64,000 nucleotides of DNA. It comes from Piromyces finnis finn. Taxonomy: Eukaryota; Fungi; Neocallimastigomycota. The stretch is taken from contig MCFH01000001.1 of NCBI GenBank assembly GCA_002104945.1, forward strand, positions 1,860,001 to 1,924,000. Reading direction: 5' to 3'. Position 1 is the stretch's first letter. The number at the start of each line of letters is the position of its first letter. A model generated the notes under the pieces. The model searched no databases. It was not told where the DNA came from and worked only from the letters and a program-made list of their open reading frames with translations. Positions 1-64,000 of this stretch are shown here, piece after piece. The position numbers and the translations under genes are program-made.

Positions 1-30
1 ATTGATTGCTTATATAAATTTTTAAATTAG

Positions 31-880
31 TACGCTGAATATAAAATGTTGTTTGATAATAATCATCCAAGATGTCCAATATGGAAAAAATATTTTGATG
101 AAACATCTAAATTCAGATGTTTTATAAGCGGTGCTCCTTTAAATCCAATGGTCAAAAAATGGTTTAAGGATACTTTAAATATTAATAGTATTTCTTGTTT
201 TGGATCATCTGAAGGTAGACTCATATTATATGAAAATCATACTGATCCACTATTACCGGGTGAAGAAGGATATTTTTGTAGAATTCCATGGATTGACTTC
301 CTCTTAAAACCACTTAATGATGATGATCCTAATATCGGTGAACTTTATACTCATTCTGATGTCTCTGTTCTTGGCTACTTTGGAAGAGCTAAACCTGGTG
401 AATTTTATGATTCTCCTGTTCCAGGAATGCGTTGTGACATTGGCACAGCTAATGAATCTAATGAATTTAATGAATCTAATGAAAATGGTGGAAATGGTAG
501 AAATGAGATTGTTGAAAATAAAAATATATTAAACAAAACAAATGAAAATTTCTCTAACAAAATTCAAGCAAACTAATATATTATCAAGAAAATTGAATAA
601 ATACTTCTCTCCTGCCATCCTCTTCAACTACGGTAATACTTATGCTCTAGCTATATTCATTACTGGAAATACAGAAAAAAGAAATAAAGACTTTAAAGAA
701 TCTATTTCTTCTTCTTCACCTCATGAAAAATAATGAAAAGATCGCTATCATCGGTATAGGTCTTCGTTTACCTGGCGCTATTAACAATGCTAAATCTTTA
801 TGGATGTCTTTAGCTAAAGGAGAGGATTGTGTTTTACCACCTCTTAAAAACAGAGACTTACATCGTAATTACGTTAATAA
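31..880 (+). pseudogene. Fragmented tandem paralog of the A-T-KS gene (last-exon relic with two large internal deletions and a frameshift; any earlier exons lie outside the window)
   Basis: After an AG acceptor at 29-30 it aligns to 4111-4534, then jumps to ~5115-5234, then to ~5505-5815 of the intact gene. 280-448 is identical to 4366-4534. The ACP GIDSL serine is deleted, a small deletion near 728 shifts the frame, and homology stops at ~880. Confidence 0.9.
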
Positions 881-2226
881 AATAAATATAAAATTAATAT
901 TATATATATGACGAAAATAATGCATTTTATATTTTCTTTTTTTTTTTGTAATATGGTTAAATTATAGAAAAAAAAGATATTATTTTATATTTTTTCTTTT
1001 TCATTAGCTATTTTTATTATTATTATTAGTATTAGTATTATTATTATGTTTATGTTTATTATGTTTATTATTATTTCTAAAAAAAAATGTTTTGTTTTTT
1101 ATGACAAATTTTTATTGCCTGAAATAATGAGATTTTAATAAACCTATCATCATAATTACAAAAATAAATGTATACAGTAACTATTATTGTATACATTTGC
1201 TTTTGTAATTCTGAAAAAGAAAATATTAATATTATTATTCTGATCTTTTTAATCTTATCCACTATTCACTATAATAAAGAAAATACAAAGTTAAATATAT
1301 TAGTCATATATTAAAGTATGTCCAGTATATTTACTTATTGTAACACTATATTAAAAAATTTAAAAAAAATGAAATAAAGCCTAAATATTGTATTATATAA
1401 ATAAAATTTAATTAAAATGGGAAATCTGTATCCTAAAATACAAAAAAAAAAATAAATTCTATGGTCTTTATTAAAAATATAAAAAGATATATTTTTGTTC
1501 ATTTCATTATAGTGATATATATATCTATTATGGATATGATTAAATATTATTTATTTCATTATTTTCTATGCCCATATGTCCATTATATAAAAATTATTAA
1601 ATTAAGTAATTAATATAAAACCTTTTTTTAATTTTAAAAAAAAGGTTTGTTAAGTAAAACATAATTAAAAGCAGTTCTTTAATTATATTAACAGTTACAC
1701 AAAATTAAATTTCTTAATTTTCTTTAAAATAACATTTTAAAAAAAAAAAACAATTTACCTATAATTATATTAAATAGAGTTTATAATGTTGATTAATAAT
1801 TTCTATTCCTTCATTAAAAAATAAATTTATTATTGGATAATTAATTAAAATAAATATAAATCGTTTACATAGTTTTTCTTCAAAACAAAAAACATAATTA
1901 ATGATTTCTTTATATGGAAATGAATGAAAAATAAAAGAATTAAAAAATAAATTGATTTAGAAATGTAGTTTGATTATTGGTTATTATTTATTAATTGAAA
2001 AAAAATATATATTTTTTTTTATCTTTATCGAAATAAAATAAAATATAAATACCTATTAAATAACATTTATTATATATTTTTAGTAGTAAAAAAAAAATAA
2101 ATAAATAAATTTCAAATTCCATATTATTCATATTTATAATTTATAACAAATAACAATAGAAATATTAAAAAATTATTATATTTATTCTGTAAATAATAAG
2201 AAGAATTTAATTTAAAATATATAGAA

Positions 2227-2455
2227 ATGGTTTTTATTGATGAAACTGATTTTAGAGGTAATCTCGCTTTAGAAAAAAAACTTTTTTTAACTACTGAAGA
2301 TGAAGAAACGTACGTATATAATATAATATAAATATATTTTTAAAAAGAAAAAACATATATTCAATTATTTTTTTTAATTGAATCTCATTTTGTAATTACT
2401 TTAATTCCTCTTCCTCCTCATTATTAATTATTAATTATTATTATTATTATTATTA

Positions 2456-2486
<31 letters not shown>

Positions 2487-2487
2487 C

Positions 2488-2583
<96 letters not shown>

Positions 2584-2671
2584 GTTTATTATTATGTTTA
2601 TTATTATTATTATTATTATGTTTATTATTATTATTATTATTATTATTATGTTTATTATTATTATTATTATG

Positions 2672-2712
<41 letters not shown>

Positions 2713-5700
2713 GTTTATTATGTTTATTATTATTATTATATTTATTATTATGTTTATTATATTTATTATTAATATGTTTATTATTATTATATATCTCATA
2801 AAATAAAAATATTCTTTTAGAAAGATATTATATGACTCTGATAATATAATCGATAAAATCAATATTCGTTTCAGTGGTGTTGTTAAAGATAAAGAAGCAA
2901 TTATTGCAAAAGAAAATATTTTACCTATACCATTCAAAGGTGTTCCAAGTCCAAATTTTCCTGAACCTTGGTTAACCGTATCTTTTGAAGAATTTCTTTC
3001 TCTTATTAAAGCTTTAGCTTACGTTCTAAAAAAGAAATATGATTTTGCCCCTGGAACAAGAGTAGGTATCATTGCTAATTCTCTACCAATGACTCAATTA
3101 ATGATCTATGCTTTATGGATGATTCGTTGTATTGTTGTTAATATCCCACCAAAACTAGGTAATGACGTTAAACAATATTGGGTTAAACATTGTGATGTTA
3201 AAATGATTTTCTATGATATGAATTTCAGACCTTCAACAAATGAGGAAGAAAATAAAAAATTAAACAAGCAAAGCCAATGGATTTGGAAATGGTATCATGA
3301 TTTAACTGAAGAAGATGAAGGTTTAAGTGCTGGCAAAGAAGGTGTTTTAATGTCATACATTTATGATGAAGAATTCCGTAATGAAATTTTACAAACAAAA
3401 TTAGAAGGAAAGGGTTATGAAAGAAAAGGTGATAAAGATGATGTTCTCACAGTTATTGGTACTTCATCTTCTTCTCAAGCCATTATTAAAAATGGACAAT
3501 ATTCTAGTAAGTTAAATTATATACTATTCAAATTACAATAAATTTTAAACTATGTATCTAAAATTCATTCTTTTATTAATATTTTTCAAAAATTAAGAAA
3601 TGAAATTCGTTCCATGGCAATGTGTCCATATTGTAGATAAATATAATGCATATCGTGCACCATTTGTAAAAAAATATTCACCATTATTCAAGCTGTAAAG
3701 TTTCATTTTATAGTGGCATAACTATCTTTATATTAATAATTTCAATATATTGATTTAATTATTTTTTACATTAAAAAATTTTCATTTTTAATAAAATAAT
3801 TAATAATAGTGTACCATTCCATCATGCTATGGGTGTAGCTTGTACTATTGGTTATTCAATTGGTAATGGTAGTGGTATCATTTATCATACCCAACAGTTA
3901 CAAGATATTGGTTTCATTCCAGAAATGGTATTAGATGATATGGCAGAAACAAGGCCTCTTAATACTTTCCAATTCCCATTCCATGTAACTATTTTTACTT
4001 ATTTTATAAAAAAACATAAATTATATTATTTCATATTTATTAATTAAAATATCTATAACTTTTTTTACTATTTAATATATTTTTTTCATATATTAATAAA
4101 AATACTATAGTATGGTGAATATAAAAAGTTGTTTGATAATAATCATCCAAGATGTTCAATATGGAAAAAATATCTTGATGAAACAAAAGAACATAGAAAT
4201 TTTGTTACTGGTGGTGGTCCTTTAAATCCAATGGTCAAAAAATGGTTTATTGATAATCTTGATGTTTATATTACTAATGGTCTTGGCTCAACCGAAGGTG
4301 GTAATATTATGTTTGAAGATTATGTAACCCGTCCACCAATTCCAGGTGAAGAAGGATACTTTATGAGAATTCCATGGATTGACTTCCTCTTAAAACCACT
4401 TAATGATGATGATCCTAATATCGGTGAACTTTATACTCATTCTGATGTCTCTGTTCTTGGCTACTTTGGAAGAGCTAAACCTGGTGAATTTTATGATTCT
4501 CCTGTTCCAGGAATGCGTTGTGACATTGGCACAGATGAAATCTTTGTTAATATACACGGTAAAAGATATTACAAAACTAATGATATAGTAAAACGTTCAC
4601 CTATTTCTGGAAGATATAGATATGTTTCTAGAATTGATAGTATTATTACATTTGCAACAGGTTTAAAAATGAATCCTCTACCATTTGAGGGTGCAATCAC
4701 TTATGAATGTAAAAATATTACTCGTTGCTGTCTCATTTTAGATTTCACTCAAACTGAGGTGGTTTGTTTTGTCGAACCAAATTGGAATGAAATCATCATT
4801 GACAATAAAAATTTCGATACTTCGATCGATCCTTCAACTCTTGACAAAGAAACTATTAAATCTATGAATAAGGCTGCTAAACAGCAAACCTGGAATAGCA
4901 TTTACAAGGTTTTGATGGATGAAAAAAAGAGCTTAACTAGTTGGACTAAACAATTAACTATCAATAATATTTATATTATTGATTATGGAAAAAAATTCCC
5001 AAGCACAGATAAAGGTTCTCTTTCAAGAAGAGTTGCTAGATTACAATACAATCATGTTTTAAAATATATTTCTAAATTAATCAGTGGTGAAATTACCGAA
5101 ATTCCTGATGAACCTAATGAACCTAATGAATCTAATGAAAATGGTGGAAATGGTGGAAATGAGATTGTTGAAAATAAAAATATATTAAACAAAACAAATG
5201 AAAATTTCTCTAACAAAATTCAAGCAAACTTTAATAAAAGTACGGTTGATAAGATTCTTGATATGGAAGATAATGAAGACATTTCAAAAAATGATAATGC
5301 AAAGAATATTAAAGTCAAAAAGGAAAATTCAAATGAAATTAAAAAGAGTAATGAAGAAATTACTAAAGAAATCGAGGATTGTATAATGCTTATTTATCAG
5401 TCAATTAAAGAAATTATTCCTTCAACTCCTGACTTCGAATTATTCAATCCTGAAAATCCTTTCAATATTTATGGTATTGATTCACTCTCTACTATCAAAT
5501 TAACTAATATATTATCAAGAAAATTGAATAAATACTTCTCTCCTGCCATCCTCTTCAACTACGGTAATACTTATGCTCTCGCTAAATTCATTACTGGAAA
5601 TACAGAAAAAAGAAATAAAGACTTTAAAGAATCTATTCCTTCTTCTTCACCTCATGAAAAGAAAAATAGTGAAAAGATCGCTATCATCGGTATGGGTCTT

Positions 5701-8373
5701 CGTTTACCTGGCGCTATTAACAATGCTAAATCTTTATGGATGTCTTTAGCTAAAGGAAAGGATTGTGTTTTACCACCTCTTAAAAACAGAGACTTACATC
5801 GTAATTACGTTAATAAACCAAGTGAATTGTTAGATCCATCAGAACATAATATCCCTCGTTTAGGTCTCTACGATACTAGATCAAATGTTGCAAAACCATC
5901 TCAATTTGATGCTGCTTTCTTCAACTGCTTACCTGACGAGGCTTTATCTCTCGATCCAAGGCACCGTTGGATCTTAGAAACAAGTTGGGAAGCCTTAGAA
6001 AACGCAAATATTGCTCCTAATTCTTTAGAAAACTCATCTACTGGTGTTTTCGTCGGAATTAACGATGATCATGAATACTCGGATTTAATGACTGAATGTG
6101 GTATTGAAACATCAATCGCTAGTCATGGTTCAAGTCCAAGTGGTATCGCTGGTCGTTTAAGTTATTTCTATCGTTTATACGGCCCTTCTTTCACAATTGA
6201 TACTGCTTGCTCAACAGGTGCTACCGCACTTCACACTGCTTGCCGTTCATTACAACATCATGATTGTAACTTATCTATCGTTTCTGGTGTCAAATATATG
6301 TATTCTTCAAAGAACTTTTATAAAACATGTGCTGCCAGAATGACTTCACCACATGGTCGTTGTGCTACTTTCGACAAAGATGCTGACGGTTTCGTTCCTA
6401 GCGAAGGTTGCGTCACTTTTATTTTAAAGCGTTTAGACGATGCTATCCGTGATAACGATAACATTCTTTCTGTCATTTTAAGTACGAGCAGTGGTCAAAG
6501 TGGCCTAAGACAATCTATTAGCGCTCCTTCCTCCGAAGGTCAGGCTATCAACATGCGTAAAGCTATGGAATTTGCTGGTATTAAACCCGAAGACGTTTCT
6601 TATATTGAGGCTCATGGTACTGGTACTCCATTAGGTGATGCTTTAGAAGTACATGCTTTGAACGAAATTTATGCTGGAAGTCATACAGAAGAAAATCCTC
6701 TCGTTGTTGGTAGTATTAAAACAAATATTGGTCATACTTGCGAAACTGCTGGTTTAGCTGGCATCGCTAAAGTCATTGTTTCTATGCAACACAAATATAT
6801 TCCAAAGAATCTTCACTTTAATACTTTAAATCCAGAAATAGATGTTAAATTAATTCCAATGAAAATCCCAACTAAAAATCTACCTTGGAATTCTTCTGAT
6901 CCAAATAAACCACTTATCGCTCAAGTCTCTTCTTATGGTCTTCAAGGTAGTATCATTCATGTTTTCTTAGAAGAATACATTCCAAAAAACAAAAATACTG
7001 AAAATAACGCCAATAAAAAAAATAGTAACATAAATAGAAATGAAAATGAAAATAAAAACGAAAATGAAAATGAAAATGAAATTAACGAAATCAATAATAT
7101 TAATGAAAAAGAAAATCATATTTTAACTATCAGTGCTAAATCTTATTCTGCTTTAGTTGAACTCTGTAACACTTACATGAATATTCTTGAAAAAATGGAA
7201 GATGAAGAAGAAGATGTTAGTGATCTTTGTTACTCTTCAAACGTCGGTAGACAACAATTTGATCAATTTAGATTGTCTGTTTATGGTAAAAATGCTTCGG
7301 AATTATACAATAATCTTGAAATTGAATTAGAAAATTTTGAAAATAGGAATAAGAAAATAAACGATAATCAAAGTAGCTATAATAAAACTATTAATCAAAC
7401 AATAAATATTATTGCTGAAGATAATTTGGCTTCAGAAAATGCTTTTCTTCTTTATAAATTACTTGTTGAATTATACATATCTCGTCCTGAATTTAAACAA
7501 GCTATTGAAGAATGTGACGCTATCATTACTACTATTAGTAATAATGTCTATTCTTTAGTTGATGACATTACTTCAAAGGGAATGAACATTAATGAAAGCA
7601 AGGATGCATTCAAAAACATAAAAATACTTTCATTCTATTATGCTTTATCTAAAGTTATAGATAATGAATTGAATGTTAAACAATCCATTTTTGGTGGATA
7701 TGGACTTGGTGAAATCATTTCTATTTTAATCAACAATGGCATTTCTATTGAAAAAGCAATTCGATTCCTAAAACTTGTCAATGATAATAAAAGTGAAAGC
7801 GATCCTGAGCAATTTATCAACTCTTGGTACAACGAAAAGGAAAAAGATGAATATAAATTAAATAAGAATGTCTATTCTTCTAGCCATCAAAAGATTCTTA
7901 CTGCCGGTGAAGTAATTTCAAAAGATTATTATATTATCCTATTCCACAGTTTAATTGATACCACTACCACTAATAAGGAAGACCAACTAACCAATATGTG
8001 CGACTTTATAATAAAAGAATATGGTAAAAAATGTAAAAACATTTCAATTTTCAGTAATGATACAATCATAAACAATCAATTAAAAGATAATTTTGAAAAG
8101 AAAGCTATTGAAAATAAATATTCACAAATTACTGGAAATAAAATCATTTCCTTCTTTGAAGACAAATGTACAAGCATTGATGAATGTGAAAAAAGAATTT
8201 TACCAAGATTTATTTCAAATAATTATAATGTTAATAATGAAATTAATTGGAATGAATTTCATAAAAGAATTAATAGCCTTAACTTTAAAGAATACTATCA
8301 TAAAAAGGTTGAATTACCAAACTATCCATTCCAACGTTCAACTTACTGGCCAAAACCTATTAATAAAAAGTAA
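2227..8373 (+). CDS. Hybrid adenylation (ANL/NRPS-like) - ACP - ketosynthase - degenerate acyltransferase protein, ~1767 aa; exons 2227-2309, 2821-3506, 3598-3694, 3810-3984, 4111-8373
   Basis: All introns are GT-AG with consistent phases (5304 nt total). A-domain motifs: VPFHHAMG, GSTEGG, YKTNDIV, RIDSII..GLKMNP, PSTDKG. ACP GIDSL (Ser 5482-5484). KS triad DTACS (Cys 6208), EAHGTGT (His 6613), NIGHT (His 6733). KS-AT linker ISAKS...GR. AT-like GYGLGE (7696-7713). Post-AT linker YPFQRSTYW lies just before the stop. Confidence 0.93.
2420..2790. repeat. Compound (TAT)n microsatellite with TATGTT interruptions inside intron 1 of the A-T-KS gene
   Basis: Direct reading: tattattat runs interrupted by tatgttt. 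Confidence 0.95.
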
Positions 8374-8600
8374 TTTTAATAATTCCCTTAATACAAACAA
8401 TAGAAATTATTATATTTAGTAAAAAAAAAAAAGTTTAAAAATATTTATTTATATTATTCCTAAAAAACATAATAATTATTTATAAATTTGTAGTTTTATC
8501 ATAATAAAGATAAAAAAAAAAATACATCCATATATATATATTTCTTAAAATTTCTTAAAAAAAAACAGTAATGAAATAGAAATAATAATAAATAATAGTA

Positions 8601-8637
<37 letters not shown>

Positions 8638-9829
8638 TAAAAAAAAATATAAAAATCATTATTAATAATAATATTAGTAGCATATAGTAAAATAAAACAT
8701 TTTAAAATTGTGTATTAGCAAAATTCTATGGGTTAGCTTTAAAAAAATAAATTATTATTTCACAAGTTATAAATTATTCAAAATTGTAAACTTAAGATTT
8801 AATATTAAAAAGCACTATTATAAAATAACAATTTTTTTAAAAATAAATAATAAATTTTAAACAATAAAAGAATTAAAATAAAAAAGTGGAGTATTGAAAA
8901 TTCAAAATAGATATAAACACCCGAAACTCACTATTCTAAATTGTTTATTAAGTACAATACTAAAAAATTACATTTTATATTTTTTATATAAAGATAAACG
9001 CTTTTACAAAACATTTATATTATCTAAAGTATAATAGTATATAGGCAGTCTTCACTTTTTTTTTTTATAACCCTTTTCTAAAAAAAAACCAAAAAAAAAA
9101 ACCAAATAAATCTTATATTAGACTTAATACCATACAATATTTCAAAAATTTCTATAAAATATAAAATTAATACATTGAGGAACTCTAAAATATTACATTT
9201 AACAATATAATGAATAATGATATTTATAATCTATGATTATATTATCCAACTTTGATAAGAAAAAAATAATAAACTTCTTTACTAATTTGATATTGAATTA
9301 AAAACTGAAAGAATAATAAAAATAAAATATATGTTGTTTTTATTTTTAGTGCAATAATTTTTAGTTTAATAATAATCATTTCAACAATATTAAAAAATAA
9401 AAAAAAAATTAATAACTGTGTATATTTATCATTATATATAAAAAAACTTTTATTAGATTCTGAAGTATTAATAACAATAATAAAAAAGAAACAGTGAAAA
9501 TTTATAAAATTTAAATGGGTTAAGTTATTTCATATTTTTTGATATGAAATTAAAATATATATTTAAAAATTATTAATGCTATGCTTATATAAAAGTTTAA
9601 AAATAAAATTAAATAATAATGATAGAAAGAAGATTTTCTTAAAAATTCTTGAAGAATTCCTCAATTTAATAATTATACATATAGACATTCTTGAATAATT
9701 CTATTAAAATAGAAGATAAGCTCCATTTATGCCAAAAAAATTGCTTATTTTTATAATTAAAAATAATGGGTATATAAAAATCTAAATTATTTTTTTATAA
9801 TAGGAAATAAATTGTTGATTATCATTAAT

Positions 9830-10335
<506 letters not shown>

Positions 10336-10392
10336 ATAATAATAGTATAATATAACCATTATTAATCGTATATTATTGTTTAGGCAATCAAT

Positions 10393-10565
10393 TTTTGGAA
10401 CACGGTCTAGACTTTGTAATATAAATCATGTGAGATTACATTAATTTATAAAAAAAATATTAATTACAATACTAATTGTAAAACAAATATTTATTATTGT
10501 TTAGGATATATTAACTTTTGGAACATGGTCTAGATTTTGTAAAATAAATCATGTGAGATTACATT
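10393..10565 (+). repeat. Two ~50-bp near-identical direct repeats (period ~123 bp), each with a GTCTAGA core
   Basis: ttttggaacacggtctagactttgtaatataaatcatgtgagattacatt versus ttttggaacatggtctagattttgtaaaataaatcatgtgagattacatt; a third degenerate unit gaacatgatctagac lies at ~10596-10610. Confidence 0.9.
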
Positions 10566-11003
10566 GATTTATCATTATTATTTACATCATTTGTAGAACA
10601 TGATCTAGACTCTATGATTACAACAATACTAAGTATCATGTATTAATTTTTAAAACAAACTATGTAATAAAATTATGTATATTTATTATTATGTACAATT
10701 TCATAAATATAAAAAAGAATATAGTCTAGACTCAATTATAATTAAATAACATTAGTAATAATATTAATAATAGTAAGAAAAAAGAATAAAGTCTAGATTT
10801 ATTGTAAAATTAAAAATTATATTAAATTATTAAGGATATGAAATATTTTATTATGAATTTCTTGATAATGAAAAACACAAAAAAAAACTAATATATTTAA
10901 ATTTTATATATTTAAAAAGTTGGAGATATACTTTTAATATGAAATAATGATTGTACTTTGTGACTATTTTAATTAAAATATATTATTTCTTTTTTTCTCT
11001 TTC

Positions 11004-11034
<31 letters not shown>

Positions 11035-12654
11035 TATTATAAAAAAGAGTGATTTTAAATTCGATTATGAATAAAAGAATTCAACTTTTTTTTCTATGTT
11101 AAAAAACATCTTTTCTTATTGGTTATTGTTTTCTGTAAAAATCAGTTTTTTTTATAAAGTTACATACCCATTATCATAATGATTAGTATAGTTTATTAAT
11201 TATATTTTTGACCAATAATGTTTTAAAGTTTAATAATAATATAAATAGGAAAGAATTGTGTTCTGGAACTTCTTACTATTATTTATTTTGTTGTTTTATT
11301 ATTGATGATATTGTTCACCAATTCAATAATTTTGACTATAAAAGGAAATAATTTGCCATTTTTAATTAAGATATGATGTAATAATTAAAATGGAAAGGTG
11401 TTTATGGTGGATAATTTATATTTTTATTGAATGAAAGAAGTACCAAAAAAAATAAACAAATTAAAATATAATAATAATATATATATTTCTAATATTTTAT
11501 TAATATATGATGAATAAAAAATTAATAATATTTATTATATATTTTATACTATTGTAATTATAATAGATTAAAATATTTAGTATTCTAAATATTTAGTGTT
11601 ACACCTGCTCCATGTTATAGATCTAGACCGAGTTTCCTTTTTTGTTAAGGATAAACGAAATTTAGACCTTTTTAATTTATTTTAATACATAAATCAGTTA
11701 ATAATTAAATTATTAAGATTTTCTTTTCAATTTTAATTATTATACTATAAAGTTTTAATTTATTATGAAATATTTAATTAAAAATTTGACTTAATAATTT
11801 ATTTGTTAGGTTTTTATGGAATAAATTTTATATGTAAGTATTGTTTTTGATATTAAACTCTAATTAATAATTATTAATCTTTAAGTAAGGAATATTTTCT
11901 ATCATAATAATATTAATAAAAAAAAAGAGGAATGACTATTTTATTTTGAATATTAAAGATTTTCCAATAGGAGATTATATTTAAAAACCATTTTTTTTAT
12001 ATGGTTATAAGGGTTAATGTCATGCTATTAGAGTTATGAACAAATAACAATTAACACCAACTCTATTCTTATTTAAAATGCTTGAATTCTAAACTTTTGT
12101 CATTATTAAATGTAGCTTTATTTATTTATTACATCATTTTGGCTAGGCAGTTTATTTTTTTTTATTAATAAATATTTTAAATATAGTTATAACAATTAGA
12201 ATCTAGACTTTTTTTTCTCTAAATACTAAGTTATAATATTTTATTAACTTTAATATTATTCATTTATTTTCATTTAATATTAAAGTTTTTTTTTAATTTA
12301 CTATAAAATTCATTATTATTTTCGTACATACGAAAATATTTAAAATTTGTTATATAATAGAATTAGAACTAATTACTATTGTAATTTTTCATTTAAATTA
12401 AATTTCCATTTTTATTCAACAAAAAAGGATTCCAAACCTAGATCTTTTAAAAAGGAGCTTCTTTTTTTTTTTTACTTTAATTTCATTGGTCACCATTAAT
12501 AACCATAGTAAAATAACAAAATATAATTATCATTAGAACACAAAATAATTGTTTATAATAATTTTTTATATATAAATTTATATATTTGTAGAATACTAAA
12601 AAATTGAAGTAATTTAGTATAATTTTATAATTTTATAAATGTAATATATTATTT

Positions 12655-13230
<576 letters not shown>

Positions 13231-16200
13231 TAATGGTATATAAAGTAAAGAAATAATAACTGATAACCGTAACTTTTTTGAAAAAGTAATAATATAAACA
13301 TATTAAAGGGTTATAATTTTTATTCTATTTTAAAAATTTAATAAATACAAAAAAGATAATATAATATGGACTATATTAAAAAAATAGATGATTTTAGTTT
13401 AAATACTTTTATTTATATTTAAAATTCATGTACAATATATTAAGAATATAATAATATAAACCAATAGTGTTGAAATATAATATATTAGTTTATATTAACA
13501 AATAATTAAAATAATACTAATTTTAATTATTATTATTCTTTTTTCTGTATTTTTTTTAATTTATTATTCATTTTTAATTAAATTAGTTTTAAAAAGAAAA
13601 AAGCCATAATTTTTAGGGATAAAACATTATTGTTATAAAAAGTTATAATAAATATATAACATAATTATATAATTATTAATAATTTGTTCTATTCTTATTT
13701 TTATATATTTTTTCTTTTATTACTATATTAATAAGTAATACAACTATAAGTGTTTAAATATAAAAGATAATTATAAAGATTTTTACTTTTCAATTAATAA
13801 TGTAATTAGTTTTAATCAAAAATAGAATTTTGAAATTTAATTAAACTAGGACTATTAAAATTTGTTGATTTATAATTATCAAGAATAGTTGAAAAAGACT
13901 GATTAAATAAATTAGTCATTGTTTGTTGTAATGTTTAATACAGCACTTTAATTTCTATATATATAAAAAATTAAAGTATAATCATGGTATTGTTCTTTAT
14001 AAAGTATATTAATTAAATAATTTATTAAAATGATTTACTATTTTTTTCAAAAATCAATGAACCGTTCAAGCTTTTTTATAAATTAATTTATTATTATTAT
14101 TTAAGTAAACTAATAATTTTTTAAATTTATAACTTTTAATTTTAGCCAGTTAAAGCTTTATTATTATTCTGATAATAATGATTATAATTATAGTTTCAGT
14201 TATCATTTTTATTATTCATTATGCTTTTTTTTTTTTTTATAATAAAGTTTAGAAGATTTCATGTGATTAATATATTTATTCATATTATTGTTAAAAAAAA
14301 AACGTGTTAAATTTTTTACTTTTAATTTAGGAGGAGAATAGGAAGGTGATAAATGGAATATAGGAAGTTTTTAAAAGAAGCCATAATTTTAAAAGATTTT
14401 TTAAAGGAGAAATAAATTTTAATATATTTATTAAGCTATCTATTTTAAATTATACTACTACTATTACGGATATTAATAATGATGAAATATATAATTTATA
14501 ATAATATTACTTTTAAATAGGTATCAAAACGATATTTAATTTATATATAATAGTTATTATAGTTTAGATAATCCGTTTATATAAATAATTGTAATAATTA
14601 TTATCCCTTATAATTAGTATTATAATAATATAATTTTTTTTATAAAAATATTTGATAAAAATAAATATTTTGATTGACAATAGTAATCCTACTAGAATTA
14701 TTTGTTAAAATTACCATTTTAAGTAAATTAATAACCAATAGGTCATTATTAAATAAACTAATATAATATTTGTCATTTTTTAGACGTATGATCCATTGCT
14801 TTTACCAACAACAATAATAAATTATTTCTTTTTTTTATTTATTTATTATTATTAAAATTTAGACTTTTTATTAATAATATTTATAATAATATTTTTTAAA
14901 CTATAATTAAAAGATATATAATATTATTTTTTTTTAAAAAATAGTAAAAATGGTAATTTTATTTTATATCTATTAAAACAAATTTTATTTAGATTTCGTT
15001 TAATTCTTTTTAGATGGTTATATAGCAAGAATTTCCAAGATAACTACTCTATTAATTATATCATCATAAAATTAATTCTTTTTAACATTTTAATAGTTTG
15101 ATTTTTTTTTTTTGTATTAATGCTTATTGATAATCCCAAATATTAGTCATTAAGGCTTTAATTGTCCCATTCGATTATACTTATTCAAAAATTGCTTTTT
15201 GTTAATAAATAAAAAGATATAATTTAATTAATACAAATTTATCAATATTTAATATTTAAATAGTATATTAATTTAATATTTTAAAAATTTAATTTATTCT
15301 TATATTTAATTATTGAATAAATTGAATTACTCATTTTAATTTTATTTATTACTATTTTTTTAAATATATTTTTTTTTTTAAAATACTTTTTATTAATGAT
15401 TAATATCAGTCATTTCTGTCATTATCAATGTCAATTACTTGTTGAACTAATTAATTATTAAATTTTATTTATTTTTAAAATTAATATTATAAGGTATTGA
15501 TATTTGAATATATATAAATATAAAAAAAGTATTATTACCAATTTTATATATTTTTATTAATTCCTTATTCTAGCCAAATGTATATTCATGTTTATAGTAA
15601 AATATAATCAATCCTTCTACCTGCTCTTATAGTTATCTTTTTTTCTTCTTTATTTATTTAATAAAAAAATGGGATATTTTTTTAATTTATTCTTTTCAAT
15701 TTGGAATTTGTTTTTTTAAAAAAAAGTCTAGATTGTTTTTATTTTATTTCTGAAAAATTTAATATATTTATTCATTATATAAAGTAGACTAAAATAATAC
15801 AATTTAATATATAATGACTTTAATGTAATATATAATACAGAGCCGCCGTATTTAATTGATTTAAATATGGTTAATCCATCGTTTTACTTTAATTTTTTAA
15901 ATGGAGAATGAAAATTATAAATTAAATGATAAATCATAATAAATATATAAAGTTTATACAATATATATATATTAAAGAAATAATAATAATAAGAATAAAA
16001 ATTAATTTCTCTTTATAGAAATTATAATATTTTGTGTTTAATTCCTTTTTATTTTTAGCTTGAATGATGTGCCTATTATTAATTTAGAAATGGTCTAGAG
16101 AGTAAACCTTAACTTTATTTGAAAATACAGTATTGTATTAAAAAAAAAAAAAATAATTAAAAATTATTTCTGAAACATGATAATTATAAAAAATATGTAA

Positions 16201-18734
16201 TATTTTAATTAAATTAAATTAATAATTTTAGGTGATCTTTTTTTTTTTTTTTATTCTATTAGTAATTTTTATTTTTAAAAATGGTGTTTCATTATGAAAT
16301 AAGCCTCTTGTTTTATTTATTGTTTTTAATATTAATCAATTATTTTTTTTTAAAAATCTTGTTATAGGTTATTATTGTTATAAAGTAATAATATTCTATG
16401 TTATTATAGGATCAGATAGTTTTACTATATAAGTGATCATCACTAATAAAAAGTATTCAAAGAGAAAAAACCTTTTAACTATTAATGAAAAAAAGAGAAA
16501 TATTTTTTATTATTATTTATATAATTAAATATATATAAACGAATAGTATTAAGAGTTTACTGAATCGTCCATTCAATTATGTATGATAAAAAAAAACTTT
16601 TTAAATAGGAGAGAGCATAGCCAATAAAAGATAATTCATAAAAAAAATATTTTATTAATGACTACTAATAGACTATGAGTATTTATTGGTAATCTTTTTT
16701 TTTATCAAATAACAATTCTTCTTAAATAATAATTATTACTGCTATTATTTTAAAGAATTTTAATTTACAATGAATTGAAAAGTTATGTGAAAAAAGATAG
16801 AATTGATTTTGGTATATCATTCTAAAGATATTATTAAAGTTCATTATTAGTAATAATGACTTTATACATGATTTTAATTAATATAATGATAATACTTATT
16901 GTTGTATCATTATTGTTCATTCACCCATTACTACAATGATATTTTATTCAATTCTCACTAGTATTTTTATTTTCAAAAAAAAAAAAAATTAGTATTTTTT
17001 TTAATTATTATTCATTAAAATTAATGAATCCTGTACCAATAGAAATTTTCTTTTATCATTTTTATTTTAAAATTTTTTAATTATAAATTTTATTGTTTTA
17101 AATTAATTTGTTTATTTATTTTGCCATTATTGTTATTGTAATCACAATAAATATATAATTTATAATAGAATAATAACATGAAAAGCACTTTATTATTATT
17201 AACAATTTATTTTTATTAAATTTAAACTTTAGGTGTCATCAATTGTTTTAATAAAATGGAGACAGTAAATTAGAATAATAATAAAAAAGAAATTTAATTT
17301 TTTAAAAGATAATACTAATTTTTTTAAAAAAAATAAATTAAAAAAAAAAGCATCTTTAAAGGTCTAGAATCAAAAATTTTTGTGCTTTGTATTTCCTATT
17401 TAGGAAATTTTTTTGATTTTGTTACTTTAAATTAACTTTATTTTTAATTAAACTTTCAATTTAATATATTATTTTTGATACTTATTCCGATATATATCGG
17501 AACCAAAAAATTTTATTTAATTTAATAATAAATGTTATTTTTGGTTCATGAAAACTTTAAATTAATTTTCAACATATTGTTATTAATATATTTTGATTTA
17601 GTATTATCATATAATTTAATATAATCACAATATATATAAAAATTGTTTATGTTAAACTGTAAGTTGTGGAACGTGTAAATAAAAAAGTCTAGACTTTTGT
17701 TTTTTTTTGAGTTAAAAATATCTGTTATCAGTTGATCCTTTATTATCTACCTGTATTATCAAACTAATTAAATTAATATATATTTTAATATATATATAAT
17801 AATAAATATAATATATTTTAATTTATATAATGTCTTTAATTAATATATATTATATAATAATGCTATTATGTTATTATATTTAATTTTTATTTCAATTTTT
17901 AAAGTTTTATTTCAAAATAAAAATAAAAATATATGAAATAAAGTTTTAAATAAGAATTAGAATCTAGACAGTTTTATATTAATAAAAATAAAAAAGGATG
18001 TATCATCCTTTATTTAAATAGTAATAAAAAATTTACATTATTAATTATAATCGTATAAAAATTGCAAATGACTTTTAAATGCCTTTAACTTCTCATAACA
18101 ATATAGCTTTGCATCAATAAAGCATTTAAAACGAATTATAACTATTTAAAGTGCATTATTTATTTGGAACAAAAACAAACTGTAAGTAAAAAAAGAATTT
18201 TTATTATTAAATAGGGTTCGTATATCTCTTAAAAAAATAAAACCATTCTAGCTTGTTTAAAAAAAATAATTGAAGTATTGTATAATATATTATTTTATTT
18301 TAAATTTCTGTATTTTCTATTATAGGATATATTATTTCTACTTTTTTTATTATAAATTAGTATGGGAAAAAGATGTTTTAAAAGAAAAAGTAAATATTAT
18401 TAGCAATATATCCCTTATAAAAATAAGAATCATAATAGATTATAAAAAATATAGCTGAATTATTTTCTTTTTTTATTTAAAATATATAACCTTTTATTTT
18501 TAATTTTTATTTTGATTTAAAGTTTAAAATGTTTATTTTCATTAATATTTAAAGTTTTATTTTTGGAACAAAAAATATAAAAGAATTAATTTTTTAATGA
18601 TAATTTATTTTAATATAAACTAATATTAGTATAATTATATAAAAGTAATTAAATTTATTTAAAATAGACGATAGGTAACACACAATGAGTAATAATAGTA
18701 ACGCAGATAATATTAATAAAACCACTTATTGATA

Positions 18735-18818
18735 AATTGGTTAATAAACATAATAATAATAAACATAATAGTAAACATAATAGTAAACATAATAATAATA
18801 ATAATAATAATAATAAAC

Positions 18819-18913
<95 letters not shown>

Positions 18914-18959
18914 CATAATAATAATAAACATAATAATAATAAACATAATAATAATAAAC

Positions 18960-19048
<89 letters not shown>

Positions 19049-19085
19049 CATAATAATAATAATAAACATAATAATAATAAATAAG
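18735..19085. repeat. Compound (AAT)n satellite with AAACAT interruptions
   Basis: Direct reading; immediately followed by a TCTAGAC-ttttg-GTCTAGA hairpin. Confidence 0.95.
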
Positions 19086-21977
19086 ATAATGACAAATTAA
19101 ATATCTAGACTTTTGGTCTAGATTTTTATAATAAGTAATAATAACATAATAACAAAATATAAATGAATGAATGAATGAATAAATAATTAAATGAATGAAT
19201 GAATTAATAAATAGAAATTATATAAAAAGTATATACATTTTTTCAACTTCATACTGCTGCTTACACATTTAATAAGATAAATTTCCTTTTCTTTTTATAC
19301 ATTAATAATCAAACTTTATTTCATTAAAATTACTTTTTTTTTTCTACCGTTAACATTAGGAAAATAAAAAGAATGAAGTTTTAATTCAGGATATAACTTG
19401 GAAAATACAATAAACTTTTAATATTAGTAAAATAATAAAAAAAAGGAAAATTTCAAAAATTCTGTATAATTTTTAATTCATTGTTATAAATTTAAATAAA
19501 TATAGAAATTAAATTTTAATATTATTTTTCTTTTTTTTTTTTTTTGTTATTACTATTATCTTTATTATTATAGTTTTTTTACTATTATTTATTCCCCCTT
19601 TAAAATAAAAATAAGAGTCTGGAATTTTTTTTTTTTAAAAACTTCTCTTTTATAATAGTTAATTAAATAATATACGAATAGTATAATTTTATATATTAAT
19701 AAAATTCATTTTTAAGTTGATTTTAATTCAATACAGATAATATTCATTTTGTATCCAGCTGAAATAATAATATTAAATTCTTTTCTCATCAAAATAATAC
19801 TAAACAGTTATTTGTCTATATAATTAATTGTTTCATATTATGGATTAATTGGTTATACAGTAAATATTTTGTTATGAATTAACATATATAGTAATTTTCC
19901 ATATATTATAAATTAAAGTTTTAAATTTTAATTAATATATTTCTAAACAATTTTTTTCATGGACTAGAGATCTAGATTTTTTTAATGTTTTTTTTAAAAA
20001 ATAAATAAAACTAAATTAAAAATATTTAATACAATATATTAAATATATTCAAAAAATAAATTATTATAATATATTCATTTATAATCAAATTATTCCACTA
20101 TGATATGGTCTACTTAACTTTAATTCATAATTAATATGGATCATAATAGTAAATTATTCAATATTAATTTTAGTATTATCAATTGGATTTAGGTCTAGAT
20201 TTTTTTGAAAAAAATAAAACCTTATTAATGATTTATTCATCATTTAATTTTATGTATTATTCATTAATAAAGTTTTTATTTATTGATAAGGCTTTTTTCT
20301 TTTCAAGTGGATAGTTTTGTTGTTGTTGTTGCTGTTGTTGTTATGATAGATTGATAAAAGAGCTATAATATAGTGGTTATTTTACATTTAAATTATATTT
20401 TTAGAACGGTAATAAAAATTCAAAAGTACAGATGACAAAACCTAACATAAAATAATAAATGTCATATTGATGAAATGACGATGAGAATAATTAGAAAGAG
20501 TACAAATGATTATTATCCATCATTCATAACAATAATAATTTACTATTATTATTTACTATTATTATTTATTTATTATTATTATTTAAAAATTTCATTATAG
20601 TTTTTAATTAATTTATTAAGATGATTTAATTCTCCATATATTAAAATAATATTAAAGATTTTTTTTAAAAAAAAAGTCTAGACCAAATTTTTTTTTAAAA
20701 ATTTTAACATTTAATTTTATTGGTGAAATGGCAATAATTAAAATAATTATTAATAGTTAGTGACAGATGAACTTTTCAATATAGTCATAATAATAATAAC
20801 TATTTAGAAAAATCGTATAAAGAAAAGGGATTAAAGAATAGTATTCAAAATACATTTTTTTCCTTTTTTATTCTTATTCGTAGTCATGCATGTACTATAA
20901 TTGATCATCACTAACCTTTTTAATGTCATAAAGTTCATTATTTATAAAATTTACGAATGATATAATTCATAGTTTTCTATTTCCTTATCTATCATTTACT
21001 TTTTAAATCAATGAAGAAGCGGTAATATTTTTTTTAATAATAGTGTTCAAGTTGAGTGTTTTTTAAAAAAAGGATGATAATACTTATTATTATTCTATAT
21101 TATTTTTAATATTATATTTTAACATATAAAAAGTTTTAAGGTTGACTATCCTGAACCTGGACCTCAATTTTTTTTATTATTGTAAAAAAATAAAAAATAG
21201 CATTCTTACTATTATTTTAAATTTTAATTAAAATTTTGATATTTTTTTTTTATTATTCCACATCAAATTTTCCTTTTTTTTATAAATCATTACTATTATA
21301 GTATAATGAATAATAAATAAAATTTCATTGTTTAAATATATATGATTATATAAATTTCATTCATTACAACAGAATGAAAAATAAATTAATATATTAGCTA
21401 TTATACATTATACTAATATATTTTAATATAAATTGGTATTTAAAATAATATATTTAATACTATATATGAAAAGTTAAAATAATTTAAACAATTGCAAAGA
21501 TATTAATATACATATATATTCTAATATATATAAGCTATATTTATTATTCATTATAATAATATAATTTAAAAATATAATAAATAAATAAAAAAGTTTAATT
21601 TATATTAAAAAATGGATACCATGAATTATATAGTCAATAAATTACAATTCAATTGCCAATTACACTACAATATATTGTGATAAATACATATAACCATATA
21701 ATACAATATATTAATATATGAATACAATTTTTAATTTATTTTATTAATTTTATTGTGGTATAATAATAGTTGAGAATTTCAAATGAAAAAAAAGTATAAA
21801 AAGTTCAAAATTTCATTCTAAATTTTTTTTTTAATTCATTCAATTTTATAGTATTAAAATCATTATAAAATAATATCTTTTAAAAAAAAATTTAAAGTGT
21901 ATTATTAAAAAATAACAAAAGATTAAATTAAAACTTTTTATAATTTTGAAATATAATTTTTAAATTAATAAACAAAA

Positions 21978-22613
21978 ATGTGCAATACTCCAGTTGATAC
22001 TTATGTTCATTTACCATCTCCACCATTATCTCCATTCCGCAGTTGCGAAAATGGTTTAATTGAATCATTTATTTGTAACGATATGGGTATTCAATATAAG
22101 GATTTAAAAATGATGGAAAATGTCATTAATTCTCCAATTGAATACGCTAATACTTTTGTTGAACCAAAACAAGATGAATTAAGAACTAAATTTATGAATA
22201 TGAAAGAAGAAGGTGTTCAAGTTAATGGTGAACTTGTTCCATATTCATACTTTGTTCAAAAATTACATAGTCTTGGTAACAATGTTATCAATAAGCAAAC
22301 AAAAGATGCTGTTCCACTTCGTGTCTATGAATCTGGCAAAGAAACTTTCCAAGATTTCTGGGTTCATCCAATATTCCTTTCATTACAATCTTTCCAATTC
22401 TACAAGCTTTTCGAAGAAATTAAGAAGAACAATGAACAAGGCATAATTGAAATTGAAGTACCATCTCTTAATGCTTTTCCAATTGTTCTCTATTGGATAT
22501 ATACTGGCAATATGACTAAGCTTTTAGAAGTTGCAAAAATAAACAACTCTTTATGTAAGGGAATCATTGTTACTATTCAATATTTGGAACTTGATATGTC
22601 TGAAATCTACTAA
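21978..22613 (+). CDS. Intronless BTB/POZ-like domain protein, 211 aa
   Basis: Clean ORF with coding-like GC in an AT desert. The C-terminal half reads FWVHPIFLSLQSFQFYKLF...IEIEVPSLNAFPIVLYWIYTG, matching the BTB pattern F.VH..iL...S.yF..lf...i.l....f..lL.yiYTG. Confidence 0.75.
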   Translation: MCNTPVDTYVHLPSPPLSPFRSCENGLIESFICNDMGIQYKDLKMMENVINSPIEYANTFVEPKQDELRTKFMNMKEEGVQVNGELVPYSYFVQKLHSLGNNVINKQTKDAVPLRVYESGKETFQDFWVHPIFLSLQSFQFYKLFEEIKKNNEQGIIEIEVPSLNAFPIVLYWIYTGNMTKLLEVAKINNSLCKGIIVTIQYLELDMSEIY

Positions 22614-25600
22614 ATTTCGAATTAATTACCTATCTTTGCAACATAAATATTATCATAATTATCTTATATATCCATATTTATCAATTTTGAAATCTTGGTT
22701 ATAAAATAATGAATAATTTATAACATAATACCCATTTCAAAAGCGTTTTTCTTTTAATATATTATTACTATTTTTAAGTATTAAAAATTATCTTTAGAAT
22801 TATTTAACTTATCTATTATGTAAATATTTTAATTATTTAAAAAAAATAAAAATAAAAGTATAAAATATTAAAAAAAAAAAAAAAGATGGTATTAAAATTT
22901 TGTGTTTAAAAATTTGTAAAGTAAATTTTTATAAATGAGGCAATTATAAAATTATATTTTAATTACTACATTAATTTGATGATGTATATAAGAGAAGGTT
23001 TAGGGACATAAAAAGTGTATATATGGTAATTTAAATTTTATAAATTATAAATGAATATATGGCAAAGTTTGAAATTAAAAAAAAAATTTGTTTATGTATT
23101 TAAAATTTTTAAAGTTTACATAAAAAATGCGAAAAGTTAAAACAATATACTTTTAAAAAAGAATAAAAACTATATGATAAATTAATTAAGTTTTTTTTAT
23201 AAATAGCAAGAAAGGAACAATATTAAGTGTAAAAAGCCAAATGAAATATTTTCATAATCATAATAGATAATGAATTATGTTTATTACTATTTATAATCTC
23301 TTTTATAAAGTAATAAAAAAGAATACTACTACAAATGGGTAGTTAATTTTAAAGTTGAAATTGTAATTAATAATTAAAAGTTATAGAAAAAAAAAATAAT
23401 AATCAGGCATAATATTAATTATTTTTATTTATAAACTTTCTTTAATTTTAGATAAACTTGAAAATAAGTAACAATTTTCTTATCAACTTTAAAATTACCA
23501 TTACTTGTACTGTTTTAGTTATTGTGGTAATGAACAAAAGATATATTTATGATAATTTCTTTTTTTTTTTTTCTAATTCTTATAAAGTGATTATCTAATA
23601 ATATAATAAACTGGAATCATTAACTTTTTGTAAATTATCTATAGTAAAAGAATTTTATCAACATAAAACAGAAAAATATTAATATGATGATGACTTTGAT
23701 TTAAATTTAACATGATTGATTTAAATTCTTATAACTATTAATATAAAATTTTATTTTATTATAATGATACTGAAATAGAACTATAGATAGACTAAGAAAA
23801 ATATAATAGAAAATGAAAGATTTTAAGATGCTTATTAAATTTTAATTAATACATAAAAAAAAAAAAAAGTGTAAAATAAAAACTTTTTTATTTACTATTA
23901 CATCATTAAATAATAGTAACTATCATTAATTTATATTTATGAATAATAATTAATTTAATGATGTAAAAGATTATTAAAGTGGTTAAACTGTATACAAAAT
24001 AAACTATTTGATTTATATATAGTATGGAAATAGTATATATAAAAGTTAAAATACAGTTTTTAATTATTAAAGTTTTAATTAAATTGAAACAATATAAAAA
24101 TTCTTTAATGAAATAAAACTTTTTTTTATTTATTGATTTTTAATTTTTTTTTAAAAAAAGCTAATATCATTTTATTAATTTTTAAATTAATGAATAAAAA
24201 AAAAAAAAAAGCGTGTAGAATGATGAGTAACCATATTCTTATTATATACTGAAAATTTCACACTTTATTTTTTATTTTATTCTAAAAAAATACATTTAAA
24301 AACAAAATTTAAATTATTATTAAAAAATAAAAAAAAAAAATAAAGGTAAAGAATTAAAAATTCATAATACATTATAATTATGTAAAATCTTTTGCACAAT
24401 AAAAAATAGTAATACTACTTGTATAAATAGTTAAGATATATCGTTAAGTACAAAAATACACTATATTATAAAAGAAGCATGGATTTTTTTTTTTAAATGA
24501 TATTTTTTTTTATGGTTAAATATATTTAGGTTGTGTAATAAAAATAATAAATACTTTTAATTAAGTGGCACTTTTTTTTTTTTAATTAAATGTCATTTTA
24601 TTACCAATAAGGAATAGTTAGCTGCAATTGATGATTATTGAATTGATGATATTATTTTATTATTAAATAAAAAGAATTTTTGATATTTGATATAAGAAGA
24701 AAAAAGTAAAATATTTTAAAGTTTAATTTAAAAAATTACTAAATATGGTGAAAATGAATTTTTTTTTTAAAGTTTCAAAAATAAAAGTAAAATGACATAT
24801 AATGATGGTTTGCTTTAATTATTTTTTTTTTTTAAATTGATAATTTTTTATTTTATTAAAAATTAAAGCAAACTATCATTTTATGTCATTTCACTTTTTT
24901 TTTTTTTTTAAATTCTTAAAACTAAAATAAAAAGTTTTATTTTAATTTTCAGAATTTATATAATTTATACAATTAATCATCATTAATAACTCATTTTTCA
25001 TAATTACAAAATGTAAATCTTTACTGTAATAGTAAAAATCCTGTATTATATATATATATATATTTTTTTTTAACTCATATTTTATATATTTTTTATATTA
25101 TTGACAATCTTATATATAATACTGCTTTTTTTTCTTTATTTTTAATATGTTAAAAAATATTTTTAAAAGTTTTAAAATATATTATTATTATGAGTAGAAG
25201 AATACTAATAAATATAGATTTCGTTATAGATAATATAAATAAAATTTTAATCTAATAATGATGTTAAAATGCTGTTATTTATATATGTATAATAGTTAAA
25301 AATATTAAATTATTAATAATAGTTTTCATAAATTAAATTAATATTTACTTCACATTAATACCATAATTATTTATCATTTATTATATAGCATATTGAATAA
25401 TGGATATTTTAAATATTTTTAAGGATACAATCTTAATTCAAACAATATGAGAATATAATCCTAAATAAAATGATATTTACCAATAAAAAAAGAATTAATA
25501 ATAATACTATAAATATGCCGTTTAGGTAAAAATTTTTAATTTCAATTTTTTTGGGCGGTTATTATTTTTACCAATATAAAAATTTCAATAAAATATAATA

Positions 25601-26068
25601 ATAATAAAAAAATAATAACCAATGACCTTTTCGTAAAAAATAAACGTATTTTATAATGATTTTTATTTTTAAATTCTTATTAAATTTATTTAAAAGACAA
25701 CCATTTTTAATTAATAAAATAATCATCATGTCTTTTATATACTAATTATTATTTACTAGATATTGTAAATATTGAGTTTATATCAAAATATTATACTTTT
25801 TTTTTTTTATACAAAAATCAATTTTAAACTGTTATTTAAAAATTTGATTATTTCTATTTTATTTTATTTAAATTTATTTTATTTTTATTTGATCTATATT
25901 ACACTTTTTATTATTATTTTCATTAGATTATTAGTATATTATAAAGGTATCATATTATATAATAAATAATCATGATATGGTCAGAATTTTAATATTTTAA
26001 AAGAAAAGTATTTACTTTCGGCGGAATATTTTTTTTCGGTTTGAGTTTATTATATATTTTAAACATGT

Positions 26069-29000
26069 TTAATCCTATCAAAGAAAGAAAAAAGAATAAA
26101 TAGATATTAGTTATGTTGCATATTATATTCATCATCATTATTATTATTATTATTTTTTAAAAAAAATGATAATGTTAAAAAAAAATAATTCTTTAAACTT
26201 ATTTTTACCCATTCATCATCATCTAAACCTTCCATTTTATCTTGTTCTAAATCACTATCGGATTCATCAGAATTATCATCATCAACTACTCTAGCCATTA
26301 ATTGATTAACAAATTCATCCTTTGCACTAAGATTTGATTTATCATCAGCTTTACGAATTAAATGGGCTGTACTCTTTACAACCTTTGCTGTGTTATTTTC
26401 TGTTACTGAAAAAAAAAAAAAATAGGATATGAGAAATAAAGATATTTGTTACAATACCATATTTTTGGAAAAAAAAATATATAAATAATCTTTTTTTGTT
26501 AATGTATTTCTATTAAACTTACAAGGTTTCATGCCTTCTGGACAAAGGTTAATAGTATTCAATGGTTTCCATTGTCCTTGTTTCCATTCATCGATAGTCA
26601 TCGATGGTTGTTCCATGTCTCGTGTTAGTGGGAAAAGATCGTCTTGGAAGAATTCTGTTTTTATTCTTGGAACAACAAATGAAATGCATTTTATACTATC
26701 TTTACTAACTACCCATGCTTTATTAACTTCTACCTTGGCAATATCTAAATACTTTTTATTATCAAAGGTAATACCTTGTTGAATGGATTCTGTATTAATC
26801 TTAAGAAGAGAACGACAACATGGTTCTTGATCTTCTAAAAATTCATAAATCTTTATATTTGATTCACCACGACCATAAAGATAAATTAAATTAGTATCTT
26901 CATCAAAGTATACACATAAAAGACTAGAAGATAAATCAATGCTAAGGGTTGTTAATGGTTTAGAAAGATCATTTTCATCATATATTTTGATTTCTTGATG
27001 GGATTGTCTAGATATTTATTTTTACCCATAATAATAATAATAAAAAGATTTTTTTTTTTTAAATGATTAAAATAAAAAATTATTTATTAATTATTTATTA
27101 TTGAATTTATTTCATAAAAATCAAATTAAATTATATATATATATATAATTTAAAGAATAAAAAGCTTATTTTTTTTTTCTTTTATAACAATCTCGTAATT
27201 TTATTTATGTTATAAAGTTATACCTATCAAAACCAACAGAGAGTACTTTTCCGCTTTTACCTAACCATCTTACTCTTCCCTTATTACTTTCATTAGCAAT
27301 GCCTTCCTTTAAAATTTCACCCTTTATCATATCAATGATTCTAAGTTTCTTATCACGACATATTGTTGCTAATTTTGTACCGTCATAATTCCATGAGGCA
27401 TTCAAGATAAAATCTGGATGGGTAATTTTATCTTCATGTTCTGTGAATACTTCTTGCTTTGTTTGAATATTTAATAACTTTAAAATTGTAGAACCTAGAA
27501 TATATTATTATTATTATTATTATTATTATTTTAATATTTAAGGACGTTATCAATAAAATAATAAAGGTGTTTATAATACACATATTATAATATACTGTAT
27601 TTTATAATAGTAATATAATATCTTTCGTTACATAAAAATATTTTATTACCTGTACAAACATCATAACCTCCAACTAAAACTAAATTTTCTACTAATGGAT
27701 TAAACTCAATTAAAGTAGTTTTACTACTGAATACTGTAATAAATTGTTATTTAATTATTTAAAAAAATATGTATGAAGATATTAAAATATTTTTTCATTT
27801 TTATATATTTTCATTTATGAATTAATTTATAGAATTTAAATTTCCATACATGAAAAGGTATAATCTGGCTCAGTAAGATTTTCAGTTAAACCATTATCTG
27901 GTATAGTCCATATTTGAACATTGCCATTTTCATTACCCTATATTATCCAAAAACACAATTATATTTTATTATAATAAAATAAGTAATTAAATAAATATAT
28001 ATGTATTATATTTATTCATAATAAATAACTTACAGTTATTAACATATTTTGGGAAAATGGATTGAATTTATAATAGGTCATATTGGAACCACAAACTACA
28101 CAATTCATTGTAGCCGGAATTCTTCCACTTTCTCTTGTTTTTAAAATAGCGATTCTACCACCTGGTCCATTAATTGGAATTGCTAATTGTTTTATATATA
28201 TTCATAATAATTTAAAATTATATATAATTGATTCATAGGCATAATTATAGTTTTTTTTTTTTTTTTTTTTTTTTTTTATTTTGTAAATATTATTTTTTAT
28301 TTATTATAAATTGATTTATAGTTACCTATAAATTTATTATTAGCTTCAATACCATCAATTTCATTGGTTAAGTTATCCCTTTAAATTAAATTGTTAAATA
28401 ATAACCTTTTAGACTTTGTATTATCAATATTGTATATAATAATAATGATGATGTATTTATTTATAAGTATTAAATACTATTTTTTATTACCAGTAACCAT
28501 TAAGATTATCATATTGAAGCTTAACTTTACCGCTCATAAATCTATAAGAGGAAGCTTGAGCACCAAACTTCATAGAAATGTTAGCAGCAGGTGCTGCTGC
28601 TGGTTCATCATCCTTATCTCTAACCGATATGTTATTATTAACATTAACTGAAGATCCTGAACGATTTAATGGATTAGCACGTTTATTAATAGAATCAGAG
28701 CTATTGTTTAATGGATTAGCACGTCTATTAATAGAATCAGAACTGTTGTTTAATGGATTAGCACGTCTATTAATGGAATCAGAACTGCTGTTTAATGGAT
28801 TAACTTTCTTAGTAATGGATTCTGTACTACTGTTATTACTATTATCGATTAAATTAGATTTAGAGCTTAATGGATTTGCTCTAGATGGAACTGTAGCCCC
28901 TAAAGACACCTTAACTGGCATTACTGGTCCGGATGGTACTTGGGTAACAGGTACAGAGTCAGTTGGAGTAGCTACACATGAAGCAGAGATCTTTGGTTTG

Positions 29001-31186
29001 GCATTTTTATTATGAGATCTAGCTGGGCGAGCTTTAACTGGATCTAAACTTAATTTTCCAACTTCCTAAAAGTACGTATAACAATAATTTTTATTTTTTT
29101 ATATATTAGGATTTATTATATATTATATATTTAAATAAAAATGATAGTTATTTATATATAAACCTTTGTTAAACCATTAATCCATTCTTCGGTGCTAATT
29201 TTTTTTTAATTTAATTATTATGATGTGTATATTGAGTTAATATAAATAATATATTATATATTTTGAATAAATCTAATTATATTTGTGTAATGTGTAGGTT
29301 ACAACGTATTTTACCTTAAAGAACATTCATCACCTTTGGTATCTGGGAAAATTTCTGGAATAAAGTTTCTCATATTAGTTCTTGGTACAGTAATACTAAC
29401 TGTAATATATAATTAAAAATTAAAATAAATAAAAATATTAAAATGTTTAATAATGAGTTTCTTTTTAACAATTTTATTAATGTTAAACTACTTAAATACA
29501 TACTAGGAGTAATAGTATCCTTAGTGACTTGAAGAAGACGACCAACTTCACATTTCATAACATCTAAAGCTCTCTTTGGTACAAAGCCAACACCATTGAA
29601 ATTACTATTTGTTACTATCAATTGATTATTATCTTCTAAATTGTTATTTCTTAATTCATATTTAAGAAGAATATTATTTCCCTATATGATTAAATTAAAT
29701 TATTAGCATATATATTTCATTTTATTAAGACAACATATATATTAATTTCTAATTATTATATATAGTTCATTTTTAAATAATTTAGTATTTTTTAAATTAC
29801 CTTTCCACAAATATATAAAAGGTTAGTATCGGAATCAAATATTGGCATTAAAATACCTGGACTGAAGGACATTCTTGAGGAAAATAGAGTCGAACTCATA
29901 TTTCTTGAATCCCACAAGAAGATTTCTCTATCTCTTGTCTTTTCATTATTCCAGTAAAATAAATATATATTATATATGTTATAATGGAAAAGATAATTAT
30001 AAAATATTTATTTAAAGTTTTAACATAGAGTTTGCTTATACAATATTAATCTATATCTATATCCATAAATATATTTATTTTACTTACTCTACTGAAACCA
30101 GTAGTAACAATATTGTTAGTATTACCAAGCCATAAAGCTCTCGTAGCTTTTGATCCCGGATGTCCATTACCAGTAATAGAAGTACCGGAACTTCTTGGAT
30201 CGATGATTTCTAAACCATTTCCGTTAGCTTTTGTAGATTTAACGAACATACTACCATCTTCCTTCCTATTTATATTTTTTTTTTTAAAAAAAAAGTTAAA
30301 AATTGTATTATCAATATTATTCTAATTGCTTAAAAGATAGTATATAAATATTTATTTATTTATAAATTCCAAATATATATATTAATAATTTTTGAAATTT
30401 TCTTGAATTTAATTTTAATTATTTAAAAATTGTATTTAAAATAAAAAGTTGAAATTTTATTTTAACCATTATGCTTATATTTTATAATATATAGTTGAAT
30501 GAGTATGTATTTACTTTTAAGCATTATTAAATACTTTTGTAATTTTTTTTATTATTATTTTGTTTTATTCTATCCTCTCACTTCACATAAAATTTTTATA
30601 TTTTATTAAAATTAAAATATTATATTTATTTTTACCATGAATAATATTGAATTTCATTGTCTGAATTAAAAGTATTAATAACTTTTTCGTTTTCAATATC
30701 CCATAAATAAATATTATTTGAGGTAGCTGTTGAAACAATGTTTTCTACAGTTGGATGAAATTGAACTATATTGACGCCCGAGTCATCGTCATGAACTAAA
30801 GTAGTTAATGCACTATTTATATTTTCAGTTATACCATTTTCTGGGATTTCCCAAAGTTTTAAAGTTTTATCACTGGATACCGAGGCAAGATAGTCATAAG
30901 CAAATGGAGAGAATTGAATGTCATTTACAGTATTAGAATGAGCTTGAATATTTGGTCTATTCATAGCAATAACTCCATTACCGAGTTTTTCATATTCGGT
31001 AAGTGATAATACACCAATATTATTACCATTAGATTTATAACTCATAAAATGCTGACTTGCTGTTATCATATTACAAGAGTCAAGACCATCTGTATTCAGT
31101 GTTGTTCCTGGAAAAGATAAAGTCTTATCTTTATCTAATTTAGCGACTACATTTCTGTATTTTGAAAAAATATTGAAACGTTTCAT
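26069..31186 (-). CDS. CORO7: Tandem coronin (coronin-7/POD-1 type): two WD40 coronin modules, repeat-containing linker, C-terminal acidic CA motif; multi-exon
   Basis: N-terminus FSKYRNV; first propeller (HSNTVNDIQFSPF, QFHPTVEN, SWKEDG, TTGFS, PKRALDVMKCEV, FHSELFPDT); second module (SSYRFMSG, WNYDGTKLATICRDKKLRI, FQDDLFPLT). The gene ends EGLDDDEW|D* via a final micro-exon at 26069-26074. Confidence 0.9.
28665..28832 (-). repeat. Four 42-bp coding tandem repeats (RANPLNNSSDSINR) in the coronin-7 linker
   Basis: tttaatggatta unit starts at 28665, 28707, 28749 and 28791. Confidence 0.92.
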
Positions 31187-31940
31187 TTTTTTTTTTTTTT
31201 TTTTTTAATTTTTAATTAATTAATAATTATATGAATTTCTATTATTTAAAAAAAAAGTTGTTATTATTTTTATTGAAATTTCAAGGCAATAACAAAAGTA
31301 AAATGTTTATTATAAGTTTTAATAACATTCAAATAGAATTAACATTTAGTTATAATAAAAATATAATTATTATTTTATTAATTAGTTTGTATAGATAATA
31401 TATATATTATAGCAATTTAAATTAGTTGTTACAATGATTGCTAATAATAAAAATTATATTAAATGAAATGTTAATGTTTTTAATTACTTTTATTCTCCTT
31501 ATAAGATTTTATTTTATTTATTTTATATCAATTTATTTTGTTCTTTTATATTTATTTATTTATTTATTTATTTTTTTCTTCTTACAGATAACTATATTTT
31601 AAAGAATGATGTATGTTACATATATTCAAATATATTTTTTTATTTATTTATTTTATTTTTTTAAAAAACAAAAAATAAAAATAAAAAAAATATTATTAAA
31701 AAAAAATTTTAAATTTTTTTTTAAATATTTGAAAATAGTTTTATATAAAATGTATTTTTGCATTTTTTAATATTAAACATTTTTTCCCCTATCAAATCTT
31801 AATTTCAGTTCAGTTTCAAAAATAAAAATAAAATAATAATAATAATAATATTAAAATTGAATTAAAATGATATAACATCACAAAGATATTTCAATATTTA
31901 TTGATAATTAAATTAATTTTATAGATATCAATATATCAAT

Positions 31941-33333
31941 ATGGAAAAGCAATTTTCTTTAAGAATTGTAAATATCATAATAATATATATTTGAACATTT
32001 TTATTGAATTTATATAAAAAGTGCCATTTATACACATATAATATATATTATAACTTAATACATATTTTAATAATTCAATACATATTCTACATAATTATAG
32101 GAATCAGACTATAGCTTATTACCTGAAGTTGTAAAATCTGTATTACATACAATTTTCTTTCATAGAATAATGACATTAATTACACCAGTTGGTATTCGTT
32201 GTTTTCAATTTAAATAAAATTACTTGAGTATCAAGAAAGTGTTATTAAAATATTTTTTAAATAATAATATTATTGGTCATTCAATTTTAAACTTTTCTAA
32301 AATTTAGAAGTTCAATTGGAGTATGGTATTCAATATGTACATATTATTAATATCTATAAATAATTTATATGTTTCATTAGAAAAAAAAAAAAGATAATAA
32401 TAGTATATTTTTTTATTGAATAGTAAATTAAAATATACATTATATATTATATTTTTAATTCTATTTTTTTTATTAATATTAATATTAATATTAATATAAT
32501 TAATAATAATAATAAAAAAAAAAAAAAAAAATGAAACATAAAAATTACTTTTAATATATAAAGGTTAAGGTCAATGATTTTGAAATTGAAGAAATAATTA
32601 ATCAAAAAACACAACAATTTATTGAATTAGAAACCTTTAAATTAAATAAAGTCGCAAAAGAAGAAAGGGTATTTAAACCATTTCATTATTATTTTTAAAG
32701 AGTTAAAATTGAATTTGAAATGAATTTATTATTGATACTAACGATAATTATGAATGATAGATTGAAGTTCGTTTTGAAAAACAAAATTTTTTAAAAAATA
32801 TATGCTGGGAACAGTGGAATTTAGATTTTAGTGTCAAAAATATTGGTAAGCATAATATAAATATTATTATATTTAATAATAACAAATATATTATACTATG
32901 ATGCATATAATTAAAATACACTTTACTATGCTTCTGAATAAAGATGATAAGCAAAAAATATTAACAAATTTAGAAGAGGTACTTATAAAGATATCTCAAT
33001 ATGCTAATAAATACAAAAGTCATATTCCTCAATTAACTTCACAAGAAAAAAATTTTCCATATGAGGTTTATTTAATTTTTATTAAATATTAATATATATT
33101 GTATATATTTAAAATGAAAATTATTAATATATATTATTACATTAAAAATTTATTATAGATTGTTATAAATTGTGATGGATGGAATAAGGTATAAATATAC
33201 TCACTAATATTATAATATTATAATGTAGTTCATATATAATATTTTTTTTAACTAATTTATCTAAATTTATTTACTTTTTATAAAAAAGAAGCTGAGAAAA
33301 ATGTGGTCGTCACCTCAGCTTTCTAATAAATAA
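31941..33333 (+). CDS. ATG101: Autophagy protein Atg101 (HORMA), 177 aa; exons 31941-31967, 32101-32191, 32308-32336, 32564-32668, 32761-32845, 32944-33065, 33159-33188, 33289-33333
   Basis: Manually spliced with all GT-AG introns in phase. Motifs EVVKSVLHTIFFHR, ICWEQW, ISQYANKYKSHIP, NFPYEI match Atg101 (human VLHTVLLHR, IPWEVW, MNRHEYLP, PYLYKI). Confidence 0.88.
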
Positions 33334-33692
33334 TATATTCTTATTCCATTTATTTATATATAATTTTTATTTTTCATTTATTTATTATTTACTTATTTAT
33401 TTCATTAAGCAAATGCTTCATCTTTATTATTTGAAGATATTAATATGGAACAAAATAACAAAATTACTATTTCTTATTTTTATTAAAATAAAGAATTTTT
33501 ATTTATTAATACTTCAATGGATTTATCAACAATAATATTTTTTTTTTATTCTTTTTTATTCTTCCTTTCTTTTTTTTTTCAATAAGTTTTTAGAAAAAGT
33601 TTTAAATTAAAAAGAATTATTCTAATTTGAAAAAAAGGTAAAGAAAAATTAATTTAGAATTTTATTTTTATCCTTTATATAGATTGGATTAT

Positions 33693-35344
33693 TTAGAGAC
33701 GTCTACTACTTTGTCTGTCTGGTAACTCATTATTATATTGTTGATAGTTACCATTATATTGATTATTACTAACTAAGAAAGTCATAGGTAATACACCAAC
33801 CATTCTGGTTCTACTATTTCTACCAAAGGCCCAACCATCATCAAATGTTTGAACAATGATTACTTCATCATCTTGCTCAATAGCTAATTCATCAGGTTGT
33901 CTTGGAGTAAAGGATGAAATAGCGTAATATCTAGTTGGTGGGATAAGACCTTTTTGGTTAATTTCAGAATCACCTTCAAGGGTAGTAGCATCACTAGTAC
34001 TAATTTGTGTTTGATTCATTTGTTGTTGCATTTGTTGTTGTAATTGCATTTGTTGCTGTAATTGCATTTGTTGCATTTGTTGCATTTGTTGCATTTGCTG
34101 CATTTGCTGCATTTGTTGTTGCATTTGACTATTGTTATTGAACATCATTTGTTGGTTTTGTTGTTGATATTGATTATTATAACCATTCATATCTGAATAA
34201 TTATTCATATTTTGTTGATTATAATTATTTATTTGTTGTTGTTGTTGTTGTTGTTGTTGTTGATTATTATCATTACTCTTGGTTAAAGTACCATAATAAT
34301 ATTGTTGAGATGGATTAGAATAATTACCATAATATGGTTCTTGTGGATAACTACTGTAACTTTTTTGTGATTCTTGATAATTTGGAGGCTGGATATTTAT
34401 TTCTGCATTATAGTCTGTACCATTATAGTTGTTATTTTGATCTTGTACTTGTTGGACTTCTTGAGTACTTTGTTATTCAGTCACAATAATTTAAATTAAA
34501 AAAAAAAATAGTTTTTCATTTAAAGTAAAATAATTTTTTAATTAAAATATTATTGATGTTTTTTATAATAATTATAATTATAATATACTTACTTTGAATT
34601 ATCTTTATTATCATTTATATTTAACATTTCTAATTGAGTATTTAATTTAATTGAATTATCGTAGTTTACATCTAAATTATTGTTGTTATTATTATTTTCA
34701 GTAGTGAGATTATTATAATTAACTGGTTCTTGATAAACATAGTTATTTGGAACATTATTATTATAATTATAATTGTTACTATAATTTTCTGTAGTATTGT
34801 AATAATCTTGAGTATAATTATCTGTTAATGAATATTTGGTTGGTTGAGCTTGCTCATTAAAATTATTTTGGGAAGAATAATTATTGAAATCACTATTGGT
34901 GTTATTCGTAATAACTTGAGACTTTTGCTCCTTCTTTTTATTGCTATTAGTTTTAGCAACTTGTTCTGCATTAATTAAAGCAACTTCTAAATCCTTTACT
35001 AATTTATCCATTCTATTTTCTAAAGCATCAAAATTTTCACCCTTTGATTTTACAATACGTTGGAAAGGACCACTCTTTTTCTCCTTTACATTTAATAAAC
35101 TTGATTTAATATCCGAATTCAACATTTTAATCTTGTTTATGCTTAAACTTAATGGAGCAATAGAATTACCATCATCTTCTCCAGCATAAATATCTTCTAA
35201 AATCTTTAATAAAGGTTCAATCATTGTAGATCTTTTATATAAATTTTGAAGTTCTTTAGATGCAATTTGGTATTTTGCATTAAGTTCTCTTTGAATTGAA
35301 ACTTGGCTATTACCACTAGTATTGGTGTTGAAGTAACTATCCAT
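33693..35344 (-). CDS. Protein with N-terminal helical bundle, long N/Q/Y-rich low-complexity middle and C-terminal SH3 domain; exons ~35344-34593 and ~34468-33693
   Basis: A GT-AG intron joins the two ORF-track ORFs in phase. SH3: YAISSFTPRQPDELAIEQDDEVIIVQTFDDGWAFGRNSRTRMVGVLPMTFL. Poly-Q/QM tracts in the middle. Confidence 0.85.
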
Positions 35345-36883
35345 TTTGAATACTTCTTTTTAGGTTTATATTTTATATTTGTTTATTGAGATACTGTAAT
35401 TATATATTTTATTTTGATAGATTTTAAAACAATATAAAAGGAAATATAATTTTTCTTTTTTTATAATATATACTTTTTATTTTCCTTCTTCTTTATTCAC
35501 TTTTTTAGATATCAATTATTTTCACTACTAAAAAAATAGAATTGTGATTGAAGAAAGAATTATAAATTATATTTTTCAAAACAACTTTGGATTTTATTTT
35601 TTTTTTTTTATAGTGTTTATAAAAGAATGTTTATTTATTTTTATTTACTTATATATAATTTGATGCTTAATTTATTTTTGTTTTATAAATATATAGCAAT
35701 TATTATAAATGGTTTGTTAACAATAAATATATAAATTTGAAAATGTGTAACAAGTTCTTTTTTTATTATTTTGATTTGTTCTTTCACCTTTTATAATTAA
35801 ATTATAATGTCAAAAGAATGTTCATAAAAAAAAAATATTTTCGATACTATTTTTTATATATAATTAATTTATTAATATAAATTTTATTTATAATTAATAT
35901 AATAAATTATTTCATTTTTAAGTACTATTAAAATTCACAGTTTAATAAATATTTTAAATAAATATAAAATATTATTATTATTAAATATTGTATAAGAAAA
36001 TATTTAATAATAATAAAGTATTTGTTTATATAATAATGAATTTATTAAATAAATAATATTCAATATTTTTATTATTCTTTTAAACCTTTTATTTCACCAC
36101 TTAAAAAACACCTATAAAACTCTAGGAACAAAGAAAAAAAAATGTAGTAATTAAAAACTAAAATTTATTATTTAAATAAAAATATAATGGAAATCTTAAT
36201 AATTATTTTATTATCACCATAAATAGATTTGTGTTACATTAAAATCAATTAACAGTAATATATTAGATTATATTGAATTAAAAGTTAATATATAAAACCA
36301 AATCATATTAGATAAAATTAAATGATTAAATATAATATATTAAGCTATTATTTATTTCCTATATTTTATTGATATAATCAATTTATAGTATTATATTTTA
36401 CAATATATATTAAATGTCATTTTAAAAATTTATATTGATTATTTATTCATATACATTTTAATATAAATAATAAGTAAAAATAACTATCCACATTATGCAA
36501 AGGATTAGAAGTTTACAAAAAGAGTAAAGTAAAAAATAAATTTTATATATTATTATTCTTTTGAATAAATAATATAGTTTTTATATTCATTTTATTATAA
36601 CAAGTTTTTTAGCCATTTTTAAAATAAAAACAATGAAGTAAAGAAATTATATACATTCTAAAAAGCAACATCACATTATTATATTATTATAAAACTATTA
36701 AAACTATTATTATAATTCAAAGTAGGTAGTGAGGATTAGTATAATCATTAATATTAGGTTTAGAATTCCCTACCATTGACCAACCAGTTATCATGATTTA
36801 ATATAATAATTGTTCTGTGATTCAAAAATTTATATTAAATAGAATTATTAAAGTCACATCTTTTAATATTTATTTAAAGAATT

Positions 36884-36966
36884 ATTTATTCATTCATTTA
36901 ATTATTTAATTAATTAATTATATATTCATTCATTTAATTATTTAATTAATTAATTATATATTCATT
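36884..36966. repeat. Short tandem duplication (~38-bp unit, two copies) of ttcattcatttaattatttaattaattaattatata
   Basis: Direct reading. Confidence 0.7.
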
Positions 36967-37175
36967 TATTTACAAAGCTATTTAGTTAGTAAATTATTTA
37001 AATAATTATTTATTTATTCACTTATTCAATTAATAAGACATTTTTTATTATTTCAACGATGATTATGCTATAGAAATAATTACTAGGGAAATAAAAAAGA
37101 GAAAATAGTATGATAACAGTTTTTATAAACTTTTTATGTTTTTATTATTAATTAAATAGTATGAAATATTTTTTA

Positions 37176-37243
<68 letters not shown>

Positions 37244-37833
37244 GTTAATATATGTAATAAAAATACTAGTACAAAAATTTAAAATAATATTTTTTTCTTA
37301 AAAAAATTTAAAAGAAAATTAAATAAAAAAGTTAAAATGAGTATTAAATATTCATTCGTGTGAAAAACATTAATCAATATTAAAACACAATAAAATAAAA
37401 TTTATAAAATCAAAATACTTAAAAACAGATTTATATAAAATAAAAAGAAAACTAAGATGTTAATATACGAAACATTAATATTTAATATTAATCTTGTGTA
37501 TCTTTCATATAAATTATGGATAACCGATTTCAATTCAATTATCCCAATTTATATATATAGTGATTATTCATTTTTCTTTTATATATACGAATATATATAT
37601 TTTTTTCAATAATTTTATTTTTATGTGTTTATTAAAAGTTAATAAGGATAATAATTTCTTTCATAATAAAACAATTTATTATGAATGAAATTAATTATTA
37701 AAGTTTTAAATTTCAATAATATTTTCTATTAGAATAGTGTAAATGTATTTTATTTTTATTTTTATTTTAAATTGAATATTAACATATAATTTTTTAAATT
37801 ACCTTTTTATTTCATTTCATTTATTGTTGAAAG

Positions 37834-40542
37834 TACTACTCTCATTGCTGGTATTATTAAATTCGTGTGAAACTTCGGGAATATTTAGCAAAATTTATAA
37901 TTCCCATTTTATAAAATATACTCGGTAAAATATTTAAACATTTATTTATTTAACACAAAAAAATATGTTGTTAAAAACAATAAAGGACAATAACAAGTTC
38001 ATTATTATAATAAATAATTAATAATTAAAAATTATAAATAATTAATACAGATTAACAAATTATAAAATCAATTAATTATAGTAAATTATATATCATATTT
38101 AATGTTATTAAATGTAAATATTAATAAATGTTAAATTTTATATAACAGAAATGAAAAAGAAAAAGGAATTACTTGTGGAGTTAATACAATCCTCTCGGTA
38201 TTATTATCTTTACTTATAATTCAAATGGAAAATGAAAATCCAGTTTGGTTTAGTAAATAATCTTTTTTATATAAAAATATTTCAAAAATAAAAATTGATA
38301 TTCATCTCATTCTTTAACATTACAATAATATTATATTTTCCCTTTGGAACAATTATGTATTATAAAGGATATTTATTTTATTGTCTAAATTTGACAATTT
38401 TATTTTCATATTGCTATTGGATACTTAATATACTAATAAGAATACAAACGTATTATTTAAAGATAGTTGTTTGTACAATTTCAATAACAATTCTATATTT
38501 TATAATATCAAACTGCGCTGAGTATTCTGGTAATAGATAAAATGAATATTAGTAATATAAACCTTTTAATTGCAATTTGTACATTTTATGTAACTTTATT
38601 ACCACAATTCTATATTTAATAGCTCTAATTCAGTATTAATATTAATAATTATTTTTTTCATATTATATATTAAAAAAAAAAAGATATTTCAAGATGGTAT
38701 TACACACTCCCATGTTTATTCTGTGGAATAATTTATTATTTCTTAATAGTTAACATTAAAGGAAGCTTCACTCTTAGTGAAGGTTCTATCGTAGCTCAAG
38801 GCTTTACTTTATTATTTAATGATTCAATATTATATTGTACTCAAAAGGTAATATTGAGTTTCATTCTATTGATAGCAATTACCAAACATTCGTTTTATAC
38901 TGAAAATTTTTTCTTTTAATAATAAAAATAAAAATCTTTTGACTTTCCATATATTATAGTTAAATATTATAAGACATCCAGAAATTTTTGATTTTGATCG
39001 TTCAAATATCTTTGCCATGTTAGAAGTTCTAATTGTTGGCTCAATTATATGTTATTTTATTTTATATCCTTTATTCCAAAGATCTCTTTCAAATTATCAT
39101 AAATGGAAAGATCATCACTATTTATTAGAAGATAGAAAAAATTTCAGAAGATTATATCATAAATTTTCTATCAACACTTGGTTTGGTTTTATCGCTTTAA
39201 TTATTATATGTCTTATGCCATACTCAACTTATATTATTAAGGAAAATCCATTTATATGGTATAAAGCATTTTAACAATCTATTACAATTAATATATATTA
39301 AATTGATGAATCTAATTAATTTATGATTATATTATCATCAAACTTATAGGGTAATAAAATATATTTGTCAACCTAGAAGATTATTTTTAATCTCATTATG
39401 GCTTTGTCTTTTAAGTTCTATTGTTATTGCCATGAAATGGTTACTCGGAAAAACAAATACACTTTCCGATCTCAATAATAAAAGAAAATTTTATCATATA
39501 CTTTCAGTATTAATGTTTTTCCCTGGTTATTTAATAGATGTAATATTTTCTATATAAATATTATATGGTTTTTATATAGTCTTGAAATCATAAAATAAAT
39601 ATTAAAATATTTATTTTATAAAATTTAAAATATATTAATATTGATAAACTATTAATAATAACCTATTATGTTTTAATGTTGCTATTGATAATAAAATGAA
39701 AACAGAGAGATTTCATGTTTCTTAGCTTTGCTGTTGCCTTTTGTGCTATGTTAATGATTGAAGTAATTCGTTATTTTAAGGTTTATCCAGTTGGCGTTGC
39801 AATTCATCAATTTATGATTACTTTTATTGATCAAAAAGATACTGGTACAGCTATTCTTTCCCATATTTATTTACTTATTGGTTGTGGTATGCCTGTATGG
39901 TTAAACAGGTAAATCAATAATAAATTAATTATATAAAAATATAAATGGTGATGTGATAATTACTATTCTTTTTTTTTTTTTTTTTAATTATATATATATA
40001 ATTTTTCATATTTTTTAAATGTAAATAGTCTTTCTGATAATATTTTACCGGGTGTCTCTGGTATATTGGCTCTTGGTGTTGGTGATACAATGGTATATAA
40101 GCAGATTTTTTAAAATATTTTTAAAAAATTATATTTTTCTAATATATGCTTTTTTTTTTCTGTTTTTTTAATAGGCTTCTATTATTGGTTATCGCTATGG
40201 AAAAACACATTGGCCGAAGTCAAAAAAGACAGTAGAAGGTACTTGTGGTTTTATTGCGTCTATTACCCTTTTTGTTTTAATTACGAATATAATCTACAAT
40301 TATGGATATTCATTTATTCAAGTAATTATAAAATAACAATATAATATTCATGTATTAATTGTTAAAAAACTAACTCATAAATTATTATAATGTAATTTAT
40401 ATATATTTTTCTTTTAACTTTTATTTAGTGGATCAAATTCATTCTTTTTGTTATATTAACTGGTTTATTAGAAGCAGAATCAAATCAAAATGATAATTTA
40501 ATTTTACCACTCTTTCTATTTTCATTAACATCAACTATATAA
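37834..40542 (+). CDS. SEC59: Dolichol kinase (Sec59/DOLK), multi-exon; true start upstream of 37834 not resolved
   Basis: Spliced motifs RKFYHILSVLMFFPG, FIDQKDTG..ILSHIYLLIGCGMPVW, GILALGVGDTM|ASIIGYRYGKTHWPKSKKTVEGT, QNDNLILPL; stop at 40540-40542. Confidence 0.9.
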
Positions 40543-40736
40543 ATGTAATGTTTTAAACAAAGAAATGATTTATCTATAATACCATAAAATAATATAGAAA
40601 ACTATTAAAATAATAAAATAGAGTTTATTTAATTTCAGCAAAAAAAAAAAAAAAAAAAAAAATAAAATAAAATAAAATAATAAAAAAAAAAAAAAAACAA
40701 ATAATAATAAAATAAAATAATAATAAAATATTAAAG

Positions 40737-40768
<32 letters not shown>

Positions 40769-41350
40769 GAATTATAAAGAAAACAATTATCATTAATTAT
40801 TCTTAATTTATTATATAAACAATTATATATATATAAAAAAAAAAATAAATAAATATTAGATAAAATGATAAAAAGTAAATAAATAATTGTTTTTATTTTT
40901 TAATTATTTGATTTTCTTTTTTTCTTCTTACTTTATTTTATTTTTTTTAATTTTACTTATAGCTTTTTTTTTAAAAATATATATATATATATAAAAAGCT
41001 CTACTAGAATGTCAATCATTTATTCTATGCTATTGCTTTTTTATTATAATATTAGTATCATAAATAAAAAAAAAAAAAAAAAAGATATTATTTTCAAAGA
41101 AAATTATATTTAAAATATTTAAAATAATTAAATGTATCGGTTAGGTATGAATTATAATGAAAAAAAAAAAAGATATTATACAAATATTCATTATGTAACA
41201 AAAAATTTTTGTTTTTTTGTTTTAGTAGTATGAAATATGAAACATTTAAAACATTTGACATTAATTTTTGGAAAAAGATATATAAACAATAAAAAAAAAA
41301 AAAGTGTATATAATAAAACTTTAGGGTTCTGCGTTTTTTTTTTAGTGAAT

Positions 41351-44300
41351 TTATGTACTTGCTTCTTCATCCGAATCATCTGGTAATATATCACATAGCA
41401 TTAATATACTACTTGGTTTTAGTTTATCATGCCTTGAAGCATTGGTATTAATATTTAATGAAGTAGATTTCGTTTTATGAGTTGAATACTCCTTCATATA
41501 ATTATTTGTTAAAGAACGAGTTCTTGGAATCCGGTCAATACTAGGATAATTTTTATTACGTGAAACATCTGGATTACTATTAAAAGAAGAAGAACGTTCT
41601 AATAATTTCCTACTATCAATAAATTCTGGTCGACTATCTCTTCTAACTGGTGGCTGTAAGTCTATATTATTACTTGATTTAGATTGTGTAAAAGATTTAT
41701 TTATATCATAGGAATCAAGAAGTTGATTATATTCGTCTTCAAGATTCATATACTTTTCGAAAATCTTTTGATTTTCATTTTCTAATATATAATTTTTTTC
41801 TTCCAATTGTTTAGTTTTAAGTTTAGCATGTTCTAATTCTATAATTATATCTTCCATATCCATATCATTTAAAACTTTAACCTCTTCTAATTCTTCTCTT
41901 AAATCTTTAATTTCTAATTTCATTCTTTCAATTTCTATTTCTTTTTCATTTTCTTTTTTATCATCATTATCTTTTTCATTTTTTTGTTCAGATTGATCTT
42001 GATCACTTAAATGTTTTTCTTTGGAATTCTTTACCATCTCTGAAGATTCCATATTAATCATAAGATCTAAATCATCTTCTACTACAGAACCTACACTTTC
42101 TTGTTCATCAACCTTACAATTATTCTCATTAGCATTATTGGAAGAAACTTGAAGTTGAACTTGCCTCAAACTTTCTTTTAATTCTTCTATTTCCTTCTTA
42201 TATTTTTGAGACTGCAATTTTTCATGTTCAAGTTCATCCTTTAATTCATCTTTTTCCTTTAATAAAAGTTTATAAATTGGATCTTCATCACTATTTTTTC
42301 CCGCATATTCTTGCTTATTTTGTTCTTTAATATCTTCAATATAATCATTTAATTTTTCATTCTTTTCTTTTAACCTTAATACTTCTTCATCATAGTCTTC
42401 TTTTAGTTCTTTGAGATCCTTTTCAAGAGCAGTAATATTCTGAAGAAGTACGCTTTTTTCTTCTTCGAATTCACTTTTCAATTTATCAATTTCCTCTATA
42501 TTTTCACTTCGTAATTGTAATATAATATTATTTGATTCTTTTTCTTTTTCCTGTTTCTCTTCTTCAATATGCTTAATTTCATCTTCTGATTTTTGTAACT
42601 TTTCCTTATATTCAATTTTAAGTTTACTCATTTCTTGTTCAAATTCTTCAATTCTTTTTTCGTATTTCTCCTTTAAATGTGTCATTTCTTGATTGGCATT
42701 ACAAACTCCTGAATGTTCATTTTCCTTCATATCTTCTAATGAACGATTTAAGAGTTGATTTTTCTCTTTTAATACAGATATCTTTTCTTCATAGCCATCC
42801 AACAAATTTTGAGATTCTTCTTTTAATTTCTTTATATCATCAAGATAAGATTGCTTTCTTTTTTCAAATTCTTCTTTCAACTTATTTATTTCTTCAATAT
42901 TTTCACTTCTCAAATTAAAAAGCATTTCATTAGTTTCTTTTTGTTGCTTGTTACTATCTTCTGTCATTTTCGATATTATATCTTCAGATATTTTTAGTTT
43001 ATCTTGATATTCATTGCGTATACTTTCTATTAATTTATCAGAATCATTAATTTCCTTTTCATATGTTTCCTTCAATTTTAATAATTCATCATTAGATTCA
43101 GATAATTGTCTTTGATAATCTTTTATTACAGAATTATTTGAATCTTCAATTCTACTTTTTTCCTTTTTCAATTTATCCAATTGATCTACCAGTTCTTGTA
43201 TTTCATTCTTTAAATGTTCCTCTTTTTCATTATAATTTCTCTTTAAGTTTGAAATTTCAATAGCACGATCTTCTTCAAGTGAATGATTACTATTCTGAAT
43301 TTGTTCAAGACTTTGTTTATATTCTTCATTTCTTTTTATTATTTCATTTTCTTTATCTTTCATTTGTTTTTCAAAGTAATAAACCTTATCATTAGCATTT
43401 TCCAATTTATCTTGGAGTTCATTTATTTTTACTTCAAATTGCTCTATCATTTCCTTATTACAATCCATTGAGTTTTGCCAATCTTTTTTAGCACTTTGAA
43501 GATCATCTTGAGATTTATCAAGTTGATCTTTGAGACATTGATTCTCTTTTTGGACTTCTTCAAGTTTAATAAGTGCATTGGAATTTTCTTCAATTGTTTT
43601 ATTTAGGTCAGCAATCTCTTTGCGTAAGGTAATAGTTTCTTTAACCTCTTGATCATAGGCATTTTGTTTATCAAAAAAGCGATTTTCTAAATCATTATAA
43701 TCTTTTTGAATTTTAGTAATTTTTTTCTTAAGATCCTTTATTTCATTATTTAATTTTTTGGATTCATTTTGTGAAATAATAGCAGAAGTATCTAATAATT
43801 CTTGCTTTTCATTTAACTCTAATTCTTTTAAAGATATTAATTCTTTGAAATCTTCTAGTTTTATTTTAATTTGTTTAATATCCTCTTCATAAGTAAAACA
43901 TTCATCTTCCTTTTCAGAAATTTGTTGCTCTAAATGTATTTTGACATCATTTAAGCTTTTAATTTTTTCTTCAAATTCGTATTTTTCCTCATTTAAACTC
44001 AATACCTTTTCATCCAACTGATAAAGCTCTTCATTTAATTTATTGACTTGAGTGTCCAATTGTTCTTCCAACTTTTTCATCTCCTCTCTCAAATTATTAT
44101 TTTCTTCTTGAAGTTTTTTAGATTCTTCTTCAAAATTTTCCTTCTCAACCTTTGTAATTTCTAATTCTAACTTTAATTCACTACACTCCTCCTGAAGGCG
44201 TTCTAATTCTGTTACACAACTTATGACATTTAGTTTACAATCTTCATTTTCTTTTTCTAATTGATCTAGTTTATCAGTAAGTTCACTTAATAATTGATAA

Positions 44301-46993
44301 TATTCTTGTGATTGTTTTGTTAAAAATTCAATTTCCTGCTTTAATCTTCCTTCAGATTGATCAGATTCATTAAGAGTCTTTTCCATATCTTCAACGAGAC
44401 CATTAAACTTTCTTATACTTTCCTCTTTAACAATATTACGTTCTTCTTTTAGTTTTTCGATAGTTATTTCTAAATTTTTTATGTGATCATCTGCTTGTTC
44501 TAAAGCCATTTCCTGTTGATTGAACTGATTGTTAAAATGAGCTTCAACTTTTTGATGATGATCATCCAATTCAAATAATTCATTTTCAAGTGATTTTATT
44601 TGAAGACTTAACTCTTGGCATTGTTGTTCATAATGTTTTGCTAAATTATTTGCTGCCTCTATTTCTTGTGCTGCCTCTTCCCTTTGTCTTTGATTATCTT
44701 GATCCATTTGATAAGATATTTGTTTCATTTCTTCAATGACATTTTCTAAATCTTCTCTCTCTAACAGTAATTGATTTTTATTCATAGTAAATTCTTGTTC
44801 CATAATTTCTTTTTCATTTCTAGATTCTTCTGTGAATATATCAAAATCTTCTTTCAATCTATTATATTCATCTGATACTATATTATATTGCTCAAAATAA
44901 TATTTAAATTTACTTTCTATTTCATCCAATTTTTTTGATTTTTCTTTTATATCTTCATGAAGTTGATTCATATTATCTTGATAATTTTGTTGAATATCAT
45001 CTTTTTTAGATCTAAAATTTTCAAACATATCTTCTAAAGAGTTTTTTTCATCTAATAATAAATTCATTTTATTTTCAGTAATATTTAATTTTTCTTGCAA
45101 TTCTTTAGATTCTTCTTTTGTTTTAATTAATTCGTGTGTTAATTCTGCAATAATTTTTTTAGATTCTTGATCATCTTCTTTATTCTCATTAGAATTTATT
45201 GAATTTTGTTGGGTAAAACGATCAATTAAAGTTTGAAATTTATCTAATGAATAACGCATTTCTTCAGATGTATTATTCATATAATCTTTTTCTTGTTCAT
45301 ATAAATCTTTTATTGATTCTTGATCAGTAAATTTTATACTTTTTTGTGAATTAAATGAATTTCTTCTTTCGTTTTTTAACTTTGTTGAACCTTTTAAATC
45401 GAAATAAAGAGATTTACTAGTCTTTAATGTTTTTGGAGAAACTATATCGGCTGACTTAGTTTTAGAAATACTAAATGAATTAGAATGAACCCTAGATTTC
45501 AAAGGCACATTTTTATTATTAAAATTATTATTATTATTATTATTATCTATCTGTTGATTAAAACCTAATAATGATTTTTGATTATTTGTTATATTGGATC
45601 TTGGTGATGTTGGGCTTAAAGGTGGATAATCTTTATTAATAATGGAATTTGATAAATTTCCCAAAGTTGGAGACTCTGCAATATTAAAAGAGCTATTTTT
45701 ATTTTGGGAAAGGGTATTAATATCAAAACTATTACGTTTTTGACTTGATTTCCGTGAAATAGGTGATACAGGTGTAGAATTAGAAAGATTAATAATAGCA
45801 TTTTTACTTGTATTAAAGTTTGATATTATTGAGGATCGCTTTTTATCTTGTGGAGAACCATTTATTGTGATTGATGAAATTGAATACTTTTCAGAAAGAA
45901 AATCTTCATCGAATCGGCCAACAGCCTCCTCACTTGTATTTGCTTCATAATTTTCATTAACTTTAATAGTATCATCCTCACAACTACTATCATTCCCAAT
46001 ATCTGTACTTAATTTCTCTTCATTAATTTTATTACTTATATTATCAGTATATTTCTTTTGAGAATTTGTTTCCTTAAATTCATTAAAAATTTCTTTTTTA
46101 TTATAGTTTATTGAATAATTATTATCTGAATTCTCTGATTCTACTTGAAAAGATTTTTTATTTATCTTTTTTGGACTTTGAACAGGAGAAAGAATACTAC
46201 TTTGAAAACTATTATCATTATTCGTAGGGGAATTACGATTAGAACTGTATAAACTACTTGAAGAATTTGGGCTTCTATGTGATAAAAGTTTCGATGAATT
46301 TTTTGTCTTGGTCATTTTTTGACCATTTAATGATAACGTAGAACTTGTAAGTTTCGAATTACTAGGTGTCTTTGGTGGTTTAGCATCTGTTGATCCTATT
46401 GATGTAGATGATTGGGAATAGGAACTATTCAATTTAGATAGTGAATCTGATCTATTGCCAATTTTACTTTTAAATGATGTTTTTAAATTATTTTCAAGTT
46501 TTGACTTTGCTTTAATATCTGTATTTATTTTTATATTATTTTTATTTCTTGTACTACTTTCTTTATTAGTATTAGACGCTTCAGAAGATGCATCATCCAA
46601 ATTAAAATCTCTATTAATCTTTTCAACAGCTGCTATTGGAATAAATAAACCAGTTGCAGGAGGACATTTAAAATATGTTACACCCATAACTGTACCATTA
46701 TTTTTTCCAGCACCACGTTTGTCTAATTCTACACCTACCCACACGCCTGTTTTAAATTTTGTTTCTCCAACATATCTTACTATTCCCTTTTGGTTTGTTG
46801 ATTTTATAAATACATAATCGTCAACATTTACTTCAAAACTATTTATATTCCTTTGAGAATTCTTTTTATTTGTCTCCATCTTTGGAGAATAAGATGAATT
46901 TATTTTCGTTGAATATTTCAAACCACCAATTTTTGGTGATGTTAATTTAAAACTATTTTTTGTTGCTACTCCGAATGTAGGTAATTTCGACAT
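41351..46993 (-). CDS. CAP-Gly domain, Ser-rich, long coiled-coil protein (CLIP-170/Bik1/Tip1-like), single 1880-aa ORF
   Basis: GIVRYVGETKFKTGVWVGVELDKRGAGKNNGTVMGVTYFKC..GLF, followed by an S/N-rich linker and more than 1100 aa of E/K/L heptad-rich sequence. Confidence 0.88.
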   Translation of the reverse strand: MSKLPTFGVATKNSFKLTSPKIGGLKYSTKINSSYSPKMETNKKNSQRNINSFEVNVDDYVFIKSTNQKGIVRYVGETKFKTGVWVGVELDKRGAGKNNGTVMGVTYFKCPPATGLFIPIAAVEKINRDFNLDDASSEASNTNKESSTRNKNNIKINTDIKAKSKLENNLKTSFKSKIGNRSDSLSKLNSSYSQSSTSIGSTDAKPPKTPSNSKLTSSTLSLNGQKMTKTKNSSKLLSHRSPNSSSSLYSSNRNSPTNNDNSFQSSILSPVQSPKKINKKSFQVESENSDNNYSINYNKKEIFNEFKETNSQKKYTDNISNKINEEKLSTDIGNDSSCEDDTIKVNENYEANTSEEAVGRFDEDFLSEKYSISSITINGSPQDKKRSSIISNFNTSKNAIINLSNSTPVSPISRKSSQKRNSFDINTLSQNKNSSFNIAESPTLGNLSNSIINKDYPPLSPTSPRSNITNNQKSLLGFNQQIDNNNNNNNFNNKNVPLKSRVHSNSFSISKTKSADIVSPKTLKTSKSLYFDLKGSTKLKNERRNSFNSQKSIKFTDQESIKDLYEQEKDYMNNTSEEMRYSLDKFQTLIDRFTQQNSINSNENKEDDQESKKIIAELTHELIKTKEESKELQEKLNITENKMNLLLDEKNSLEDMFENFRSKKDDIQQNYQDNMNQLHEDIKEKSKKLDEIESKFKYYFEQYNIVSDEYNRLKEDFDIFTEESRNEKEIMEQEFTMNKNQLLLEREDLENVIEEMKQISYQMDQDNQRQREEAAQEIEAANNLAKHYEQQCQELSLQIKSLENELFELDDHHQKVEAHFNNQFNQQEMALEQADDHIKNLEITIEKLKEERNIVKEESIRKFNGLVEDMEKTLNESDQSEGRLKQEIEFLTKQSQEYYQLLSELTDKLDQLEKENEDCKLNVISCVTELERLQEECSELKLELEITKVEKENFEEESKKLQEENNNLREEMKKLEEQLDTQVNKLNEELYQLDEKVLSLNEEKYEFEEKIKSLNDVKIHLEQQISEKEDECFTYEEDIKQIKIKLEDFKELISLKELELNEKQELLDTSAIISQNESKKLNNEIKDLKKKITKIQKDYNDLENRFFDKQNAYDQEVKETITLRKEIADLNKTIEENSNALIKLEEVQKENQCLKDQLDKSQDDLQSAKKDWQNSMDCNKEMIEQFEVKINELQDKLENANDKVYYFEKQMKDKENEIIKRNEEYKQSLEQIQNSNHSLEEDRAIEISNLKRNYNEKEEHLKNEIQELVDQLDKLKKEKSRIEDSNNSVIKDYQRQLSESNDELLKLKETYEKEINDSDKLIESIRNEYQDKLKISEDIISKMTEDSNKQQKETNEMLFNLRSENIEEINKLKEEFEKRKQSYLDDIKKLKEESQNLLDGYEEKISVLKEKNQLLNRSLEDMKENEHSGVCNANQEMTHLKEKYEKRIEEFEQEMSKLKIEYKEKLQKSEDEIKHIEEEKQEKEKESNNIILQLRSENIEEIDKLKSEFEEEKSVLLQNITALEKDLKELKEDYDEEVLRLKEKNEKLNDYIEDIKEQNKQEYAGKNSDEDPIYKLLLKEKDELKDELEHEKLQSQKYKKEIEELKESLRQVQLQVSSNNANENNCKVDEQESVGSVVEDDLDLMINMESSEMVKNSKEKHLSDQDQSEQKNEKDNDDKKENEKEIEIERMKLEIKDLREELEEVKVLNDMDMEDIIIELEHAKLKTKQLEEKNYILENENQKIFEKYMNLEDEYNQLLDSYDINKSFTQSKSSNNIDLQPPVRRDSRPEFIDSRKLLERSSSFNSNPDVSRNKNYPSIDRIPRTRSLTNNYMKEYSTHKTKSTSLNINTNASRHDKLKPSSILMLCDILPDDSDEEAST

Positions 46994-49032
46994 GGTATCA
47001 ATATATGTTATACTTTTAAAGATAAATAAAATAAATATTATAAATTATATATATTTGGAATTTTATATGAAAATATAATATAATTAAAATTTTTATAAAT
47101 TATAAATAGAATCAATGATAATTTCTTTATATTTATTTTATTTGATATAAATATTATTAAAGAAGAAATTTCTATATTCAATAATAAATATGTTAAAATT
47201 ATGATTATTATTAAATAAATTATATTTTAAAATATAATACCTTTTTATATGTTTTAGTAATTGTTTGTTCTTTTATTTAATTATTTTATTTATTTTTTAA
47301 AATTATTATTTTATAATAATTAACAATATTTATAATATTTTTACTTTCATTGTTAAATTAGGTTTTGTTAATTAGAATGGTAATAGATTTTTATAAATTT
47401 TGTTTTATACGAGAATTATAATAATAAAATTAAATAATCTCGAAATTAGTTTTTATTTTATTTATTTTATATATATATATATTATATAACTTTTATTTTA
47501 TTTTAACAATATATTAAAAAAATGATATATAAAAAATACTAAAATGTATATTATTGTTTTAAATGTTATCCCCACCCAACCAAGTTATCTTCATATAAAA
47601 AAATGAATTAAAAAAAATAACTGGTATTGTTTATATATTCTTCAAAGCTCTGTGAGTTTATTGATCTATATATTCTTTATTAATTAATAATATAACATAT
47701 ATACAAATTACACAATTGGATTAAAATATTATTTTTTGATGCATTATAAAGTATTTGACCCTTCTCTTTTATACGATATTTAATAAAAAAAATATTATTT
47801 TATTATTATTCATTTATAATCTTTTAAATAAAAATAATTATTTTATTTTAAAGAAAATAAAATAAATAAGAGAAAAAAGGGTTTGATTAAAAATTATAAC
47901 TTTTTTTTAAAATAAAAAAAAAAAAGAAAAGAATTAAAATTATTTTAAAATACATATATTGAAAACTGGAAGAGTTTAGTATTTTTTTTAATATTTAATA
48001 TTCTTATTAAAACAAAAATTTTAATAGAAAAAAGGAGAATTTTAATATAAATTATAGTTTATTAATAAATTAATATATATTAATATTTGAATATATTAAT
48101 AATATAAGAAGAATTAAAAAAATATATAAATTTCAATTTATTATTCTTTCAATAAATTAATGATATTTAATTAAAAAGAAAATTGAAAATAACTTTATTT
48201 ATTATGAAAAACATAAATAATAAATCAAATTAATAAAATGCTTAAATTATTTAAACAATTCAATACATTATAATAATTATAATATATTGGAATATTTTTA
48301 TTTATTTTAAGTATAATATTTGTTTTATATTGTTAATTTTAGCCAAAGATTTTTGATTTATATATGGATATTTTAAAAACTCAATATAAAAAATAAATAT
48401 TATTAAATATAATTAAATATATTAAATATTTTATACCACATCAAAAAAGAGAATGATGGATGAGCTTCATTTAAATCCATTTCATTTCACATAATAAAAT
48501 AAGCTCTGATCCTGAGTAACAAGATATTTTAAAAATCATTAATAACAATTACATATAAAAGTAAAAAAAAGTTTCAATTCAATTTCATACTTATATGAAG
48601 AAAGTATATATTTATACTAAATAAAATCAAAAAAATTAGTCACTAAAATTATAAAGGAACAATATGTCATCAAAAAAAAAAAGGAGGATAATTAATTTAT
48701 TATATATATTATTACTCAATAATTATAAAGTGGAAAAAAAAAACATTTATTTAATTAATCAATATTAGCAATAACTTAATATTTAAAATAAACAATTTTT
48801 ATAATTTATTATTTTTTATATTATTTAAATAGTTATTTAAACAATATATACAATTTTTCTATTAATAAGCAATCCTTTTTAATATGCGGATTATACAATT
48901 ATAATTTTATTAATAGTAATATCACACTGAAGAGAAAAAAAACTAATATATATTATAATATAAAAAAGGCATTAGTTTTTTTTTATATATAGTATATATA
49001 ATTTTAAAAAAAAAATGAATACAAAAAAAAAA

Positions 49033-49066
49033 AAACCACAGCCAAGGGAACGAGCTTGGCATAATC

Positions 49067-49103
<37 letters not shown>

Positions 49104-49150
49104 TTGACATTGTGAAAGAACTTAGAGGGAGCTTCGGCGATCTTGAAATA
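49033..49150 (+). pseudogene. Orphan fragment of LSU (25S/28S) rRNA, start of domain V, with a small internal deletion
   Basis: aaaccacagccaagggaacgagcttggcataatcagcggggaaagaagaccctgttgagcttgactctagtttgacattgtga matches the conserved eukaryotic 28S segment; it continues as gagcttcggcga..gaaata after an apparent deletion. Confidence 0.92.
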
Positions 49151-50882
49151 ATTTTTTTTATTATGATTTGTTATTTTAAAGATTAAGTATTTCATATTTT
49201 GAATTTTCCAAAAATATATATATTTACATATAAATTTTCTATTTTTATTTGAGTCATAAAATTTTATTTAATATATATTTTTAATTTGTGTAATGTATGT
49301 TAATGAATATTGAGAACTTTATCCATATTTATTTTATATATTTTTAAATACTTAAATATATTAAAAAAACATCCTTAAATATATGGTATATAAAAGATTT
49401 TATTTCTAGTTTTTTCAAAGATTTATAATCAACATAATTATATATTATTATTAAAATTTATATAATTTTTGTTATTAATTTAATGAGGATTTTATTGAAT
49501 ATTTAACCACATTATTTTTATATTTTGTTTAATTAAATATTTTATATCTACATTTTATAATTTAAGTATTCATATAAAAAAAATAGTAATAAAAAAATAC
49601 ATATCTTTAACCATAATTTTGGAAACTATTCATTTGCAAATTGTGTAACATATTCAAATTTAATTGGCTTTATTATTAATTAAAGTTATAATGAAGAAAA
49701 AATAAATTAATTTATAAAATACAGAATTTTTTCACAAAATAATTAATTTTAAAATTTTAACATAATAATTATTTTGTCGTTTTATTCATTTAACAACAAA
49801 ATATGAAAAACGCTTATTTAATTAATGTATTATGCTAATTGTAATAATATTTAGTTGGCTATAGCTTTTAATAGAAACATATTTAATAATAAAAAATTGG
49901 CATTATTCCTATATTTAAATACATTTAATTCATTACTTTGGTAATATAAACTACAATTATTAATAATTAGTAAATGAGTTTTGATTTATGATCTTGGTTG
50001 AAATTTTTGATATCTTAATAAATATTTTATTAAAAAATATTTTTTATGCATAAAACTTTAATTTATTATTGATGTTTATATAGTTATGTTCATTTATTAA
50101 TTCAAAATTTACATTCAATATTTATAATATTATTATATATTTACACTATTAAAGATTGTTAATACATAATACGTTAATATACCATATATATATTGAAATA
50201 ACATTTAAAAAAGCTATTATATAATTTATTTCTAGCATACAGAACTATAGTATAATCCATTGATGTAATTTATAATTGAAATATTTTACTAATATAAAAA
50301 AAAAACATGGTTTAATTTGATAAATTGTTATTCTCAAAGCTACTAAATTTATCTAAAAAAAAAAAATATAAAAATAATGAATTATTAATATAAAGTAATC
50401 ACATGATTTACATTTTATTATTATTAAGATTCCATTAATGGTTAAATAAAATTATTATATATTGTATCATGTGACCTCTCTATATTATTTTTATTTTTTT
50501 TATTTTTTTTACTTCAATTTTTACCATTTAATTTTATTTTTTATATCAAATTGAAAAGTTATAATTAAGAAGTTGTTTGAAGTGAAAGCGAGCGAATATT
50601 AATTAATTATAATAATAAAAATATAATAAAAATAATAAAAAAAAAAAGAAGGAATTTATTTATATTAATAATAAAATAGATGAATTGTTCAAGTGTTGAA
50701 TTGAATTGCACAGTTTTCTCACAGATAAACAGAACAGGGCGGGTTTAAAACAAAAAAAGAAAAAGAAAAATAGAAACATTAGTGTACAATAAAATTAAAC
50801 AACTTTCATTATTTATATTAATAAAGAAATTAATATTTAAAGTCATTAAAATAAATAAAAATATAATAAATAAAAAGTTATA

Positions 50883-53800
50883 ATGTCAGAAAAGGAATCA
50901 AACAGTGACTCATTGAAAAATGGTGAACCTGTGCCGATAAGTGTACCAGGTGGATCACCTCGACGGTATACTTCAATTATAAAAAATCCAATCCATAAAA
51001 CTAATATCAACGAAAAGAAAAAAAGAAAATACAATAATGAATTTTCTCCCATAAATACATTAAATGGTTAGTAAATTTGAATTGAATATTATATATTATT
51101 TATGAAAATTTTAAGAAATCTAAATTATCTAATTGGAAATCCAATTAAATATCATATAAATATATACAATATAAAATGTTATTTTGTAAAAATATCATGG
51201 TATTTTATTTTGTTTTTCTAATATTAATGTTTATCATTGCTATCTTTTAAAACACTAATAAAACAAAGCAAATAAGTATAGATGATATAGATGATACATC
51301 TATACTTAGTTTTTATTTTATTTTTTTTTTTCTTTCCTTCCTTTTTTTGTTTGTTCGTTTGGTTTAGTTTGATTGTTTTTATTTATTTTTATTTATTATT
51401 TATTTATATTTTTCTTGTTTAAATGTTATTCTTTCATTATAATTCTTTTTTCCTTTTCTTTAATCTAAATTTTTATTTTTATTATTTTTAAAAAAATAAT
51501 AATAATAATAATTATATTTAAAATTTATGTTATATATACTTAATATAGATACTTCAAGTAAACATCCAAGGTTAATTAATTCCTTCATTTATAATAAAAA
51601 AGATCAAAGTAAGATGATATCAAGCAATTTGGGTTCAATAAAATTTGATAATGGTGGCGGTTATAAAAGAATGAATAATGATAATGATAATTCAAAAATT
51701 ATTTTTAAAAGAAGAAAAGGAAATGAAGATTTAACTAAGCAAAAGAGTGTTTACGATAATGATAATAAGGAAACTCAAAATACTTCAAATATTAACAGAA
51801 ATAATAATATTTCTTTATCTAGAAATGGTAAATATAATAGAATAATAATATTTAATAAAAACTTAATTACCAAATTATTATAACATTAAAATTGTAATAT
51901 TATATAATTATTTACTATTATGGATTATATAATTGACAGAATTATATTTTGAAAAAATTATGAAAGAAGTAAGTTTATCATAAAAATATTTATATATAAT
52001 TATATAATCATACTCGTTAATAATAATCAATCTTTGTAAAATCTTTAAATCTAAATCTAAATAAAAGGGATCTAAGCCAAAAGTATCATATATCAGTAAA
52101 AGTACATATTTAATACTAAATAGTAAAAATAAAGCTTCTATAGAATATTAATTTTATTAATTAATATTTAAATTATTTTTATTAATATAATAGCTTTTCC
52201 ATCAGAAAAGAGAGAAGATTTAAAAAACATATTAAGAGTAACACATTCTTTCATTAATGATAAAATATATTATACAAATAATCATATTGCTTTAAATTTC
52301 TTAAAGAAAGAGTTTATATTTAATATTGGAAATGATAAAAATATTATATTTGATTTTAAATACTTAACAAGATTTGAAGTAAGATTAAATACATATATGA
52401 ATTTAAATTATTATTGTATAATTTATATTTATTAATATATTAATAAAAATTATAGTATTTTATTAAATTTAGTCCAGGATTATTTGTATTCTACTTTGAA
52501 AATGACTGTAATTTTTTTTATTTCACACTTAAAAAAATAATAATAATAATAATAACACTATAATCTATAATAAAGGATTACTAATATATTATTATGTAGC
52601 TCGTCTATTATGCTTAAATTGTAATAATTTTAAAACAGGAGATTTACATAAAAATTTTAAAGATTTTTGTTCTTCTATGCAAAAAGCATGCAAAAATGTA
52701 TCAGAATTAAAGTAAATTTAATCTATTATTATTATTATTATTATATGCTTTTAAAAAAATAAACATTTAATAATTAATTATTTATATATAAGATATCAAA
52801 TGATAAATATATATTTCCGTTTTATAAAGCATTTGATGAATAAAATAACGATTCCGGACAAAGAAAAAAAAAGAATATTGCTGATAATGAGTAACGCAAT
52901 TGATGATGATTTATTAGAAAATACTGATGATGAAATATATAACAATAATAACAAAAATGAATTAGCAATTATCGATCATAATAATAAAAAAATTGCAAAA
53001 AATGAATATATTCAAAAGTATAAAAGATGTTATTATTTACTAGAAGTTATAAAAACTTTTAAATATAAGTAAAATTAATTTTTATGTTTTTAAAATATTG
53101 TTATGATAGAAAAGAAACTTTAGTTTCAAATAATCCAAGTGTCATTCTATTAAAAAATGAAAATCTTCAAAAGTAAGTATTTGTAATTTTACAAAATATT
53201 AAACTTAAAAATCACAATTAAATAATACATATTTAATAAGAAAATAATATTTTTATATTTATGAAAAGCATGGATTATAAGAACTAATTAAATAATATCA
53301 CTTATTAATACATAAATTTATAAAAAACTTTATATAAATTTTATTACATATTTATAATAAAGACAATTAATAAATCTTGTTAACAAACCCTTACTAAATG
53401 GAAGAAAGAATGAAGAGTATTTATTTATTTGTTACGTACTTATATTTTATAATAAATATATATTTATATTAAGTATATATATATATTAGGTTGTTTATAT
53501 ATCCATTTAAAGGAATTGATTCTGTAATTATTACCACTGAAGATGTTGAAAGATTAAAGTCGAATTTTTTTCTAAATGATAGTTTAATTGAATTTTATTT
53601 AAAGTAATTTATTCATTTTTATATCTATATCGTTATCCTATAATTTCAAAATATAACTAATATATATGTATATTGTGTATATTATATAGATATTTATATG
53701 ATCAATTATCTATTTCGTTCAAAAAAAAATTCCATTTAATTAATTCTTTTTTTTATGAGCAAATTTTAAGATTAAGGTAAATAAATTATACATATTTAAA

Positions 53801-56800
53801 ACTTTCATTAAAATAAAATATTTATTTTTATTTATTATTTTTAGTAAAAAAGAAAAAACGCCGAAAGAAATTTATCAACATATAAAAAAATGGACTTCAA
53901 AAGTTGATTTATTCTCAAAACAATATTTAATTATTCCAATTAACCAAGAGTAAATATATTTAAATTATATTATATATTATATATGTATATTATATTTTAT
54001 TGATATATATAATTTCAACATTATTTCTATTTTTTGCTATCAATATAGAACATACAACAAAAATAATTGTTTATTTTATTAACATATACATTTTATTATA
54101 ACATTATTATAATGATTTTTTTTATTTTATTTTATTATTATAATTATTATATTATTTTATTATTATCTACTTTTTCGGTAATAATTATTGTAATTTATAA
54201 ACATTAAGTTACCATTGGCATATGCTTGTTATTTATAATCCAGGTGCATTATTAGGTGGAAAGCACTCCATTAAAATTATTAATAAAGAAAATAGTAAAA
54301 CCAGTAATTTAAAAAACCAAAAAGAAATTAAAAGAATAAGTACAAAGAGTGCAGCAACTTTAAATAATAATGATGATAATAGTAATCAAATAATGTGTAT
54401 TTCTGATATGGCTTGTTCTCAATCTCATACATCAACAACTGAATTAAATAGTTCATTAATAAATCTACCGAGTTTTGATAATAAATCAATAAGTTCAGAA
54501 TCCAACTTATCTACTATAAATCATGATCTTAAGAACACGGAAATAGATAACAAAACAAGTATTATGGGTGAATTTAATATAGCTAGCTATAATTCAACTG
54601 AAGAACTTAATAAGGGAATCGAGTTTTATAATGAATATGAAAAAACCATAAAATGTGACAGTAATGTTATTCGGGAATCAATGAATCTTTTAAATAAAAA
54701 AGAAGCAAAAATAAAAGAAAATCATTTAAAATCAATGAAATCATTATCTTTATTACAAAATAAGCAGATTATTGATGAAAATGATTCACCTATTATAATT
54801 GAAGAAAAAAATGATGTTTCATTAAGTAATGTTGATGATGAATATGATTCAAGTCTTAGTATTTCTGAAGGTAATATTTCAAAAATAATTATGCAAAGCC
54901 AATCAATAAAAGAAAAAGATAATTTTAAACTTAAATCAATTGACCAAATTGAAGGCCATGATAAAACTAATAATCCGAGTTGTGATTTTCAAAATAAAAA
55001 TATTAAGCTTAATAACCAAGATGGAATTTCTGAAACTAATACTTTAAGTGAAATTGTAATTTTGGATGAGGAAGATAATAATCCGCCTTTAGCTAATAAT
55101 ATTAATATAAATGATAGTATTTTAGATTTTGTTAACAATAGTTTGGACAATTTTAATAAAAATGAAAGTAATAATGATGGATATAAAGGTCAAACAATTT
55201 TAGGTGATTTATTCAAAGAAGATACAATAGCATCTCCAAAAACTTCTCTTACTAATAATAAAGCATTACAAAATACATTAACATCAATTGTTATTTCATC
55301 AAATGAATCATCTCCATTATTAAAAGAAAACCAAAAAGAAGACAGGGAATATGATAATAAGGAAACAATTATTAAGGATGAAAAAATTGAATCTAATCAA
55401 AATAATAATTATAAGAATAATGAAGAAGATAATGATAATATCGAAGAAATGGATTCTAGTTTCTGTAATATTGAAAAAGATGATTCAATATTTTGTATAA
55501 ATGAAACCCAGAATGATAATAGTATTATAGATAAGGAAAATAAAAATGATATAGAAATTGCTAGTGTTATTAGCATTACATCTTCATCTGCTACAAATTC
55601 ACCAAGTGTTATTAACTCCAATTTAAATCCAATTAATAAAGAGAATTATCACAATATCAATAATAGAACCTGTACAGATAATATTCTTGATATATTATCT
55701 AAAGAAAATAGTGCTCAGAAAATTTTAGAAGCTTCTTCATCTTTTCATATTCAAATGCAATCTTTGAATTCATCTAATGATAATAATGATAAAAATATTG
55801 GTAAAATTAATGATAATAAAATTTTAAATAAAGATGAAGAAAAGGAAGAAAATGATAATGAAATTGAAATTGAAATTAAATCTTTAGCTATGTTCCCGAG
55901 GTCTAGTAAAACAGAAAATACTATTTATTCATCATCTTTATTAAATTGTATACCGAGTTCTAATAAGTCAAATGATGCAATTCCTTTGTTACCGAGGTCT
56001 CATACAACAAATGAATTTTCAAATGACTTACCGAGTTCTAGATCAGAAGATAATCTACCGAGTTCTCAGAAAGATATTATTCAAGCTAGTTCAATTAATT
56101 CCAATTCTATTAATAAAGCAAGTCAAAATTTTTCTTCGTCCAAAATAAATAATAATCAAGGAAACAATTCAACAAGTGAGGATATTCAAAATGAAAATGA
56201 AAATGAGGAACAAAACCGGAATAATTTTTCAAATCAATCAATGAAAAATCAAAATGATCCAACATTGTCAGATAAATGTTACAAAGAGCAAGTCCAAGAT
56301 GCAAATGATAGTAATGAAAATGATAATAATAAAGATATGGAAGATTCACAACAATCTTCATCTCACGAAAATCAAAAATCGAAATTTCTTTTTAATACGC
56401 CAATACCTTTTAATTATTTGAATAATGCTCAGAAAAAATTATCATTGCAAGATTATTATAATGAATCAAATTTAAATTTTATAAAACCAAATGATGAAAA
56501 TAATGTCGATGATTCTTTACTTAATAAGTAAAAAATAATAAATATAGAATTTGTTATTTTTTTTAATAAATATATTATTACATTAATAATTGTACCTATA
56601 CTAATTATATTATTATATAGATGTTATTTCATTATATTTGATTCTCTTGCACATAACCATCATCATCTTAATGTTATAAGATCTATTAGAAAGTAAAATT
56701 ATATATTATATATTATATATGTATTAATTAGCCATATTTAAACTTTCTTTTTTTTTTTAATAAAAATATAGTTATTTAGAATGTGATGCATTATACAGAA

Positions 56801-56880
56801 AGAAAAAAGAAATAGCTGTTGAACCAGATATAATATTTGCTAAAGTAACTATTCAAACCATATTTTTTGTTTAATTAATT

Positions 56881-56941
<61 letters not shown>

Positions 56942-57103
56942 TATTAAAATAACTAAATATTTTATTAAAAAAACAAACTAATGAATTAATATATAAAAGG
57001 TTCCATTACAGTCTAATTATTATGACTGTGGAATTTATCTTCTTCATTATATGGAAGTATTTATGAATGATCCAGATTTATATTTAAAACTATTTCTAGT
57101 AAG

Positions 57104-57135
<32 letters not shown>

Positions 57136-57642
57136 ATATTAATTAATAGTCTATTAATTTAATTGTATTGCTTATTGATAATTATATTTTATAATAAATA
57201 GGCTGGAAAGGATACAAAAGAAAACTTTTCATCATCAGATATTCCAAATAAACGTGGAATGTTAATTGATTTAATTCAAAAGTTAGCTAAAGAATACCAA
57301 GAAAAAGCTAAGCAAAAATTAGCAAAAGTTAAATCTGAAGATGATGAAGACGTAATAATGGAAGCTGTAAAAATTAATATTAAAGCAGAAGAAAAACCGA
57401 AACCAACATTACCCTCTATACATCCAACAACAAATTCATATGCCACTTCATCAACTTCCTCTTCTCGAATTTCTTCACCTAAAGCAAATATACCAGCTAT
57501 ATTGAGTAAATCCCCGATTTCGCCTAAAATGAGAACATCTATGATGATGCCAAAAAATAAGTTAAAAACTACCTCATCATCTTCAAGTCATAAAGTAAAA
57601 AAATCTGTAATTCACAATTCACTTCATACGAAAAAAAAATAG
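50883..57642 (+). CDS. ULP2: Ulp2/SENP6-7-like SUMO protease (peptidase C48), multi-exon, with a huge insertion in the catalytic domain
   Basis: Spliced motifs LFIYPF...ITTEDVERL...FLNDSLIEFYLKYL, FHLINSFFY, IKKWTSKVDLFSKQYLIIPINQ|DYHW (His 54213), IIFDSL (Asp 56640), VPLQSNYYDCGIYLL (Cys 57027). Exon 54209-56527 is in phase. Confidence 0.88.
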
Positions 57643-58297
57643 ACCATTCTATAACTTTGCGAAATTTATTCTTATAAAGCTTTGCAACTAAAAGTATTTA
57701 TATTATTATTTCTTAATAATTTTTTTTTTTTTATTTTTATTTTCTTAAAACTAACTAAATTGTTGCCAATTATAAAATTTTATAAAAAAAATTATCTATT
57801 ATAATAATTCATATTTTTTATTTTTTTTTATGCCAAAGCATTTTATATAAAATTTTCACAGAAATAACTATTATATATTTTTAAACTTTTTTTTTATTTA
57901 ATATCTTTATAATATAGATATATTTAAGTATAATTTAATTGCAATATATGTATTAAAAATATTATTTAATAAATCACTAATATATAAATATATTAATGTA
58001 AATTAATATAATAGACAGTAGATATTCATATATAACATTCTATACATATTATACATATTAAAAGAAGTATAATAAATAGAACTTTGTTAAAAATTTTTAA
58101 AATAGTTTTTTTTAAAATAAAAAATATTACATTATATATTTATTACTTTTAAATATTAAATTGACGATATATAATACTTTAATATTAAGGGATACTTAGG
58201 AATAAAGTATAATGTATAATTTTACTATTAATAATAATACTAACTATATTGTTCCAATAATGGTAATGACAGTTGATAAATAATGAAATATTAAGTT

Positions 58298-58453
58298 GTT
58301 AAAATTATTTCTTCTTATATTTTTATTAAATATTTATCAAATTTAAAGCGGCTTTTTTTAAAAAAAAAATAAAAAGTTAAAATTATTTCTTCTTATATTT
58401 TTATTAAATATTTATCAAATTTAAAGCGGCTTTTTTTAAAAAAAAAATAAAAA
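58298..58453. repeat. 78-bp tandem duplication, two copies
   Basis: gttaaaattatttcttcttatat...aaagcggctttttttaaaaaaaaaataaaaa starts at 58298 and at 58376. Confidence 0.9.
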
Positions 58454-58889
58454 GTAAAAATAAAAATTTATTTTGTAATAAAGTACCGCATATTCTATTT
58501 ATTATATTTCTATATTTTCATTATAAAAATGATTGTTTTAAATATTTATATTTATTATTATACTATTAATGAGCAAAACCAATTATTATAAAAATGTTTT
58601 TTTTATAAAAAAAATGTATAGAAATAAAAAAAAATAGAATATGCATCTATTTATATTATTTTAAAAAAAAATTTTTAATAGTTTTAAATTTTATTATCAC
58701 CTGTAATAAATAAAAATATATTATTATTTTTTTATTTTAAATATCAGATATATGATTAGCACAGTACCTTATTTATAAATATTAATAAAACAAATAATTA
58801 TATTTATAAATGTAATTATTAAAAGGTTATTGAATTATAATAGTTAATTTTTATATGAATATGATAGTAATTTTAATTTTATTTTTAAT

Positions 58890-59495
58890 TTAGAATAATA
58901 ATAAAGGTAATAAAGCAGTATCAATTTTAGTAGTAATAAAATCACTTGTATCACTTATTTCAGAAGATTTGCATTTATTAGATACTAAGAAAGAAATTGA
59001 ATTTTTGATAGAATTTATAGCTTGATAAGTATAACCTCCAGCAGTAAATGATAAACTTTCGTAAGCAGCAAAGCGGTCGATATTAATTTCTTTGAAAGAC
59101 TTTATTAAAGATTCAGTATATTTTTTTGATTTACATGTGTCTGATAAAGCTTCATCTTCACCAGTTGATTGCATATATAGAGAATAGACATAACTCATTA
59201 TTTTCATCAGTGAAACATTTACTCATTTACTTTCTAATCCTTGTATTAAATCCCTAATTATAAGTGGTTGCATTACTTCCATAAATTGAGAAATTTTACT
59301 GCAAATTAGGAAGTACTTTAATGGATCATTATAGAACGCTTGACATTTTTCAGATTTAATATTAAAACAAGCTTGTTTATAATTTCCAATAGTAATGATA
59401 GGCATACAATTATTACTATATTTGGAATTATTGTTTTTTTCGGTAGAGTACCTTTTCATGGAAGTAGATTTATAATAGATTATTTTGTTGACCAT
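58890..59495 (-). pseudogene. Broken copy of a small Cys-rich protein with a hydrophobic C-terminal tail (secreted/GPI-anchor-like)
   Basis: Two adjacent out-of-frame ORFs (CMPIITIGNYKQAC..KCQAFYNDPLKYFLIC; DTCKSKKYTESL...TKIDTALLPLLLF). No signal peptide, and a frameshift lies between them. The resemblance to an expanded anaerobic-fungal family is from recollection, not a search. Confidence 0.55.
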
Positions 59496-59499
59496 GAAG

Positions 59500-61585
59500 T
59501 AGATATAAAGAAATCATGAAAGTGTATATAATAACGCAAAAGAAGCGTATACAAAAGCAAAATCTGAAGAACAAAAAAAATCAATCTTTGAACGAAAATA
59601 AAAACAAATTAAACAAATAAAGAATGCTTATATGCTTATATTAATATAGAAGAAAATCTAAGCAAATATGAAAATTATAAAAATTCGAATGGTGTATAAT
59701 TTTATGCAATAAAACATTTTTGACTTTATAATTTCTTAGATAAAAAATCTACCAAAAAAATGTTATAATCACATTTTATAATGAATTTAAAAATGGTTAT
59801 GAAAATGAGAATTATGATGAATTGAAAAAAATAGGTAATACAGCTAAAAATAGTGAAATGATGAGAAATTATATTATAAATAAAAACAGAAATTTAGATA
59901 GATTTTACGAAGAGCAAAAGAGTTTATTAGTAGAAAGTGAATATGAAAAAATAAGGAGTAGTAAATTAGTTAAAGAAAAAATGTTAGGTCTATTAAATAC
60001 TAAATTAATCGATATATACAATAGACTAAAAATTTTGACTGCTAGAAAAGATACTAAAAACACCGAAAAGGACGAATTTACAATTATTTGGCATTTAGCA
60101 ACCCAAGATTTTATAGAAAAAACCTATTCTGTTAATATAAATATTGGAACAGAAAATAAATATAAATTTGTTAATATTATAAATGATGGACCCCATTTTA
60201 TTGAACACTTAGCAACCAGTAGTTTATCCAAAGTAGCTTATAGTAAGAGTAATTACAATGCAAAAGTAGATTAGCGAAAAGAAGTGGAGGTGAGTCTTGT
60301 AAATTTTATAATCAATTGAAAGTAGAAATATAAATAAATATATAAATTCTATCACAACACTAGAAATCCTAAGAACATTTAAAGATAAGAAATTAGATTC
60401 CAACATATTACCAATTGATTCTGATAAATACGATATGAAAGATATAAATTTCTTATATAAGGGTGCTAACTCAATGGATGAATTATGGAGTAATATTGTT
60501 AAGACGTATACTGAAAACCAGGATTTATTTGATAAAGAACAAAGTGAAGAGTTTATCAGTAAGTTTAATAATATAGTTAATGATTACGTTTTAGTATTAA
60601 GAGATTTTAATTATGCAAATATAATGATATTACAATAACTAGAAATGAATTAGAAAATATGATTTCATTATTAGCACCGTTAAAGCACATGATAATAAGT
60701 ATAAAGAAAGTATTGAAGATAATTCTTTACATTCATTTGATGAATTTGATTCACAATCATCGTTGTTTAAAGAAAAAAACGATTTAAATAACGATGGGGA
60801 ATTATCCAATAGATTAAATTATATTTGTGTTAAATGTTAGATACTCAAATCCCATCCAAGTATATTCAAACTTAGAAATGGTAAAAGTTATCGAATTATA
60901 TTGATTCTAGTAATGGAAATTATTACTATACCTTTGGTAGTTATTATATTTACGAACCAGTTGAACGTGATTTAAAAAGTATAATTAGAGATATGGTAGA
61001 ATCGAAACATGAAGCCATTGTTACATTTGTGGATAATTCTAGTAATAATAACTATCAAATTATGCAATTGGAACGTAGTTTTGGAATATAAATTAACTAT
61101 TCATGAATCTTCCTTTTATCGAATAAAAAATGAAGTGGATGATATGAATAAATTACTTAATGAAAAGCACATTTAAAAAATAAATGTATTAAAAGATTAG
61201 AAACGTATGATCAAACTAAGTAAAGAATGGAAAAAAGCCTTAGAAAATTAGCCGAGTTAACCGATATAGATAATGAAAATTCGGAAACAATTATTAATAA
61301 AGCAAAAGAAATGGCTTTAAATACTAAAGATGAAAAATTAAAAAATAAGATTGTTAAGTAAATAAGTAATTATGTTGTTTTTTACAAAAATGAAGCTATA
61401 AAGGTTTCAGGCAAAGTTTCTGATGATGTATTCAAAACTATATATGATCATTCATTAGCATATAATAAAATTGGTATTGATGCATTAAAAGCTATAGAAT
61501 TTAAAGGTTCTTATGGAAATAATAATTATAACAACGATGATGTTAATAAATTAGAGAAATGCTATGAAGTATAATAAGAATTCTA
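59500..61585 (+). pseudogene. Decayed large ORF of unknown family (many stops and frameshifts)
   Basis: Protein-like, intronless stretches (59822-60274, 60435-60638, ~60900-61100, ~61230-61570) interrupted by in-frame stops; coding-like composition. Confidence 0.55.
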
Positions 61586-61851
61586 ATCAAAAATAATATA
61601 AATAATAAAAATCATCATCCATTAGTAAGGGTACAACAACTATAAGTGGAAATAAAAATATTAATATTTCTACTAGTACTTCTAATTCAAAACATGATGG
61701 CAATAACCATATTAATAATGGTCAAAAGCTAAATAACAAAAATAAAAGAAATACAAGATATATATAAAATTTTTATATTAAAATATTAACATTAAAAAAA
61801 TAAATAAATAAATAATAGTTATAAAAAGGTCAGATTATATAAAAATGTAAT

Positions 61852-64000
61852 TATTGGAAATTGTGAAAATAAAATACATTCCAAAATAATATTTTATGTA
61901 TTTTTTATGTATTTGTATTTTATAAAATTATAAATTAATATTGTACTACATTTTTATTCTTTGGTTATTTTTTAATAAAAAGATTTTAAGAAAGTTACAA
62001 TATTTATATTATAAAATAAATATAAATAAATAAAAGATTATAAAAACCCAAATAGTTTTATAAATAAATTTAAGTGTAAACTAAATTTATCTGACAGATT
62101 AAGAGTCTCAATTGCTCTTATATTTAAGTAAGTTTTTTTTTAATATGTCAAAAAGAAAATCTAACGGAGATACTGGATCAATTCCTATATTCGATCCTAC
62201 CGTTATGCTAGGAAAGGTCACTTATGAATTGAACAATAAAAATTTCATAACGTGGCAAATGTTTATGAGGAATATTTTAAATTATTATGGTCTTGAAGAT
62301 TGGGTTGATGAAAACAAAACCCCAAAGATCAAAAGTGACGAAGGAATGGATATCGACGGAGAAGAATATCTAAAGGCACCTTTTGAAATCAATACCTACT
62401 ATGATAAGAACGTAACCGAAGATGACTTAAAAACAGATAGGAATATCCAATTTTTAATTAGGTATACTTTAGGCCCAAACTGCCAACAAGATATCCAAGA
62501 TAGGTCTTTAACAAGCTACGAAATGTGGAAACTATTAGAAGACATTTATTTAGGGGATAAAATAGAAAGAAAGAATAGGCTTATTAAGGAAACAAACTCC
62601 TTAAAATACGACCCGAAAGAAAGTTTCTCAAGATTTGTAAATAAGTTAAATTCCAACTTTAATAAGTTAGAACAACTAAATGTGAAAATAGATGATGAAG
62701 AAAAAATTGGTTTACTGTATCAAGCCTTACCAGAAAAATATAGGAAAGTCACAGTCCTTAAGCATGAAGACTGGGAAGAATGCAAAAAGGACACAGCAAG
62801 AATGATAGATAAGATGAACAAATTTGATCCGAAAGAGAAATCTGAAACCTTCGGAATTAGACATATCTTTAGTGTTGAAGGTAGTTACAAAGGTGATAAA
62901 AGAAAGGAAAGTACTAAATACTACCGCAACAAACAAAGTAATAATCATAATAAAAATACAAATAAAGGAAAAGAAAAGTCCAATGAAGAAAGAAATTGGA
63001 ATAACAAAAATAAACAAAACATTACATGTTATTTTTGTCATCAAAAAGGACATACTGTAAAACAATGTCGTATTCAAAAAGAACTTTCAGAAGAAGTTAC
63101 AAGAAGGCTAAGAAAAGAGAAAAATAAAGGCAAGGAAGCATTTTTAGCAACAGGTGAAATAGTAAATAAACAAACCACTGAAGACTTTGAACCAGAAGTT
63201 GGATATCAAGATTTGTTTACAGTTGATTACAATACATTATTTGACAATAACAATGATGAATGTAATAATAAATCATGCAATTACGTATCTTGTGAAAATG
63301 TACCTACAAGTTTTACTACATGGACTTTAGATTCTGGTGCTTCTAATCATATTACCAAAGATATAGGAATTCTCAAAAATGTTTTTGAACATGTAGAACC
63401 AATCAATTATGCAAATGGAGCGACTACAAAGTCAACACATATGGGTGAAGTAAATGGATCTATTAATGAAGAACCAATAAAATTAGAAGATGTAATGTAC
63501 ATCCCAGATGTAAAACGAAATTTAATTTCTGTTGCCAAGTTAGTTAAAAGTGGCTACCAAATAATCTTTGATGAGAAGAACAATAATGTATTTGCATATA
63601 TAAAAGATAAGAAAACAGATAATGTATACGAAGTTAAAGCAAATGAATATGATGTATTCAATTTGTACATCAAAGAAGGTAATGTAGTTAATAATTACTC
63701 AATGTGCGATAATGTACGAAACAATGGTGAATACTGGCATAGAAGAATAGGGCATCTGAATTTCAACAATAATGATGAAAAGAACAATATTCACAATTGT
63801 ACAATATGCATGAGAAGCAAAATGAAAGAAATCCCTCATAAAAGGTCAGATAGTAGAGCATCAAGTGTTTTGGAACTAGTACACATCGATTTGGTAGGTC
63901 CAATCACACCATCAACTCATGACAACGTATACTTTTTAAGTATCTTAGATGATTACAGTCGATATGGATGGGTAATATTTGTCAAGAATAAAAGTGATGT
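61852..64000 (+). mobile_element. Ty1/copia LTR retrotransposon (5' part; left boundary tentative)
   Basis: Gag-protease-integrase order. Putative eroded LTR starts at tattggaaa (61852), and a PBS-like gattataaaaaccca lies at 62036-62050. Confidence 0.8.
62145..64000 (+). CDS. Copia gag-pol polyprotein, open to the window end (absent from the ORF track because it has no stop)
   Basis: Uninterrupted frame from ATG 62145: gag (NFITWQMFMRNIL), zinc knuckle CYFCHQKGHTVKQC, protease WTLDSGASNH, pre-integrase WHRRIGHLN..CTIC, integrase LELVHIDLVGP...ILDDYSRY. Confidence 0.95.
   Translation, partial: MSKRKSNGDTGSIPIFDPTVMLGKVTYELNNKNFITWQMFMRNILNYYGLEDWVDENKTPKIKSDEGMDIDGEEYLKAPFEINTYYDKNVTEDDLKTDRNIQFLIRYTLGPNCQQDIQDRSLTSYEMWKLLEDIYLGDKIERKNRLIKETNSLKYDPKESFSRFVNKLNSNFNKLEQLNVKIDDEEKIGLLYQALPEKYRKVTVLKHEDWEECKKDTARMIDKMNKFDPKEKSETFGIRHIFSVEGSYKGDKRKESTKYYRNKQSNNHNKNTNKGKEKSNEERNWNNKNKQNITCYFCHQKGHTVKQCRIQKELSEEVTRRLRKEKNKGKEAFLATGEIVNKQTTEDFEPEVGYQDLFTVDYNTLFDNNNDECNNKSCNYVSCENVPTSFTTWTLDSGASNHITKDIGILKNVFEHVEPINYANGATTKSTHMGEVNGSINEEPIKLEDVMYIPDVKRNLISVAKLVKSGYQIIFDEKNNNVFAYIKDKKTDNVYEVKANEYDVFNLYIKEGNVVNNYSMCDNVRNNGEYWHRRIGHLNFNNNDEKNNIHNCTICMRSKMKEIPHKRSDSRASSVLELVHIDLVGPITPSTHDNVYFLSILDDYSRYGWVIFVKNKSD

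Follow-up and report, generated by a model that had tools for sequence, protein, structure and literature searches.

A conserved gut-fungal A-ACP-KS protein family with a dead acyltransferase: candidate starter-loading modules that would receive their extender in trans

In bacterial split systems such as FadD32-Pks13 and CylA/CylB, a FAAL enzyme and an ACP feed a KS-AT protein, and in trans-AT PKS modules what comes after the KS is a linker or docking segment devoid of AT activity, the extender being supplied by a discrete AT. Anaerobic gut fungi are rich in orphan biosynthetic genes, and no PKS product of theirs is known to have been tied to a gene. HispS (nnHispS) and its basidiomycete orthologues are laid out as A-ACP-KS-AT-(DH-KR)-ACP, and HispS is described as an iterative type I PKS which elongates twice, cyclises and releases its product (PMC9866795). 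The core genes of gut fungi were described as isolated or in small clusters (Swift et al. 2021); the same study detected a baumin-like styrylpyrone in these organisms, gene not assigned there, and described PKS4 (P. finnis 342883, here P0049), which is a KS-AT-KR-ACP protein with an additional C-terminal region.

We examined the Piromyces finnis gene of ORX61108.1, which occupies positions 2227-8373 (plus strand) of the window, i.e., of the whole 64-kb stretch of DNA analysed. The five exons (Table 1) are separated by introns with GT-AG borders throughout on inspection of the spliced model, and introns 2-4 were confirmed, exactly at the joints listed, by contigs from three public runs belonging to two studies; splicing is thus as proposed in an earlier note on this DNA, made from the letters and open reading frames. 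Support for intron 1 comes from the alignment of orthologues to exon 1 and from the contig beginning at the start of exon 2, the spliced contigs covering introns 2-4. A contig from run X4 was unspliced across 6984-8406, i.e., through the stop codon. The gene is transcribed and spliced. Compared with the spliced contigs, the database model ORX61108.1 skips exon 3, whose MKFV motif is conserved in the gut-fungal family alignment, so that 33 aa are missing from within the A domain, and it has a spurious tail; attempts to express the protein from the public model would probably fail.

Table 1. Features of the ORX61108.1 gene and its product, in window coordinates; residue numbers are taken from the spliced five-exon model.
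Feature	Position	Strand	Basis
Exon 1	2227-2309	+	ATG at 2227; GT donor at 2310; orthologues P0003/P0005 align, 59-64% identity
Exon 2, N-terminal part of A domain with P-loop GTSSSSQAIIKNG (3458-3496)	2821-3506	+	AG acceptor, GTAAGT donor; joint 3506>3598 (runs X1-X3); one contig begins at 2821
Exon 3, 33 aa (KMKFVPW...)	3598-3694	+	Joints 3506>3598 and 3694>3810 in spliced contigs; P0003 residues 247-277 match
Exon 4, A4 motif PFHHAMG at 3814-3834	3810-3984	+	Joints 3694>3810 and 3984>4111; translation
Exon 5, remaining A domain, ACP, KS and dead AT	4111-8373	+	Open reading frame; stop codon 8371-8373
Adenylation (ANL) domain, residues about 40-660	2855-5049	+	Pfam AMP-binding and AMP-binding_C_3; motifs conserved across family
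A-domain motifs A5 GLGSTEGG; A7 YYKTND; A8 SRIDS..GLKMNP	4279-4302; 4567-4584; 4627-4677	+	
A10 PSTDKGS, Lys648	4999-5019	+	A-domain motif
Asn/Glu/Lys-rich low-complexity linker	5050-5361	+	Translation
ACP; phosphopantetheine-attachment Ser805 at 5482-5484 (GIDSLS 5473-5490)	5362-5604	+	Pfam PP-binding
Ketosynthase	5656-6954	+	Pfam: KS N domain, E 7e-65; KS C domain, E 7e-35
KS triad: Cys1047 (DTACSTG); His1182 (EAHGTGT); His1222 (NIGHTCE)	6208-6210; 6613-6615; 6733-6735	+	
KS/AT linker, degenerate AT (elbow GGYGLGE 7693-7713) and post-AT linker PNYPFQRSTYWP (8317-8352)	6955-8370	+	Profile, AF2, Foldseek, alignment

The spliced product of 1767 aa reads A, ACP, KS, KS/AT linker and degenerate AT, and it stops at the post-AT linker, 6 residues past PNYPFQRSTYWP. 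Pfam scanning of the exon translations returned AMP-binding (weak), AMP-binding_C_3, PP-binding, both ketoacyl-synt domains (N and C), KAsynt_C_assoc and a CurL-like KS-AT linker. The A-domain motifs, Ser805 of the ACP and the three KS catalytic residues are all intact; the order A, ACP, KS, the ACP serine, the KS residues and the GLKMNP and PSTDKG motifs that the earlier note had picked out were all recovered with Pfam or in the spliced protein. Its label "A-ACP-KS", right as to domain order, omits about 470 aa past the KS, and the correct label is A-ACP-KS-AT(dead). Aligned with live ATs, the nucleophile elbow GHSxG has become GYGLG with loss of the nucleophile, GQGxQ is lost, the whole small subdomain is deleted, and the Arg region and xAFHS are likewise missing; no PF00698 (AT) match was obtained from Pfam on the exon translations. 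A family profile of the linker/AT region matched the CurL KS-AT structure 4mz0 (E 1e-41), and the AF2 model of this region (pLDDT 81.5) found KS-AT and AT structures as its best Foldseek matches (TMq 0.55-0.63), so that linker and large subdomain are predicted to have retained their fold in the AT remnant. Neither a second ACP nor a release domain was found in the 1767-aa product by Pfam, by the family alignment or in the transcript contig through the stop.

About 24 homologues from several gut-fungal genera all have the A-ACP-KS-AT(dead) layout, and each stops no more than a few residues from the post-AT linker. The residues of the A, ACP and KS domains are kept in every one of them, including the D/N-S motif of the ACP, an invariant KS triad and an invariant Lys in GSIKTNIGH, together with an AT elbow in which the serine is replaced; a competent malonyl AT is absent from every member in the family alignment. 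Identity to the ORX61108.1 protein peaks in the KS (55-89%), followed by the ACP and A domains; it is lower in the AT-like tail (25-70%), which nevertheless has invariant positions, and the Asn/Glu/Lys linker is least conserved (12-70%). Several intact paralogues occur per genome, and by sequence comparison this is a conserved family with multiple paralogues, confined to the anaerobic gut fungi. A broken paralogue sits just upstream of the ORX61108.1 gene. The protein could be seen as the decaying remnant of a HispS-like PKS with no catalytic role, as might be expected from a dead and trimmed AT, lost C-terminal domains and a broken neighbour; this is very improbable in view of the catalytic motifs of A, ACP and KS kept across the homologues, the spliced transcripts and the intact paralogues in each genome.

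At the A4 motif PFHH stands in place of FDxS, and the C-terminal subdomain belongs to PF23562, a type shared with fungal A-T-R enzymes and HispS-like PKSs; both point to an activator of acyl or aryl acids, of non-amino-acid type. The best solved relative by profile was a carboxylic acid reductase, and hhalign matched the A domain to the Gongronella A-T-R enzyme P0137 with 99% probability (E 5e-19), in agreement with the NRPS-like/CAR type first proposed from the C-terminal motifs. The domain is nonetheless extremely divergent: its profile scored 69-77 bits with chytrid and Mucoromycota A domains, the nearest kin, and 8-26 bits with those of HispS-like enzymes, which are only remote relatives. 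P0137 was the best match outside the chytrids, and it shares with the gut-fungal protein the PF23562 subdomain and the A-T arrangement; the A-T-R/CAR enzymes (CAR structures 5mso, 5mss) differ in their reductase, whereas here NAD_binding_4 is lacking and a KS and dead AT follow the carrier. Foldseek assigned an ANL fold to the AF2 model of the orthologue P0003 (pLDDT 82). Where the canonical P-loop reads TSGTTGxPK, this one reads GTSSSSQAIIKNG...KMKFVP. The loop is family-specific and kept in every member covering that region; given its departure from the canon, adenylation activity is an assumption. A FAAL-type A domain, which would have PF23024 as its C-terminal subdomain, was ruled out by the PF23562 subdomain and by scores of about 0 bits for the family profile against the FAAL loaders of P0051, P0098 and P0102.

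In KS trees the family was sister to gut-fungal PKS4 (support 100/99), followed by basidiomycete hispidin-synthase-like PKSs and a chytrid PKS. The gut-fungal KS thus falls in one fungal clade with the HispS-like KSs (support 100/99), represented in the data set by P0095, P0096 and P0149 in place of nnHispS, but is not nested among them. The A-ACP-KS-AT(dead) family, PKS4 and the basidiomycete HispS-like enzymes appear on this basis to descend from one fungal PKS lineage. The resemblance to HispS put forward in the earlier note is partly supported by the clade shared with HispS-like KSs; the KS is closest to PKS4 and the A domain is remote, and the description as a "front half of HispS" was not borne out, since a dead AT is retained after the KS.

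The first four domains of HispS-type enzymes stand in the same order as in the gut-fungal protein, and the two also have in common the PF23562 subdomain, a Ser-rich non-canonical P-loop and the lack of a thioesterase (PMC9866795). The lack of a thioesterase and the shared KS clade would suit a self-sufficient, iterative, HispS-like pyrone or styrylpyrone synthase, in which one ACP served first as starter and then as extender carrier, malonyl arrived by self-malonylation or from a housekeeping transacylase such as FAS MPT, and release was by spontaneous lactonisation. Such an enzyme would be a candidate for the baumin-like styrylpyrone, and BLAST with the S. baumii PKS OCB90292.1 gave as best P. 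finnis match the paralogue 315942 (Swift et al. 2021). We regard this as unlikely: HispS possesses a working malonyl AT and, at its C terminus, a second ACP, whereas in every gut-fungal member the AT is dead and trimmed and the chain stops at the post-AT linker; the A domains are no more than distant kin; and truncated HispS orthologues without DH, KR and C-terminal ACP gave no product (PMC9866795).

We lean, by a modest degree, toward a module that loads a starter acid and carries out the first condensation, with the extender supplied in trans by a partner on which it depends, rather than toward a self-sufficient hispidin-type synthase. The A domain would adenylate an aryl or acyl carboxylic acid, not an alpha-amino acid, and form its thioester on the pantetheine of its own ACP at Ser805; the acyl group would then pass to Cys1047 of the KS, whose intact Cys-His-His residues would condense it with a malonyl thioester in a decarboxylative Claisen reaction, adding two carbons. 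With nucleophile, oxyanion motif and small subdomain all missing from the cis AT, and only one ACP in the protein, the extender would be needed in trans: the AT of another protein might malonylate the module's own ACP, or a partner synthase might offer malonyl-ACP. The single ACP may play both starter and extender roles. The beta-ketoacyl product could be passed on or released by the partner, or it could undergo spontaneous lactonisation or decarboxylation. A protein that lacks a live AT, an acceptor ACP and a release domain is unlikely to be self-sufficient.

Like trans-AT PKS modules the gut-fungal KS has no functional cis AT; it differs in retaining most of the AT large subdomain and in being a one-module fungal protein that brings an A-ACP loader of its own. 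A split bacterial system on the TARA contig L004 (FAAL, ACP, CylC-like protein, KS-AT with elbow GHGVGE, ACP, MBOAT) similarly places an acid-activating ANL enzyme and carrier before the KS, and its AT has lost the serine together with much of the region forming the small subdomain, but the components are separate proteins, the acceptor ACP is discrete and downstream, the activator is FAAL-type (PF23024) and the KSs branch on the bacterial side of the tree. A non-elongating KS was also considered, one that would transfer, cyclise or release the acyl group carried by the ACP, or pass the activated acid on to a different synthase or to a lipid acceptor. The terminal KS of the tenuazonic acid synthetase TAS1 is non-elongating, with a cyclase/release-type role, and the gut-fungal KS is likewise the last catalytically intact domain of a protein without extender-loading machinery or release domain. 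The invariant triad of decarboxylating KSs and the GSIKTNIGH Lys, the very high KS identity across genera and the grouping with elongating KSs nevertheless make this quite unlikely.

All non-low-complexity ORFs of at least 60 aa in 8400-64000 were scanned with Pfam, and only BTB, WD40, SH3, CAP-Gly and copia gag/pol matches were obtained; no biosynthetic partner turned up there, nor any tailoring enzyme, transporter or PPTase, which upholds the earlier reading of some 55 kb downstream and is in line with the isolated core genes of Swift et al. 2021. Pfam ORF scans found no discrete AT inside the window, a word-limited search with the PKS4 AT domain returned mostly bacterial matches and no stand-alone gut-fungal AT, and no conserved neighbour hinting at a partner was seen at the family loci examined.

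PKS4, from the same organisms and with the same KS/AT linker type, combines a live AT (FTGQGS, GHSLGE, DAFHS) with a KR and an ACP of its own and is without an A-ACP loader, so that the missing parts of the two families are complementary. It is conceivable, though rather doubtful, that an ancestral HispS-like A-ACP-KS-AT-(DH)-KR-ACP synthase was split in gut fungi into multi-paralogue loaders (dead AT, no acceptor ACP) and PKS4-type extenders (live AT, release function, no loader). If so, several loaders of differing acid specificity would feed shared extender enzymes in trans, in a fungal, unclustered, combinatorial assembly line that possibly converts plant hydroxycinnamates to styrylpyrone-type products. 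The family is conserved, expressed, present in several copies per genome and restricted to the lineage; its consistent catalytic incompleteness would imply obligatory cooperation between unlinked synthases, which is unusual for fungal PKSs and would be overlooked by cluster-based genome mining; the family is a plausible candidate for the styrylpyrone-like chemistry reported from gut fungi.

The system had been called uncharacterised in the earlier note, and our literature search found no paper giving a functional characterisation of the family; its members had, however, been catalogued as uncharacterised "PKS-like" genes from SMURF calls (Swift et al. 2021), with orthologues listed as N. californiae 704764, A. 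robustus 222379 and P. finnis 315942. P0003 is located on scaffold_146 adjoining BioY, in agreement with the entry for 704764, and P0005 on scaffold_197, in agreement with that for 222379; both are orthologues of the ORX61108.1 gene (61-68% identical). P0007 is P. finnis 315942, and we infer that the ORX61108.1 gene is P. finnis 439634.

The gene for the gut-fungal A-ACP-KS protein was rebuilt from the sequence of this extremely AT-rich window; the model has five exons, all bordered by canonical GT-AG, and a product of 1767 aa. Its long ORF (1414 aa) was 100% identical to ORX61108.1, which is deposited for Piromyces finnis, on a contig of 2.6 Mb, under the name "ketoacyl-synt-domain-containing protein". 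Transcript contigs from three public sequencing runs, belonging to two studies, carried the exact joints 3506>3598, 3694>3810 and 3984>4111 (all GT..AG); thus the gene is transcribed and spliced as the earlier note had proposed, its five-exon model being borne out at introns 2–4. For intron 1 the support came from the alignment of orthologue sequence to exon 1 and from a contig starting at 2821. Most of this intron consists of an extended (ATT)n microsatellite in which ATG variants are scattered, the reason for its exclusion from the transcript comparison. The deposited model omits the third exon (33 aa, KMKFVPW..., inside the A domain), which encodes a segment lying after the P-loop and before motif A4; this segment is kept family-wide and is present in the Neocallimastix californiae orthologue. 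The low-complexity C-terminal exon of the database model, lacking transcript-contig support, was rejected because this orthologue (P0003) also terminates where the ORF stops, because the family members all terminate at the post-AT linker, and because a contig of public run X4 passes unspliced from 6984 to 8406, through the stop.

Coordinates of the window gene and of features in the window and in compared loci
Feature	Location	Positions	Detail
Window gene, five exons	window (+)	2227-2309, 2821-3506, 3598-3694, 3810-3984, 4111-8373	ORX61108.1
Long ORF	window (+)	4129-8373	within exon 5
Broken tandem paralogue	window; L003	28-881; 6779-8350	continues upstream of the window into locus L003
Microsatellite	window	2430-2790	(ATT)n, intron 1
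W-x-W-x-W insert	window	~3200-3290	P0003 residues 171-175
Rejected C-terminal exon	window	8371-8700	database model
Stretch with no Pfam-matching ORF	window	8400-21950	13.5 kb, GC 11-17%
LTR retrotransposon ORF	window	62103-63998	copia-type
Upstream family paralogue	L002 (Anaeromyces robustus scaffold_197)	140-4974	annotated as a 496-aa KS protein only
Bacterial FAAL cluster	L004 (TARA metagenome contig)	6396-14406

We examined the predicted protein with Pfam, and found AMP-binding (weak), AMP-binding_C_3 (PF23562), PP-binding, both KS halves, the KS C-terminal extension and a CurL-like KS/AT linker; there was no Pfam match to Acyl_transf_1. The ACP motif is GIDSLS (Ser805), and the KS motifs are DTACSTG (Cys1047), EAHGTGT (His1182) and GSIKTNIGHT (His1222). 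Motif A4 of the A domain reads PFHH, compared with FDxS in amino-acid activators, and A5 (GSTE), A7 (YKTND), A8 (SRIDS...GLKMNP) and the A10 lysine (PSTDKGS, Lys648) are also retained. The unusual P-loop, GTSSSSQAIIKNGQ..KMKFVP, is common to every family member covering that region. Together with the spliced contigs, these domains and motifs confirm what the earlier note had observed, the A-ACP-KS order with its catalytic residues; the interpretation given there is upheld in part. An AlphaFold2 model of the orthologue's A domain (pLDDT 82) contained a complete ANL fold, confirmed by Foldseek; luciferase, carboxylic acid reductase (CAR), benzoate-CoA ligase, MatB and EntE scored alike, so that the fold is uninformative on substrate. 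The N-terminal A subdomain also carries a family-specific structured insert with an invariant W-x-W-x-W (QWIWKWY in the window gene), where the model is confident.

Searched exhaustively with phmmer, 1.8 billion protein representatives held only 23 matches to the A domain, the best outside gut fungi being a 618-aa ANL protein of the chytrid Obelidium, an A domain from a Nowakowskiella PKS, and an A-T-R (NRPS-like/carboxylic acid reductase layout) enzyme of Gongronella. When the family A-domain profile was run in a word-indexed search, it returned gut-fungal proteins only and no outgroups for an A-domain tree; kinship was judged in place of a tree by HMM bit scores and hhalign. The family HMM scored 77 bits against Nowakowskiella, 71 against Obelidium, 69 against the Gongronella enzyme, 37 against a gammaproteobacterial ligase, 8–26 against the A domains of proteins like basidiomycete hispidin synthase (HispS), and about 0 against bacterial FAAL-type PKS loaders. 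By hhalign the A-T-R enzyme matched with 99% probability, Obelidium with 98.9% and a HispS-like A domain with 89%; among solved structures the sequence profile came closest to a carboxylic acid reductase, at E 1.5e-7 only. These scores uphold the assignment of the A domain to the NRPS-like/CAR type and not to the amino-acid type. Kinship with ordinary long-chain acyl-CoA ligases was also considered and rejected, as the A domain did not group there among the phmmer matches. The closely matching Nowakowskiella A domain is the C-terminal domain of a PKS annotated KS-AT-DH-KR-ACP-A (P0136, KAJ3125228.1); this order could represent a true permuted architecture, or it could represent two fused gene models.

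The family is conserved and lineage-restricted: about 24 homologues were found, from Piromyces, Neocallimastix, Anaeromyces, Orpinomyces and rumen metagenomes, and P. finnis has three or more intact paralogues. Identity to the window protein peaked in the KS (55–89%), followed by the ACP and A domains; the AT remnant was less similar (25–70%), and the Asn/Glu-rich linker least of all. Within KS trees the family formed a clade (support 100/99) whose sister was gut-fungal PKS family 4 (PKS4; 100/99), and the two fell together with basidiomycete HispS-like PKSs and a chytrid PKS into one fungal clade (100/99), apart from 28–82 bacterial KSs. This placement was the same in a quick tree (114 rows) and a careful tree (44 rows), both unrooted and sampled from the best matches of one homologue search. 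We rejected a bacterial origin of the KS by horizontal transfer: bacterial PKSs ranked high by E-value, yet the trees put the KS in the fungal clade. The resemblance to hispidin synthase proposed earlier is real in architecture and KS ancestry and weak in the A domain.

The C-terminal tail was compared by a profile of the final ~470 residues from 22 family members, which matched the CurL KS-AT didomain 4mz0 (E 1e-41) from the linker domain to the nucleophile elbow, and picked up again at the post-AT linker. An AlphaFold2 model of the tail (pLDDT 81.5, pTM 0.84) gave Foldseek TMq values of 0.55–0.63 against KS-AT and AT structures. Upon alignment against live ATs from the sister clades, the family AT was seen to be without the GQGxQ motif, without the Ser nucleophile (GHSxGE is changed to GYGLGE in the window gene and to G[YFE][GDKE]xGE in other members), and without the entire small subdomain (~70–90 residues), to which the Arg region and xAFHS belong. 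All members end within a few residues of PxYPFQRxxxWP, and none has an acceptor ACP, a reductive domain or a thioesterase. By profile, model and alignment alike, this tail is an AT that is both dead and trimmed. These losses might suggest that the whole protein is a functionless relic; we consider this the least likely of three rival explanations, given that the A, ACP and KS domains keep their catalytic residues, that the family is conserved, and that the transcripts are spliced.

The family is a predicted acid-loading hybrid PKS, catalogued already and not characterised. Swift et al. 2021 (PMC8106346) described gut-fungal core genes as isolated or in small clusters, listed N. californiae 704764 and A. 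robustus 222379 (orthologues) and P. finnis 315942 (a paralogue) as SMURF "PKS-like" without function, and reported a baumin-like styrylpyrone with no gene assigned. Our literature searches for a characterised family member found no paper. It is the consistent incompleteness of the family that is of interest. Because the A, ACP and KS residues are intact, we propose that the A domain would adenylate an acid, that the ACP would be self-loaded with it, and that the acyl group would pass to the KS for decarboxylative condensation. Other proteins would supply the extender and probably carry out the later processing too, because AT function, the acceptor ACP and a release domain are lost family-wide. 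The likeliest rival is a self-sufficient HispS-like synthase, which the KS ancestry favours and which these same losses and the low HispS-like A-domain scores speak against. Second among the rivals is a KS that does not elongate; the lost AT would be in keeping with it, and the complete set of KS catalytic residues speaks for condensation.

For an extender supplied in trans, PKS4 (KS-AT-KR-ACP) is a candidate partner from its sequence: it has a live AT, a KR, an ACP and a C-terminal region, and it is without a loader. A search with the PKS4 AT domain gave no convincing stand-alone gut-fungal AT, a result that argues neither for nor against one. A comparable logic, split over separate proteins, was seen in the bacterial cluster of L004, which encodes a FAAL, an ACP, a CylC-like protein, a KS-AT, a second ACP and an MBOAT. 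Like the family AT, the AT of this KS-AT has lost the elbow serine (GHGVGE) and much of the small-subdomain region, so that a trimmed AT without its serine occurs here independently, again following an acid-loading system.

The earlier statement that no tailoring, transporter or PPTase gene lies downstream held, as Pfam analysis of downstream ORFs of 60 aa or more gave BTB, WD40, SH3, CAP-Gly and copia gag/pol domains only. The ORF with copia-type gag, Pol beta-barrel and gag-pre-integrase domains belongs to an LTR retrotransposon that runs past the window end. No conserved biosynthetic neighbour was found at the orthologue loci or by tblastx of their flanks against the window; the sole feature in common was an upstream tandem paralogue in A. 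robustus. This paralogue lies ~5 kb upstream of the orthologue, and its match to the window gene begins in exon 2 and extends past the KS; the tandem duplication may thus predate the split of the genera. The broken paralogue next to the window gene matches it at 4108–4534 (86% DNA identity), 5105–5230 (96%) and 5502–5817 (96.5%), the parts between being deleted and the reading frame interrupted. Contigs of public run X1 showed joints 4534>5108 and 5226>5502 mirroring these deletions, so the broken copy itself may be transcribed.
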